Origin: Gemmatales bacterium
GTDB lineage: Bacteria > Planctomycetota > Planctomycetia > Gemmatales > HRBIN36
Assembly (NCBI GenBank): GCA_041640595.1
Contig: JBEPZY010000004.1
Span: forward strand, 1-64,000
Length of the DNA: 64,000 bases
Reading direction: 5' to 3'
This document shows positions 1-64,000 of the stretch, piece by piece; within the stretch, counting starts at the first letter, position 1; each line of letters opens with the position of its first letter. Both the position numbers and the translations under genes were made by a program. The notes under the pieces are model-generated. The model ran no database searches. It saw nothing but the letters and a program-made list of their open reading frames with translations, and was not told where the DNA came from.

Positions 1-652
1 TTTGCTGCTGCAATGTGGCCTGCACTTGCTGCAATTCGTCCTTGGTGGCCATTCGCTCTTCGAGACGTTGCAGGCGTGCTTGCAGTTCGTGGTTTTGCTG
101 CTGCAATGTGGCCTGCACTTGCTGCAACTCGTCCTTGGTGGCCATTCGCTCTTCGAGGCGTTGCAGGCGTGCTTGCAGTTCGTGGTTTTGCTGCTGCAAT
201 GTGGCCTGCACTTGCTGCAATTCGTCCTTGGTGGCCATTCGCTCTTCGAGACGTTGCAGGCGTGCTTGCAGTTCGTGGTTTTGCTGCTGCAATGTGGCCT
301 GCACTTGCTGCAATTCGTCCTTGGTGGCCATTCGCTCTTCAAGGCGTTGCAGGCGTCCTTGCAGGTCGTGGTTTTGCTGCTGCAAGGTTCCGTGAACCTG
401 TTGCAAGTCGTCCTTGGAAGCCGTGCGTTGGTCCAAACGCTCCAGTTGCACCCAGAGCTGTTGATGTTGCTGCTGAAGTGAAACTTGCACCTGCTGAATC
501 TCTTCGTGAAGTGCGAACTGCACCTCGCGCAGGTCTTCTTTGGTGGCAGCCCGATGCTCCACGCTTTTCTGCACGTAATCCAGCAGAACGCGAGTTTCCT
601 GTTCTCCCAGTTTTGGCTTGAGCAGTTCGTAAACGTCGAGGATTGCCGACAT
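1..652 (-). CDS. Coiled-coil repeat protein, DUF1640/CCDC90-like (3' end runs out of the window)
   Basis: Not in the ORF track because it is truncated. Hand translation from ATG 652 gives MSAILDVYELLKPKLGEQETRVLLDYVQKSVEHRAATKEDL..., followed by 31-aa repeats LQQQNHELQARLQRLEERMATKDELQQVQAT. Confidence 0.8.
   Translation of the reverse strand, partial: MSAILDVYELLKPKLGEQETRVLLDYVQKSVEHRAATKEDLREVQFALHEEIQQVQVSLQQQHQQLWVQLERLDQRTASKDDLQQVHGTLQQQNHDLQGRLQRLEERMATKDELQQVQATLQQQNHELQARLQRLEERMATKDELQQVQATLQQQNHELQARLQRLEERMATKDELQQVQATLQQQNHELQARLQRLEERMATKDELQQVQATLQQQ
2..481. repeat. 93-bp coding tandem repeat, about 5 copies, degenerating towards 481
   Basis: ttgctgctgcaatgtggcc recurs at 2, 95, 188 and 281. 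Confidence 0.95.
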
Positions 653-1205
653 GGTCCAGCTCCGATACACACCCCTGGATTCTATACGAAGCGTAACGAA
701 AAATGCAAAATCAGCATCGGGAATTTCGGTGGCCAGAGGTTGATCCAAGTGCTGGACAGGCCAAGCTGGCGCAATGCGAAACGGAAAGATTTTGCGTATG
801 CCAGGGCTTCATCCGAACTAGAAAGCTCCAGGCACAAAGCTGCCGTTGCACGAGGCCCAACCAGGCGCGATTACCAGGAGCCGACCCGAGCTGGAAAGCT
901 AAAAACCCAGGTCTGCAGCGAAAGAATGCAAAACGGACTCCGACGCGGTTGCGCTATTGGTTCAGCGGAGGCGGAACGGAGGTAATCTCGGGGAGGGCCA
1001 CCGGCGGATGCCCTGGTTGGCGTTACACGGGTCAGTGCTGCTCCGTGCCGAGCAAACACGTGTTGATTGCCCATCGCCAGACCCGCGTCACGTGGTCAAG
1101 CCATATTTCCGCTTCGATGCGGTAGGCGGTTCCTAAAATGAACAGCTGTCCGCAATGCGTGCCGAACTGTGTGGCCAGGACACTGGGTGGCGGGAGAGGC
1201 AGTGG

Positions 1206-4200
1206 GTGAGCCTGACACCGGAGCAGATTCGTGAGGACCTGGAAGGAGAATTGCGCGGCGAGGTGTTGACCGACGCCGTGTCGCGGGCGCTGTATAGCAC
1301 GGACGCGAGTATTTTTCAGGTTTTGCCGGTGGCGGTGATCGCACCGGCTGACGAAGAAGATGTCCGCAAAGTTGTTCGCTATGCCCAGCAGCATCGTTTG
1401 CCGATCGCCGCTCGCGGTGCTGGTTCGGGTATGGCGGGCGAATCGTTGACCACGGGAATTGTTCTGGATTTTAGCAAGCACTTCCGCGGCATCACGGAGC
1501 AAGGCAGCGACCGGGTTCGCGTGCAACCGGGTGTAGTTTATCAGCAATTGCAGGAAGTGTTAGCGCGGCAGGGAAGAAGATTGGCCGTGGACATTGCCAG
1601 CGGAGCGCAATGCACGATTGGCGGGATGCTGGCGAACAACGCCAGTGGGGCTCGCGCTATCCGTTATGGCTACATGCGTGATCAGGTGCTGGGGCTGCGA
1701 TGCGTCTGGGATGATGGTTCCATTGAAGAATGTGGACGCGCTGAGCCATATCCCGCCCTCTCTCCGCACCAGACACCGCAACCGGCTCTGCCTTCCGAAA
1801 AAGCGAACCAGACCGACGGGGAAGCTAATCGTCCGGAAGGGGAAACGAAACCGTCTGCTGGCGACGCAGCCACCGGCGAAACGGCCACCCGCGCAAGTCG
1901 CAAAGCCGAAGTTTTAGGCGGATTAGTGCCGCTTTTGCAGGAACACAGAGACCTTTTCCCGGCCTGCAAGCCGCGCACCGCCTTCAATCGCTGCGGTTAC
2001 GCTTTGGAAAAAGCGTTGACGCCCGAAGGAGTGGACCTGGCCGGTTTGATCGTCGGCTCCGAAGGAACACTGGCGCTGATTACCGAGGCGGACCTGCGCA
2101 CCGTGCCGATACCAGTGGAGCGAGCGTTGGTTCTCACGGCATTTGCCAGTCTGGAGTCCGCGGCACGCAGTGCGGCAGCAGCATTATCGTTTGCTCCTTC
2201 AGCCTGTGAACTGGTGGATCGTCGGTTGCTTTCGCTGACGCTGGAAGCGCGACCAGCCTACCGCAAACTGGTTCCAGCCGACTCGGAAGCGGTACTTCTG
2301 GTGGAATTCGAAAGTGAGCAACCGGGAGCAGAACGGCAGGCACGAGACTGGCAACTCTTTACCCGCAATCTGCCTGGGGTTCTGGCGAGCCATTTGGCCA
2401 GCGGCGCGGCAGAAGTGGAATGGTTCTGGCAATTGCGACAAACGGCTTTACCGTTATTGCAGGCGTTGCCTGGTCCGGAACAGCCTACGCCTTACATTGA
2501 GGATGTCGGGGTGCCGGTAGAGTGTTTGCCCGAATTCCTGGTGCGGATTCAAGAGTTGTTACAGCAAGAGCAATGGACGGCTGCCTTGCTGATCCATGCG
2601 GGGGCCGGGATTGTGCACACTCGGCCTTTTGTGGATTGGCAGCAACCGGGTGCGTTTGACCGTCTTCGACACCTGGCGGATGCTCTGTATGAGTGGGTCT
2701 GGCGCCTGGGGGGAACTATCAGTGCCCAGCATGCAGTCGGGCTGGCCCGTTCCCCGTGGGTCAAGCAACAGTTTGGCCGATTAGCAGACCTGTTTCGACT
2801 GGTGAAAGAGCAATTCGATCCGCAGAGAATCTTCAATCCCGGTAAACTTGTCGAGGTGGACGAATCGCTGGCCCGGAGCCTGCGCAGAGACCATCGGCCG
2901 CGGATTCGGTCTATGGCTCTTCCCCAAGCAGGAAGCGAACCAGCTTCCCGGCAATCGTCGAACGGTGAAGAACCTTACCGCTTGAGCTGGGCGTTACGCT
3001 GGCCGGGAGACAGTTTGCCGGACACGATCCATCAATGTAACGGTTGTGCGGCCTGCCGGACGGAGTCCAGCAGTAACCGGATGTGCCCTTTGTTTCGTGT
3101 GCTCTACGAAGAGTCAGCCACGCCACGCGCCAAAGCCAATCTCTTTCGCTCCCTGCTGGATGGTACCTTGCCTCCAGAAATGATTTCCAGCGATGCCGTC
3201 CGGCAAGTGGCCGATTTGTGTATCAATTGCAAAATGTGCGCACTGGAATGTCCGGCCAGCGTCAACATTCCGAAATTGATGCTGGAAATTAAAGCGCAGC
3301 ATGTGGCCGAGCATGGTTTACGTGCTGATCAATGGCTCCTTTCACGGTTGGAGGGATTCGTGCGCTGGCTGGGACGCTTTGCCTGGATGGTGAACACCGG
3401 CTTGAACACCCGAGTGGTTCGCTGGTTGCTGTGGCGATTTTTCGGTTTGGCGCGGCAGAGACGGTTACCGAAGCTGGCACGGGTGCCGTTTCTGGAAATA
3501 GCCCGGCGACGCGGTTGGACCCGCTGGCCGACCTCGCCAGCCCGACAGGAACGGGTGGCGCTGTTTGTGGACTTTTACGGCAATTATGTGGATACCACTT
3601 TGCCGATGTCCGCCGTGCTGGTGTTGCAACTGGCCGGAATAGATGTCTTCGTCCCGCCTGGGCAGGTAAATTGTGGCATGGCTGCACTGGCGTGTGGCGA
3701 TGTGGAGAATGCTCGCCGGCTCGCTCGCACCAACCTGCAGATTTTCGCCGATCTGGCGCGCGCCGGCCTGGCCATTGTCTGTTGCGAACCGACTTCCGCA
3801 GTCATGTTCCGCGTGGATCATGCCAACCTTCTGGACGATCCCGACGTGGAACTGGTAGCGCGGCAGACGCAAGAACTGGCCGCCTATGTCTGGCAATTAC
3901 ATCAGCAGGGACGCTTACCGCTCCGGTCCTTGCAACCGTTACCGCTGAATGTCGGCCATCACGTTCCCTGCCATGTCAAAGCCCTGACAGGAGGCGGAGC
4001 CAATTCCCTGGCCGGGCCCAACCTGTTGCGCCTCATTCCACAATTGCAGGTCGAAACGCTGGACGTCAGTTGTTCGGGCATGGCCGGGCCCTTCGGCATG
4101 AGCGAACGCCATTACGCTGATTCACTCCGGGCGGGCCGACCGATGCTGGAACGATTGGCGCGGGAGGCTATCCATTGTGGTTCCAGCGAATGCAGCGCCT

Positions 4201-4325
4201 GCCGGTTGCAGATGGAAGACGTGACCGCTAAACCCAGTCTCCATCCCGTACAATATCTGGCGACGGCGCTGGGGCTGCTACCGGAATTGCGTCAGCGATT
4301 GCGACACAGACGCGGCATGCCATGA
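1206..4325 (+). CDS. FAD-binding and Fe-S-binding oxidoreductase (GlcD/GlcF fusion, YdiJ/D-lactate dehydrogenase-like)
   Basis: Motifs YSTDAS, ARGAGSGMAG, TIGGMLANNASG, GSEGTLA, ferredoxin-type CNGCAAC and CINCKMC, and CCG-like C-terminal domains. GTG start follows gggagagg. Confidence 0.9.
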   Translation: MSLTPEQIREDLEGELRGEVLTDAVSRALYSTDASIFQVLPVAVIAPADEEDVRKVVRYAQQHRLPIAARGAGSGMAGESLTTGIVLDFSKHFRGITEQGSDRVRVQPGVVYQQLQEVLARQGRRLAVDIASGAQCTIGGMLANNASGARAIRYGYMRDQVLGLRCVWDDGSIEECGRAEPYPALSPHQTPQPALPSEKANQTDGEANRPEGETKPSAGDAATGETATRASRKAEVLGGLVPLLQEHRDLFPACKPRTAFNRCGYALEKALTPEGVDLAGLIVGSEGTLALITEADLRTVPIPVERALVLTAFASLESAARSAAAALSFAPSACELVDRRLLSLTLEARPAYRKLVPADSEAVLLVEFESEQPGAERQARDWQLFTRNLPGVLASHLASGAAEVEWFWQLRQTALPLLQALPGPEQPTPYIEDVGVPVECLPEFLVRIQELLQQEQWTAALLIHAGAGIVHTRPFVDWQQPGAFDRLRHLADALYEWVWRLGGTISAQHAVGLARSPWVKQQFGRLADLFRLVKEQFDPQRIFNPGKLVEVDESLARSLRRDHRPRIRSMALPQAGSEPASRQSSNGEEPYRLSWALRWPGDSLPDTIHQCNGCAACRTESSSNRMCPLFRVLYEESATPRAKANLFRSLLDGTLPPEMISSDAVRQVADLCINCKMCALECPASVNIPKLMLEIKAQHVAEHGLRADQWLLSRLEGFVRWLGRFAWMVNTGLNTRVVRWLLWRFFGLARQRRLPKLARVPFLEIARRRGWTRWPTSPARQERVALFVDFYGNYVDTTLPMSAVLVLQLAGIDVFVPPGQVNCGMAALACGDVENARRLARTNLQIFADLARAGLAIVCCEPTSAVMFRVDHANLLDDPDVELVARQTQELAAYVWQLHQQGRLPLRSLQPLPLNVGHHVPCHVKALTGGGANSLAGPNLLRLIPQLQVETLDVSCSGMAGPFGMSERHYADSLRAGRPMLERLAREAIHCGSSECSACRLQMEDVTAKPSLHPVQYLATALGLLPELRQRLRHRRGMP

Positions 4326-4588
4326 AGGTCGGGCCTATGACAGTGCGTGTACTGCTATTTGCGCGGGCTCGCGACCTGGCTGGTACCGATACTTTGACAC
4401 TGGAGACTCCCGCGGGTGCAACGCTGCGGCAATTGCGCGATGAACTGGCCAGGCGATTTCCTGCTCTCGCTGACTTTTTGCCGCGCTGCCAGCTGGCCAT
4501 TCACGACACGCTTGCCGATGACCGCACACTCGTACCTGACAATGCCACGGTGGCGGTGCTTCCTCCGGTCAGCGGCGGAATGATGTAG
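4322..4588 (+). CDS. moaD: Molybdopterin synthase sulfur carrier MoaD
   Basis: VRVLLFARARDLAG...VAVLPPVSGG(MM). ATGA overlap with the upstream gene; adjacent to moaE. Confidence 0.9.
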   Translation: MKVGPMTVRVLLFARARDLAGTDTLTLETPAGATLRQLRDELARRFPALADFLPRCQLAIHDTLADDRTLVPDNATVAVLPPVSGGMM

Positions 4589-4722
4589 CCAGCCCGCGGT
4601 GCTTCGAGCATCAGCCGCTTTGCTCACCGTAACCTCCTCGCGGACAACGATACCGGCTGGCCATCGTTGGTTGCCTTGCCATAGGATTCGGTGTCAGGGC
4701 AACATTTGCCCTGGCGAGGCTT

Positions 4723-5184
4723 TTGGAGCGACGAGCTGTGATCCGGCTGCAGCGGGAACCGATTGATTACGGCACGCTGGTAGAAAGTGTGCGGCGAACT
4801 ACTGCCGGCGCAGTGGTGCTGTTTCTGGGTACGGTGAGGGAATTGACCGATGGCCGGGTTACTGTGGCGCTGGAATACGAAGCGTACGATCGGCTCGCGG
4901 AAAAGCAACTGGCGGCGATCGAGCAGGAAATTCGCAGTCGCTGGCAAGTAACTGATGTGGCGATGGTTCACCGCCTGGGCCGACTGGAACCGGGCGAAAT
5001 CAGCGTTGCCGTGGTCGTCAGTTCGCCGCATCGGCAGGATGCTTTCCTGGCCGCCCGGCACGCTATCGAACGCATCAAGCAGGTGGTGCCTATCTGGAAG
5101 AAAGAGCACTGGTCGGACGGTAGCAGCGAGTGGATTCATCCCCAGGAGCCAATCGCAGACCCGCTCCACCTGCCACAGAGCTGA
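4723..5184 (+). CDS. moaE: Molybdopterin synthase catalytic subunit MoaE
   Basis: GAVVLFLGTVR, LEYEAY, HRLGRL, SSPHR, PIWKKE. Confidence 0.95.
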   Translation: MERRAVIRLQREPIDYGTLVESVRRTTAGAVVLFLGTVRELTDGRVTVALEYEAYDRLAEKQLAAIEQEIRSRWQVTDVAMVHRLGRLEPGEISVAVVVSSPHRQDAFLAARHAIERIKQVVPIWKKEHWSDGSSEWIHPQEPIADPLHLPQS

Positions 5185-5198
5185 CACCTGGCGAATTT

Positions 5199-6236
5199 AT
5201 GAACCGGCGTATTTCCCTCCTTCCCAGCCAGGACGAAACAAGCATGCCCCTTGCCGGGCCGCTGGTGGATAGCTTCGGTCGCCGGCATAGCCATTTGCGG
5301 ATCTCCGTTACCGACCGGTGCAATTTACGGTGCGTTTACTGTATGCCGGAGGAAGTCGAGTTTCTCGACCGCCGCGAGTTGTTGAGCTTTGAAGAAATCG
5401 CAAAATTTGTCCGATTGCTGGTGCCGCTGGGAGTGAACAAGATTCGACTCACCGGAGGCGAGCCGCTGGTGCGTCGCGATCTGCATAAGCTGATCGAGTT
5501 GTTGTGGCAGATTCCCGGAATCGTGGACGTGAGTTTGACAACCAATGGCATGTTGTTAGCGGAGCAAGCCGAGCTGCTCTTTCGTGCCGGGCTGCGACGG
5601 CTCAATATCAGCCTCGACACATTGCGGCCGGAGGTTTTTCGGCAACTGACCCGTCGCGATGGACTGGAGCGAGTGCTGGCTGGCATTCAGGTCGCTCGCC
5701 GCATCGGATTTCATCCCATCAAAATCAACGCGGTCAGTATCCGCGGCGTTACCGAGAACGAAGTCATCCCCCTGGCGCGCTTCGCCAGGGAAAACGAACT
5801 GGAATTACGCTTCATCGAATACATGCCCATCGGTGCCGATCACTGGGAGCGCACAAAGGTCTATTACGCTCACGAGATTCTCGAACAACTGGAACGCGCA
5901 TTTGGTCCTTTACGGCCAATTCAAGACGGCGACGGCACGGCACCAGCCCAGGAATGGGAATACGCAGACGGCGGACGTGTCGGTATCATTGCCAGTATCT
6001 CGCAACCATTCTGCCAGCACTGCAATCGCCTTCGCCTGACTGCTGACGGCAAACTTCGCTATTGCCTGTTTGCCCTGGAGGAAACGGATATCAAAACGTT
6101 GCTGCGAACTGGCGCGACGGAGGAAGAAATTGTCCTGGCCGTTCGCCGCTGCGTTTGGAGCAAGTGGGAGGGGCATCAAATCAACACCGCCCGTTTTCTC
6201 AAACCATCTCGCACCATGCACACCATCGGCGGCTGA
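5199..6236 (+). CDS. moaA: GTP 3',8-cyclase MoaA
   Basis: LRISVTDRCNLRCVYC radical-SAM motif, FCQHCNRLR, C-terminal MHTIGG; start uncertain. Confidence 0.97.
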   Translation: MNRRISLLPSQDETSMPLAGPLVDSFGRRHSHLRISVTDRCNLRCVYCMPEEVEFLDRRELLSFEEIAKFVRLLVPLGVNKIRLTGGEPLVRRDLHKLIELLWQIPGIVDVSLTTNGMLLAEQAELLFRAGLRRLNISLDTLRPEVFRQLTRRDGLERVLAGIQVARRIGFHPIKINAVSIRGVTENEVIPLARFARENELELRFIEYMPIGADHWERTKVYYAHEILEQLERAFGPLRPIQDGDGTAPAQEWEYADGGRVGIIASISQPFCQHCNRLRLTADGKLRYCLFALEETDIKTLLRTGATEEEIVLAVRRCVWSKWEGHQINTARFLKPSRTMHTIGG

Positions 6237-6288
6237 GGGATTGTGCCCTCGCCGTTCAACCCATCCCCGCCATCGCACGCAGGCGCAA

Positions 6289-8400
6289 CAAGAGCGGCGG
6301 GCATCAGCCCGCCGTGGGTAGGCAAATGCGCATCGGCAGACAGAAGCGCCGTTCGTCGGCAGACCGCGACGGTGTATGCGGATTGCCGTTGCGGTCGTGG
6401 GCATTGGCGCCACGGGGCTAACGTAGCGCCAGAATCGTACATGGGTCATACGGCTCCGGATTACAATCGCGTGCATAGGCGCCACGGGGGGCTTACGCCC
6501 CCCGCTCTTGTGTTGCAGTGCGAACGTCTGCCGGCGAAAGAACGATTTTTGCGATGCACAAACGTACATTCGACCAAGAGCGGCGGGCGTTAGCCCTCCG
6601 TGGGTGTGAGTAACGCAATTGCGACAGCGTTCGCGGACAGACAACTAGCTGCTCGCTCCTATACGACAATCGTGATCTTGTCGCTGCAAGCGCGTCACTG
6701 GAAACCACGGCTGGCTCACGCCAGCCGCTCTTGTTGCACGGTGCCGGTCGGCTGAAAAATAACGACATTCACGGTGCACAAACGCACATTTCCAAGAGCG
6801 GCGGGCGTCAGCCCGCCGTGGGTGTGAGTAACGCAGTTGCAATTGCGAACGCTTTCGTCCAGCGCCGCGCACGTCAGCCCGCCGTGGGCGGGCAAATGCG
6901 TATCGGCAGACAGAAGCGCCGTTCGTCGGCAGATCGCCGACGGTGTGCGTGCGTGTGCGTGGATGGCCGTTGCAATTGCGTTTATAGGCGCCACGGGGGG
7001 CTTACGCCCCCGCTCTTGGCACTCATACAGCGACCGTCCACCGGAAGAATGACGATTTTGGCGATGCACAAACGCACGTTCACAAGAGCGGCGGGCGTCA
7101 GCCCGCCGTGGGAACGAAACGCATTTGCAATGGCGGGCGTCTTTCCCCGGCCGAGTACGTTCGCCCACCACGGCTGGCTCACGCCAGCCGCTCCTGTTGC
7201 ACGGTGCGGGTCGGCTGAAAAATAACGACATTCGCGGTACACAAACGCACGTTTTCAAGAGCGGCGGGCGTCAGCCCGCCGTGGGTAGGCAAATGCGCAT
7301 CGGCAGACACGAGCGCTATTCGTGGGCAGATCGCCGTCGGTGTGTGTGCGTGTGCGTGGATGGCCGTTGCAATTGCGTTTATAGGCGCCACGGGGGGCTT
7401 ACGCCCCCCGCTCTTGTGTTGCAGTGCGAACGTCTGCCGGCGAAACAACGATTTTTGCAATGCACAAACGTACATTTCCAAGAGCGGCGGGCGTTAGCCC
7501 TCCGTGGGTGTGAGTAACGCAATTGCGACAGCGTTCGCGGACAGACAACTAGCTGCTCGCTCCTATACGACAATCGTGATCTTGTCGCTGCAAGCGCGTC
7601 GCTCGAAACCACGGCTGGCTCACGCCAGCCGCTCCTGTTGCACGGCGCCGGTCGGCTGAAAAATAACGACATTCGCGGTGCACAAACGCACGTTCACAAG
7701 AGCGGCGGGCGTTAGCCCGCCGTGGTGTGGGAAAATCGCCCCGGCGGAGACGGTTCCGGCTTTTTGACCGACTCACGCCGGAACATGTTGGGAAACCACC
7801 CTGCCATGACGGAAGTTTTCCCACGGCTGGCTTACGCCAGCCGCTCCTGTTGCACGGTGCGGGTCGGCTGAAAAATAACGACATTCGCGGTACACAAACG
7901 CACGTTCACAAGAGCGGCGGGCGTCAGCCCGCCGTGGGTGTGAGTAACGCAGTTGCAATTGCGAACGCTTTCGTCCAGCGCCGCGCACGTCAGCCCGCCG
8001 TGGGTTGCAAACCGCATTTGCAATGGCGCGCGTCTTTCCCCGGCCGAGTACGTTCGCCCACCACGGCTGGCTTACGCCAGCCGCTCCTGTTGCACGGTGC
8101 CGGTCGGCTGAAAAATAACGACATTCGCGGTACACAAACGCACATTTCCAAGAGCGGCGGGCGTCAGCCCGCCGTGGGTAGGCAAATGCGTATCGGCAGA
8201 CACGAGCGCTATTCGTGGGCAGATCGCCGACGGTGTGCGTGCGTGTGCGTGGATGGCCGTTGCAATTGCGTTTATAGGCGCCACGGGGGGCTTACGCCCC
8301 CCGCTCTTGGCACTCGTACAACGACCGTCCACCGGAAGAATGACGATTTTGGCGGTGCACAAACGCACGTTCGCAAGAGCGGCGGGCCTCAGCCCGCCAT
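6289..8400. repeat. REP/BIME-like mosaic palindrome array 1 (about 19 full and about 3 partial hairpins)
   Basis: CAAGAGCGGCGGGC-GTYA-GCCCGCCGTG on + alternates with inverted CTGGC/GGGGC-stem variants; linkers are reused; lies between convergent genes. Confidence 0.92.
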
Positions 8401-8661
8401 ATAAGCCGAGCAAGTCAGCCGGCGACTTTTTTCAGCGCAGCTCGTTTGGCGTTGTCTTTTTCGTATCGGGTTCCCGACAGTCGCTGGGGTCGCCGGGCGG
8501 ACGTTCCGAGCTTACGGCATCCTGTCTTGCCGTGAAGCGTATGAGCGAAAGGCTCGTGCTTGCGTCGCCGTGTCGAATCGCCGAAGTTGGTGATCCAGTC
8601 TCACCGCTGCGGCCTGTCAGAAGAGGATTCGTGCAGGCGTTGCTGCGTTGAGTTGCCGAAA

Positions 8662-11088
8662 TTAGCCGCGATTGCTACGGAAAAGTGCGTCAATTTCCGC
8701 GTCGGTCAGTTGTTCGACGCCATCCTGGGTGTCAATAACCAGGGCTGTGCCGCTCGGGGTAATCCACACCAGATGGCTGCCCAGCTGGAAAAGTTCTTTG
8801 GTTTCCGGTCGGCGTTCGAGGATGCGGAAGTAGGCGGGGCTGAAAGCCTTGACCACCTGCGTTTTCGTCTGTGGAGTGATGCCCTGATCAATCCACACCC
8901 CTCCGACCTCCAGTAATTGCCGACCTAACACCTGCCGTTGCGCAACAGCGGGTAGCTGGCTCTGGTGCTTGAGCTGGTTGAAATACTCGGAGAGGTTGAC
9001 ACCGAGTTGTTGCACCTGCAAGGCCCGATAACCGTTGGGGGACGCCCGGAGTCCCAATCCCGCCTGGGCATTAGCTAGTTGAGTGCCGCGAGCACGCTCA
9101 ATCTGTTCCTGCAGTTGCCGAGCCACCGGCGGAAGCAGTGCACCTTTGGCCGCGGCATCGGCGATTTCCCTTTCCAGCGACCCGTAAAGTTTCATCTGAG
9201 CCTGATCACGGGCCTGGCCCAGACCTCCCGGTTGCTGTTGCAAGGCCTGCACTGCTTCTGCTAAGCGGCGAACCTGTTTCCCATCCTCACCCCGCAACAA
9301 CATCGGCACAGCCGGTTGGGGTTCAGGTTTTCCTGGCAATGGTCGCACTACCGGTGGCAGAGGTGCATCCGGCACCAGGAGATAACTGGTGTACGGCGTG
9401 GCGATACCGTATTGTTTGGCCAGCTGGATGACCTCGTTTTTCAATTCGTCGGTTTCGCCGTTGAGCCGAATTTGCTCCAGCAGATAGCCGACTTTGCGAC
9501 GAGCCCAGAGTTCTTCCACGAATGGTTTACCATCTGCCTGAGCCGGCAACTCCACGGGGAAGACGAATTCCCGTTTTTCGTTGCCGAGCATTCCGGTCAG
9601 GCGAACCGTCGCGGGACCGCTGCCCGAATAGCGAGCGAAAACAACCAGTTGGCCGTTGTGATACAGGTCCGGTAACTGCGGCGGATAAATTTCCTCCAGT
9701 TGCACACCGCCGGTTACTTCCAGACGGAGATTGGCCAGAACCGGTCGGCTGATTTTTTCCTGGAATGCGGTGATTTTTTCCTGGATCTCCTCATCCTTGG
9801 TGATGAAGGTACTGAACGCTCGGGATTGATCGGCCAGTTGATCCAGGAGCGAAGCGTTGAGATCGTGACCGATGCCGATGGGGAATATGCGAGTGTTGGC
9901 GGTGTTTTCGCGGGCGACATTGGCCAGGATGCGCTCGATTCGGGTCTCGCCGACGGTAGGCTGGCCATCGGTGATGAAGACGATGAGGAAGATGCGGCCC
10001 GGTTCCTGCGTCCGCAGAGCCAGTGCAGATAGTAAGGCGTCCTGAATAGCCGTTCCTCCAGTGGCTGCCAGTTTTTGCACCCAGTTTTTGGCGGCGGCGA
10101 TGTTATCACGGTTCGCTGGCTGCATCCCGCCGGGATATTTGTTCACGGTGCTGGCGAAGTGCAGCAACGCAAATCGGTCGGTTTCCGGTAAACTTTCCAG
10201 ACAACGAATCAGGGCTTGCTTAGCCTGTTCGATTTTCTTGCCTGCCATGCTGCCGGAAGTATCCAGCACAAACACCACATCGCGGGGCACGCGCATGTTC
10301 TGGCTTATTTCGTAGCGCGGCGCCAACAGTAGTGCCACATACCCCGGCCGATCCTTCTGGAGACGATGCGCCAGCGCGGTCAATCCGATGGACTCGCCGC
10401 CCAGCGTGTAATACAGCAGGAAGTTGCGGTCGAGCAGGGCCTGGTCTTTCTCGAAACTCACCGTGGCGTCGCGGTCGCTTTTGCGGGTAACCGAAACGGC
10501 ATGCGACGGGCTGTAAATATTCAGCACGGGATGCTGCGATTCAATCTGCACACGGAAACTGAATTTTTCCAGCGTTTGCAAGGCCCGACCGTCGGTTTTC
10601 AGTGGATAAACAAACTCCACCGTATCCTTGTCCCGCGCGCAGACCGAGGTGAAGGCGATGGCGATTTTCTGATCCCCGTTGGGCGGAACCGGGAAAATTC
10701 GGGCCTGGAACAGGTCGCTGCCAAGATATTCCAGCAGTCCCGGATCCTGGCTTTGGCGGACAATGCTCATGTAGATTTCGCGGGCTTTATTCGCTTCCAC
10801 CAGTTCCGCTTTGACCGGGGTATCGCCGACCCACATGGTGAACTCATTTACCGCCGCACCTTTGGGAACCGGAAAAACGTAAGTCGCTTCCAGTGGGCGC
10901 GACGTATGGTTGCGGAAAACCTGAGTTACTCGCGTCCGGGCAATCTGGTCGTTGATGGTGACCTGCACCTCGTGCTGAACCAGCGCCAGGGGCGGAAGGG
11001 TAGGTTCTTTCGGAATGATAAGCCCCCGGGCGTCAGAGACGCTGACCAGAGCCAGCAGACCGAGCCAAACGATGGCGATGCGCTTCAT
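8662..11088 (-). CDS. Secreted VIT and von Willebrand A domain protein
   Basis: Signal peptide MKRIAIVWLGLLALV, VIT segment (TQVFRNHTSRPLEATYVFP), MIDAS motif DTSGSM and ITDG; AGGAGG RBS. Confidence 0.9.
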   Translation of the reverse strand: MKRIAIVWLGLLALVSVSDARGLIIPKEPTLPPLALVQHEVQVTINDQIARTRVTQVFRNHTSRPLEATYVFPVPKGAAVNEFTMWVGDTPVKAELVEANKAREIYMSIVRQSQDPGLLEYLGSDLFQARIFPVPPNGDQKIAIAFTSVCARDKDTVEFVYPLKTDGRALQTLEKFSFRVQIESQHPVLNIYSPSHAVSVTRKSDRDATVSFEKDQALLDRNFLLYYTLGGESIGLTALAHRLQKDRPGYVALLLAPRYEISQNMRVPRDVVFVLDTSGSMAGKKIEQAKQALIRCLESLPETDRFALLHFASTVNKYPGGMQPANRDNIAAAKNWVQKLAATGGTAIQDALLSALALRTQEPGRIFLIVFITDGQPTVGETRIERILANVARENTANTRIFPIGIGHDLNASLLDQLADQSRAFSTFITKDEEIQEKITAFQEKISRPVLANLRLEVTGGVQLEEIYPPQLPDLYHNGQLVVFARYSGSGPATVRLTGMLGNEKREFVFPVELPAQADGKPFVEELWARRKVGYLLEQIRLNGETDELKNEVIQLAKQYGIATPYTSYLLVPDAPLPPVVRPLPGKPEPQPAVPMLLRGEDGKQVRRLAEAVQALQQQPGGLGQARDQAQMKLYGSLEREIADAAAKGALLPPVARQLQEQIERARGTQLANAQAGLGLRASPNGYRALQVQQLGVNLSEYFNQLKHQSQLPAVAQRQVLGRQLLEVGGVWIDQGITPQTKTQVVKAFSPAYFRILERRPETKELFQLGSHLVWITPSGTALVIDTQDGVEQLTDAEIDALFRSNRG

Positions 11089-11251
11089 GACCGGCCTCCT
11101 TTTTACGGTGATCCTGACCGCGAGTGCGGCGCTGCTGGTATCTGCGAAATCGAAGCTTGCAGATTCCCTCGCCTGGTTCCGTAAGATATGACGAACGACC
11201 GGCAGATTCGGATCGGCCTTGGACTGCATCGGGGCGGATTGTAAGCTACAG

Positions 11252-11279
11252 TTGAAAGCGACATGGTGGTGGTTATAAT
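11252..11279 (+). promoter_or_regulatory. Putative sigma70 promoter
   Basis: TTGAAA-N16-TATAAT upstream of the gene at 11423. Confidence 0.5.
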
Positions 11280-11422
11280 ACGCAGCCGATAGCTCCTGCG
11301 CTGCAAGAACGCGGTATCGGGAACGGTAACCGAATCATCAGCGGCCTGAAACCGCTGTTATGCCCAGGGAAAGCTAAACGGACAGGTGCAATCGCGGCTG
11401 AAAACCAGCGGGAGAGCAAATC

Positions 11423-12901
11423 ATGCCCGAGGAAAAAGAAGCGCGACTGGTGATCGAATGGAAGCGGGTATTTCCGTGGTGGCATATCTTTCGGTCGTTT
11501 AGTATCGCGTTGGACTTTCGTAAATTGGGTTTGGCCATTGTGGGTATTGTCGCGGCCTGGTTGGGCTGGGCGCTTCTGGCGCTGGTTCTCGATCCAGGCG
11601 ATCCGGGACCCGAGCCGGCCAGGGTCAAGGATACCGGCGAGGCGAACCCCGAATGGGAAGAATGGCAGCGACGCAACTACCTGCGCACCATCACTCAGGA
11701 ATGGCTGGACTGGCCCGCCAATGTGAAACGTGGCGACCCGGACTTACCGCCTCACCGGGCCGTCGCCACACTCCATCCGCGTTTGACAAAAGTGGATTAC
11801 TGGATGGCCCAGGTGCCAGCGATTCTGGAACCATTGACACGTCTCGTCCGGCCGCTGACTTATTTCCTGGACGAGCGAGCCGGGTGGCGAAGCTACATTT
11901 TTGCAACGCTCGGCGTGCTGTGGACGCTGGTGGTCTGGGGCTTCGTTGGGGGCGCTTTGACACGGATCGCTGCCGTCGAATTTGCCCGCCGCGATCGTAT
12001 CCCCCTGGGGGAGGCGATTCGATTTGCCGCCCGGCAGTTCCCGTCGCTGCTGGCTGCTCCCATCTTTCCGATCGGAGTGGTCGTGGTACTGACGGTGGTA
12101 GTGTGGGTAGTGGCTACGGTGCTGGTAATGATTCCCTGGTTAGGCGATATGATCGGTGCCCTGACTTTTCCGCTGGCACTGCTGGCCGGGTTGCTGATGG
12201 GCGTGCTTCTGCTCGTGTATGCAGGCTGGCCGATCATGTATCCGGCTGTGAGTGCCGAAGCCGGGGACGCGTTTGATGCCATTAGCCGTTCCATGTCCTA
12301 CATGTATCAGCGGCCGTGGCATTACGTCTTTTACTGGGCGGTGACGCTGGTTTACGGCGTGCTGGTATTGTTCTTCGTGGTAACGTTCACGTCGTTTTTC
12401 GTGTACCTGACGGGCTGGGCACTAAACCTGGCCTGGCGACCGTGGTGGCGAAGTGGCGACGTGGATGTCATCCGCGCGCTGTTCATTTACGCACCCGAAT
12501 CGTATGGCTGGCGACAGATGCTGGCCCCTGGTATGGAGTCCCCGGCTGAAGTGGCGGCGAAAATGGCGGTGGTGCCTCGGGTAGCCGCCTGGATACTCGG
12601 TTTCTGGCTGCACCTGGTCTTTCTGGGTATGCTGGGCTTTACCTACAGCCTGTTCTGGTCAGCCAGCACCGTCATTTATTTCCTGCTCCGCAAGAATGTG
12701 GATGAGACAGACCTGGATGAAGTGTATCTGGAAGAAGAACAGGACGACCTGTTTCCGCGACCGGTAACCCCGCCCGAAGTTACATTGACCCAGGTCAGCG
12801 CACCGGACGTAACCACGACAAGGACCGGGGGTAGCGAGTCGGCTCCTTCTGCCGGTACGGAAACGCCGCCCAAACCGGAAGGCGGTTCCGCGGGGCAATG
12901 A
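11423..12901 (+). CDS. Multi-pass membrane protein of unknown function
   Basis: Several hydrophobic helices and an acidic/Pro-rich C-terminus. Confidence 0.8.
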   Translation: MPEEKEARLVIEWKRVFPWWHIFRSFSIALDFRKLGLAIVGIVAAWLGWALLALVLDPGDPGPEPARVKDTGEANPEWEEWQRRNYLRTITQEWLDWPANVKRGDPDLPPHRAVATLHPRLTKVDYWMAQVPAILEPLTRLVRPLTYFLDERAGWRSYIFATLGVLWTLVVWGFVGGALTRIAAVEFARRDRIPLGEAIRFAARQFPSLLAAPIFPIGVVVVLTVVVWVVATVLVMIPWLGDMIGALTFPLALLAGLLMGVLLLVYAGWPIMYPAVSAEAGDAFDAISRSMSYMYQRPWHYVFYWAVTLVYGVLVLFFVVTFTSFFVYLTGWALNLAWRPWWRSGDVDVIRALFIYAPESYGWRQMLAPGMESPAEVAAKMAVVPRVAAWILGFWLHLVFLGMLGFTYSLFWSASTVIYFLLRKNVDETDLDEVYLEEEQDDLFPRPVTPPEVTLTQVSAPDVTTTRTGGSESAPSAGTETPPKPEGGSAGQ

Positions 12902-13133
12902 CGGGCCGACTCCTGGATTCGGTCACCGGACAGTTCACATCCGAAAAGAGCGCCGCCGCTTCAACCAGAAGCTGCGGTCGCGCTGGCGGAGCCATACCGG
13001 AATTGGCCCATCGCGTGTTGCTTACGACGCAGGAGCCTGGCGGCGCGAATGGGTTGCCATTCTTTAGCGGCTTACACAGGTGTCGGGTGCAACGCTACTT
13101 TCTAACCGCCGGCCCGTACCTATCATCTACGCT

Positions 13134-14114
13134 ATGCCACGAACCATCGCCCTTTATAGCGGTAGCTGGCCTGACCGACCCTTAGCAGAGCTGGCCAGCA
13201 AAGCCAGCGATTGGGGCTACCAGGCTCTGGAACTGGAGTGCATCGGCGATCATTGCTCGCCCCACCGGGCTATGGAGGAAGAAGGTTATCTGCCGGAATT
13301 GGTGCGTTTGCTCGAGGCTCAGGAATTGCGAGTTGCGGCGCTGAGCTGCCAGACGGCAGGACAGTTACTTACCGATCCTGCAAGCGCCGAATGCCAGAGC
13401 GATTGGCCGGCACAGTCGGGTCCTGACGCTGACGCAGATGCCTGTCGGCAAGAAGCAGCCAGGCAATTGCTCGCAGCGGCGCAAACAGCCCAGCGATTGG
13501 GTACCAGCGTTCTGGTAACCGCCTGCGGATGCGCCTTGCCGGCCAGCGTATTTTTCTCGACACAGCATGGATTGCCGCGTTATCAAGCGTTTTTGCAGCA
13601 ATTGGCCCAGCACTGGGCAGCAGTGCTCGACGAACTTTCCGGGCTGGACGTTCGCCTGGCTTTTCTGGTGCAGCCTGGCCAGGCGGTTTGGGATGCTTTT
13701 TCAGCGGAGCTGTTTCTGGAAGCGCTGGGCTGGCGTTCGCAGGTCGGATTGGCCCTGGACACCGGGGCCATGTACTGGCATGGCGCGGAACCGGCGGAGT
13801 TCATTCGCCGCTTTGCCGATCGCATTGTTCATGTTCGTGTCAGCGACGTGGCGGTGCGTTTGACGGGAGGCAACAGTGTTTTGTCGCCGCTTCCGAGTGG
13901 TGATCCTCGTCGGGGTTGGGATTGGCGTTCGCCGGGACACGGCCAGATAGACTTCGAGTCCGTGCTGCGAGCCTTACACGACATCGGTTACACCGGAGCC
14001 CTGTCGGTGGCCTGGACCGATCCCCATATGCATCCCGAATTCGGTGCTGCCGACGCCTGCCAGTTCCTTAAGCGTCTCGATTTTCCCACACGCCAGGAGT
14101 TCCCCGAATCATAA
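13134..14114 (+). CDS. Sugar phosphate isomerase/epimerase-like TIM barrel with degenerate metal site
   Basis: WGYQALEL and PGHGQIDFESVLRALHDIGYTG match the family. Confidence 0.85.
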   Translation: MPRTIALYSGSWPDRPLAELASKASDWGYQALELECIGDHCSPHRAMEEEGYLPELVRLLEAQELRVAALSCQTAGQLLTDPASAECQSDWPAQSGPDADADACRQEAARQLLAAAQTAQRLGTSVLVTACGCALPASVFFSTQHGLPRYQAFLQQLAQHWAAVLDELSGLDVRLAFLVQPGQAVWDAFSAELFLEALGWRSQVGLALDTGAMYWHGAEPAEFIRRFADRIVHVRVSDVAVRLTGGNSVLSPLPSGDPRRGWDWRSPGHGQIDFESVLRALHDIGYTGALSVAWTDPHMHPEFGAADACQFLKRLDFPTRQEFPES

Positions 14115-14210
14115 AATAGGCTCTGCCCAAACGCATCCGGCTAGCTTTTCCGCCAGAAGTGGTCGTCGGTCTTTCCCGAACGAAACTCGCCTCCATCAGG
14201 GATACTGACA

Positions 14211-14486
14211 ATGGACTGGGAACTCAACGAACGGCTCAAACAGCAGTGGACCGATAAATTCGTGGTCGTGGACGATTCCCGGCCGGAGTTACGCCGATTC
14301 CAGGGCATAGTCGGTCGGGTTGTCACCGTCAACATGAACAACCGCTGCATTGTGGATTTTCAGGACGGTGCCTGGTACGACATCCATCCCGATTACCTGC
14401 GCATTTGCCCCGACCAGGAAGAAGCCCGTAAAAAATACGACCCAAAGAAAAACAGCGCTCAGCCGATCCCGTCCCGGCAAACCTAA
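14211..14486 (+). CDS. Small hypothetical protein
   Basis: Protein-like 91-aa ORF (TDKFVVVDDSRPELRRF...GAWYDI) filling an intergenic gap. Confidence 0.75.
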   Translation: MDWELNERLKQQWTDKFVVVDDSRPELRRFQGIVGRVVTVNMNNRCIVDFQDGAWYDIHPDYLRICPDQEEARKKYDPKKNSAQPIPSRQT

Positions 14487-14647
14487 TCCACGCGAACAAG
14501 CGAAGCCATCGCGGCTCAGGCGACGCCTTTGTGTCTGCCCTAACGATGACAGTGGCCACGCGGACAGAAGAGTGTGTTTTGCCGGAGTTATCGGCAGAAC
14601 TGCGAGCTTGAATGCAGTCGTGTTCAGCGGTTCGTTTCTGCACGCGC

Positions 14648-15817
14648 TTAGCGTAACGCGATAGGGCGAAGGCAAAATCCCGCGGTCGTTCCGCGTATTT
14701 TGTTGACCGTGCAGATGTAACAAAACTCGTAAACTCGATCACGAGCCAGTTCTTCCAGATAATGAAGCTCGCCGATATGGACACCCTGCTGAATCAGTAA
14801 ATAATGATGCACGGGCAGAAAGCTGGGGGGTTCGTTAGGTCCTGGCGAGTGCTCAAGACCGCTGGTGTCCGAACCAATGAGCATGGCGCCGCGTTCTTCC
14901 ACCAGCCAGCGAGCAGCTGCCAGATCGATGCCGGCCGAATCGTGTTGCCGTATCCGGTCGTGGTCAGCGCCATCCTCGCCCCAATACCGCAGCACGCCCG
15001 TCCGGATAAGCACGGCATCACCCGGTCGCAGCTGGGTTCGCTGGTGCTCGAGGGCTCCTTTCAAATCTTCCACGGTGATGCGATAATGACTGGGCAACGC
15101 ATCTACCTTCCGGAAAGTGGCAACGTCAATGAGAACGCCTCGCGCGATGATGGGCGGAATACTGACGGCATCGCATTTCCGCACGCCAAAGTCGCCGCTC
15201 CAGTCCGACTCACGAAAGCCGTTGTACCAGTGCATGTCCTGGCCTGCGGTGATGTGAGCCAGACCGTCTATTTGCGTGCCCACATTGTCGCTGATGAAAA
15301 GCGCGCAGCTATGCCAGGCCAGCTGATGCGGATTGACCTGCGCATCGCTGACCGCGGGAAAATCCTTCTGTCGCCGCAACCCTTCCGGTGAGCGAAACAG
15401 AATAATCTCGCCGGGATTATGTCCTGGCCAGCGATAGGAACGCCGACTGTAGGTAACGCCCAGATCGTACACCTTGCCCTGCTGCACCAGCCGCAAGGCG
15501 GCCAGCCGAGTTTGATCAGTCATGGCGTTGAGTGCGCCCACTTCGTCCTCTTTACCCCAAACCCATCCCCAGCCCTGACCGCGTTTCCAACCGCGAATGC
15601 TCGGCTCCGCAGTCTGGGATGGTTCCGCAGCCACGCTCACGGCCTCGCCGAGCCGATCACGACTCGCTTGCCAGCGCCCCGCATACCAGGCTGCCAGGAT
15701 CGCCAGGATTGCTACGCCGGCTCGCCAGGGTAGCAATCCACCCAGCGAAATTACTCGCTCGCACTTTGTGGGGAAAAGAACTTGCCGTACGAAGTCACCT
15801 GCTCTTTGCGGACTCAT
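14648..15817 (-). CDS. Cyclase family (kynurenine formamidase-like) metal-dependent hydrolase
   Basis: WGKEDEVGALN, GTQIDGLAH, RGVLID, GDAVLIRTG, IGSD; start uncertain. Confidence 0.88.
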   Translation of the reverse strand: MSPQRAGDFVRQVLFPTKCERVISLGGLLPWRAGVAILAILAAWYAGRWQASRDRLGEAVSVAAEPSQTAEPSIRGWKRGQGWGWVWGKEDEVGALNAMTDQTRLAALRLVQQGKVYDLGVTYSRRSYRWPGHNPGEIILFRSPEGLRRQKDFPAVSDAQVNPHQLAWHSCALFISDNVGTQIDGLAHITAGQDMHWYNGFRESDWSGDFGVRKCDAVSIPPIIARGVLIDVATFRKVDALPSHYRITVEDLKGALEHQRTQLRPGDAVLIRTGVLRYWGEDGADHDRIRQHDSAGIDLAAARWLVEERGAMLIGSDTSGLEHSPGPNEPPSFLPVHHYLLIQQGVHIGELHYLEELARDRVYEFCYICTVNKIRGTTAGFCLRPIALR

Positions 15818-15992
15818 GGCCAGCTCCTGTGCGTCAGCTGTTTGCTCAGGGGACGTTACTGCTCAGGAATTTAGCGATAACGCCTCTCAGAGGCGAGGAA
15901 ACGTTTTGCCGTCTGGCAAGCTGCGAGCAGGAAATTCCCACCCGGCTTACGCGGTGAGCCGCCTGGCTGGTGCACAATCCCGTAGCGCCAAC

Positions 15993-17207
15993 TTAACGTC
16001 GGCCATCCGCCTGCGGTGATTCTTCCCAATCCCACCAGGTCTCGCCGGGCTCGTAGGGGACTTCTTCCTCTTCCTGCGGCGGCCGACGGATGGCCGCTTT
16101 TACCGCCCACAGGCCGACTTCGTACAGCAAAACCATCGGCAGCCAGATAATCAGCAGACTCGCCGGATCCACCGAGGGAGTAACCACCGCTACGAGAATC
16201 AGCATCACAAACCAGGCAATCCGCCGTTTGCTGGCCATCTGTTCCGGCGTAATAATGCCAATCCGCCCCAGGACGTACATGACCAGCGGCAACTGAAAGC
16301 ACAGCCCCGTAATTACCGGCATGAGAATGGCAAAGCTCAGCCATTCGCTCAGCCGGAAATCCGGTTCGATGTTCAGCCACAAGTTGAACTCCAGCAAAGC
16401 CCTCAAGGCTGCCGGAATCACAAAAATTTGGCAAACCACCACGCCAATCAGAAACAATCCCACGCTCGGAAACAGCGAGTTATACACCAGTCGTTTTTCG
16501 TGCGGATACAGACCGGCCGCGATAAAGCTCCATATATGGTAGAAAATCCACGGGCTGGCCAGCACCAGTCCGGTAATGATTGCCACCTTGAACCAGACCA
16601 TGAACACTTCCATCGGGTTCATGGAAATGAGCGTAACTCGTTTGGAGACAATGCCGAGCGGGATGCGGAATTTCTCCAGAAAATCTATGGGCCGAACCGT
16701 GATCGTCGCCGGTATCGTGTCCGCATTGCCGTCGGCCGAATTGGCCTGGGGATCACCGAGATTCACATTATTGGCCGAGACTTCCGCACGACCCCCGGGC
16801 GACGCCTCTTGCTTGAACAGATGCGGATACATCTCTCGCAGGGCACGCTGCAATGCCTCCCGCGACAGGCCTGCTTCGAGCGCCACCGGTTCCACGAATG
16901 GTTTGAGATACGGTGCATTGGGATGCTTTTGCAAGTCCCCTTTTATTTGCTCCAGAATGCGCATTTCCCGGTCCGGATTTTTCTGATAATAGCGCCAGTG
17001 ATACTCCAGCAAGGCATTCTCTACGGGAGCCTGAATAATCCACAACACGTAATGGGCGATGAAGAAACTGATGAATACGGCAATAACGAAACTCCAGATG
17101 GCCCGCCACAGATGCTGTCGCAGGTCCTCGAGATGTTCGCCGAAAGTCATTCGCGTATCGGCAAACATGTCGTCGGGGTCGGGCAAAGGCGATTGCGTTC
17201 GCGCCAT
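15993..17207 (-). CDS. tatC: Twin-arginine translocase subunit TatC
   Basis: MTFGEHLEDLR, WSFIAAGLYPHEKR, FQLP, AVVTP; long loop after TM1. Confidence 0.95.
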   Translation of the reverse strand: MARTQSPLPDPDDMFADTRMTFGEHLEDLRQHLWRAIWSFVIAVFISFFIAHYVLWIIQAPVENALLEYHWRYYQKNPDREMRILEQIKGDLQKHPNAPYLKPFVEPVALEAGLSREALQRALREMYPHLFKQEASPGGRAEVSANNVNLGDPQANSADGNADTIPATITVRPIDFLEKFRIPLGIVSKRVTLISMNPMEVFMVWFKVAIITGLVLASPWIFYHIWSFIAAGLYPHEKRLVYNSLFPSVGLFLIGVVVCQIFVIPAALRALLEFNLWLNIEPDFRLSEWLSFAILMPVITGLCFQLPLVMYVLGRIGIITPEQMASKRRIAWFVMLILVAVVTPSVDPASLLIIWLPMVLLYEVGLWAVKAAIRRPPQEEEEVPYEPGETWWDWEESPQADGRR

Positions 17208-17408
17208 GGTGGTATTCCTGGATGCTGGCGGTGGAGGCGGTATCCATTAGCCAGCCCACCGCGGATAACGCTTCCCTGAATCCTCCTGCCACCGCCTGAG
17301 TGGCTCGTCTAACCCTGACACACAGGCATGGGTCGGGCCGTGTGCCTTTGTCGGTATCTTACGAACCAGGCCCCGGGGCAGCGCAGTGGCGAACGCTAAA
17401 ACGGCAGG

Positions 17409-18410
17409 CTAAATCTGGTAATTCGGTACCAGTTCGTCGTTGGGTCGCCGAATGCGTAATGACGGTTTTTCCAGTTGCACGACGGTGTGGGGCGGGACGC
17501 TGTGGGTGAGCCAGACGTTGGAGCCGATCACCGAGTGATGTCCGATCACCGTGTCTCCGCCGAGAATGGTAGCGTTTGCGTAAATGACCACCTCGTCCTC
17601 GATGGTCGGGTGGCGTTTCATGCCGCGGATGATTTTGCCATCGGCGTCGCGGGGGAAACTCAACGCGCCGAGCGTAACGCCCTGATAAATTTTGACGTTG
17701 TTACCAATGACGCAAGTCTCTCCGATCACCACGCCGGTACCGTGGTCAATAAAGAACGAATGACCGATCTGGGCGCCGGGATGGATATCAATGCCGGTCT
17801 TGGAATGGGCGTATTCGGTCATGATGCGCGGGATCAGGGGAACTCCGAGCAGATGCAACTCATGGGCGATGCGGTAGATGGTGATCGCCTCCAGGCCTGG
17901 GTAGCAGAAGACGATTTCGTGGTAACTCTTCGCCGCCGGATCGCCCTGATAGGCGGCGTGAACGTCTTCTTCCAGGAGATAGCGTAAATCGGGGATTTTG
18001 CGGAGAAATTGAATGGCTTTTTGCTGAGCGATGGCCTCGAAATCGCATAGTGAGTTTTCAGCGGACTGAGGTAAAGCGGGACTGTCCGCCTGGTTGCTGG
18101 CAGAAGACATCTGGGCACTGCGCTGGGATTCGTGCCGCAGGGCGCGTGCGATCTGCTGCGTCAGTTTGTCATGCAGACCGTCCACCAGATCGCCGACATG
18201 GTAGATGACGTTGCCCATGTGGAGGTTTTGTCGGCGGTGGTAGCCTGGATAAAGCAATTCCATGAGGTCGCCAAGAATATCGATGATCGCCTCCCGGCTG
18301 GGCAAGGGGTAATGCCCGAGGTGATTGATTCGCTGGCACATCATGTAACTTTCGACGATCGCTTCCGTGATTTCGGGAAGTGTCTCTTTCAGGCTGGGAT
18401 TACTGGCCAT
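17409..18410 (-). CDS. cysE: Serine O-acetyltransferase (CysE/EpsC type)
   Basis: [50 protein letters not shown]. Confidence 0.95.
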
Positions 18411-18509
18411 ACCTGACTCCTTTTCTGAGCATGATGGTAAGCGGGCACAGGGGTTGGTGTCATAAAAATTGGCGAATCAAACCTGGCGAGACAGACCGCA
18501 GGCAGAGTA

Positions 18510-18575
18510 TCAGCACCCGGCGACCGCCGGACACTTACAACCGCAGCTACAACAGCGTCGGTAGAAATATCGCAT
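18510..18575 (-). CDS. Putative cysteine-rich leader peptide MRYFYRRCCSCGCKCPAVAGC
   Basis: Hand-translated from ATG 18575 to TGA 18510. 6 of 21 residues are Cys; it ends 99 nt upstream of cysE. Confidence 0.7.
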   Translation of the reverse strand: MRYFYRRCCSCGCKCPAVAGC

Positions 18576-18612
18576 AAGCCGCGACCTTTACCCGGTCAAA
18601 GCTTCTACCAGG

Positions 18613-18640
18613 ATTATATCCCCAGCGGTTCTGCTGACAA
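18613..18640 (-). promoter_or_regulatory. Putative sigma70 promoter of the leader-cysE transcript
   Basis: TTGTCA-N16-TATAAT on the minus strand. Confidence 0.65.
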
Positions 18641-18746
18641 CTGCCCCTATAGATTGTCCGAGCCGAAGCCTAGGGCGGGCCAAGGACCCTGAAGCTGAGC
18701 CGAGCATGCTGACAATCGGCGTTATGGATTGTCCGAGGCGAAGCCT
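18633..18746. repeat. Two ~39-bp direct repeats (75-bp period), each with a GACAA-N13-TTGTC dyad
   Basis: gctgacaa...gattgtccgagccgaagcct at 18633 and gctgacaa...gattgtccgaggcgaagcct at 18708. Confidence 0.75.
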
Positions 18747-19142
18747 GAGATTGTATGCCGTCCTGGCCGGCAGCTTGCTGATCGCGGTTCTGCCGACGAG
18801 CCGGATTTCCACAGGACGTGCTGTTGCTGGCCCGCTAGCGTTCAGGAAGACCAGTGCGTGGCTTGGTGCGGATATCGGCCAGGTCTTGCGTAGGACTAAT
18901 CGGCAAATGGTTCGGCGACACTCAATGCCGGTGCTGCGAAAATTGACAGCTGCCGCGGGATGATTATGGCAACATGAATGCGGTTTGCTGCGTTTGCCAG
19001 GCCAGTTTTACGGCATGGCCAGCCGCCAGGACCAGAAGTGCTTTGTGCCCGACCGACAATTATCCGAAGCAAAACTTCGACATAGTTCGCGGTCTGGTTT
19101 GCCAAGAGGTGATGGGCAAAACGCCTGCCATTCGGGACACAG

Positions 19143-19790
19143 TCAGGAAGAAGGCGAGGCGTTGCTTTTCCTGCGATCGTAGATGGCGCGGAGGACGTCT
19201 TCGACAGCCTGAAACGGCCCCTGCGAGCGAACGCTGTCCACGAGCCGCCGGGCTTCGCTCACGGGATGACCCAGCGTTCGCAACGCTTCCACCGCCAGAT
19301 CGAGGATAGTCTGGTCGGTGGCAGGTTCGGGGAGCGGTTTGGGTTCGGCCCCAGCTCGAAGCAAGGTGAATTTGACGGCCTTTTTCTTCAAAGCCATGAC
19401 TACCTGTTCTGCGGAAGTTTTGCCCAGACCGGGCAGGCGGGTCAACCACTTCACATCTTCCCGAACAATCGCCTCGGCAATGTCGCGGATGGGTTCGGTA
19501 ATCGCTTTGAGTGCCCGCCGCACGCTCACCTTGTCCACACTGCACAGCAACTCGAAGAACTCCATTTCTGCCTCGTGAAGAAATCCGACCAACCGTGGCA
19601 CCAGGCGACCCTGCATGGGGTTGCCTTCGAGAAAATGGCTGACATGCAGGGTAACTTCCTGGCCCAGGCGTGACGTCAAGTTCTGACGCACCAGAGCCGG
19701 AACGAGAATGTCGTACTCCAACGGCCCGATTTCGAGCCGGACACTTTCGTCAAGAATCCGCACCAAACGCCCGGTGATCCGCGTAATCAT
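19143..19790 (-). CDS. ruvA: Holliday junction branch migration protein RuvA
   Basis: MITRITGRL, GFLHEAEMEFFELL, HhH motif LPGLGKTSAE, AVEALRTLG. Confidence 0.93.
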   Translation of the reverse strand: MITRITGRLVRILDESVRLEIGPLEYDILVPALVRQNLTSRLGQEVTLHVSHFLEGNPMQGRLVPRLVGFLHEAEMEFFELLCSVDKVSVRRALKAITEPIRDIAEAIVREDVKWLTRLPGLGKTSAEQVVMALKKKAVKFTLLRAGAEPKPLPEPATDQTILDLAVEALRTLGHPVSEARRLVDSVRSQGPFQAVEDVLRAIYDRRKSNASPSS

Positions 19791-20397
19791 GCTCTACGTT
19801 TCCCTGGGATTGCACATCGGAAGACGATTTTACGGTACGGTTCGCGGCGGGTGCACCGGACACTGGTTCACCCGCGCCTCCGATAGTACCGCTGCTGTTT
19901 CGGCTTCACGACCATCATTGTACCGGAAATGGTTCACGCCTGGCTGGGCCGGGATGACTCCCCGCGGCATGGCACCGGATGGGGAACAGCTTCGCCGGAT
20001 GGAATTGGCGGGCAGGTCTGGCAACTTTTTTGGAAAAATTTTCGGTTGACCCGTTGGCGTAACCCTCGAATTTTCCGAATCCTAGGTAAAAGCGGTAGAT
20101 TTATGGGACAAAAATTTGTCGGTCCCTCTTGATTCCCCTTGCCCGATTGGCTAATGTAGTTGCCTGTGGTCGTGGGAAACCTTCCCATAGTCGCTTCGTC
20201 AGCTGACGGAAACTGGGATTTTCTTCCCACGAACCAGCTGCGATGGACGATTCGCTGCCCTCTGGTAAGACCGAAGCTCCACTAGTAACAAATCGCGTCG
20301 CCCGGGAACGGAAGCCAACGCATACCGCGGCTGGAACAGGATGAGGCCTGACGAATCGCGCTGACGAAATTGCCCATCTGCTGGAGCCAGGCCCGCT

Positions 20398-20886
20398 ATG
20401 TCAGGCACATCGCGGCTAATCCTGGGCGAGTACAGCCGGATTCTGGATGATCGCTATCGGCTGAGTCTTCCGCCGGAGCTCGTGGATGCCCTATTTCCAG
20501 CGGAGGAAGAGATCGGCATGCTGGCCAAGGAACGGGCAGGTTGCCTGAGCCTGTGGCGGCGGGATACCTGGCAGGAACGAATTGCTGCTGGGATCGAACT
20601 GATTCGCCACAAGCTGGCCGCTCATCGCCTTGAAGGTCAGCTCAGCCGACTGCAGGTCTTCGGGCGACTGTTGTCCACGCGCTATCGGGAGGTGCGAATC
20701 GGTGAGCGTGGACGCTTTGTCCTGCCCGAAGGGTTCCGCGAATTCTTGCAGGTCGAACCAGGCAGCGAAGTTCTGGTAATTGGGGCCGCGGTCTGCATCG
20801 AACTGTGGCACCCGGAAGCGTGGCGGAGATATGTCCGCAAACGCATGCCTGGATTCCAGAAGCTCTTTGAACAACTGAGTGCGTAA
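20398..20886 (+). CDS. mraZ: MraZ-family transcriptional regulator
   Basis: GEYSRILDDRYRLSLP, GRFVLPEGFRE, VIGAAVCIELW. Confidence 0.85.
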   Translation: MSGTSRLILGEYSRILDDRYRLSLPPELVDALFPAEEEIGMLAKERAGCLSLWRRDTWQERIAAGIELIRHKLAAHRLEGQLSRLQVFGRLLSTRYREVRIGERGRFVLPEGFREFLQVEPGSEVLVIGAAVCIELWHPEAWRRYVRKRMPGFQKLFEQLSA

Positions 20887-20904
20887 ACTCTTACCGGGAG
20901 TGGC

Positions 20905-20945
20905 AAAACATCGGCGCTTTCAGCACCCAGCGCCCGAAAGCGCCG
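20905..20945 (-). terminator. Putative intrinsic terminator
   Basis: Perfect 10-bp stem CGGCGCTTTC/GAAAGCGCCG (20912-20945) followed on the minus strand by ATGTTTT. Confidence 0.5.
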
Positions 20946-21096
20946 CCCCAGGTAGGCCAGACGGCGATGCGTCGGTTGACCGGGTGCTATACCTGGAGGG
21001 TGAGGTCATCCGCGCCTTTCGCCGAAGCAAGGATGCGTCTGGAGGCACGAAGCACCTTACCTGGGGCGCTATTTTTTCACCAAAGGCACTCCGGCT
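20905..21096 (-). ncRNA. Candidate structured non-coding RNA of about 190 nt, family unknown
   Basis: Near-consensus promoter upstream, nested stems, cUUCGg loop, and a terminal GC hairpin followed by AUGUUUU. Confidence 0.5.
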
Positions 21097-21101
21097 GCTC
21101 C

Positions 21102-21130
21102 ATTATACCACTCAATCGCTGGATTGTAAA
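21102..21130 (-). promoter_or_regulatory. Putative strong sigma70 promoter
   Basis: TTTACA-N17-TATAAT with extended -10 TG. Confidence 0.7.
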
Positions 21131-21364
21131 CCGACCTGGAATTTTCTCTTACGAAGGATCGCTGTCGAGGCAGGGAAGCCTCTTTATTATACGCTGGCTT
21201 CCGGCCCAAAGTTTTCGCAAGTCCAGAGGGATTTGATTCTTCGGATCGGCGTACATTGCATTGGAGGACCCACCTGCGCCGTCTGGTGATTTCGGGGGCA
21301 CGATTCGAGCATTGGATTGGCGTCCTTTGTATCGGCGTTTTGAGCGCGGGCAGTCGTTTCAGCG

Positions 21365-21682
21365 GCTGCAAGTTTCCCATAAATTACCCTTCAGCCATTG
21401 CGGTTCCTTCGGTCTTGCCGGGTCTCGTCGTTTCGATGGGGTACAATTTTCCGGTAAATCACCCCCCGGCCTGTAGCATTCCGGCTGTCAAAAGCGTTAC
21501 GGCTCCTTGAAAGGGGTACGGTTTCGCCGTAGATTACGCGCATGCAGGTGGTGGGGATATCCGCTGGATGCGGCGTATTAGAAGCGATTTCCACGCAGAT
21601 CAGGCCTTGCTTGGCCGAGCGTCTGGAAGCCTTTTCAATTTCCCGCGTCTTCGGAACAATTTCGGGGTAGATTACCCGCATG
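21365..21682. repeat. Five degenerate ~25-bp direct repeats with 66-75 bp period
   Basis: Core TARATYAC at 21380, 21455, 21530, 21596 (degenerate) and 21668, each preceded by TTTC. Confidence 0.55.
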
Positions 21683-22513
21683 CCCTACGCGATCTGTAAC
21701 GAAACCTTCAGCGGCTGGGATCACGGTTGCGTGTGCCAGTACGTGGCCCGGGTGGGGTACCACGGTTTGGAGGTCGCTCCATTTACACTGGCCGATACCG
21801 TTACTGCTCTGAGTACGGAACAGCGAGAGCGTCTGCGTCGCCAGGCCAAGGATGCGGGCATTCGCATTATCGGCTTGCACTGGCTTCTGGCCCGCACCCA
21901 GGGGCTGCATCTGACCTCACCGGATGCGGAGGTGCGTCGCCGCACCCAGCAATATCTCATCGAGCTGGCGCGGCTTTGCCATGACCTGGGCGGGCAAATC
22001 CTGGTTTTCGGCTCGCCGGCACAGCGTTCCCTGCCCCAGGGAGTTAGCCGCGAGCAAGGTTTCGCTTTTGCCGAAGAAGTGTTCCGCGGCCTGTTGCCCT
22101 ACCTGGAAGACTGGCAGGTGGATTTGTGTATCGAACCGTTGACGGCCCAGGAGACGAATTTTCTCACTTCCTGCCGCGAAGGTCTGGAGCTGGTGCAACG
22201 CTTGAACCATCCGCGAGTCGGGCTGCACCTGGATGTCAAAGCGATGTGCGCGGATGCAGAAGCCAGTGTGCCGGAACTCATTCGCCGTTACGGTAAATGG
22301 CTGCGTCATTTCCACGCCAACGATCCAAACCTCCGCGGGCCGGGATTTGGCAAGGTGGACTTCGTGCCGATTTTTGAGGCTCTACGCGACATTGGTTACA
22401 CAGGGTGGGTTTCGGTCGAGGTGTTCGATTATTCTCCCGATCCGGAGACCATTGCCACGCGCAGCCTGGAGTACATGCAAGCGTGTGCGGCCAAAGCGGG
22501 CTGGCAAGCGTAA
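21680..22513 (+). CDS. Sugar phosphate isomerase/epimerase (D-psicose/tagatose 3-epimerase-like)
   Basis: CIEPL, LHLDVK, HFHAND, GPGFG, VSVEVF. Confidence 0.9.
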   Translation: MPYAICNETFSGWDHGCVCQYVARVGYHGLEVAPFTLADTVTALSTEQRERLRRQAKDAGIRIIGLHWLLARTQGLHLTSPDAEVRRRTQQYLIELARLCHDLGGQILVFGSPAQRSLPQGVSREQGFAFAEEVFRGLLPYLEDWQVDLCIEPLTAQETNFLTSCREGLELVQRLNHPRVGLHLDVKAMCADAEASVPELIRRYGKWLRHFHANDPNLRGPGFGKVDFVPIFEALRDIGYTGWVSVEVFDYSPDPETIATRSLEYMQACAAKAGWQA

Positions 22514-22531
22514 AGGTTGGGGGAATCGTCC

Positions 22532-23707
22532 ATGGCGACGGAGGCTCTCAGCGCCAGGGTCTTGCCGCTGGCGAAGTTGTGGCAGGAGCTGTCAGCACAC
22601 TGGCGGGTGGAGTTCGGCTGGGAGTTGCCCGAACATTTCGGTGACTGGCAGCGGGAATATGATGCGGCCGTTCACGCGGCGGCGGTGTTCGATCTCTCGT
22701 ACCGCACGACGATCCATTTGCTCGGTCGGGATCGTGTCAGTTTCCTGCACAATTTCTGCACCAACGACATCCTCCGCACGCCGGTCGGCCAGGGCTGTGA
22801 AGCATTCCTGACCACCGCTCAGGCAAAAGTCCTGGCCTGGTTTCACGCCTTTGTCGGAAAGGATGCGGTTGTTCTCGACGCCGATGCTGATCGCGGCCCG
22901 GCAATGGTGCAACACCTGTCGCGCTACCAGATTAGTGAGGACGTAACGTTTGAGGATCGCACTGGTCAATGGGCGATTTTGCATGTATGCGGGGCGAAAG
23001 CTCGGGAAAGCGTTGTTGCCGTCATTGGCCTGCCCGATCTGCCTCAGGCTGAACACGAACACTTGCTGACCCACGTGCAGGGTCAGGAAATGCATGTCCG
23101 CCGACTGTCGCGGTTTGGTCTGCCGGGCTGGGATTTGGTAAGCCCGCCGGCGATCGCGGCCGAAATCATGACTGCGCTTTTGAAAAATGGCCTGACCCCC
23201 GCAGGGATGCAAGCCGCGGAAGTCTTGCGGGTGGAAAACGGCTGGCCCATCTTTGGGCGGGATTATGATGAGACCAACCTGCCGCAGGAATTAGCACGCG
23301 ACGACCGCGCCATCAGTTTCACCAAAGGCTGTTACCTGGGGCAGGAAACGGTGGCTCGCATTCGCGCTTACGGACACGTTAACCGCTTGCTTTGCGGCTT
23401 GCGTTTCGCGGAAAACCGTTTGCCGGGCCCCGGTACTCCCTTGTACCCGGCGACACCAGCGGGCAGTGCCGCAACCGGTGGAGGGTCGCCGACCGCTGTT
23501 CGCACGGTGACGACTGGCGAGATTGGCCGTGTTACCTCTCCGGTAATTTCCCCAAGGTACGGCGCCATTGCGTTGGGGTGGTTACGGCGTGGCTACTGGC
23601 AACCGGGCACCTGCGTCCTGGCCAATACCCCCACCGGCCCAGTTTCCGCTACGGTGAGCTCGCTACCGTTCATTGCCCCAACAGCGCCAGAACCGTTGTC
23701 GCGTTGA
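22532..23707 (+). CDS. YgfZ/GcvT-family folate-binding protein
   Basis: KGCYLGQETVAR signature. Confidence 0.92.
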   Translation: MATEALSARVLPLAKLWQELSAHWRVEFGWELPEHFGDWQREYDAAVHAAAVFDLSYRTTIHLLGRDRVSFLHNFCTNDILRTPVGQGCEAFLTTAQAKVLAWFHAFVGKDAVVLDADADRGPAMVQHLSRYQISEDVTFEDRTGQWAILHVCGAKARESVVAVIGLPDLPQAEHEHLLTHVQGQEMHVRRLSRFGLPGWDLVSPPAIAAEIMTALLKNGLTPAGMQAAEVLRVENGWPIFGRDYDETNLPQELARDDRAISFTKGCYLGQETVARIRAYGHVNRLLCGLRFAENRLPGPGTPLYPATPAGSAATGGGSPTAVRTVTTGEIGRVTSPVISPRYGAIALGWLRRGYWQPGTCVLANTPTGPVSATVSSLPFIAPTAPEPLSR

Positions 23708-24719
23708 AAGCGGCATGAAGCAGGAAGGGAGCCAATAGCGTTTGCGTCCGTGCCGCTGCTAATCCCAGAAACAGAGCCAGGAAAAAGAGCGGAATCGGTG
23801 CCGGCCAGGCATTCCAGTGCACTGCCGCGAATAACAGACTGCTGGCGTAAACGGCCCGGGATAAGCCCGGCCGGAGCAGCAACCGTTTCGTCAGCCACTC
23901 GAAGAGCAGGTATCCCGGACCGACGGTAACCAGAAACAGCACCGGCCCCCAGGTGGTGTGCAAATAACCCTGCACGATTGCCCAGACCAGCGCCACGAGA
24001 ACGGTCAAATCGGCCCAGAACGGTTCGCCAGCCATGGTTCGCAGAACGAATCCGCGAAATAATACCTCTTCCGCCATGGGCGCCAGCACCACTGCCGCCA
24101 CCGTCAGGGCAACGCCGTTGAGCAAGCTCGGCATCGCCTGGAACTGTTTGACCAGTTCATGCTCACGAACAGGGGTGATCAGAGCCGCTCCCAAAAACAC
24201 CGCCCAGGTGATGCAAAGTGCCGGTATCCAGAGCAAAGCCCCGAGCACCACGTCTTCTCGCCAGCGCCATCCCAGCAATCCCAACTGATACGCAGGGATT
24301 CGCAAGACAAAGATCGGCACCAGCACGTAAAATCCGCATTCCACTGCCTTGGCCAGCACAAATCCAAACAACTGCCCGCCTGCGTCGCGGTGTGTCCAGT
24401 GCATCACCAGACTGCTGCCCGCCAATCCCAGCAAAGCCAGCCAGGCGACCTGAAAAGCCGACCAGCTTACGGCAAAGAAACGTTGTTTTGGCCAGATTCG
24501 TCGCCAGGTAAGTCGCCCTTTCCAGAACAGCACCAGCGCGACGCCGAGCCAGGCCACCGTGATCGCCGTGGCAGACCAGCCCAGGGCAAAGAGCTCGCTC
24601 TGGATTTCCGTCCAGGTGAGCGGTTTGGCGACGGTGTCGCTGGGTGATTCCGCCGGCATGATTAATCCCATGCAGGTGTGCGCAAGCATCTGCCACGATT
24701 CCGACCAGCCCCTTATCAC
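23670..24719 (-). CDS. CPBP/Abi (CAAX protease-like) intramembrane metalloprotease
   Basis: APMAEEVLFRG, FAAVH, HAAFN; start uncertain. Confidence 0.88.
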   Translation of the reverse strand: MIRGWSESWQMLAHTCMGLIMPAESPSDTVAKPLTWTEIQSELFALGWSATAITVAWLGVALVLFWKGRLTWRRIWPKQRFFAVSWSAFQVAWLALLGLAGSSLVMHWTHRDAGGQLFGFVLAKAVECGFYVLVPIFVLRIPAYQLGLLGWRWREDVVLGALLWIPALCITWAVFLGAALITPVREHELVKQFQAMPSLLNGVALTVAAVVLAPMAEEVLFRGFVLRTMAGEPFWADLTVLVALVWAIVQGYLHTTWGPVLFLVTVGPGYLLFEWLTKRLLLRPGLSRAVYASSLLFAAVHWNAWPAPIPLFFLALFLGLAAARTQTLLAPFLLHAAFNATTVLALLGQ

Positions 24720-24860
24720 TCAGCACAGCTGGTCAAGGGGCGGACCGTTTTTCGATCAACCGCGGTCGGTTAGCCATAAAGCACTGGCATTGTATTGGCC
24801 GATGCAAACCAGCGAAACGCCGGCTAAAATATCTTCGAGGAGGCCCGTGGGAGCCGCAGT

Positions 24861-25391
24861 ATGTCGGCAGTCCTTTTCAAGCGATACCGCATGGAACGAA
24901 AGCTCCGCTGGTTGCCAGCGGTTCCGGAGCTGCCCGAAGGTTATTTCTGGGTACCCTGGGATCCCGCTCTGTTGGCCGACCACGCCGAAGTCCACTATCG
25001 CGCATTCTGTCAGGAATTGGACGCACAGTTATTTCCATCCTTCGCCGACTATTTCGGTTGCCGATTGCTGCTGGAGAACATTTCCAGCAGTGCTTACTTT
25101 CTGCCCCAGGCTACCTGGTTGATCGCCTGTGCGACCGAATGTTGCGGTACGGTTCAGTGCAGCAGTTTCGTGCCGCGCGTGGGCACGATTCAGAATGTCG
25201 GCGTGGTACCGGAACATCGCGGCAAAGGGCTCGGCCGGGCTTTGCTTCTGCAGGCACTCCACAGCTTTCGTCAGCTTGGGCTTCACCGTGCCGCTCTGGA
25301 AGTTACTGCCGAGAACGAACCGGCGGTGCGGCTGTATCAGTCCCTGGGTTTTCGCACGGTGCAGACGTTATATCGCTCGCCTTCTCCCTGA
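24861..25391 (+). CDS. GNAT acetyltransferase
   Basis: VGVVPEHRGKGLG, NEPAVRLYQSLGF. Confidence 0.9.
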   Translation: MSAVLFKRYRMERKLRWLPAVPELPEGYFWVPWDPALLADHAEVHYRAFCQELDAQLFPSFADYFGCRLLLENISSSAYFLPQATWLIACATECCGTVQCSSFVPRVGTIQNVGVVPEHRGKGLGRALLLQALHSFRQLGLHRAALEVTAENEPAVRLYQSLGFRTVQTLYRSPSP

Positions 25392-25823
25392 GCCACCGCT
25401 GGCGTAGTTGCGAAGCACCCGCATAGTTCGAAAAACCAGGGAATGCCGCTGCGTTAATCCGCCACCGCTCTAATGGACTGGCGGTCTTGCAAACGCCAGC
25501 CCGAATAGGTTTGTGTCATGATCGCTGGTGGCAATCACGGGGTATTTAGGATTGTCCAGCGTATCATGCGAAAAGGTTTGTGTCATCGTCGCGGAGGTAA
25601 TGCCGGTGATGGGTGAGGGCAGGTCCGTCCGTTCGGAACCTGCCTGCCCGAATTCGCGCATTAGCAAAAATGGTCGGCAAAATTGTGCCCGCCCGTAAAA
25701 CGTGATGTATCTTTTCGGGGAGATGACAGACATCGGCTACAAGGCCTCATTGCTCCTGCATACCCACACTCTGGGAGCAAAGTGCCTGGTTAAACGTCCT
25801 TTCGTGGGGCGGGAACGAAATCT

Positions 25824-27842
25824 ATGCGACCCGGATTGTGCCATCTCGAAAAGCAGCCACAAGCGGGCCGAACCAACGATACACCGCGTCCCTATCTGGC
25901 TCGGTTCGACGAAATGAAGGCGACCGGGCAATTGCCGACACCCACCGGCGTGGCTATGGAGATCGTTCGCCTCGCGCAGGATGAAAGTGCATCGTGCAGT
26001 TCGCTGGCGCGAGTGCTCATGGCTGATCCGGTCCTGTCGGGCAAAGTCATCAAATACGCGAATTCGGCCCTGATGCAGGTGGGTCGGGCCGTCAGTTCCG
26101 TTCAGGAAGCCGTCTTGCGGCTGGGAATCGGCACACTGCGGCGAATTGCTCTGAGTTTCTCCCTCATATCCGCCTACCGCCAGGGACGGTGTGCCCAATT
26201 TGACTATCAGACTTTCTGGTCGTTGTCGCTGGCACGTGGCGTAGCTGCTCAGGAACTGGCCCGGCAAAGCCGATTGCTTCCGCCAGACGAAGCCTTTACC
26301 ACCGCTCTGCTTGCTCACATCGGTCAACTGGCCCTGGCCTGCGTTTATCCGGATAAGTACGCGGAGCTGTTGCAACGTTGTCAGGGACAACCTGTGGAAC
26401 AACTACTGTCCTGCGAGCGGGAGGTGTTTGCTGCCAATCACTGCGAGCTGTCGGCAGCGATGTTTCTGGATTGGGGTTTGCCGGCTGAGCAGGCAGCCGC
26501 TGTGGAATGTTATCTGACCGGCGAACCGGAAGACGCCTACGATGCCACCAAACGCCTGGTGCGAATCCTGCGGGCAGCCCAGGCGATGGCGGAGTTGTGT
26601 CTCAGCAGTGCCGAACGGCGTGCCCGGGCGGCGCAGAAGCTGCTGGTTCGTGCCGAACCGCTGCAAATTCCCCCGCTGCAACTCGCCGAGCTTTACGAAA
26701 AAGCTGCCCAGGAATGGCAAACCTGGGGGCGCATTCTCGATGTGCGTACTCAGAGTTCTGTCCCAATTCACGACTTGCTGCAAAATGCCGCGAGCTCGGC
26801 TGGTTCGGAAACAGCGGCACAGGATACGCCGCAGGACATGACAGATGCGAAAACCGCAGCGGCTCTGCGGGTGCTGGTTGTGGAGAGCACGGCAGCCACT
26901 CGCGATTTCTTCTGCCAAACGCTTCGCCAGGCCGGGCACGAAGTCTTTACCGCCGACGACGCCGAATCCGGGCTGGCGCTGGTTTTGCAAGTGCTGCCTC
27001 AGCTGATCTTCGTCCCGCTTGCGTCGAAAAACAGCGAGAGCAACGGAAAAGCCTCCCCGGTCGGGAGTGGTATCCAGCTGTGCCGGCAATTACGGGAAAC
27101 ACGCATCGGCCGACATCTTTACCTTGTGCTTTACCGCGAATCGGCCAGCGAAGACGAGATGGTTCAGGCGTTTGAAGCTGGTGCGGATGATGTGATCAGC
27201 TTGCCGATTACGCCACGGTTGTTGCTGGCACGATTGCGAGCGTGTCAACGGGTCGTCGAATTGCAGCGTGAAATCGAACACGAGCAAGAGGAACTCCGCC
27301 GCGTCACCGCCGAGCTCGCCATTGCCAATCGCAAACTTCAGGAAGCCGCCCTGACCGATCCCCTCACGGGTTTGCCCAACCGTCGTTATGCTTTCGACCG
27401 CTTGCAACAGGAATGGCAGGAAGCCATCCGCCATGACATACCTCTGGCCTGCCTGGTGCTGGACGTGGATCATTTCAAGCGGATCAACGATAACCACGGG
27501 CATGATGTCGGCGACCTGGTGCTGAAACAAGCGGCGGAATTGCTGCGCCAGGCAGTACGGCGTAGCGACGTGGCTTGCCGGATTGGCGGCGAGGAGTTCC
27601 TCATCATCTGCCCGCGCACAACGTTACAAGGCGGCCAGGTGCTGGCCGAGCGAATTCGCCAGCTTGCTGAGCAAAAAGTCTGGGGTTCCGAGCAGCTGCC
27701 ATTACGCATCACCGTCAGCGTGGGCGTAGCTGCGCGCACGGCTAAAGGTCGTTCTCCTGAAGAACTTTTCCGCCAGGCTGACCAAGCTCTCTACGCGGCG
27801 AAACAGGCTGGCCGCAATCGCGTCCGCATTGCTCCAAACTAA
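25824..27842 (+). CDS. HDOD-REC-GGDEF diguanylate cyclase
   Basis: HDOD (DPVLSGKVIKYANS), receiver-like segment, TDPLTGLPNRR, DVDHFKRINDNHGH, GGEEF. Confidence 0.92.
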   Translation: MRPGLCHLEKQPQAGRTNDTPRPYLARFDEMKATGQLPTPTGVAMEIVRLAQDESASCSSLARVLMADPVLSGKVIKYANSALMQVGRAVSSVQEAVLRLGIGTLRRIALSFSLISAYRQGRCAQFDYQTFWSLSLARGVAAQELARQSRLLPPDEAFTTALLAHIGQLALACVYPDKYAELLQRCQGQPVEQLLSCEREVFAANHCELSAAMFLDWGLPAEQAAAVECYLTGEPEDAYDATKRLVRILRAAQAMAELCLSSAERRARAAQKLLVRAEPLQIPPLQLAELYEKAAQEWQTWGRILDVRTQSSVPIHDLLQNAASSAGSETAAQDTPQDMTDAKTAAALRVLVVESTAATRDFFCQTLRQAGHEVFTADDAESGLALVLQVLPQLIFVPLASKNSESNGKASPVGSGIQLCRQLRETRIGRHLYLVLYRESASEDEMVQAFEAGADDVISLPITPRLLLARLRACQRVVELQREIEHEQEELRRVTAELAIANRKLQEAALTDPLTGLPNRRYAFDRLQQEWQEAIRHDIPLACLVLDVDHFKRINDNHGHDVGDLVLKQAAELLRQAVRRSDVACRIGGEEFLIICPRTTLQGGQVLAERIRQLAEQKVWGSEQLPLRITVSVGVAARTAKGRSPEELFRQADQALYAAKQAGRNRVRIAPN

Positions 27843-28106
27843 CCGTCTGCCAGCGGACGACCGGTCTGCCTTGGTTGGAAAGCATTTATTGCTGCATTTG
27901 TATGGCGGCTAATGGGACTTGTCGAGGCCATCTACGTTTCGGCTTAAAGCGTTCTCGGTGCAGGTGTATTCCTTGCCGCTACGCTCACCATGAGTGAGGC
28001 AGGGTGGCTGTTCCTTCGGGATTTACGCTGGCGTTTCCGTTCGGTAGAACGAGCTCCGGAGTCCTTGCCGCAGCACACTCCGCGAAACTGAAAGGAAGGG
28101 TAACTC

Positions 28107-28808
28107 ATGGGCCAGGACGAGGTTGTTCGCCGGCAGCGTATGCTCGAGCGCATCCGGTCGGCAGTGGAACTCGGTAACCGTTACGCTGGCAGTGCCGAAC
28201 CAGGTCCGCGCCACGGCATCGCTTACGTAGGAAGCTCTTCACCGGACCCGGCGGAAGGTTTTGGCCAGGCGTTGCGACGCTGTGGTGGGCATTTTCATCG
28301 TCTGGCCCAGCTGGCGGAGGTCCCGCGAGTGATTCTGGGTATTCTTGAAAACAGCGGTGTTCGTCGCGTCGGTATCAGCGCGGAGCCACTTCTGGAGGAG
28401 GTTCTGCAGCTCTCTCGCCGGTTGCAGGCGTTCGGAATGGAAGTTTGGCGAGCGGCGACACCGGCCGCCCCGGAACCCCTGGCCGTGAAAGACTCCCTCT
28501 TTGCTCTGGACGCGGGAATTACGGGCGTGGACGCACTCATTGCCGAAACCGGTACGCTAGTGGTGTCGGCAAGCCGCGAGCGGCCACGGTCGTTGAGTTT
28601 ATTGCCGCGGATTTACATTGCCGTAGCGGCACGGGAGCAGATCGTGCCCGATCTTTTCGACTGGTTCGCCGTCGTGCCGGCCACCTGCCCTTCCGCATTC
28701 ACGTTGATCACCGGGCCAAGCAAAACCGGTGACATCGAGTTGACACTGGTAACGGGGGTTCATGGTCCGGGGGAAGTGCATGTGGTCGTTTTCGATGCCG
28801 CGTCGTGA
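28107..28808 (+). CDS. LutC/YkgG (LUD domain) protein
   Basis: IAETGTLV, RSLSLLP, ITGPSKTGDIE, GVHGP. Confidence 0.9.
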   Translation: MGQDEVVRRQRMLERIRSAVELGNRYAGSAEPGPRHGIAYVGSSSPDPAEGFGQALRRCGGHFHRLAQLAEVPRVILGILENSGVRRVGISAEPLLEEVLQLSRRLQAFGMEVWRAATPAAPEPLAVKDSLFALDAGITGVDALIAETGTLVVSASRERPRSLSLLPRIYIAVAAREQIVPDLFDWFAVVPATCPSAFTLITGPSKTGDIELTLVTGVHGPGEVHVVVFDAAS

Positions 28809-29027
28809 TGCAGAGCGCTGCCGGCAGTCAGTCCCGAAACCAAGCCGGTAATCGTACTCCCATCGGCAAAATCGCCGGGAACAACCGGGGCAGCGGTCGA
28901 ACCAATCACTACTTCGCAAGCCGCTTTCGCAGTAATATGATAGACCCATCCTGGGAAATGCAGGTGGCGAACTGGCAATGTGTCGTGGACTCACAACCAT
29001 GAGCAGGTAGGGCAGAAGGGAGCTTCT

Positions 29028-30176
29028 ATGGCGACGGAGACGGTGATGCCCTTGCGACCGGGGCTGGAAGGCGTGCCGGTTGCGGAATCCGCGATTAGCT
29101 TCATTGACGGCAAACGAGCCCGCCTGAGCTATCGCGGTTATGCGGTGGAAGAGTTAGCCCGCAAAAGCTGTTACGAGGAAGTGGCCTGGCTGTTGCTCAA
29201 GGGAGAATTGCCTACCCAGCGGGAGCTGGCCGAGTTTGACCGACAACTTCGCAGCCATCGCCGGCTCAAATACAAACTCCGCGACCTGATCAAATGCCTG
29301 CCGGAGACCGGCCATCCGATGGGAGCGTTGCAGGCGGCAGTGGCAGCTCTGGGCATGTTTTATCCCGCCCGCGATGTGTCCAATCCGCAAACCAACTGGG
29401 AATCGGTGGTGCGGATCATCGCCAAGATGCCGACCATTGTCGCCGCCTACCACCGTCTGCGTAACGGCGATGACGACCTGCCGCCGCGCGACGATCTCGA
29501 CCATGCCGCCAATTTTTATTGGATGCTCTTTGAGCGGGAACCTTCGCCAGCCATTCGCAAGGTTCTGGACGCCTGCCTGATTCTGCATGCCGAGCACACA
29601 ATGAACGCCAGCACTTTCGCCGGGCGTGTCGCCGCGAGTACCCTGGCCGATCCCTACACCGTGGTCAGTGCTGCCATCGGAACCCTCACCGGTCCGTTGC
29701 ACGGCGGTGCCAACGAGCAGGTCCTCGACATGCTCGAGGAAATCGGCAGCGTCGAAAACGTTCGTCCCTGGTTGCAGCAAGCCCTGGCCCAGAAACGAAA
29801 AATAATGGGATTCGGCCACCGTGTGTATAAGGTGAAAGACCCGCGTGCTACGGTGTTGCAGGAGCTGGCCGAGCATGTTTTTGTTGAAACTGGCCGGCCG
29901 AAACTCTACGACATCGCCGTCGAACTCGAACGGGCGGCTGCAGAAGTGCTCGGCCCCAAAGGGATTTACCCCAATGTGGACTTCTACTCGGGCATCATTT
30001 ACATGAGCCTGGGCATCCCCAAAGACCTGTTTACTCCCATCTTCGCTATTTCACGAGTGGCCGGGTGGTTGGCCCACTGGTTGGAACAGTTGCAAAACAA
30101 CCGCATCTTCCGCCCTGAACAAATCTATGTCGGCCCAGCCGATCGTACTTACATCCCCCTGGAAGAACGCCCCTGA
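29028..30176 (+). CDS. gltA: Citrate synthase
   Basis: GLEGV, LHAEHTMNAST, GPLHGGAN, GFGHRVY, PNVDFYSG. Confidence 0.95.
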   Translation: MATETVMPLRPGLEGVPVAESAISFIDGKRARLSYRGYAVEELARKSCYEEVAWLLLKGELPTQRELAEFDRQLRSHRRLKYKLRDLIKCLPETGHPMGALQAAVAALGMFYPARDVSNPQTNWESVVRIIAKMPTIVAAYHRLRNGDDDLPPRDDLDHAANFYWMLFEREPSPAIRKVLDACLILHAEHTMNASTFAGRVAASTLADPYTVVSAAIGTLTGPLHGGANEQVLDMLEEIGSVENVRPWLQQALAQKRKIMGFGHRVYKVKDPRATVLQELAEHVFVETGRPKLYDIAVELERAAAEVLGPKGIYPNVDFYSGIIYMSLGIPKDLFTPIFAISRVAGWLAHWLEQLQNNRIFRPEQIYVGPADRTYIPLEERP

Positions 30177-30284
30177 CGCGACGTACACCTGGCCTCTAGC
30201 GGCAGGTGCGAAAAACTGTGCACGTGCGTCCCGTTATTGAATACTGGCCGCTTGTCAAAATGAATGAGCCAGGTGCCAAAAACG

Positions 30285-30499
30285 GTGCACTTGCGTCCCC
30301 CGTGGAAGAAGATCCGGGGCGCGACCCTGTTCGCTGGCCAAAAAAGTGCGGCTGCGGGCGCTGCAGACACTTTGTGGAGTCTGGTCAGCAACCGTGCACG
30401 TGCGTCCCCCGTGGAAGAAGATCCGGGGCGCGACCCTGTTCGCTGGCCAATAAAAGTGCAGCTGTGAGCGCTGCAGACACTTTCTGGAGTCTGGTCAGC
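30285..30499. repeat. Tandem duplication with a 109-bp period (2 copies)
   Basis: gtgcac.tgcgtcccccgtggaagaagatccggggcgcgaccctg...gagtctggtcagc at 30285 and 30394. Confidence 0.9.
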
Positions 30500-30610
30500 C
30501 TCGGCTGGTTACGTGTTTGCGGGCTAACAAATTGCGAATGCCAACGCTGCCTAGCGAACGGCAACGCCCTGGCAGTAACCATCGCCTTTGTACAACCAAC
30601 TCGCTCCGTC

Positions 30611-31742
30611 CAAGAGCGGCTGGCGTGAGCCAGCCGTGCGATGGAAACCGACCGCACCGGGCAAGATTATCCAGTCCGGAAAAGTTCGTGGCGGTTGCAA
30701 ATACCTTTCCCGGTACCACGGCGGGCTGACGCCCGCCGCTCTTGTGTGCACGTGCGTTTGTACATTGCAAATGTTGCATTCTGCACGGAACGGACGTGGT
30801 GCGACCAAGAGCGGCTGGCGTGAGCCAGCCGTGGGATGAGTAGCGCGCTCGCCGGTACGAAACGCACACCGGCAAAAGCATCCGCGTCTGCGACCAAGAG
30901 CGGCTGGCGTGAGCCAGCCGTGGGATGAGCAGCGTAGTCGCGGGTATGAAACGCACACCGGCAAAAGCATCCGCGTCTGCGACCAAGAGCGGCTGGCGTA
31001 AGCCAGCCGTGGTGCGCCAACCGACCGCGCGGAGCAAAGATAATCAGTCCGCAAAAGACTGTCGCCGTTGCAACGCGTTTCTCGATACCACGGCGGGCTG
31101 ACGCCCGCCGCTCCTGGTTGTGTGTTCGCCAGTCGCCAAACATTGCTCGACTCTCGCAGCAACGCGTTCGTATCGTACCCCACGGCGGGCTGACGCCCGC
31201 CGCTCCTGCGGACGTTCGTGTGTGCATCGCATATCGCGCACTTTTCGCCGAATCTGCGTCGCGCAACAGGAGCGGCTGGCGTGAGCCAGCCGTGGGATGA
31301 GTAGCGTAATCGCGGGTATGAAACGCACACCAGCAACGGCATCCGCATTTGCGGCCAAGAGCGGCTGGCGTAAGCCAGCCGTGGGTTGGGGAACGCACTT
31401 GCAAGTGATCTGCGACAAACCGCAGACATCGTTCGACGGACCGAGCACACGGCGGGCTGACGCCCGCCGCTCCTAGTTTTGTGTTCGCCGATTGCCGAAC
31501 AGTGCTCAACTCTCGCAGCAACGCGTTCGTATCGCACACCACGGCGCGCTCACGCCCGCCGCTCTTGCGGACGTTCGTGTGTGCATTGCATATCGCGCAC
31601 TTTTCGCCGAATCTGCGTCGCGCAACAAGAGCGGCTGGCGTGAGCCAGCCGTGCGATGAGTAGCGCGCTCGCCGGTACGAAACGCACACCGGCAAAAGCA
31701 TCCGCGTTTGCAACCAAGAGCGGCTGGCGTGAGCCAGCCGTG
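30611..31742. repeat. REP/BIME-like array 2 (about 13 hairpins)
   Basis: Same hairpin family as 6289-8400 in the opposite overall polarity. Confidence 0.92.
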
Positions 31743-32045
31743 GATGGACACTGGCGACGTTGCAGAGCGACGTTGCAGGGTCAGTGGCTCCTTTATCCGC
31801 GGACGATACTCGAGGATGATTGCAGTTGTCGAAGAACTAAAAGCGATCGGGTGGCTTCGCCATCCCCGGACAGTATTTGAGGCGACATTTCCGGTACTCA
31901 GCATCGCAGGCCGACGACCGAGCGGTTCGGTTGAAAGGGTGGGTTCGGATCGCTATGCTGGTAGATGATTGCCGCAATCAATCGCTGATGGTCATCGCCA
32001 ATTCCTGCGCTGGCGGATGCGACTTGGATCTGGGGAGGAGCGATT

Positions 32046-32954
32046 ATGCAACTGGGATTTGTCAGTGCCATCCTGCCGGACTGTTCGCTGGAAGAAGTCC
32101 TGAAGATTGCCCGCGACGAAGGGTTCGGTTGTGTCGAACTCATGTGCTGGCCAGTCGGCAAAGCGGAACGGCGTTATGCTGGAGTTACGCACATTGACGT
32201 TACTCGCCTGGATGATGGCGAAGTCCAGCGCATTCGGGAACTGCTCGAGCGCTACCGTGTTGGCATTTCCGGGCTGGGTTATTACCCGAACCCGCTCGAT
32301 CCGGATGGCGAACATCGTCGCCGCGTCGTCGAACATTTGAAGCAGGTAATCACAGCGGCGGCGAAGCTGGGCGTGGGTGTGGTCAACACGTTTATCGGTC
32401 GGGATTGGCGGTTGAGCATTGAGGACAACTGGCCGAGGTTGCGCGAGGTTTGGCCCGACATTATAGCACACGCGGAGAAACAGGGCGTGCGCATCGGCAT
32501 CGAAAACTGCCCGATGTTATTTACGCTGGACGAATGGCCGGCAGGGAAAAACCTGGCGATGTGCCCGGCCGTGTGGCGACGGTTGTTCGCCGAGTTTCCG
32601 ACGCCGTACCTCGGCCTGAATCTCGATCCGTCGCATCTGGTCTGGTTGATGATTGACCCGGTGCCGTGCATTCACGAATTTGGCTCGCGGCTGGTGCATA
32701 TTCACGCCAAAGACGCCCGGCTGGATCGGGATAAGCTGCAAGACGTCGGTGTGCTCGGTTTGGGCTGGCACACGCCGAAATTGCCGGGTTTAGGAGATGT
32801 GCGCTGGGGAGCGTTCTTCGCAGCTTTGAACGACGTGCGTTATAACGGCCCGGTGTGCATCGAGGTGGAAGATCGCGCCTTTGAAGCCACGCTGACCGAT
32901 CGCATCCGCGCTTTACGCCAGAGCCGACGGTTTCTGGAACAATTCGTTTCCTAG
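32046..32954 (+). CDS. Sugar phosphate isomerase/epimerase (xylose isomerase-like TIM barrel)
   Basis: GIENCP, LNLDPSH, HIHAKD, CIEVED. Confidence 0.9.
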
Positions 32955-33138
32955 CGGCCGGATTTCCTTTGCCGGGGAAATCAGCCCACGGGTCGAAAAA
33001 ACGGTCTCGGCAAGCTCGGTCTGAGTGGTGGTGGCTAGGTTGTGCCGCGAACGGTGCTACAATTTGGCCAGAACGTCCAGGTTTTCACTGGGATGCCCCA
33101 TCTGAACGAACCGAATCCCTGCGAGGATACTTGCGAAG

Positions 33139-34440
33139 ATGGAAGCGCTAGGTATCGCCATGCTGGGTTGCGGCACCGTAGGCAGCGGTGTGGCCCAGCT
33201 TTTGCTCGAGCAGCAGGAACGCTTGTTCCGACGCGCCGGCCGACCGCTGGTGCTGCGGCGAGTACTGGTACGCCAGCCTGACAAACCGCGACCGGTTTTC
33301 CTGCCGCCGCAGTTGATTACCACGGAATTTGCCGACATTTTGAACGATCCGGAGATTCGGGTGGTGATCGAACTGATGGGCGGCCTGGAACCAGCGCGGC
33401 AGTATATCGTGCGAGCATTGCAGGCAGGCAAGGACGTGATCACCGCCAACAAAGCGGTCCTGGCGTATCACGGCGAAGAGATTTTCGAGACGGCCCGACG
33501 CCACGGACGCGCGGTAGCGTTTGAAGCCAGTGTCGGGGCTGGAATTCCCATTATTGCCGCACTTGCGGAAGAACTTGCCGCCAATCAAATCCTGAGCATC
33601 CAGGCTATCCTCAACGGCACGAGCAACTTTATTCTCACGCAGATGGTGGAAAACGGGGTCAGCTACGAACAGGCACTGGCGGAGGCTCAGCGACGCGGTT
33701 ATGCCGAAGCTGATCCGACCCTCGACGTCAGCGGCGCAGATGCCGCTCACAAGTTGGCGATTCTGGCTCGTCTGGCCTTCGGACCCGGTCCTGGCGTGCA
33801 TGACATCTATTGCCGGGGCATTGACGGGTTGCAGCTGGCCGACCTCCGCTTCGCTCAGGAACTCGGCTATACCATCAAACTCCTTGCGGAAGCCTGGTTG
33901 CAGGACGGGCAGGTGGCACTGCATGTGGAGCCGACCTTGATTCATCACCTGGCCCCGCTGGCCCAGGTGCGAGGCGTGTACAACGCCATTCTGGTTCGCG
34001 GCGATGTGGTCGGGCAAACGCTGTACGCTGGGCGTGGTGCCGGGCAGATGCCCACCGCCAGCGCTGTCCTCGCGGATTTGATTGACCTGGCCATCGGGCG
34101 GGCTCAACTGACGTTTCGCTCCCTGCGTCTGTGGGAGAACCATCAGCGTTTGCCGCTGCGACCCCCGGAAGCGATCCGCAGCCGTTTTTACCTTCGCATC
34201 ACAGTCGAGGATCGGCCCGGCGTGATCGGCGAGGTGGCGACGATTCTCGGCAAACACCAGGTCAGCATTGCCTCCGTCATTCAACATGAGGCGCTGGACG
34301 AACATGCCGGATTGGCGGTGCCTGTGGTGATCATGACCCACACCACGAACCTTTCCGCATTCCGTGCTGCTGTCGAACAAATTGATCGTCTGCGCTGTGT
34401 CGCCGCTCCCAGCGTGTATTACCCCGTTGCCGATGCCTGA
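33139..34440 (+). CDS. hom: Homoserine dehydrogenase with ACT domain
   Basis: GCGTVG, VITANK, FEASVGAGIP, GYAEADPTLD, C-terminal ACT (DRPGVI). Confidence 0.96.
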   Translation: MEALGIAMLGCGTVGSGVAQLLLEQQERLFRRAGRPLVLRRVLVRQPDKPRPVFLPPQLITTEFADILNDPEIRVVIELMGGLEPARQYIVRALQAGKDVITANKAVLAYHGEEIFETARRHGRAVAFEASVGAGIPIIAALAEELAANQILSIQAILNGTSNFILTQMVENGVSYEQALAEAQRRGYAEADPTLDVSGADAAHKLAILARLAFGPGPGVHDIYCRGIDGLQLADLRFAQELGYTIKLLAEAWLQDGQVALHVEPTLIHHLAPLAQVRGVYNAILVRGDVVGQTLYAGRGAGQMPTASAVLADLIDLAIGRAQLTFRSLRLWENHQRLPLRPPEAIRSRFYLRITVEDRPGVIGEVATILGKHQVSIASVIQHEALDEHAGLAVPVVIMTHTTNLSAFRAAVEQIDRLRCVAAPSVYYPVADA

Positions 34441-34621
34441 ACCCTGCCGTGATTGTGGTACCGCAATGGCAGCGGGGTCTCCGGAAGAACGTCGGCAGCA
34501 CAGGTCGACTCGAGGAGCGAAAAAGCAGCTTCCCCGCAATGGCAACGGGGGTCTCTGGCAGAACATCGGCAGTCTCCGGCGCCTTTGCTTAACCGACCCG
34601 GCAAGTGCGTTTTCCGAATCG

Positions 34622-35294
34622 CACGGCGGACTGACGCCCGCCGCTCTTGTGCACATGCGTTTGTACATCCCAAATGTCGTATTCTGCGCCGAACGGACGT
34701 GGTGCAATTAAGAGCGGCTGGCGTAAGCCAGCCGTGATGTGGGGAACGCACTTGCAAGTGATCTGCGAGAAATCGCGGACATCATTCGACCGACCAAACA
34801 CACGGCGGGCTGACGCCCGCCGCTCTTGTTCGTCAGTCGCATCGTCGTCGAATGGTGGGCGATTTTCGCCGCACTGCGTTCGGTTTACCGACCACGGCGG
34901 GCTGACGCCCGCCGCTCTTGTGGGCATGCGTATGTACATCGCAAAAATCGGTTTTTCGTCGGCGGACATTCGCACGGCAACAGAAGAGCGGGGGGCGTAA
35001 GCCCCCCGTGGGGTGCATTCGATGCGAACGCGAAACGCGGAAATTCGTCTCATTGCAATTGCAGACGCGGGTTTACAAACACCACGCCGGGCTAACGCCC
35101 GCCGCTCTTGTTCGTCCGTCGCATCGTCGTCGAATGGTGGGCGATTTTCGCCGCACCGCGTTCGGTTTACCGACCACAGCGGGCTGACGCCCGCCGCTCT
35201 TGTTCGTCCGTCGCATCGTCGTTGAATGGTGGGCGATTTTCGTCGCACCGCGTTCGGTTTACCGACCACGGCGGGCTCACGCCCGCCGCTCCTG
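34622..35294. repeat. REP/BIME-like array 3 (about 8 hairpins)
   Basis: Same hairpin family; shares linkers with array 2. Confidence 0.92.
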
Positions 35295-35658
35295 GTTGTT
35301 CCGGCGTGTTGCTCTCGCGATTGATTGCGTGCTAAACTTCCTACACGAGCCTGCGGCCACCGGTAAGGCTTTCCGATTCTCCGGAAACACTCAAAAAGCA
35401 ACGGGAAGCAAGCACCAACCGATAGGACTGACCCAGCCTTCAGACATATTACAAAAACGACGTCATTCGTGGCCGCAATTGCTGGAGCCACCGACTTTCC
35501 CGACCTCCAAAAATACAAAAACGCACGCACTTGGCTCGGAGTGCGGCTTACCCGCCAGCGCTCGTGTGTCGGTGAACGCTCGATTAGCGGCAATGGTCGA
35601 ATCGCCACGATAGCCTCACGGTCTCGAGTTACGGCAACCGTGTCGGGGAGATGACACC

Positions 35659-36135
35659 ATGACCTTTCGCGACGGTGAAATTGACGGCGTCCTGTGTTAC
35701 CCGCTGAAACGTTACGAGGATGCTCGCGGCTGGCTGGTGGAATTGTTTCGCTACGATGAAATTCCACCGGTCAATTATCCGCAGATGGCCTACGTTTCCA
35801 TGACCTTGCCCGGCGTAGTGCGGGGCCCGCACGAACATCGCTTTCAATACGATTTGTTCTGCTTTCTCGGTCCGTCGGATTTTCGCCTGTATCTGTGGGA
35901 CAACCGCGAAATTTCACCTACCTATCGAGTGCGGCAGGTGCTGGTGGTGGGAGAAAGCCGACCGATGGCGGTGATTGTTCCGCCGGGCGTCGTGCATGCC
36001 TATCGCAACATCGGCAGTGTGCCGGGTTGGGTGTTCAACGCACCGAACCAGCTTTACGCCGGGTGGAAACGCTCTCAGACCGTGGATGAGATTCGCCACG
36101 AAAACCGTCCCGACTCACCTTTCCGCGTGGACTGA
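35659..36135 (+). CDS. dTDP-4-dehydrorhamnose 3,5-epimerase family (RmlC-like cupin)
   Basis: DARGWLVELF, GVVRGPHEH, VPPGVVHAY. Confidence 0.88.
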   Translation: MTFRDGEIDGVLCYPLKRYEDARGWLVELFRYDEIPPVNYPQMAYVSMTLPGVVRGPHEHRFQYDLFCFLGPSDFRLYLWDNREISPTYRVRQVLVVGESRPMAVIVPPGVVHAYRNIGSVPGWVFNAPNQLYAGWKRSQTVDEIRHENRPDSPFRVD

Positions 36136-36308
36136 GGCAGTGCGTCTGGCTCGCGGCATCACCCGCGTGAGTTTCCACCGGAGGCGAAGCAGTGGTTCTG
36201 CTGTTTCCCTGCGATGCAGATAAACCGCATTGACAGAAGCAGCGGGCGTTCTTATATGCCACGTCCGCTTCAGCCAACGACCCTGCCAGCGCTATTCGGG
36301 AAACCGCC

Positions 36309-36665
36309 ATGACTGATGCCGACACCACCGTTCAACAGCTTCGCGAAGCCATGCAGCAGTTCGTCGCCGAACGCCAGTGGGAACGCTACCACGCTCCAAA
36401 AAACCTCGTCATGGGTCTGGCAATCGAAACCGCCGAACTCATGGAGCATTTCCTCTGGCTGGATGTCGAGGAATCGCGGCAACGGGGGAACGATCCTCGA
36501 TACCGTGAAGCCATCGCTGACGAACTGGCGGATGTCTGCTGCTACGTGCTGGCCCTGGCCAACGCACTCCAGCTCGACCTGAGCGCAGCCGTGGAGGCGA
36601 AACTGGAGAAAAACGCTCGTAAATATCCGGTCGAACGCTACCGGGGTCGCTTCGAGCCGGATTAG
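36309..36665 (+). CDS. MazG-like nucleotide pyrophosphohydrolase (dCTPase-like)
   Basis: ERQWERYHAPKNL, ELMEHF, DELADV, KNARKYP. Confidence 0.92.
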   Translation: MTDADTTVQQLREAMQQFVAERQWERYHAPKNLVMGLAIETAELMEHFLWLDVEESRQRGNDPRYREAIADELADVCCYVLALANALQLDLSAAVEAKLEKNARKYPVERYRGRFEPD

Positions 36666-36770
36666 ACACGCCTACGGGTGCGGGGAGACCTCCGCCTTTT
36701 CGGGGTCGGGAAAGATGGGGCTGGCCTCGACGATTCCTGTCGGGCCGATTTCAAACGGGGGAAGCTGCCC

Positions 36771-37280
36771 ATGAAACGGGCCTCCATTCGGGGTCAATCG
36801 CTCGCCGTCCAGATTCGCTGGATGATCAAACGCGATATGCCGGAAGTTCTCGCCATCGAGCAAGCCAGTTTTGACATTCCCTGGACCGAAGAAGATTTCC
36901 TCAACGCCCTGCGACAGCGCAACTGTATCGGTATGGTAGCAGAAAGTAATGACTGCCTGGTTGGCTTCGTTATTTATGAGCTACAAAAGCACCAGTTCAT
37001 GTTGCTCAACCTGGCGGTGCATCCACAATATCGCCGTCGCGGAGTCGGTCGGCAATTGGTGGAGCGGCTGATCAGCAAACTATCCCAACACCGCCGCGAC
37101 AAAATCACTCTGGAGGTGCGGGAACGCAATTTAACGGCACAGTTGTTTTTCAAGGCCCTGGGTTTCCAGGCGGTGCGGGTGCTGCGCGAATACTACCCCG
37201 ACACTGGCGAAGACGCTTATGTCATGCAATACCGCCTGTCCGATGCCCAACAACTCAGTTGCCGACGCCAGGCCGCCTGA
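36771..37280 (+). CDS. rimI: Ribosomal protein S18 alanine N-acetyltransferase
   Basis: IEQASFDIPW, NLAVHPQYRRRGVG, LEVRERN, YYPDTGEDA. Confidence 0.9.
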   Translation: MKRASIRGQSLAVQIRWMIKRDMPEVLAIEQASFDIPWTEEDFLNALRQRNCIGMVAESNDCLVGFVIYELQKHQFMLLNLAVHPQYRRRGVGRQLVERLISKLSQHRRDKITLEVRERNLTAQLFFKALGFQAVRVLREYYPDTGEDAYVMQYRLSDAQQLSCRRQAA

Positions 37281-37463
37281 TCGGTTCCGCGGCCACTAAC
37301 TCGAACAACACGGGTGCACACGTTGGCCTTCCCGGAATGGCAGAAGCTGAGCCGGCCGGTTCGAACATGGCTATCCGCCGGGGCAAAGAAAAAACCAGGG
37401 GCGACCGGAAAAGTCGCCCCTGGCAGTCAGCACTCAGACCCGATGCCGGATAGTGTCGGCGGA

Positions 37464-38561
37464 TTACCACCTGAATTCGATACCCACCGACGGGCCGTGA
37501 TAGATGATGTCGCCGTTGTCCTTGAGGTTGGTGCGAGCGTTGAGCGGCAGCGGGCTGTTGTCGAGGTTTTCCGGAGCCAGCGCCAGGCCGGCCACGTAAA
37601 TCAGGTCGTAACCGCCACGCACGGCAATATTCGGCGTGACCCAGTAGGTGATGTAGGCACCGATTTCGATCAGACCGGCCAAGCGGTTGTCATCTTCATC
37701 CGTGATGGCGTCGGTAATCGGGCCACCGCCGGTCGGATTGTTGAAGAAGCGGCTGGACTGCTTCGCCGAGTTGATGAACAAACCGCTCTTGCCACGCACG
37801 CCCACCAGCAGATTGTTCCAGAACACTGGATAGGAAGCATCGGCACCGACTTGCAGACCGAGCAGGTGGTTCTTGGTGTTGACCTGGTACAGGCCGAATC
37901 CCGGGCCGAATGGCACAGTGGTGTTATCATCGAGCGAGTAGAAGCCGAATTTATCGCGGATATAGACGTAGCGGAAACCGACCAGGGTAGAGAGGTAGGG
38001 GTTGTACCAGTGGCGGAGATTCAATTCGATGTTGTGTAATCGCGATTCGTACACGAAGCCGTGCTCGAAAGCGTCGGTGAATGAAGTGTCATCCAGCCCG
38101 CCGACGACACCGAACTGGCCCCAGTACGGCTGCAGTGTCTCGTTGGCATCCTGAACGCGGGCTGCCTTGCGCCAATCCTGCATGCCAAAATAGACAGCTT
38201 CTATGCCGGTATCGCGATCGAGCATCATGCCCACGAGGAACCGCCCGCCGATTTCATGGTCAAATTCGCCAGCATCGCTGGAGAGCACAAAAACGGGCAC
38301 GTCGTTGAAGGTAAGGTTCTCGCGACGGGAGTCGGTGCGCCGTAACCACAAAGCCTCCGCACTGCCATACAACCAGCTGCAGCCGTGGTCACCGCACTGA
38401 TGCCAGTTATCGGGCACGCCCTGCAAGTGATGCTGGCTCAGTAGCTGCGGTTGTGCCGGTTGCGGTGCGGGTGGTTTGAGCGGATCCGCCGCCCACACGC
38501 CGCTCCCCGCCAGGACTACCGTCGCGCTGGCTAACGCCGCCTTGACTTTTTTCCACATCAT
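37464..38561 (-). CDS. Outer-membrane beta-barrel protein (BBP7-like)
   Basis: Signal peptide, amphipathic strands, C-terminal HGPSVGIEFRW; GGAGG RBS. Confidence 0.8.
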   Translation of the reverse strand: MMWKKVKAALASATVVLAGSGVWAADPLKPPAPQPAQPQLLSQHHLQGVPDNWHQCGDHGCSWLYGSAEALWLRRTDSRRENLTFNDVPVFVLSSDAGEFDHEIGGRFLVGMMLDRDTGIEAVYFGMQDWRKAARVQDANETLQPYWGQFGVVGGLDDTSFTDAFEHGFVYESRLHNIELNLRHWYNPYLSTLVGFRYVYIRDKFGFYSLDDNTTVPFGPGFGLYQVNTKNHLLGLQVGADASYPVFWNNLLVGVRGKSGLFINSAKQSSRFFNNPTGGGPITDAITDEDDNRLAGLIEIGAYITYWVTPNIAVRGGYDLIYVAGLALAPENLDNSPLPLNARTNLKDNGDIIYHGPSVGIEFRW

Positions 38562-38772
38562 ACTTGACCTCCTGCACTCCTTTGTGACTGAAGGGGTCTC
38601 CCCTGGATGGCCCCTGTCCTTGCGCCTGGTAAGACCATTTCGCACTGGTCAATAAAAACCATCGGCTAAACGGTGGGGCAGACGCTTTGCATTTGGAATA
38701 AAAACCGTAAATCGCTTACACCTGGGATCGGCGCAACCGGCACACTTTAACAAACTTAGCGGAAGGCGGGAA

Positions 38773-39501
38773 TTAACTCTCAGTGCGTTTCGGGGCAGGT
38801 GTGTGGCTGACCGGCTTGGAGTTGCACGGCGAACTGCGCTGGCGACTCCGTAACTCTGCCTGTTGCCGACGCCACTGGGCAATTTTCTGGTGGTTACCGC
38901 TGAGCAGGATTTCGGGCACAGCCAGACCGCGAAACACGCGCGGGCGGGTGTACTGGGGATATTCCACCAGGCCCGGTTCGGCGTGAGATTCCTCCAGAAC
39001 GCTTTGCGACTTGCCCAGCACACCAGGCACCAGTCGGATCACCGTATCAATGATCACCATGGCCGGGACCTCGCCGCCATTGCAAACATAATCCCCGATG
39101 GAAATTTCCTGCGGCTGAAGCAGTAAGCGGATCCGTTCGTCGAAACCTTCATAGCGGCCACACAGCAGCATCAAACGGCGATGACGGGCCAGTTCTTGTA
39201 CCAGAGGCTGGGTCAGACGCTCTCCGGCCGGGGTCAGCATGACAATATGAGCAGGAGATTCGGCCTGGGCTTGAACTGCCTCGACTGCGGCGATCACCGG
39301 TTCGCACATCAGCACCATGCCCGGTCCGCCTCCGTAAGGGCGATCATCTACGTTTTTCCGCTTGCCTTTGGCCCAATCGCGGAAATTCCAGAGATGAACT
39401 TCCACCAGCCCGCGATCAATCGCGTGTCGCAGGATGCTCTGGCTCAGGTAGCCGGTGAATATCTCCGGAAACAAAGTCAGCACGTCAAAGCGAATCGGCA
39501 T
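38773..39501 (-). CDS. trmD: tRNA (guanine37-N1)-methyltransferase
   Basis: FDVLTLFPE, DDRPYGGGPGM, CGRYEGFDER, SIGDYV, YPQYTRP. Confidence 0.97.
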   Translation of the reverse strand: MPIRFDVLTLFPEIFTGYLSQSILRHAIDRGLVEVHLWNFRDWAKGKRKNVDDRPYGGGPGMVLMCEPVIAAVEAVQAQAESPAHIVMLTPAGERLTQPLVQELARHRRLMLLCGRYEGFDERIRLLLQPQEISIGDYVCNGGEVPAMVIIDTVIRLVPGVLGKSQSVLEESHAEPGLVEYPQYTRPRVFRGLAVPEILLSGNHQKIAQWRRQQAELRSRQRSSPCNSKPVSHTPAPKRTES

Positions 39502-39700
39502 GCGTTTCCTTTGCGGCAAAATTGACTTGGTTACATGCGGTTCTGACTGTGCGGTTCGGCCAGCAGGTTATTCCCGGCGATGCTGTTTCCCAGCCAGCAC
39601 CGCGGCGCTAACTGCTGCCCGGCTAACCTATTTTACTTTCGCCTGTAAACCTGTAACAATTCATTCAAGTTACACCGCCGACCTGACCGATACAACCGAT

Positions 39701-40429
39701 ATGCTTGCGTGCGCCCGCATAATCGGCAGTCTAAGCGTTGGCCTGGGAATGCTTCTATGCTGCGCCGGTTGTGCTCTGAGCGAAGCTCAGCGGGTGCGTA
39801 GCGAATTGCTGACTGCCCACTCTATAGGCACTGCCAGCGAGGACCCGCCAGGGGAGTATCAACTCGGCTGCGGCGACGTTGTCCTGGTGCGGTTCGCCCA
39901 GCAACCTGCCTGGAACGGTGCGTATCGAATACTGCCACATGGTTGTGCGGTGCTACCGGAAATTGGCGCCGTGCAACTGGCCGGATTAACCACCGGTCAG
40001 GCCGCCGAACATCTTCATACCCTTGTCGGCCCAAAAGCCGGGCCGGTATCTGTCGAAGTGCTCACTTTCGATAGCCAGGTTGTCTATGTAGTCGGCGAGG
40101 TTCAGGGAGGTAGCCGGGCTCTTCCTTATAAGGGGCCGGAGACCGTCGTCGAGCTTCTCCAGCGTGCCGGTGGCTTGACCGAAAACGCCGACCCGACCAG
40201 CATTCGCATCTATCGTCGATTTCCCCGCTCGAACGAGGAAGAAGTGCTCCAGGTCAACCTGCACACCATCCTTCTGCAAAAAGACTGGCGACACAACTAC
40301 TATATCCAACCGTTTGACCGCGTGGTTGTGCCACGCAACCAGTGGGCTCGTTTTTGCGATTGCCTGCCAGGGTTCTGGAGGCGTTTAGTTATGCGTCAAA
40401 AAGGTAACGGAGCAAATTCGATTCCATAA
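39701..40429 (+). CDS. Polysaccharide export (Poly_export/SLBB) family lipoprotein
   Basis: Lipobox-like CAGC, YQLGCGD, VYVVGEV, RAGGLT. Confidence 0.8.
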   Translation: MLACARIIGSLSVGLGMLLCCAGCALSEAQRVRSELLTAHSIGTASEDPPGEYQLGCGDVVLVRFAQQPAWNGAYRILPHGCAVLPEIGAVQLAGLTTGQAAEHLHTLVGPKAGPVSVEVLTFDSQVVYVVGEVQGGSRALPYKGPETVVELLQRAGGLTENADPTSIRIYRRFPRSNEEEVLQVNLHTILLQKDWRHNYYIQPFDRVVVPRNQWARFCDCLPGFWRRLVMRQKGNGANSIP

Positions 40430-41502
40430 GTGTTTGCCACCGCTTGATTGGTCACGCGCCCCTGATAAACATTAACTCCGTAGCGCAAAGCATCGCTCTC
40501 GCGCACGGCTTTCTCCAGGCCTTTATTGGCCAGTTGCAGTACATAAGGCAATGTTACATTGCATAAGGCATAACTGCTGGTGCGACCCACGGCGCCGGGC
40601 ATATTGGTGACGCAGTAATGAACAATCTCGTCCACGATATAGATCGGCTGGCTATGCGTGGTCGGTCGGGAAGTTTCGGTGCATCCTCCCTGATCGATGG
40701 CCACGTCCACAATCACGGCTCCCGGTTTCATCAACTTCAGGTCCTGCTGTTTGATAAGAACCGGGGCACGCGCTCCAGGAATTAGTACCGCTCCAATCAC
40801 CAGATCGGCCAGGGGGAGAGTTTCCAGTAACGTATGGCGATCGCTATAGAGAGTGGTTACGTTTTTTGGCATTACATCGTCTAGATAGCGGAGACGGTCT
40901 AAATTAATGTCGAGAATGGTAACATTAGCTCCTAAGCCAGCGGCTACCTTAGCAGCGTTAGCTCCGACTACACCACCGCCTAAGATGAGAACATGGGCCG
41001 GCAAAACACCAGGCACGCCACCTAATAAAATGCCGCGCCCATCATAGGGTCTTTCTAAGTATTTGGCCCCCTCCTGAATACTCATCCGTCCTGCCACTTC
41101 GCTCATGGGTGTCAGTAACGGCAGCCGACCTTGCTTATCCTGGATGGTTTCATAAGCAATGGCCGTAATACCTGCCCGGAGCATAGCCTCTAATAAAGCG
41201 AAATCTGCAGCGAAATGGAAATAACAAAAGACCATCTGTCCCGCTTGCAAGAGGGGCCATTCCGAGGGCAAAGGCTCCTTGACTTTAACCACGAGTTCGG
41301 CACGGCGATAGATTTCCGCTGCCGATTCGACAATCTCCGCGCCGTGCTGGGCATACTGAGCGTCAGTAATGCCGGAACCGAGTCCTGCTCCGGACTGAAC
41401 AAGCACACGGTGCCCTGCACGCACTAACTCCTCCACTCCCACAGGCAACATCGCCACGCGATATTCGTCGGTCTTAATCTCTTTAGGCACGCCGACGATC
41501 AT
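40396..41502 (-). CDS. ald: Alanine dehydrogenase
   Basis: [40 protein letters not shown]. Confidence 0.97.
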
Positions 41503-41535
41503 GGGCAGTGCTCCTTATCTCCAGTCCACCCACCC

Positions 41536-42891
41536 CTAGCGTTCCGTGGCCGGAATATGCACGACAGTTAGTGCGCAGATGTTGAAAGTGTACCGTGACT
41601 GGGGCGGCTGAGCACCGGGAGTACCCGCGTAATAACCGTTCCAGGTTATATAGACCTTATCACCTTCCGGTGAAATCGAGATGCCATAAGTGCCCATAGG
41701 AATATATCCGTACTTGTTCCAGCAGAAAGGATGCAGGAAAGCAATGACCTTGCGTGTACCGGTTTTCAAGTCGTATTGCACCAGGGGAGACCCGTCGCGT
41801 TCGGCGCCACCGTGAGCGCCGGCCACGAAATACAGGTAGCGCCAGGTTTTCGGGTCAATGGCAAGGGAAGTAATATAGTCCGCCTGGCCTATGACCAGTT
41901 TACCGAGCGGCCGGGATGTTTCTTTGCGTGTGTCGAATTCCCAGAACTCACCCGTATCGGTGGTGTAAACTTTGCCGTCGGGTGTTTCTTCGCTGGCGGC
42001 GCGTAAACCTAATTCCGCATGGACGGGTACTGGTCGGCCAGGCTTGGCCGGATCGAAACAAACTAAGCCGGTGCGTCGGCCAGCTTTATAGGGGCCAGGA
42101 TGAAAATAAACCTTGCCCGTGGATCGCGCAAGGATTAGAGCACGACCGGGTCCCGCTTCGTCGCTATAAAGTACCTGGCGACGTCCAACGTCGTAAACCA
42201 GGAACATCACCCGTGGATTGCTGCGGTCACCGTCCGCAGTACCAGCGTAATAAAGGAGGCGGTCGGGATCAAGCAAACCGGTTGGCAAGCACTGGTTTGC
42301 TAAAGGAGCGTGAGCGACAATTTCGGCCTTTTCCGTTTGCGGGTGGTAGCGGATAATCCAGTCGCCCTTGTAATGATATTGCGGTGTGGTCACATTGGTC
42401 GGGCCGCGGTGAGTCGAGAAATAGATCCAGCCATCCTTGCCCGCGGTCAGATGGGAGTGGATTTTGCCTGGCGTATAATGACCCGGAGGCAGGTTCAGCA
42501 GACGGCGAACGTCCACGACAATGCGGAAGGATTGGTCGCGGCTGTTGTAAGCAAAGACGCGAGCAGTGCCTTCCGGCCCCTTATGGTCGCCGATCGCCGA
42601 GTAATAAACGTCGCCGACGACACAGCCCTGACCCCAATTCGACCAGGGATTGCCTGGGTAATCCTGGCCGGGATAGTAAGCGAAATCCACGCGGGGTGGT
42701 GTGCGGGCAACGCGAACATCTGCGGGCAAAGCGATGCTCGAGCGGAGCAACTGACCGTCGCTATCACTGACGAGGCTACGGTCGCCCGGCAAGCGTGGCG
42801 GAAAGAGACTGGCATCCACCTTGCGTTGAGCCGGGGCCAGCGACACCAGAGCCATAACCATTACCGACAGGGCCAGTGCGGGACGCAGCAT
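41536..42891 (-). CDS. Secreted hypothetical protein, probable beta-propeller
   Basis: Signal peptide; repeated strands such as GWIYFST, YLYFV and KVYIT. Confidence 0.7.
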   Translation of the reverse strand: MLRPALALSVMVMALVSLAPAQRKVDASLFPPRLPGDRSLVSDSDGQLLRSSIALPADVRVARTPPRVDFAYYPGQDYPGNPWSNWGQGCVVGDVYYSAIGDHKGPEGTARVFAYNSRDQSFRIVVDVRRLLNLPPGHYTPGKIHSHLTAGKDGWIYFSTHRGPTNVTTPQYHYKGDWIIRYHPQTEKAEIVAHAPLANQCLPTGLLDPDRLLYYAGTADGDRSNPRVMFLVYDVGRRQVLYSDEAGPGRALILARSTGKVYFHPGPYKAGRRTGLVCFDPAKPGRPVPVHAELGLRAASEETPDGKVYTTDTGEFWEFDTRKETSRPLGKLVIGQADYITSLAIDPKTWRYLYFVAGAHGGAERDGSPLVQYDLKTGTRKVIAFLHPFCWNKYGYIPMGTYGISISPEGDKVYITWNGYYAGTPGAQPPQSRYTFNICALTVVHIPATER

Positions 42892-43017
42892 AGGCAGGCT
42901 CCTTGTGAGTGAATCAGGGGCGGGGTTGTGCCGAGCCGATGCCATTATTAGAATGCGCAACTTGTCGGTCGTCCAGCGTTATACTGACGGAGTCGCCGGA
43001 ACGAGAGAGGGCAAACT

Positions 43018-45255
43018 ATGAAGCATTATCCTGCCGCGATGCTGATGCTGGTGGCCGGGTTACTGGGCCTGGCCGGAACCTGGGTAAGTTCGCAAGACGA
43101 ACCGGCCGAGCCCGATCCGACGGCCTTTTTGCTGCCGGACGGTTTTGCTGGCGAAAATGGCCAGGTTCCGGAAGGTGCTAAGCCGGTTTTGCGTGGTCCG
43201 GTGCACGAAGCGTTTGCGCAACCCTCCCGGGTCAAGCCCCAGCCAGGACCGATTGTTCCCAAGGAACCGCCAAAACCTATCGAGGAGATTCCGCCCGATC
43301 AGAAACCAGCGGGCGAGAACGTGCAGTGGATTCCCGGCTACTGGTTCTGGGATGAGGAGAAGCAGGAGTTCTTATGGGTAAGCGGCATCTGGCGGGCCAT
43401 TCCGCCCGGTATGGAATGGGTACCGGGAACCTGGATCCGCGTCGAAACCGGCTGGCAGTGGATACCCGGCTACTGGAAACCTGTCGCCCAGAGGGAAGTC
43501 GAGGTCGTTCCTGAACCGCCCGAACCGCCACCGCTGGCCGAGCCTCCTCCGCCTCCCGGTCCCGATTACTTTTACGTACCGGGCAACTGGGTTTATGTCG
43601 GCTACCGCTGGTACTGGCGGCCGGGAGTCTGGGTGGCTTATCGTCCCGGTTGGGTTTGGGTTCCCGCTTGCTATTACTGGACGCCTTACGGTTACATTTT
43701 CGTGGACGGCTACTGGGATTATCCGCTGCGGTATCGCGGTTGGCTGTTTTGCCCGATCTGGGTAGATTTCGCGGTGTGCTACCGTCCGGGCTGGTTCTGG
43801 CGGCCCTGCTACTGGGTACCGGAACCGTGCCTGGTCTCGTTTATGTTCGTGCACACCCGGCGGTTCTGCTTTTTCTTCGGGGATTATTACGACCCGTTTT
43901 ATGCCCGAAGCGGGGTGATTTCGATCTACTACTACCGCGTGCATCGGCATTGTTACGACCCGCTGGTGAGCTATTACGCCTTCGATTACGGCCGGCGCGA
44001 TCCGAACTGGCTCGCACAACAGCGAACCCTGGTGCAGGCACGCATGCAGGGCACAGCGCCGCGGCCTCCTCGCACCATGGAAGAACAGCGAAAGCTCCTG
44101 GCCAGCGCTGCCGGCGATCCCGAACGCCAGGCGAAATTGCGACAACTGGTCGTCGCTGGCTCCGTCAATCGTGTCAACCCCAAAACCGTCTCTGTGCAGA
44201 AACTCGACGACAAACAGCTGGCCACTCTCCGCAAATCCATCGAGGAAACACGCCAGGTGCAAATCCAGCGGGCAGCGCTGGAACGCAAGCTCGCCGAAAC
44301 CAAACCCGTAGCGGGCAAACCACCGGCCAGGATTCAGCCTGTCGCGGTCAAATCCACCGCTGAGATAAAGGTAAGCAAACCGCCACCCCCACCGCCTGTA
44401 GCTGCGAAGGAAACGCTCAAGCCCCCGACCACGACTGTCACCCCACCGAAAGAGCCGGCGAAACCCGGTACCGAGAAACCGGCGGCAGATAAGCCACCTC
44501 AGCCGGGCAAAACCAGCGAAGGCATCAAACCGACCCGGCCAAGCGACGAGAAAACCAAGCCTGCTCCCTCCAAACCGGAAAGCCCATCGAAGAAACCAAC
44601 CGGAAGCGGCCAACCGGCACCGTCTCCGCGACCCAGCGACAAACCCGTTTCGCCGAGCAAGTCCCCTGAAAAGTCGCCGCCCGGCAAACCCAGCGCGACA
44701 CCGGGGCCGGGTTCGACGGTAGAGCGGCAACCCACTCCTGCACCAAAACCGCCTTCGTCTCCTTCACCGTCGCCACAACCCGCTCCTGCACCGCCGCCCA
44801 CAAACCGACTCGGCTCGGGTTCTTCGACGCCTTCAGCACCGCCGATTCGCGCTCCTGAACCGCGACCATCTCCGGCACGTCCCAGCGGTCCGCCCGAACG
44901 CAGCGCTCCGCCGGGTTCCCGACCGGAACGCTCTGGGCGACCGGAATCGGCCATTCCCACTCCGCCAACGCGCGACACGGTCATAGTCCCGGCACCGCCG
45001 TCTGCTAATGCGAACGTCTCGCGCGCCGGCATCGTATCACCATCACAAGACCCGCAACGCAGCGTACCGGTTCGCAGCATCTCTTCGGGCGATTTCGTGA
45101 GCCCACCGTCGGATGGCAGGCCTAGGTCGATCGTGCCCGACCGGATCGTGCCCCCGGCAACCACTTCACGCACCGTAGCTCCAAATCTTCCCCGCGTTGT
45201 TCCCGGCACCGAACGCGGTTCGCCGCCTCCCAGTCGCAGCCCCCGCAGGGATTAG
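43018..45255 (+). CDS. Secreted YXWGXW-repeat protein with long Pro/Ser/Lys-rich tail
   Basis: Repeated WIPGYW, WVPGTW, YVPGNW and VDGYW motifs. Confidence 0.85.
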   Translation: MKHYPAAMLMLVAGLLGLAGTWVSSQDEPAEPDPTAFLLPDGFAGENGQVPEGAKPVLRGPVHEAFAQPSRVKPQPGPIVPKEPPKPIEEIPPDQKPAGENVQWIPGYWFWDEEKQEFLWVSGIWRAIPPGMEWVPGTWIRVETGWQWIPGYWKPVAQREVEVVPEPPEPPPLAEPPPPPGPDYFYVPGNWVYVGYRWYWRPGVWVAYRPGWVWVPACYYWTPYGYIFVDGYWDYPLRYRGWLFCPIWVDFAVCYRPGWFWRPCYWVPEPCLVSFMFVHTRRFCFFFGDYYDPFYARSGVISIYYYRVHRHCYDPLVSYYAFDYGRRDPNWLAQQRTLVQARMQGTAPRPPRTMEEQRKLLASAAGDPERQAKLRQLVVAGSVNRVNPKTVSVQKLDDKQLATLRKSIEETRQVQIQRAALERKLAETKPVAGKPPARIQPVAVKSTAEIKVSKPPPPPPVAAKETLKPPTTTVTPPKEPAKPGTEKPAADKPPQPGKTSEGIKPTRPSDEKTKPAPSKPESPSKKPTGSGQPAPSPRPSDKPVSPSKSPEKSPPGKPSATPGPGSTVERQPTPAPKPPSSPSPSPQPAPAPPPTNRLGSGSSTPSAPPIRAPEPRPSPARPSGPPERSAPPGSRPERSGRPESAIPTPPTRDTVIVPAPPSANANVSRAGIVSPSQDPQRSVPVRSISSGDFVSPPSDGRPRSIVPDRIVPPATTSRTVAPNLPRVVPGTERGSPPPSRSPRRD

Positions 45256-45591
45256 AAGACGCCGAGGTGCCTTCGATTCGACAATCAGACCGATGGCACC
45301 GGCTGCTAGTTGATTTCGCTTGGCAGGATTGACAGCACCGCTACCGACCTTCCATAGCGTGCAACCTTTGTGGTCGCCGGCGATGATTTTCGTGCATGCC
45401 GACCGTGGTGGGCTGATGGCAATCTGCGGCAGTACGGCAACGGTAACGCCTGGGCTAAGCTGGCGGAAACACGCAAGGGTTAGCCGCCATGCAAATGCTC
45501 CGTCCAGCTCAACTCGGTGTAATCATCGTGCCGGGAATACGTGGCAGATGCCGAAAAAGTATTCGCTTGCTTACCCGAAATCGGCGTAATT

Positions 45592-45705
45592 ATCGTGCTG
45601 CGAATACCCGGTTAGCCGATGTGCAAATGCGGCGTGCAACACCTAATTGTAGTGGAAGAACGCCACATCGTGCTGCGAATACCCGGTTAGCCGATACGCA
45701 AATGC
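45592..45705. repeat. 39-bp direct repeat, 2 copies, 75-bp period (partial third copy near 45478)
   Basis: atcgtgctgcgaatacccggttagccgatRYgcaaatgc at 45592 and 45667. Confidence 0.85.
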
Positions 45706-45758
45706 CCCGTCCAGCCCACGGGGAATGTTCCCGGGTCAACCAATGCGGAAATGCTCGC

Positions 45759-45951
45759 GGGCAGGCACAGGGGACTGCCCCTACCGGTTGCGTGGCACCG
45801 CATTGTACTGGCCGATGGCCGACCATAGACCCGGCGGCGCAGGGGACTGCCCCTACCGAGTCCGTTGCACCAACGTCGGTCCATCTGAAGACGGCATGCA
45901 CAGGGCCTGCCCGCACTCATACGGGGGCAAGCACAGGGGCTTGCCCCTACC
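45759..45951 (-). repeat. GTAG-type REP elements, 3 copies
   Basis: Minus-strand GGTAGGGGCA(GT/AG)CCCCTG(T/C)GC; + strand ends at 45785, 45857 and 45951. Confidence 0.75.
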
Positions 45952-46044
45952 GATTCGGCTGCACTAATTCTGTTGCACGAATGGCGGTCGTTTTCACAAC
46001 GCTGCTAGCAACTCCGCGCCGACTATCCGGCATCGCGTGTTTTG

Positions 46045-46494
46045 TTACAGGTTCATGTCGATGGTGGCCATCGTGAGGTGGTGGAATAACAGTTCTTTCG
46101 TTTCAAAGAAGAAATAGACCAAGCCTGTGGACTCGTTTATCAGGTCCCAGTCGGGCATGACGATGTCCAGGACCCCGGCGACAAGTTCCATCTCTGGCTG
46201 GCACTGGCACGGGTCCGTCTCTACATCTATCCAGACGTTTTTTTCCGACTTGTGGCCGTTGGTGTCGTTATCGCAGACCTGGTATTGCAGGCAATCGGCA
46301 CACTTGAAACCGTGGCGTGCCTCGTAGTTCATCATCATCACTTTCGGATTCCTCAGCTCGGGTCGAAAGCTGGGCAGACGGGCGATGTACCGATCCTTGA
46401 TTTGCTCGATCTTGGCCTTCTGCTCCTCGGTCAGTTGACCGGATTTGGCAACCAGCTGGCAATAGGTTTCCCAGGCGTCGCTGATTTGGGACAT
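46045..46494 (-). CDS. Hypothetical Cys-containing protein
   Basis: Strong RBS AAGGAGGT; 149 aa with CADC and CQC; no family recognised. Confidence 0.75.
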   Translation of the reverse strand: MSQISDAWETYCQLVAKSGQLTEEQKAKIEQIKDRYIARLPSFRPELRNPKVMMMNYEARHGFKCADCLQYQVCDNDTNGHKSEKNVWIDVETDPCQCQPEMELVAGVLDIVMPDWDLINESTGLVYFFFETKELLFHHLTMATIDMNL

Positions 46495-47044
46495 TGCCTA
46501 CCTCCTTTGATACCGGGACTGGGGTCGCGACAACGGCGGTGGACTCCAGGCGTTTCCCTTCAAATCACACTCAAGCCAGACAAATGGACAGAGAAAATAA
46601 ATCGCAATCCGGTACGGCCAACGACCAGTTAATTCCCCCGCAGAATGTTAGACCAACACTTCTTGCGCTTCAAAGTTTCGTGGATGCCAGCAAAGCGAGA
46701 GTTCGTCTTGCAGGCTAACGCAAACGAATTGTACTCATCTGCCGACACCGGTCAAGCGTCGGTCGCAACAATAACGTCCGGCATCCACTGATAACGATTC
46801 CGAGCCGATGCACCCCGCAGCGTCGGTCGCGGCAATTGCGTTCCACTGCGCATCAGAGAGCGTCGGGCGGGATGTTTCGCTCGACCGAGTATGGCATCGA
46901 GCACCGCCGGGACTGCCGACTAGGCGAGCGGCACGTCAGTATCCCGGCAAGTGCTGTCTATTGGCGCCGGCAGAGGATGGCGGGGTGCTGGAATGTGAAG
47001 TACCGCGTGAGTATCGCGGCAAAGACGGCCCATCGGCTTCCGTG

Positions 47045-48994
47045 TCAGCTTTCGTCGCCGTTGCGGACACGGATGCGGATGCCGGTGGTGATGGGCGGAG
47101 TGAAATCGGGCAGAATCTGGTTGCCGACACTGTCGCGGATACTGCTCTGGACGGTATTCCGCGGTCGGGCCAGCGGCGTGAGGATATTGATGCCGTCAAT
47201 ATCCTGGTCCTCTTCCTGCACGACGTAACGGAAGACCAGTTGATTGGTACCGCTGCCGGAAACATATTCCGCCTTACGAACACGTCCACCGATCAACAGC
47301 CGCAGGAAGGGCTTGTGGCCGTTCGTGAAATTGACGAATACGGGCTTGCTGAACCGCACGGTGAAGTTGAGTTCCTGATCTTTGGTATAATTGCCATTTT
47401 GCGGCACCTGAATTTCCTCAATCCGTGGCAGAACGGCATCTACTTTGATGCCCGCGGTAGCAGGTGGGGTGAAACTCAGGTCAGCGTCGTTCCCAGCGGC
47501 GTCGCGGATGGTCGCACCGTTGAGCATAATGACGTTCAGCACCTCGATGCCGTCATTATCCACCTCCCCAGGCTGTAATCGGTAGCCGAAGACCAGATAG
47601 TTACCGCCGCTGCCCCACAAATACTGGGCTTCACGCAATTGATTGCCGACGCGAATGAGTAAACTCGGCGTGCCACCGGAGACATTCACCGGCTGGTCGA
47701 AGAAGATGCGGAAATCCAGCCGTTTATTGGCGGGATAAGTACCATCCGCTGGTTTGCCGACATTGTTGATGTTTGGAGCCACACCGTCCACCTGGACGCC
47801 CGGCATCGGCCAGACCGTGAAATTCAGGTCGGCGTCATTCCCCGCGTTATCCTTGATGGTCCCGCCGTTCAGTTGAATGGGTGAAGCCACGGTAATGCCA
47901 TCGGTGTCGAGATGGCCTGCTTGCACGGTATAGCGGAAGGTCAACGTCGCGGTCCCACTACCGGTCAGGTACGTGGCATAAACGGTGGTGCTACCCACGG
48001 TCAGCTGCACCCGCGGCGTTCCGGTGGCGGTGTTAACAACCACCGGCTCACTGAAAGTGAACTGGAAATCCAGATTGTCGCCGGTCTTGTATGTGCCGTT
48101 GGCCGGTGGCGTAATGCTGACAATTGTCGGCACAATGCCGTCCACCAGAATGCCTCCGGTGGGTGGCGAAGTAAACGCCGTCGCCGCATCATTCCCAGCG
48201 GCGTCGCGTATGGTCGCACCGTTCAAATCAATGCCGCCCACCAGGCCGATGCCGTTGGTGTCATTGTCGCCTGCCTGCACGGTGTAACTGAACGTCAGGG
48301 TATTCGAGCCGCTACCGCTCACGTAATTGGCAAACCGGGTCGTGCCGCCTATGTCCAGCGTCAATCTCGGTGTACCGCCGCTGACCAGAACATTTTCCGA
48401 GTACGTTATCGTGAAATTGAGCGTGGCTCCAATGCCATAGGTACCGTTACTTGGCACCGTAACGCTGGTGATGCTGGGCGGCACGCCGTCCACAACGGTG
48501 CCCGAAGTAGCGACAGCTGCAAAGGTCGGATCGAAGGTGCCTCCGCCGTCGGGAGTAATGGTGCCACCGTTCAGTTGAATGGGCGACACGAGGTTGATAG
48601 TACCATCGCTGTCCAGGTCACCGAGGCCGACGGTGTATTGAAATAACAGTGTGGTTACACCGGTTCCGGTTGGTCCGGCGTAAGGCACGTTGACTGTGCC
48701 GCTGTCGAGCTGAATCGTAAGGCTGGGAGTACCACTCGCGGTGTTGACGGTAACGTTCGAATCGGCACCAGTGAAACTGAGGTTTGCGGTGAAATTCAAC
48801 ACATCGCCCAGTTTGTATGTACCGGCCGGAGGCAAGGTCCAGCTCGTTATGGAAGCATCCGGCGTGGTGCGGGATTCCAGTGTTTCGATAAGCAATCGTG
48901 CGCGCCAGCTGGTCGGTGCGCGAGGACGATTGCGACGAGCTGCTGGCGCTACTTTGCCGACCAGTCGTCCTAACCACTTGTACCAGATGCTCAT
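47045..48994 (-). CDS. Extracellular Ig-like repeat protein with planctomycete LESR-type signal
   Basis: RLLIETLESRTTP followed by five ~118-aa repeats (GTY..G..LNF...GTP.L...YVSGSG...F.Y.VQ.GD.D.DGI). Confidence 0.85.
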   Translation of the reverse strand: MSIWYKWLGRLVGKVAPAARRNRPRAPTSWRARLLIETLESRTTPDASITSWTLPPAGTYKLGDVLNFTANLSFTGADSNVTVNTASGTPSLTIQLDSGTVNVPYAGPTGTGVTTLLFQYTVGLGDLDSDGTINLVSPIQLNGGTITPDGGGTFDPTFAAVATSGTVVDGVPPSITSVTVPSNGTYGIGATLNFTITYSENVLVSGGTPRLTLDIGGTTRFANYVSGSGSNTLTFSYTVQAGDNDTNGIGLVGGIDLNGATIRDAAGNDAATAFTSPPTGGILVDGIVPTIVSITPPANGTYKTGDNLDFQFTFSEPVVVNTATGTPRVQLTVGSTTVYATYLTGSGTATLTFRYTVQAGHLDTDGITVASPIQLNGGTIKDNAGNDADLNFTVWPMPGVQVDGVAPNINNVGKPADGTYPANKRLDFRIFFDQPVNVSGGTPSLLIRVGNQLREAQYLWGSGGNYLVFGYRLQPGEVDNDGIEVLNVIMLNGATIRDAAGNDADLSFTPPATAGIKVDAVLPRIEEIQVPQNGNYTKDQELNFTVRFSKPVFVNFTNGHKPFLRLLIGGRVRKAEYVSGSGTNQLVFRYVVQEEDQDIDGINILTPLARPRNTVQSSIRDSVGNQILPDFTPPITTGIRIRVRNGDES

Positions 48995-49191
48995 ACGGGG
49001 TCTCCTGGCTATCACTTGTCGAAGGTTTGCAGTTCATCCATATTAACACCGGCCGCATCGCTTATAGTTTCGCACCTTTGGTGGCATTAATCAAGGCAAA
49101 AAAGGAAACTTGTGACGTCGGCACAAGTAGCACAGATCGCGTGAACAGACCGTGATGCGTAATCTGGGTTTGAGAATCTTACCTGATTTGC

Positions 49192-49815
49192 CTACATTTT
49201 CAAACGGCCGCAGTATGCTTTATAAGCCCGCCAGACGTACTCGATCCCGCTGATGGCTGTTATGGCTACCGTGGCGTACAAAAGGGCGTCACGAGCCAGC
49301 CAGAAGGCTTTTTGCCAGTTTTCTGAAGGCTGCGGGTCAGCCGACCAGGCTAGCGACAGAAGTACGGCCAGCAGAGCCAGGGACTGTAAAACCATTTTTA
49401 CCTTGCCCAGAATGGCGGCACCGAAAGGGGTGCCCGTGTGTTCGAGAAAACTGCGCAAACTGGTGACAATAAGTTCCCGGCAAACGATGACGACAACCAT
49501 CCAAGCTGCCACGCCCGAATCAGGGACGGAAATTAGCAGAGTCAACGCTCCGCAAACCAGTACCTTATCGGCGAGCGGGTCGAGGTTGCGTCCCAGAGCG
49601 GTTCCGCTTTTGAGGCGGCGGGCCAGGAAGCCATCCAGCCAGTCGCTGAACGCAGCCAGTGCGAATAAGCTGGTGGCCAGCCAGAACCAGCCGGTCATAA
49701 TGCTGACAAAGACGGGAATACTCAACACGAACCTGAGCCCTGTCAACAGATTAGGCCAGTTCCAGACCACCGGTATGTTTCGGGGACTTTTGGTTTCGGT
49801 CGTTAGAGGGGCCAT
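49192..49815 (-). CDS. pgsA: CDP-diacylglycerol--glycerol-3-phosphate 3-phosphatidyltransferase
   Basis: NWPNLLTGLR, DWLDGFLAR...G..LDPLADK. Confidence 0.93.
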   Translation of the reverse strand: MAPLTTETKSPRNIPVVWNWPNLLTGLRFVLSIPVFVSIMTGWFWLATSLFALAAFSDWLDGFLARRLKSGTALGRNLDPLADKVLVCGALTLLISVPDSGVAAWMVVVIVCRELIVTSLRSFLEHTGTPFGAAILGKVKMVLQSLALLAVLLSLAWSADPQPSENWQKAFWLARDALLYATVAITAISGIEYVWRAYKAYCGRLKM

Positions 49816-49828
49816 ATGGATCGCCCAG

Positions 49829-51415
49829 CTAAACCGTTTGTGGTGCCGAGGGCGACGAACATGCGGATTCGCTTGCCGAAACCATTTCACCCACCAGATC
49901 ATAGCCATCGGCCGAACTGATTGTGACCGGGACTAGTTCACCAGGCCGGCATGACGAGCGGCGAACGTAAACCAACCCGTCAATCTCCGGGGCATCGGCA
50001 TAGCTGCGCCCTAGAAGTCTGCCTTGCTGATCCCGGCCTTCGATAAGGACCTGGAGCTGTCGGCCGACCTGTTTCTCCGCCCAGGCGAACGCTACCTGTT
50101 GCTGAATTTCCATTAGCCGGTTGCGTCGCGCAACTTTGACCTCTTCCGGCAGGTGGCCATCCATCCGTGCCGAAGGGGTGTCCGGCTCGTATGAGTAGGT
50201 GAACACACCCAGACGCTGGAAATGACCCTGGGCAACAAATTCGCAGAGTTCCTCGAACTGGGCTTCGGTTTCGCCAGGGAAACCGACAATCATCGTGGTG
50301 CGTAACACCAGATCGGGGATCGCTTGCCGTAACCGTCGCAACAATTGTTCGATGTCCGACCGCGTAACCCGGCGTTGCATACGGCGCAGGACACGGTCAT
50401 TGATGTGCTGCAAGGGAATGTCGAGGTAATGCAGAATTTTCTCGGAATCAGCAATCACGCTGAGAAGTTCGTCGGTGATGTACATCGGATACAGGTAGAG
50501 CAAGCGAATCCAGCGGATGCCGTCCACGGTTTCTAATTGCCGCAACAGTTCGGCGAGCATCGGTCGGCCATACAGATCGAGGCCGTAATAGGTCAGGTCC
50601 TGCGCCACCAGATTCAGTTCCACGACACCATCGCCAGCCAGTTCGCGTGCCTCGGCGAGGATTTGTTCCAGCGGTTTACTGACGTGCTTGCCTCGCATTC
50701 TGGGAATCGCACAAAACGTACAAAGCCGGTCGCATCCCTCGGAGATTTTGAGGTAGGCGTAATGGCGCGGCGTAATCCGCAAACGTGCCTGGTCGGAAAA
50801 CGGACGGGACGGGGCGGGTCGAAAGAGGGTGCGTTGTTCGACAATGGCCAGCCAGCGCGGATCGGCCGGGGATTCGTCAAGGATGGGCAATGCCCGGCGG
50901 CCTTGCTGAGAAAGTGGCAGTTCGGTGCGGGCTTGAGGCATTTCCGCTGGCGAGACTTTTGCGGATTTCTCCTCTGCCTGGTTCTTCTTTCGGCGGGATT
51001 TCTTCTGTTTCCGGTTCAGGGCGGAGGTTTTCTGCAAAACTTTCCGGCATACCTGAGCAATTTCCTCCCGGCCAAACACGCCTACCAGCGCGTCAATTTC
51101 GGGCAATTCCTGCAGGAGTTGTTCACGCAGCCGTTCCGCCAGGCAACCGGCCACCACAACCGCTTTTACCTGACCTTGCCGTTTCAGTTCCAGCATTTCG
51201 CGGATGACTGCCAGCGATTCTTGCCGCGCTGCTTCGATGAAACCGCAGGTGTTGATGATGACCAGATCGGCATCTTCCGGTTCTGGCGTCAGGATCAGGC
51301 CGTCCTGCGCCAGAAGCCCCAACATCCGTTCGGAATCGACCGTGTTTTTCGCGCAGCCGAGACTGACGAAGGCGAAAGAGGCGCTGGGCTTTCGGTGGGT
51401 TGCTGTCCGCGACAA
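49829..51415 (-). CDS. rimO: Ribosomal protein S12 methylthiotransferase
   Basis: SLGCAKNTVDSE, NTCGFI, KISEGCDRLCTFC, TRAM domain (DAPEIDG); probable TTG start at 51415 after GGGAG. Confidence 0.95.
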   Translation of the reverse strand: MSRTATHRKPSASFAFVSLGCAKNTVDSERMLGLLAQDGLILTPEPEDADLVIINTCGFIEAARQESLAVIREMLELKRQGQVKAVVVAGCLAERLREQLLQELPEIDALVGVFGREEIAQVCRKVLQKTSALNRKQKKSRRKKNQAEEKSAKVSPAEMPQARTELPLSQQGRRALPILDESPADPRWLAIVEQRTLFRPAPSRPFSDQARLRITPRHYAYLKISEGCDRLCTFCAIPRMRGKHVSKPLEQILAEARELAGDGVVELNLVAQDLTYYGLDLYGRPMLAELLRQLETVDGIRWIRLLYLYPMYITDELLSVIADSEKILHYLDIPLQHINDRVLRRMQRRVTRSDIEQLLRRLRQAIPDLVLRTTMIVGFPGETEAQFEELCEFVAQGHFQRLGVFTYSYEPDTPSARMDGHLPEEVKVARRNRLMEIQQQVAFAWAEKQVGRQLQVLIEGRDQQGRLLGRSYADAPEIDGLVYVRRSSCRPGELVPVTISSADGYDLVGEMVSASESACSSPSAPQTV

Positions 51416-51837
51416 AGCGATTCTCCCCTGCACCGACGGCGACGATTGCTTAGAATCTGAAGCGTCTATATTATCCGCAACGCCTCCGGTACTGGCAACG
51501 AAGTCGCTCAGCCTGACCAACGGGCAGCACCTGTGCCTTCGGCGCAATAGTCAACCGCGGCCAATCGTTTCCGCTGGCTTACGGCTTAAGAATTGCCACG
51601 CGATTGGCTGCCTGCGTTATGAACGTGTTGGATTGCGAAAGACACCGAATCCCCGCATAGGCGATCTTCGCCAGCCCTTACAAACGGCACCGACACCAGC
51701 CCCGGTGCCTGCTCGGACTGCAGGAAGCTCCGGCTAATCGAGCTCCCGGAACATCCAGCATCGCGCTTGGGCCATCCACTGGTCTAGCGGGTCGGCAAGT
51801 GCCTACTGCAACCCCGCGCAAACTCCAACCGGCGGGC

Positions 51838-52467
51838 TCAGCGCCGACGTTGCAAACGTTGCATCTCCGCTATCATACGCCGCAGCTGCTCTAACTGTTG
51901 GCGTTGGAGTCGCTCCAGATACTGCATTTCCCGGCGGAATTGCGGTAATTGCCGACGTTGCGCCTGAAGCATGCGCTGCTGTAACTGCCGCATCTGCTGC
52001 GTTACTTTCTGGTACTCCTGAATCTGCTCTTCGTAGGCTTTGGTAAAGTACGAAGAAAACTCGTCCCAGGAGACCAGTCCATCGTTGTTGCTATCCACGG
52101 CTTCAAAGAACTGAACATCGAGCGGCTTCACAACAGGTTTGTAGGCGGGTTTGTTGGTTTCAGGTTTGTCCTGGGGTTTTTGCGGTTCGAGGAGGTTCTT
52201 ATCGTTGAATGGGTTTCCGCCACCCGCCTGGTTTTTGTTCAGCAATTCCGGAGCGGGTTTAGCACTCGGCCCGCGGAAGAACTTGGCCGCCTCTTCCGGG
52301 TCTATGTTGCCGTCCTTATTCTTGTCCATCCGGTCAAACTGCTGACGGAGAATCTGCTCAATGTCCGCATGGAGCTGAACTCCCGCGTTCGGCTTATTCG
52401 GCTTATTCTGCGCCTGGACAAACGTGACCGCCGTCAGCACCAGAGTTCCCGCCAACAGCCATCGCAT
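51838..52467 (-). CDS. Secreted EF-hand protein with Gln/Arg-rich coiled coil
   Basis: DKNKDGNIDPEE and DSNNDGLVSWDE; signal peptide; GGAG RBS. Confidence 0.85.
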   Translation of the reverse strand: MRWLLAGTLVLTAVTFVQAQNKPNKPNAGVQLHADIEQILRQQFDRMDKNKDGNIDPEEAAKFFRGPSAKPAPELLNKNQAGGGNPFNDKNLLEPQKPQDKPETNKPAYKPVVKPLDVQFFEAVDSNNDGLVSWDEFSSYFTKAYEEQIQEYQKVTQQMRQLQQRMLQAQRRQLPQFRREMQYLERLQRQQLEQLRRMIAEMQRLQRRR

Positions 52468-53067
52468 GGTATGCTCCTACTATTCGGGGCAGCCGTATGG
52501 CTTACCGATTCAATCCACAATCCACAAGACCGCCTAAAATGTCGTATTTGTCCGCCGGTTGGAGAAAAGCGTGCTCAATCTCCTCGGGCTGCACTCTACT
52601 ATATTGACGCTACGAGCTTCGGAAAAGTTCCGCGATTTTCTTTACAGCCGAGCCTTGGGCCTGACCGGTACGCCTAGCAAGTGCACAGGGAAAACTCGCC
52701 ATCGGTATGGTTGCCCCGGACGCATAGCATGGGAAGATGCGGACAAAAACAGGGTGCGCGAAAACAACGCGACGCAGCTATCGCACGGCGGAAGTCATTT
52801 TGGGTGGATGGAGCGTTTTTGGAGTTAGCTTATGTTTACAATAGGGCATGTCGGGGAGCAAAACCGGGCTTGACCCTGGCTATTGTCTGTCCTGAACAAG
52901 GACGGCTTTGCCAGCATTTAGCATCGGGTCAGCTTGCCCACCAGAGGTGCTGTACGTCGGCAATTTCCCGGAAATAGGTCAACCGGGCTGCCCGACCGTG
53001 ATTGGTGGCGAAACGCTAACGGTGATGCTTTTACCGACCGCTATCGGAGACCGCGAGGATTAAAGCA

Positions 53068-56000
53068 ATGCCTTTCGAGAAGGTAGAGACCACTTTCGAT
53101 TTGCCGGCACTGGAACGCGAAATCCTGCGCTTCTGGGAGCAAACGCAGGCATTTGAAAAACTGCGGGAAAAAAATCGCGGCAAACCGAAGTGGTCGTTTC
53201 TCGACGGTCCGATCACCGCCAACAATCCGATGGGGGTGCATCATGCCTGGGGACGCACCTACAAGGATCTGTTTCAGCGGTTCCAGGCCATGACCGGGCA
53301 CGAGCTACGCTACCAGAACGGTTTCGATTGCCAGGGATTGTGGGTCGAAGTGGAGGTGGAAAAGGAACTGGGGCTGCGTTCCAAACAGGACATTGAGAAT
53401 CTGGTGCCGGGCGATCGTTTCGCCAGCATTGATCGGTTTGTGCAACTGTGCAAGCAGCGGGTGGATCGCTTTGCCCGTATTCAGACGCAGCAAAGCATTC
53501 GCCTGGGTTACTGGATGGACTGGGACCGCGAGGAAGACTGGCAGAAACCGCCCGACCAGCGCCGCAGTTACTACACCATGTCGGAGGAAAACAACTACAC
53601 CATCTGGCACTTTCTGAAGCGATGTCACCAGCGAGGCTTAATTTACCGTGCCTACGATGCCATGCCCTGGTGCCCGCGCTGTGCCGTCGGCATCAGCCAG
53701 ATGGAGATGCACGAAGGTTACGAACGGGTGGCGCATCGGGCCGTGTTTGTGCGTTTCCCCTTGCGGGGTCGCCCAGGTGAAAACCTCCTGGTCTGGACGA
53801 CCACACCGTGGACGCTTTCCAGCAACGTCGCCTGTGCGGTACATCCGGACTTGACGTACCTGCGGGTGCGGCATCAGGGGCAGATTTATTACGTGGCCAG
53901 GGGAGCGTTCACTTATCCACGGCTGGAAGAGGAGTTTCGCCGCAAGGAATGGGTTGAGGGTGTGCCCAAACTCAAGACCGTTGAACAAATCTTCCGCGAA
54001 CGTGGTGGCTACGAAATTGTCGGCGAGATGCGTGGCTCGGAGATGCTGGGCTGGAGTTACGATGGGCCTTTCGATGAGCTTCCCGCTCAGCAGCATCCCT
54101 ACGGTTATCCCGCGGAGATTGCCGAGGTAGCGAAACGGCAAGGTTGGTCGGCTGGCGTATCGGCCCGGGAGGCGCATCGGGTCATTGCTTGGGACGCGGT
54201 AGGCGAAACGGAAGGAACCGGCATCGTGCATATTGCTCCCGGCTGCGGTGCCGAGGACTTTGAGCTGGGCAAACACGAAAAGTTGCCACCGATTGCCCCG
54301 CTGGACGACCAGGGGAGGTTTTTGAGCGGTTTTGGTCCACTGACGGGAATGCTCGCCTACGACCCGACCCTCACTGATTGCGTTCTGGATTCGCTCCGGC
54401 AAAAAGGATTGCTCGTGGCCGTCGAGCAATATCCGCACAACTATCCCCACTGCTGGCGATGCAAGACCGAATTGCTCTTCCGCCTGGTGGACGAATGGTA
54501 CATCCGCATGGACTGGCGTGAGGAGATCATGCGGGTCTGTTACGACATCACCTGGATACCCGAATTCGGGTTGCAGCGGGAGCTGGACTGGTTACGCAAT
54601 ATGGGCGACTGGATGATTTCCAAAAAGCGTTACTGGGGTTTGGCATTGCCCATCTGGGTGTGTGAGCAGTGCGGCTGGTTCGACGTAATTGGTGGGCGTC
54701 GGGAATTACGCGAACGAGCGATTGCCGGCTGGGAAAAATTCGAGGGCCATTCGCCGCATCGCCCCTGGATTGACCTGGTGAAAATCCGTTGCGGGGAGTG
54801 TGGCGGTGTGGCCAGCCGCGTTCCCGATGTCGGCAATCCCTGGCTTGATGCTGGCATCGTGCCTTTCTCGACCATGCGTTACAACACCGAGTTCCACCCC
54901 GATGACCCCGAACGCACCTACTGGAAGACCTGGTTCCCGGCGGATTTCATTACCGAGTGTTTCCCGGGCCAGTTCCGCAACTGGTTTTACGCGCTTCTGG
55001 CCATGAGCACGATGCTGGAGCAACGCGCACCGTTCAAGACGCTGCTTGGCCACGCCCTGGTGCGGGATCAGGACGGGGAAGAAATGCACAAATCGAAAGG
55101 TAACGCCATTCCGTTTGAAGGCGCGGCCGATGAAGGTTACAGTATCGTTACCCGAGACGGTCGAACGCTGACCTGTCCGCCCATGGGAGCCGACCTGATC
55201 CGCTGGATGTTCGCCCGGCACAACCCGGCGGTCAACATCAATTTTGGTCCGAGACCGGCCGAGGAGATCCGCAACCAGTTCTTCCTCAAACTGTGGAACA
55301 CGTATGCCTTTTTCTGCAACTATGCCCGCCTGGATCAGTTCGATCCGAAATCGCCGCCCGTGCCGCTCGAACGCCGAACCGAGATGGATCGCTGGATTCT
55401 GTCCGATTTGCAGTTGCTGGTGCAGACGGCCTGGCGGGAACTGGCCCGGTACAACGCCATGACTGTTTGCCTGGAAGTGGAAAAATTCGTGGATGAAAAG
55501 CTCAGCAACTGGTACGTTCGCCGCAACCGCCGCCGCTTCTGGAAAAGCGAGGCCAGCGAAGATAAACTGGCGGCTTACCAGACGCTCTACGAAGTTCTGG
55601 TTACGCTGTGCCGGTTGCTGGCACCGATCATCCCGTTTACCACCGAAGCCATGTATCAAAACCTGGTGGTACGGGGGCGGGGCATCGAAGACGGCGCATT
55701 GCCGTTCAGTGTGCACTTATGCGATTATCCCCAGGCCAAAACCGAGTGGATCAATAGCGAATTGTCGGCGGATATGGCCGTGGTGTTGCGGCTGGTGTCG
55801 TTAGGTCTGGCGGCTCGCAATCAGGTCAAAATCAAGGTGCGGCAACCGCTGGCGGAAATGAAAGTGCAGGCCCAGGACGAACGCGTCCAGCGCGTGCTGG
55901 AACGTTTCCGCGAACCCATCCTGGACGAGCTGAACATCAAAACGCTCCAGTGGGTTCCGCCGCAACAGGCCCTGGTCAGTTACCGCGTCCAGCCCGATGC

Positions 56001-56532
56001 CAAACAACTCGGCCCGAAACTGGGTGGCCAGTTCCCGGCTCTGATGCAAGCGCTCAGCCAGGCGGATTCCGCACAGCACGCTCACTGGGCCGAACGCATC
56101 CGCCAGGGCGAAACCATCTCGGTTCCGGTCGGTGACACTGCGTTGACATTGCTGCCTTCGGAATTGCAGGTGCAACTGGTAGCACCCGATGGCTGGGTCG
56201 CCGCCGAGGAGAAAGGCATCCTGGTGCTGCTGGACACCCGGATTACGCCGACGTTGAAACTCGAAGGACTGGCCCGTGATGTCGTTCGCCACATTCAGAA
56301 CCTGCGCAAACAGGCTCAGCTCGAACTCGAAGACCGCATTATCCTGTACCTGGCCACACCGTCGGCAGAGTTACAATCGGCGCTGCAGGCTCACCGCGAT
56401 TACATCGCTGCCGAAACCCTGACCATCCACTGGGCCAGCCAGCCACTCGGTGATGCCGCTGCTCACACCGAGGTTCGCCTCGAAGGGTATCCCTTGCGGA
56501 TCGAGTTACGCAAAGCCACGCCCCAGGCCTAA
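53068..56532 (+). CDS. ileS: Isoleucine--tRNA ligase (type 2-like)
   Basis: DGPITANNPMGVHH, WTTTPWTL, GTGIVHIAPG, DWMISKKRYWG, EMHKSKGN, SNWYVRRNR. Confidence 0.95.
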   Translation: MPFEKVETTFDLPALEREILRFWEQTQAFEKLREKNRGKPKWSFLDGPITANNPMGVHHAWGRTYKDLFQRFQAMTGHELRYQNGFDCQGLWVEVEVEKELGLRSKQDIENLVPGDRFASIDRFVQLCKQRVDRFARIQTQQSIRLGYWMDWDREEDWQKPPDQRRSYYTMSEENNYTIWHFLKRCHQRGLIYRAYDAMPWCPRCAVGISQMEMHEGYERVAHRAVFVRFPLRGRPGENLLVWTTTPWTLSSNVACAVHPDLTYLRVRHQGQIYYVARGAFTYPRLEEEFRRKEWVEGVPKLKTVEQIFRERGGYEIVGEMRGSEMLGWSYDGPFDELPAQQHPYGYPAEIAEVAKRQGWSAGVSAREAHRVIAWDAVGETEGTGIVHIAPGCGAEDFELGKHEKLPPIAPLDDQGRFLSGFGPLTGMLAYDPTLTDCVLDSLRQKGLLVAVEQYPHNYPHCWRCKTELLFRLVDEWYIRMDWREEIMRVCYDITWIPEFGLQRELDWLRNMGDWMISKKRYWGLALPIWVCEQCGWFDVIGGRRELRERAIAGWEKFEGHSPHRPWIDLVKIRCGECGGVASRVPDVGNPWLDAGIVPFSTMRYNTEFHPDDPERTYWKTWFPADFITECFPGQFRNWFYALLAMSTMLEQRAPFKTLLGHALVRDQDGEEMHKSKGNAIPFEGAADEGYSIVTRDGRTLTCPPMGADLIRWMFARHNPAVNINFGPRPAEEIRNQFFLKLWNTYAFFCNYARLDQFDPKSPPVPLERRTEMDRWILSDLQLLVQTAWRELARYNAMTVCLEVEKFVDEKLSNWYVRRNRRRFWKSEASEDKLAAYQTLYEVLVTLCRLLAPIIPFTTEAMYQNLVVRGRGIEDGALPFSVHLCDYPQAKTEWINSELSADMAVVLRLVSLGLAARNQVKIKVRQPLAEMKVQAQDERVQRVLERFREPILDELNIKTLQWVPPQQALVSYRVQPDAKQLGPKLGGQFPALMQALSQADSAQHAHWAERIRQGETISVPVGDTALTLLPSELQVQLVAPDGWVAAEEKGILVLLDTRITPTLKLEGLARDVVRHIQNLRKQAQLELEDRIILYLATPSAELQSALQAHRDYIAAETLTIHWASQPLGDAAAHTEVRLEGYPLRIELRKATPQA

Positions 56533-57075
56533 CGGCTCCTCGCTTTCAACCCGCTACTTGGTGCGGGTACGATCGCCACTCACGGCGTACCTGTGCGCTA
56601 ATTCTGGAGAGGCTGTCGCTGACATCCTGTCATCCGCGAATCGTGTAACCGTTCGCTATCCGGAGAATGCAACGCTTGGTCGGCGTTTTTCGGTTTTTGC
56701 CGTGCGCACTGCGTGATGTTTGCTGGTAAGCTATTGGGTCAGGGAAGCTCTCCCGGCCTCGCTGTTCGCTGCTCATTATTTGGGGCCCGATAGTTCGATA
56801 GCCTGTCGCTTATCGTTCGCTGCGTACTGGTTGGCTGGGTGCCTCGCATCTGGCATGGCCGATCTTTTGCCACGCCGTCAGCCAGACCGCTTCGTATGCG
56901 GCCTCGCCAGGGGCAACCACACCCGTTGGAAAGGCCGTACCGCTGCCGTAAACTAATGTTAGACCTATTTCGGGATTTTGCGCTGGATTTTTATCGCGTT
57001 TACTTTTTGCCCTGGCTTGATTGTCCGGCTCCTGGTCGGATTGCTCGGGCTTCATCATGCAAAAGGAGGTAGGAT

Positions 57076-57675
57076 ATGGCTCAACAGGTTATCGTGGTGG
57101 CTTGTCCAAAGTGCCAGGCACGCTTTCAGGCTCCGGCAACACTGCTCGGTAAAAAGGTCAAGTGCAAAAAATGCGGCGGGGTGGTTACCGTCGCACCCGC
57201 CCGGGACGAGGAAGAATGGAGCAAAAATCCCAATCCCTACTCGGTCACTCAGGAAAACTACTCGGTCGTCCGTTGCCCCTTCTGTGCTCATGAGCTGGAG
57301 AGCGAGGACCAGAAAATCTGTCTCAATTGCGGTTTCAACTTAGTAACCCGCCAGCGCATGGAAACAAAAGTCCTCGAACCAGTCACCGCGGTGGATTATA
57401 TGGTCTGGTTGGCCCCCGGTATCCTGTCCGCAATTGGGATGCTGCTTTGCCTGGGATGCATCCTTTGCTTTTTGCTGGCTAAGCCCGACTTACGCGAGTA
57501 TGGCCTGGGCTGGCTGCAATTTCGTTCCGGGGAAAATGAAATGATCCCGATCTACGCCAGCGTCGGCATGGGCTTTCTGGCGTTTTTTGCTGCCAAATTC
57601 GCCTTTCAACGGCTGGTGCTCAATCCGCGACCGCCGGAAGCACCAAAACGTAAAAAGAAAGAGGGCGAAGACTAA
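57076..57675 (+). CDS. Zinc-ribbon membrane protein
   Basis: CPKC...CKKC and CPFC...CLNC, two TM segments; AGGAGGT RBS. Confidence 0.82.
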   Translation: MAQQVIVVACPKCQARFQAPATLLGKKVKCKKCGGVVTVAPARDEEEWSKNPNPYSVTQENYSVVRCPFCAHELESEDQKICLNCGFNLVTRQRMETKVLEPVTAVDYMVWLAPGILSAIGMLLCLGCILCFLLAKPDLREYGLGWLQFRSGENEMIPIYASVGMGFLAFFAAKFAFQRLVLNPRPPEAPKRKKKEGED

Positions 57676-57734
57676 GCCCTCTGCGATTCTATGGTTCTAT
57701 CCTCGATCGCCTCCTGACGGAAAGCACCGTCGGT

Positions 57735-58370
57735 TTATTTTTCGGGACGAATCTCGCGGAACTGAATGTCCTTGAAGATCACCTCCATGGGTCCGCCCGC
57801 GTGAAGCTGCCAGGCGATGATCCCTTTGTCCGGCATTTTCGGAAACTCCCCGTCCACCATGGTCACGCCGTTGATTTTGATCGTAACATGCTTGCCCACG
57901 CAGCGGATGGAATAGTGGTTGAAGTCGGCCGGTTTGACAGCCTTTGCGATCAGCTCTTTCGGAGCAGCCTGCATCATACCGCCGAAATGCTCTCCGTAAA
58001 GGCTGCCCCAGTATCCCTCGCCGATGTCACACTGGGGGCCGCGCACCGCGAATTTCTCTTTGTCGAAGATTTCGCTGCGAATCTGCACACCGCTGTTTCC
58101 CCGGCCGTTTTTTAACCGCACCTGAAAACTCAACTCAAAGTCGCCGTATTCCCGTTCGCTGCATAAAAACGTGTTGAATTTCAGGCCGGTTGGCTCGGTC
58201 GAACCCACGATTGCCCCGTCCACTACCTTCCAGTATTGCGTCAAACCTCGCCAGCCGGTCAGGTCCTTGCCGTTGAAAAACACCGGTTTTTCCTGGCTGG
58301 AAACCCCGTCCGTCATCGCCAGGGTGGCCACACACACCAGCCATCCCGCTTTCCAGAGCAGCATCCGCAT
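57735..58370 (-). CDS. DUF1080 (3-keto-disaccharide hydrolase family) protein
   Basis: FNGKDLTGW, YGDFEL, GNSGVQIRS, GIIAWQLH. Confidence 0.92.
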   Translation of the reverse strand: MRMLLWKAGWLVCVATLAMTDGVSSQEKPVFFNGKDLTGWRGLTQYWKVVDGAIVGSTEPTGLKFNTFLCSEREYGDFELSFQVRLKNGRGNSGVQIRSEIFDKEKFAVRGPQCDIGEGYWGSLYGEHFGGMMQAAPKELIAKAVKPADFNHYSIRCVGKHVTIKINGVTMVDGEFPKMPDKGIIAWQLHAGGPMEVIFKDIQFREIRPEK

Positions 58371-58576
58371 CGTGATACTCCTGTTGTTAGCTGGCTGTCA
58401 TCCTTGCTCAGACTCGTAGTCCATGCTTTATTGTGGTGACACAGCGCTGACAGCCCAGCGCTGCGGTAAAGACTCGATTTGCGGTCTGGCAATTATCGCT
58501 TATTCTATGACCTGGCCGGTGGTTTTCACTATACTAAGAAACCAACCGAAAGGGGGATGATGCTGGAGAAAAGCTG

Positions 58577-59005
58577 ATGCAAACGCGTTGTCCTGGGTGC
58601 CAGTCGCAATTGCGGGTTCCTGATGAATTTCTGGGCAAGCGTGTCAAATGCCCGAAATGCGGACACATCTTTCAAGCTGGACAATCACCGCCCCCAGTCG
58701 TGGAAGTCGAGCCTGTCGAAGAAGAAGAACAGCAATCGAGCGTGCCAGCAACGCTCAAGAAAAAGAAGAAAAAAGCACGGAAACAACTGGGATTCTGGGA
58801 ACGCACAGTTCGCGATACCTCGCTGTTTTTGCTCATTCCTTGCGGACTATGTTGCCCGTTACCTGCGCTCATTCTTGGGGCGATAGGCATGGGCACGTTC
58901 ACTGATGCAGATGCCCAGGAAAATGCCAAAATCCTGACCATCTGCGCCGGTATCGGCATCGCGATTGGGGCCGTGCTACGCCTTATCGCTATGTTTATTC
59001 AGTAA
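58577..59005 (+). CDS. Zinc-ribbon membrane protein
   Basis: CPGC...GKRVKCPKC and two C-terminal TM helices. Confidence 0.82.
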   Translation: MQTRCPGCQSQLRVPDEFLGKRVKCPKCGHIFQAGQSPPPVVEVEPVEEEEQQSSVPATLKKKKKKARKQLGFWERTVRDTSLFLLIPCGLCCPLPALILGAIGMGTFTDADAQENAKILTICAGIGIAIGAVLRLIAMFIQ

Positions 59006-59053
59006 ACGGCACTAACGAACCTTGCGAACATAACGAGGGCACGGAGATAGCAC

Positions 59054-60775
59054 ATGGAACGGTATTACCGCTCAGCAATCGGAGGGATGGCGGTGGCGAT
59101 TATGCTGGCACTCGGCTCAGCCAACGGTGGTAACAATGCCAACACGCCCGAGGAGCGTGCTCGTGCTTTTATTCGCTATTACGAGGAACAGGTTCGTCCG
59201 CTGGAGATCGCGGTCAACCTCGCCTGGTGGCAGGCCAACATCACCGGCAAAGACGAAGATTTCAAAGCCAAGGAAGAAGCCCAGAACAAACTCGATGCGG
59301 CTCTGAGTAACCGCGAGCGCTTCGCCGAACTCAAGGCTTTGCACGGGCAGGTGCAGGATCGCTTGCTGGCCCGGCAAATCCACCTGCTTTACCTGGCCCA
59401 TCTGGAAAAGCAAGTCGAGCCGGAACTGCTGCGGCAAATCACCAGCAAAGCCAACGCCATCGAAAAGGCGTTCAACGTTTACCGGGCTCGAGTCGGCGAC
59501 CGCGAAATGACCGACAGCGAAGTTCGGCGTGTCCTGAAACAATCCACCGATAGCGCCCACCGAAAAGCCGTCTGGGAAGCCAGTAAAGCAGTCGGCAGCG
59601 TGGTGGAAAAGGATTTGCGTGAGCTGGTGCGATTGCGTAATCAGGCGGCACGCAAACTCGGTTTCCGCGACTACCACGTTTTGCAGCTGTACATCAACGA
59701 GCAGGACCAGGCCGAGCTGGGCCGCCTGTTTGACGAGCTGGATGAGCTGACCCGGGAACCATTCCGGCAATTGAAAGAGCGAATCGATCGTGTGCTGGCC
59801 AAACAGTACGGCATCAGTGTCGGCGACCTGCGCCCCTGGCATTACAAAGACCCATTCTTCCAGGAATCGGTGAGCGATTACACCGCTGATCCCGACAATC
59901 CGAAACCAGCCGCCGACCTGGATGCCGTTTATGCCAAGGCCGACATCGTCCGTATCTGTCGGGACTACTACGCGAGTATCGGTTTGCCTGTGGATGATGT
60001 GCTGGCGCGGAGCGATCTGTTTGAGAAGCCTGGCAAAAGTCCGCATGCCTTTTGCATTGACATTGACCGGGAAGGCGATGTTCGCGTGCTCGCCAACATC
60101 GTCCCCAACGAATACTGGATGAACACCATGCTCCATGAGCTGGGGCACGCGGTCTATAGCAAATACGTGCCGCGAACTTTACCTTACGTGCTGCGGGCGG
60201 AGTCTCACATCCTGACCACGGAAGGGATCGCCATGATGATGGAGCGGGCGAGCAAACAGTCCGCCTGGGCACAGGCCATGGGCTTGCACGTTGCCGATCC
60301 GCAGGCTTTCGACGCGACTGGCCAGCGGATGTTGCAGGCGCAATTGCTTATCTTTTCACGCTGGTGTCAGGTCATGTTTCGCTTTGAGAAAGAGATGTAT
60401 GCCAACCCCGAGCAAGACCTGAACAAACTCTGGTGGGACCTGGTGGAGAAGTATCAACTGGTCCGTCGCCCCGAAGGGCGCAACGCTCCGGATTACGCGA
60501 GCAAGATTCACATCGTCAGTGCTCCGTGCTACTATCACAACTACATGCTGGGGGAAATGTTCGCCTGCCAGGTACACCACGCTATCGCCCGCGACGTGTT
60601 GCGGACCAGTCCAGACAAAGCCCTCTACGTCAACCGCAAGGAAGTCGGCGAGTTTCTGAAACAGCGGGTCTTTGGTCCGGGGCGGAGTATGACCTGGAAT
60701 GAACTCACCAAATTCGCCACCGGTGAGGAACTGAGCCCCAAAGCGTTTGCCCGTGATTTCGGCCAGACACGGTAA
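59054..60775 (+). CDS. Secreted M2/M3-family zinc metallopeptidase
   Basis: HELGH, TEGIA, DYASKIH, YYHNY. Confidence 0.9.
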   Translation: MERYYRSAIGGMAVAIMLALGSANGGNNANTPEERARAFIRYYEEQVRPLEIAVNLAWWQANITGKDEDFKAKEEAQNKLDAALSNRERFAELKALHGQVQDRLLARQIHLLYLAHLEKQVEPELLRQITSKANAIEKAFNVYRARVGDREMTDSEVRRVLKQSTDSAHRKAVWEASKAVGSVVEKDLRELVRLRNQAARKLGFRDYHVLQLYINEQDQAELGRLFDELDELTREPFRQLKERIDRVLAKQYGISVGDLRPWHYKDPFFQESVSDYTADPDNPKPAADLDAVYAKADIVRICRDYYASIGLPVDDVLARSDLFEKPGKSPHAFCIDIDREGDVRVLANIVPNEYWMNTMLHELGHAVYSKYVPRTLPYVLRAESHILTTEGIAMMMERASKQSAWAQAMGLHVADPQAFDATGQRMLQAQLLIFSRWCQVMFRFEKEMYANPEQDLNKLWWDLVEKYQLVRRPEGRNAPDYASKIHIVSAPCYYHNYMLGEMFACQVHHAIARDVLRTSPDKALYVNRKEVGEFLKQRVFGPGRSMTWNELTKFATGEELSPKAFARDFGQTR

Positions 60776-60793
60776 ACGTGATGGCACTTGACA

Positions 60794-60937
60794 AGTGGCC
60801 GGTGGTCAGTGGCCAGTGATCAGGGATCGGTGGCCAGTGGTCAGCAACCTGCGGTAACGTCGATCAGAGGTCGACGGTTGCTGCTCGCTGGTCAGAGAAA
60901 GCGTGCCCTGGTGGCAAGTGGTCAGTGGTCGGTGACT
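60794..60937. repeat. Heptamer tandem repeats (consensus RGTGGYC)
   Basis: 7 units at 60794-60842 and about 4 units at 60910-60937. Confidence 0.85.
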
Positions 60938-61005
60938 GGTGAAGGTGACCAGAAGAGTGTGGCGCGAATGGGATTTTTCGGTTGTCTGGACAATTGGCGG
61001 GTGGT

Positions 61006-62382
61006 TTATCGGGGCAGGGAACGCAAATAGGCGCGGATGTCAGTGGCTTGCCGGGGTGATAGCCGTTCTCGAGTAAAAAGCGGCATGTACAGCCCGTCTC
61101 GCTCGGTGCCCTTCCAAACGTAGCGGTGAAACGTACCCGGGCTGACTCCCAGAGAGCGACCTGATTTGGGATGTACATTGTTGCCGTGGCAATTAGCGCA
61201 GGCCGAACGGTAAAGCCATTCGCCGCGTTTCGGGTCACCGACGATTTCGAGATTTTTCCGGTTGCTCGTCGTGTCGGCTGCTTTTCCGGCTGAAGCGTCT
61301 TCTGGCGACGACGCTGGCCCTGATTTTGCCGGTGGAGAAGGGGTGTTGGGTTTTGTCGCCGGCGCTACGGGTTGGTCCTTTTCAATTCGGGAAGGCGAAC
61401 CACCCGGGCGGAATAATTGCTCCAGCGCAGCCACACTCGGCGGATAGATGTCCTTATTGTCTTCGCTGCGGATGGGCAGCTCGACAGCGGTGGCCCCGGC
61501 AGCGATGAGATAATGTCGGCGCAATTCCTGACGGGCAGCGTTAATCTGCTCCGCCTGGCCACTGTTGAGTTGTTCCAGCAGCCGCTGTTGTAACTCCGCC
61601 GGTAACTGCAAATCCTTCAGTCGCAGTTCCAGCGTCCACAAGTAAGCAAGGATGCTGTCGAGTTCCCAATCTTCCGGGAAACGCCCTGCGCTGCAGTAGC
61701 TGCAACAGACCTGAACGGCGTCGGACAGTGAGGCGGGATTCATCGGACGGAGCTGTTCTCCGTCGCGAACCTTCAGGCGATGGTAGCGGGCATAGTAGCC
61801 GTTGTAAAAACGCTCGCGGTTCACCATGCCCCAAAACGTTGTGCCGGGCCGCAGGGCAACTTCCGCAGCGCTGTCGTCGGGGGCGGGGGAACTCGAATGG
61901 GCCCCGGCTTTTTTACCGGCGTTAGCGGGGTGGTGAGAAAGCAATGGCTCTCGCGCTTCCGGGTCCTGACGGGTGAGCACAGGGTCTTCGCGTACCAGGT
62001 TGTGGCAATGAATGCAGCGATAGGTATCGGCCAGCGGAACACTCGGTGCCGGGCCGACGGGCGGATTCTGCACCTGCGCGGTGTGAACCAGTTCCCGGCC
62101 CCAACGGACAAAATCGTCCCAGTTCCATTTCCTGCCACCGTATTGCCGTGCCTGGAGTGCTTGCTGAAACTGCTTGCGTCGGTGTTGTCCCAGCAATTCA
62201 TCGATCGTGCTCTCAGGCGTGGCTGGTGCAGGGGGAGCTGATCCCGCTTTCCAGTACCACCATCCAGCCACACCCAGGCTCAAAACCAGCACAGTCACGG
62301 TCACGACTGCGACAAGCCGAAATGGTGCTCCGCCGTATCGCCAGCCCGTGTGCGGAACAAACGATTCTTCAGCGTTAGTCAT
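61006..62382 (-). CDS. Membrane-anchored dihaem cytochrome c
   Basis: N-terminal TM helix; CIHCH and CANCH haem motifs; start uncertain. Confidence 0.85.
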   Translation of the reverse strand: MTNAEESFVPHTGWRYGGAPFRLVAVVTVTVLVLSLGVAGWWYWKAGSAPPAPATPESTIDELLGQHRRKQFQQALQARQYGGRKWNWDDFVRWGRELVHTAQVQNPPVGPAPSVPLADTYRCIHCHNLVREDPVLTRQDPEAREPLLSHHPANAGKKAGAHSSSPAPDDSAAEVALRPGTTFWGMVNRERFYNGYYARYHRLKVRDGEQLRPMNPASLSDAVQVCCSYCSAGRFPEDWELDSILAYLWTLELRLKDLQLPAELQQRLLEQLNSGQAEQINAARQELRRHYLIAAGATAVELPIRSEDNKDIYPPSVAALEQLFRPGGSPSRIEKDQPVAPATKPNTPSPPAKSGPASSPEDASAGKAADTTSNRKNLEIVGDPKRGEWLYRSACANCHGNNVHPKSGRSLGVSPGTFHRYVWKGTERDGLYMPLFTRERLSPRQATDIRAYLRSLPR

Positions 62383-62590
62383 GTTTGCTGTCTGCATAAG
62401 TCGTCCCATGTGCGCGAAAGTAGTGTGAGGCACGCTTGTTGTGCTTTGCCAGAAAGCATAGGCTCCGGGAAATGCTTCCGCAAGCAATAGCGGTCTGACC
62501 AAATTTTGGGAATGTTGTACAATGTAGTGTTCCCGAAAGCATGGTAAACCTGCCTCCAGTTGAGCCGCAGGTCGTAAAAGGAGTCCAGCT

Positions 62591-63004
62591 ATGAGCAAAC
62601 GCGGAGAACTCATGAAAATTGTCGAACAGACTTACGCTCGGCCAGCCGATCAGGTGCCGAAATTCGACATCGGCGACTATGTCGAAGTACACCAGAAGAT
62701 TCTCGAAGGCCAGAAAGAACGCATCCAGGTCTTTGCCGGGACGGTAATCGCCCGACGCGGCAGCGGCTTGCGAGAAACCTTCACAGTGCGCCGCATTGTG
62801 CAGGGCGAGGGAGTCGAGCGCACTTTCCCTGTACATTCACCGCGGATTGCCAAAGTCGTGGTCAAACGCCACGGTCGGGTGCGTCGGGCTAAGCTGTACT
62901 ACCTGCGTGAGCGTGTCGGCAAAGCCACCAAACTTCGCGAACGACAGGAAACCGGCCAGAAAGCGACGCAAAGCGAAGCCAAGGCCACCAGCAATGCCTC
63001 CTGA
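62591..63004 (+). CDS. rplS: 50S ribosomal protein L19
   Basis: [32 protein letters not shown]. Confidence 0.97.
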
Positions 63005-63054
63005 CCACGGCGGTGGGCATCCTGGTCAGTGCCACGGCGAGTCGGGATCGCGGT

Positions 63055-63504
63055 ATGGCTTGCAATCCTCAGCAGCCTGACCAGCGGCGAGCTTTCGGCC
63101 TGGAAGCGGAAACGCTGGCCGCTCAGTTCCTCGCGAACCGGGGCCTGCACATTTTGCTTCGCAACTACACCTGCCCTTTCGGCGAACTTGACATCGTGGC
63201 CCGAGATAAAGATACGGTGGTATTTGTCGAGGTGCGGTCAACGGCCAGCGGTTCCGCTTTGCGACCCGCGCTTTCCATTGATGCCCGCAAACAACGTCGG
63301 CTTTATCGAATTGCCGAGTATTTCCTGTCGAAACATCGCCTGCTGGGCAGACCCGCACGCTTCGATGTCGTGCTGGTGGTGGAGAATTTCGACGCCAATC
63401 AGACCGCTACGGATAATCCCGGGCCAGGTGTGCTGCTGACCGGTACCGACGGAAAACCGAGGCAGATTATCCATTACGTAAACGCCCTGCAGTTTTCCGG
63501 ATGA
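63055..63504 (+). CDS. YraN family protein
   Basis: GELDIVARD..VVFVEVR, RFDVV; follows rplS. Confidence 0.88.
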   Translation: MACNPQQPDQRRAFGLEAETLAAQFLANRGLHILLRNYTCPFGELDIVARDKDTVVFVEVRSTASGSALRPALSIDARKQRRLYRIAEYFLSKHRLLGRPARFDVVLVVENFDANQTATDNPGPGVLLTGTDGKPRQIIHYVNALQFSG

Positions 63505-63576
63505 CTGTGGAAACCACTGCACGGTCGCTCTTTCCAGGGCCTGGGTCAATCGTCGCCAATCCGGGCGAGGGTGATC

Positions 63577-64000
63577 ATGCTGGACGTGGAAACCCAACTT
63601 GCCATCATTCGCCGCGGGGTAGAGCAAATCGTTCCCGAAGAAGAATTGCGGCAGAAACTGGAGCGGAGCTTTCGCACCGGCCAACCGTTGCGGGTGAAGT
63701 ATGGCATTGATCCGACCGGGATAGATGTGCATCTCGGCCACACGGTACCGTTACGCAAGCTCCGGCAATTTCAGGAACTCGGACACCAGGCGGTGCTGAT
63801 TATCGGCAATTACACAGCCCTGGTAGGCGATCCCTCTGGACGCGATCAGGCGCGTGCCCGACTGACACCGGAACAGGTTGAGCGTAATGCCCGGGATTAC
63901 CTGACTCAGATCAGCAAAGTCATTGACCTGAGTCGAACCGAGGTGGTGCGCAACGGAGACTGGTTCAGCCGCTTCAGTTTTCTCGATGTCCTGAACCTGG
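63577..64000 (+). CDS. tyrS: Tyrosine--tRNA ligase (partial, 5' part)
   Basis: Hand translation gives MLDVETQLAIIRRG...KYGIDPTGIDVHLGH...IGNYTALVGDPSGR. Confidence 0.95.
   Translation, partial: MLDVETQLAIIRRGVEQIVPEEELRQKLERSFRTGQPLRVKYGIDPTGIDVHLGHTVPLRKLRQFQELGHQAVLIIGNYTALVGDPSGRDQARARLTPEQVERNARDYLTQISKVIDLSRTEVVRNGDWFSRFSFLDVLNL

Follow-up and report, generated by a model that had tools for sequence, protein, structure and literature searches.

The sole serine O-acetyltransferase gene (cysE) found in this Gemmatales bacterium is preceded by a short, cysteine-rich open reading frame (ORF) that very probably forms part of a ribosome-operated attenuator sensing Cys-tRNA, as judged from sequence comparisons across Planctomycetia. 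The window analysed here is a stretch of 64,000 nucleotides (contig JBEPZY010000004.1 of assembly GCA_041640595.1, positions 1 to 64,000). On its minus strand, a promoter is followed by the leader ORF, a hairpin (H1) directly 3′ of the Cys codons, the two strands (A and B) of an alternative helix, a C-rich stretch and cysE (Table 1). A first-pass annotation of this DNA had described the promoter, the leader ORF with five Cys in eight codons and the 99-nt spacing between its stop codon and the cysE ATG (18410), and had suggested that ribosomes translating the Cys codons control the gene. These features are all present, with a sixth Cys in the ORF, and the suggested control is strongly supported by the conservation and enrichment described below. 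Outcomes that would speak against it had also been named; among those that sequence can address, such as a lack of short Cys-rich ORFs upstream of cysE in relatives, none was found. The earlier interpretation as a whole is partly supported.

Table 1 Features of the cysE leader region in the window
Feature	Positions	Strand	Remarks
Promoter TTGTCA-N16-TATAAT	18613..18640	−	sigma-70-type, 11/12 matches; predicted start site near 18606
Shine–Dalgarno AAGGT of the leader ORF	18584..18588	−	weak
Leader ORF MRYFYRRCCSCGCKCPAVAGC	18510..18575	−	21 codons; 6 Cys in all, 5 in 8 codons
Cys13 codon UGU	18537..18539	−	proposed sensor codon; ends 6 nt 5′ of the CCGG hairpin
CCGGCGGTCGCCGG, hairpin H1, CCGGC/GCCGG	18517..18530	−	predicted fold; extendable to 10 pairs with G-U
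Segment A GGCGGTC, 5′ strand of the long helix	from 18528	−	inside CCGGCGGTCGCCGG
TCGCC, alternative partner of A	18489-18485	−
Segment B GATTCGCC	18471..18478	−	degenerate partner of A; predicted folds
AATTTTT, then C-rich stretch	18440..18470	−	place of the relatives' pyrimidine tract; candidate pause or Rho-loading region
Shine–Dalgarno AAGGAGT of cysE	18416..18422	−
Serine O-acetyltransferase (cysE)	17409..18410	−	333 aa; PDB match; sole copy found in the genome

CysE catalyses the committed step of cysteine synthesis. The window protein shows full-length homology to a solved serine O-acetyltransferase (PDB 9u39/6lcn; E 3e-134, residues 1–322). It scores 155.1 on NF041874 (EpsC), over the cut-off of 150, and 169.9 bits on NCBIfam TIGR01172, under the cut-off of 210.65; the window's genome (G000) holds one serine acetyltransferase match. 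Its C-terminal residue is Ile, which we take to be needed for binding to cysteine synthase.

The promoter scan returned two promoter-like sites, compared with 0.6 ± 0.7 in shuffled sequence. Counted from the predicted start site, 31 nt that include a Shine–Dalgarno (SD) sequence lie 5′ of the leader ATG. TATAAT is found 29–37 nt before this ATG, together with an SD sequence, in all five leaders of the genus, and the congeners carry GGAG or GAGGAG where the window has AAGGT. Among relatives, a promoter-like site lies 5′ of 24 of 44 leaders versus 4 of 78 leader-less regions. A weak promoter-like site (ATGACA-18-TACCAT, 9/12) is also present between leader and cysE at 18434–18463 (−) and resembles a promoter that 29 of 78 leader-less relatives have no more than 110 nt from cysE; it may be a chance match or a bypass promoter. 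A stricter promoter expression detected no site 3′ of segment A in 44 leaders. The promoter region further contains two 40-nt direct repeats (18632–18671 and 18707–18746), 83% identical and 75 nt apart, whose 25-nt core has no further copy in the genome; one of them overlaps the −35 box, so that a second copy of the −35 hexamer, lacking a −10, lies upstream. In four hot-spring metatranscriptomes, assembled RNA contigs span the leader and cysE and also cover DNA upstream of the promoter; the summed contig depth over the leader combines several strain contigs, reports neither strand, start nor level, and is not evidence of expression. No contig of the RNA runs covers 18790–19045, between ruvA and the cysE promoter, and contigs of three runs stop at 18789; this segment is possibly strain-variable DNA.

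Cys-rich leaders ending in PAVAGC(R) precede cysE in all three congeners (G001, G002 and G003) and in a metagenome locus (L042), so that the leader is present in 4/4 genomes of the window's genus. For the order, we examined the regions upstream of cysE in 118 of 245 cysE-bearing genomes, picked from the set of relatives and by similarity rank rather than at random. A strict test, which asks for a short ORF with at least three Cys in six codons near its end and for at least 280 nt of upstream sequence, identified leaders in 25 of 116 order genomes against 1.2 ± 1.0 in shuffled sequences. In these 116 genomes, the same test found no leader on the reverse strand, and none when applied to His or Tyr. 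A looser test for CxC or CC found 45 against 8.8 ± 2.7. Of 90 cysE-bearing genomes from other Planctomycetia orders, 80 were fetched; the strict test was positive in 18 (0.7 ± 0.7 shuffled) and the looser one in 31 (3.5 ± 1.5 shuffled; reverse strand 0). Because kin are not independent, the ratios for this order and for the others show that the leaders are real and do not measure the size of the effect. One family of another Planctomycetia order (f5) has a Cys leader in 0 of 23 genomes. The leader might be suspected to have arisen by chance in an intergenic region rich in GC and TG, given that five short intergenic ATG ORFs besides the leader carry at least four Cys in eight codons (6 of 2,461 in the genome). 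This explanation, which we regard as vanishingly improbable, is contradicted by the conservation of the leader and by the controls (shuffles, reverse strand and other residues). The leader thus has the attributes of amino-acid-codon attenuators: a short translatable ORF that is rich in codons for the end product, lies before a biosynthetic gene and is conserved. The cysK-like gene, cysH and cysS are located elsewhere in the same genome and have no such leader. Other Cys-rich short ORFs occur upstream of long ORFs at G000:C9:34847-34933 (−) and C1:874969-875022 (−).

Leaders that also carry the segment A core were collected by screening for Cys codons with the core behind them; this gave 53 loci, of which seven with a poor core were dropped and 46 kept (38 genomes and eight metagenome loci). 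The 38 genomes spread over 23 of 61 genera. The core is absent from 80 of the 118 order genomes examined, and in the window's family it occurs only in the four genomes of the window's genus, of 15. Core and leader go together: 32 of 33 core-bearing regions have a Cys leader. A covariance model (R1) has one significant match in G000 and matches in 22 of 150 order genomes (0 of 21 in genus g7); two strong matches outside the training set lie before cysE as well. A GTDB pattern scan placed the element before cysE in records of Gemmataceae (8) and Planctomycetota (1), while 6 of its 15 matches were non-planctomycete and had no cysE downstream. Searching the phylum with a pattern too strict to show absence in other classes gave 28 matches in 26 of 301 genomes, five of them beside cysE; the other 23 lie inside open frames of at least 266 codons and were taken as chance. 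Other layouts exist. In G004 (locus L002), the leader MRFLTAPFFCCPIA, with an SD sequence and two Cys and without the A core, lies 172–127 nt before cysE and is a third layout within the window's family. In L260, L264, L276, L285 and L319, from other Planctomycetia orders, the Cys run abuts the stop codon and no CCGG hairpin follows; these leaders resemble actinobacterial cys leaders, and their switch may differ.

The first-pass annotation had drawn a GGTAGAA/TTCTACC stem around the leader start codon. The two complementary segments exist (18609–18603 and 18566–18560), but the stem fails as a functional feature: its first three bases are upstream of the expected start site, it is absent from predicted folds, the four congeneric leaders have no common equivalent, and a variant at 18564 in contigs of three runs breaks the pairing. 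Folding and comparison instead point to 18530–18517, directly 3′ of the Cys run, as the conserved RNA element. CCGGCGGTCGCCGG occurs once in the genome and is identical in all five genus leaders, each of which can form a perfect H1 (CCGGC-GGUC-GCCGG). In other orders, 14 of 31 leaders have a CCGG...CCGG hairpin after the Cys run, and in an alignment of 17 rows CCGG, CGG and an upstream TGT are invariant. H1 has no covariation above shuffles, 34 and 105 of 500 of which reach its paired share.

In Gemmataceae-type leaders, segment A (GGCGRUC) follows the Cys run and pairs with segment B (GRUCGCC), which ends 30–67 nt from the start of A. We aligned 43 of the 46 leaders, leaving out two near-duplicates and L149. 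The seven-pair A:B helix is paired in 98.6% of 295 cells, with two-sided changes at three of the seven pairs, in an alignment (A2) that was trimmed around the best B match and is therefore biased toward the helix; 0 of 500 shuffles reached its score, and RNAalifold recovered the identical helix. The A:B rod and H1 are mutually exclusive, and single-sequence folds suggest that the window RNA can form both. A:B is weaker in the window's genus, where B is degenerate, and one of its pairs is disrupted by a minor strain variant at 18473. In the relatives, B is followed by a pyrimidine tract, with 85–97% pyrimidine at +7 to +12. The tract contains 39% C and 10% G, and C exceeds G in 37 of 39 leaders versus 32 of 78 controls; at least five U in 8 nt are found after B in only 5 of 39 relatives. 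The variable inner stem has a G-rich 5′ strand in 31 of 38 leaders and a C-rich 3′ strand in 30 of 38, a pattern consistent with a hidden rut site. Whole-leader folds are not more stable than shuffles (z = +1.0), and Rfam covariance models gave 0 matches over 17200–19300 at E up to 5. Two further pairings were rejected: a protector hairpin between Cys codons and A (79.6% paired; 477 of 500 shuffles as high), and pairing of the Cys codons with the stretch after B, which looks plausible by eye in the genus and ranks in the best tenth of cross pairs in 1 of 43 leaders.

CCGGCGGTCGCCGG is palindromic, invariant in the genus and devoid of covariation, as would be expected of a DNA site for a transcription factor with the ORF being incidental. 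We consider this extremely unlikely: the distance between the half-sites varies (loop of 4–9 nt), A covaries with a partner 30–67 nt away, the palindrome exists in a single genomic copy, and it keeps its frame relative to a Cys-rich ORF equipped with a start codon and an SD sequence. The position of the stop codon also speaks to the nature of the element. It is found at +13 or +16 in 36 of 46 leaders, later in five and on the first base of A in five. A ribosome would thus always reach A; and conservation of A even where the stop falls on its first base suggests that the core acts as RNA and not as peptide. PAVAG was rejected as a peptide arrest motif because the stop precedes it in the same five leaders. 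More generally, the nascent Cys-rich peptide might itself sense a metal, redox state or free cysteine and arrest the ribosome like CruR or TnaC. The CxC/CC spacing and the PAVAG sequence do look conserved as peptide, and the terminal Cys before the stop (18513–18515 (−) in the window) is kept in 5/5 genus leaders by both TGC and TGT. However, AVAG lies behind the stop in those five leaders, the remaining peptide varies freely, and the invariable UGU at a single position implicates decoding or RNA rather than the residue, which makes a peptide sensor very unlikely. Gemmataceae-type leaders do not keep the terminal Cys, and our model leaves it unexplained.

A UGU ends 6 nt before CCGG in 5/5 leaders of the genus and in 14/14 hairpin-bearing leaders of other orders (19/19), and 5 nt before the base of A:B in 39/39 Gemmataceae-type leaders. 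UGU is one codon closer to CCGG in the Gemmataceae-type leaders, and its distance to the helix stays at 5–6 nt. The 14 leaders of other orders were initially chosen for a last Cys within 0–7 nt and relocated with a gap-6 expression, and a gap of 6 had been seen in each; as 7 of the 14 have their last Cys at gap 0 or 3, the choice of leaders did not force the gap-6 codon. The Cys codon located two codons before the fixed UGU is mostly UGC (UGU in 5 of 37 at gap 11 and 2 of 10 at gap 12), and UGU makes up 34% of Cys codons in the long ORFs of G000. The genome has one tRNA-Cys, with anticodon GCA, which reads both UGU and UGC.

With UGU in the A site, the first base of the helix would lie 11–12 nt 3′ of the P site's first nucleotide (at +12/+13). 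According to the accessible part of Bao et al. 2020 (PMC7282821), this spacing equals the length of the mRNA channel and is the only one at which the dnaX and HIV stem-loops hinder A-site binding; the placement of these frameshift stem-loops matches UGU + 5–6 nt. Such an effect requires a specific stem length and structure, as stated in the available portion of Bao et al. 2022 (PMC8861025), so that a pausing role of the short H1 is offered only as a hypothesis, and its five pairs may fall short. A class-wide gate, in which the hairpin is parked at the entry channel while the wobble-read UGU occupies the A site and acts together with scarce Cys-tRNA on the ribosome, is therefore a tentative and rather doubtful proposal; were it true, attenuation would be tied to stem-loop-induced ribosome pausing.

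How could the leader act on cysE? When Cys-tRNA is scarce, the ribosome would pause at the Cys codons. Once UGU occupies the A site, the helix would be positioned immediately beyond the entry channel, where it could form and remain intact, and expression of cysE would follow. When Cys-tRNA is ample, the ribosome would enter and melt the helix and sit on it at the stop codon, and expression would be cut. Several Cys codons lie well upstream, so that a starved ribosome would lag and a fed one overrun, and for this reason we infer that the helix is the ON state. We hold this polarity, combined with a transcriptional output, with slightly less than even confidence within the sensing role. Folding under ribosome masks is consistent with it for small footprints: A:B forms (P > 0.5) in 38 of 39 leaders when the mask ends 5 nt past the last Cys, and likewise in 38 of 39 when the stall is placed at the preceding Cys; with the ribosome at the stop, it forms in 2 of 39. 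With masks reaching at least 8 nt (8–12 nt) past the last Cys, A:B is lost (0 of 39), and the predicted polarity therefore depends on the assumed footprint. For the leader of the window itself, A:B has a probability of 0.74 in the free RNA and of ≤0.01 under stall masks; the Cys15 and Cys21 codons lie on H1, where a stalled ribosome would sit on it.

Those longer masks would suit a sensor of opposite polarity, in which either helix (H1 or A:B) together with the tract is the OFF structure, acting as a pause or non-canonical terminator, and is melted by a ribosome stalled on the last Cys. The fixed pyrimidine peak after B would agree with this, as would the window itself, where Cys15 abuts H1 and AAUUUUU follows B. 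Earlier Cys codons, up to 20 nt or more upstream, would nevertheless halt the ribosome sooner, so that the helix could form unhindered; only 5 of 39 stems are followed by at least five U in 8 nt, and the stop at +13/+16 in 36 of 46 leaders keeps a terminating ribosome on the helix. We thus judge the opposite polarity to be fairly unlikely.

With the helix taken as ON, the cut would most likely result from Rho-dependent termination or from pausing close to the pyrimidine tract, because there is no U-tract terminator and no conserved pairing with the ribosome-binding site (RBS). The terminator scan gave zero terminator-like sites on the minus strand, in agreement with the first-pass annotation, which had seen no clear intrinsic terminator and had listed Rho-dependent termination and RBS sequestration as possible outputs. 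Rho is probably the route of a transcriptional output. Two Rho genes score over the cut-off in G000 (C6:247419-248666 and C1:927795-929036), and the relatives have a C-rich, G-poor leader tract, so that both components of uORF-controlled Rho attenuators are present; a third Rho-like gene (C1:118031-119116) scores slightly under the cut-off. Simulated rut exposure does not add support: with the ribosome at the stop, accessible YC amounts to 7.3 versus 6.6 (22 higher and 13 lower of 39), and the longest single strand is longer in 13 and shorter in 20 of 43, so that equilibrium folds show no consistent change of rut access with ribosome position. Protection of the mRNA from RNase J was dropped as a candidate, RNase J not being found in G000, which is 95% complete.

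RBS sequestration is not supported for the window leader, in which the opening energy of the RBS is 11.5 kcal free and 11.6 under every ribosome mask. Translational attenuation as in Ms5788A, with Cys codons, B or the tract pairing with the cysE SD sequence unless a ribosome is stalled, would be in line with stall masks that open the RBS by more than 1 kcal in 17–19 of 44 leaders and close it in 3–5, although masking alone removes structure. By eye, GACAGG beside the SD sequence in several leaders of one genus is complementary to their Cys codons. Comparison of own with cross duplexes, a weak test whose positive control reaches 10 of 43, placed Cys codons:RBS in the best tenth in 6 of 43, the tract in 2 of 35 and B in 2 of 43 leaders; in the window, the duplex between Cys tract and SD sequence is weaker than 94% of cross pairs. 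These results leave a translational output distinctly unlikely.

Leader-peptide transcription attenuators are classically known from trp, his, thr, leu and ilv. One of this kind lies in the same genome before a citramalate-synthase-like gene (G000:C1:1043457-1043590 (+); L297:258-390) whose best match is TIGR00977 on a 199-aa part. Its elements are a promoter-like site, an SD sequence, the leader MLVRVGRIGEAVIIITGL, which probably senses Ile, GGCC stems that compete with each other, and a T6-bearing hairpin. Both the leader and the terminator are also present in G001, G002 and G004. Ribosome-coupled attenuation is thus within the repertoire of this genome. The cysE leader shares with the classical attenuators and with this cimA-like leader a promoter, an SD sequence, codons for the end product and, as far as folds predict, alternative helices (H1 versus A:B). 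In contrast to the classical systems, it has neither a terminator hairpin with U-tract (the cimA-like one ends in T6) nor a fourth segment pairing with B, and its control codon lies just 5–6 nt from the helix.

A comparative attenuator survey by the Lyubetsky group from 2010 reportedly could cover some of the leaders described here. We found no literature report of a planctomycete Cys leader within a search that most subscription journals lay beyond; PMC4833913, in the part consulted, mentions leader genes of Planctomycetes only statistically, with no ‘cys’ in its main text. Cys-codon leaders as such are already known in Actinobacteria, and what we describe is a planctomycete version with a fixed UGU and a helix. 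Attenuation by leaderless polycysteine sORFs has been proven in mycobacteria (Ms5788A, and Rv2334A before cysK1-cysE; Canestrari et al., bioRxiv 10.1101/834739), in a preprint whose accessible part does not mention planctomycetes. As far as that part describes them, the mycobacterial sORFs likewise have a Cys run near the ORF end, precede cysteine genes including cysE and use the ribosome as sensor. They differ in being leaderless, whereas the planctomycete ORF has a 31-nt leader with an SD sequence; the Cys tract of Ms5788A pairs with the SD sequence, whereas no conserved SD pairing was found in planctomycete leaders; and a separate helix at a fixed distance after the Cys run is seen only on the planctomycete side of this comparison.

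Leader peptides of actinobacterial cys and cbs genes had been predicted by Seliverstov et al. 2005 (PMC1262725). In the portion available, these resemble the planctomycete leaders in having a Cys run near the stop, no terminator and poly-pyrimidine motifs, there proposed as Rho sites. Conserved hairpins are lacking from them as described in that portion and their polyY is not conserved, whereas in Planctomycetes, a different phylum, the helix shows covariation and the tract has a constant position. A review of uORF-controlled, Rho-dependent attenuators (PMC12360218) covers mgtL/mgtA, corL/corA, mgtM/mgtC, tnaC, speFL and cruR and, in the sections consulted, names no cysteine case. In mgtA and corA, as summarized there, uORF stalling gives a Rho-resistant fold and efficient translation a Rho-prone one, which is the logic that we propose here. 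The signals in those sections are Mg2+, Trp, ornithine or Cu; for the planctomycete leader, the signal would be Cys-tRNA, and a switchable rut site is only proposed.

Terminator-less Cys-codon leaders have lacked a mechanism outside mycobacteria since the predictions of 2005. With codon and spacing both fixed and a helix that covaries, this mechanistic question becomes testable. For a poorly studied phylum, the leader would provide a concrete switch for feedback by cysteine on the committed step of the pathway, available in dozens of natural variants.
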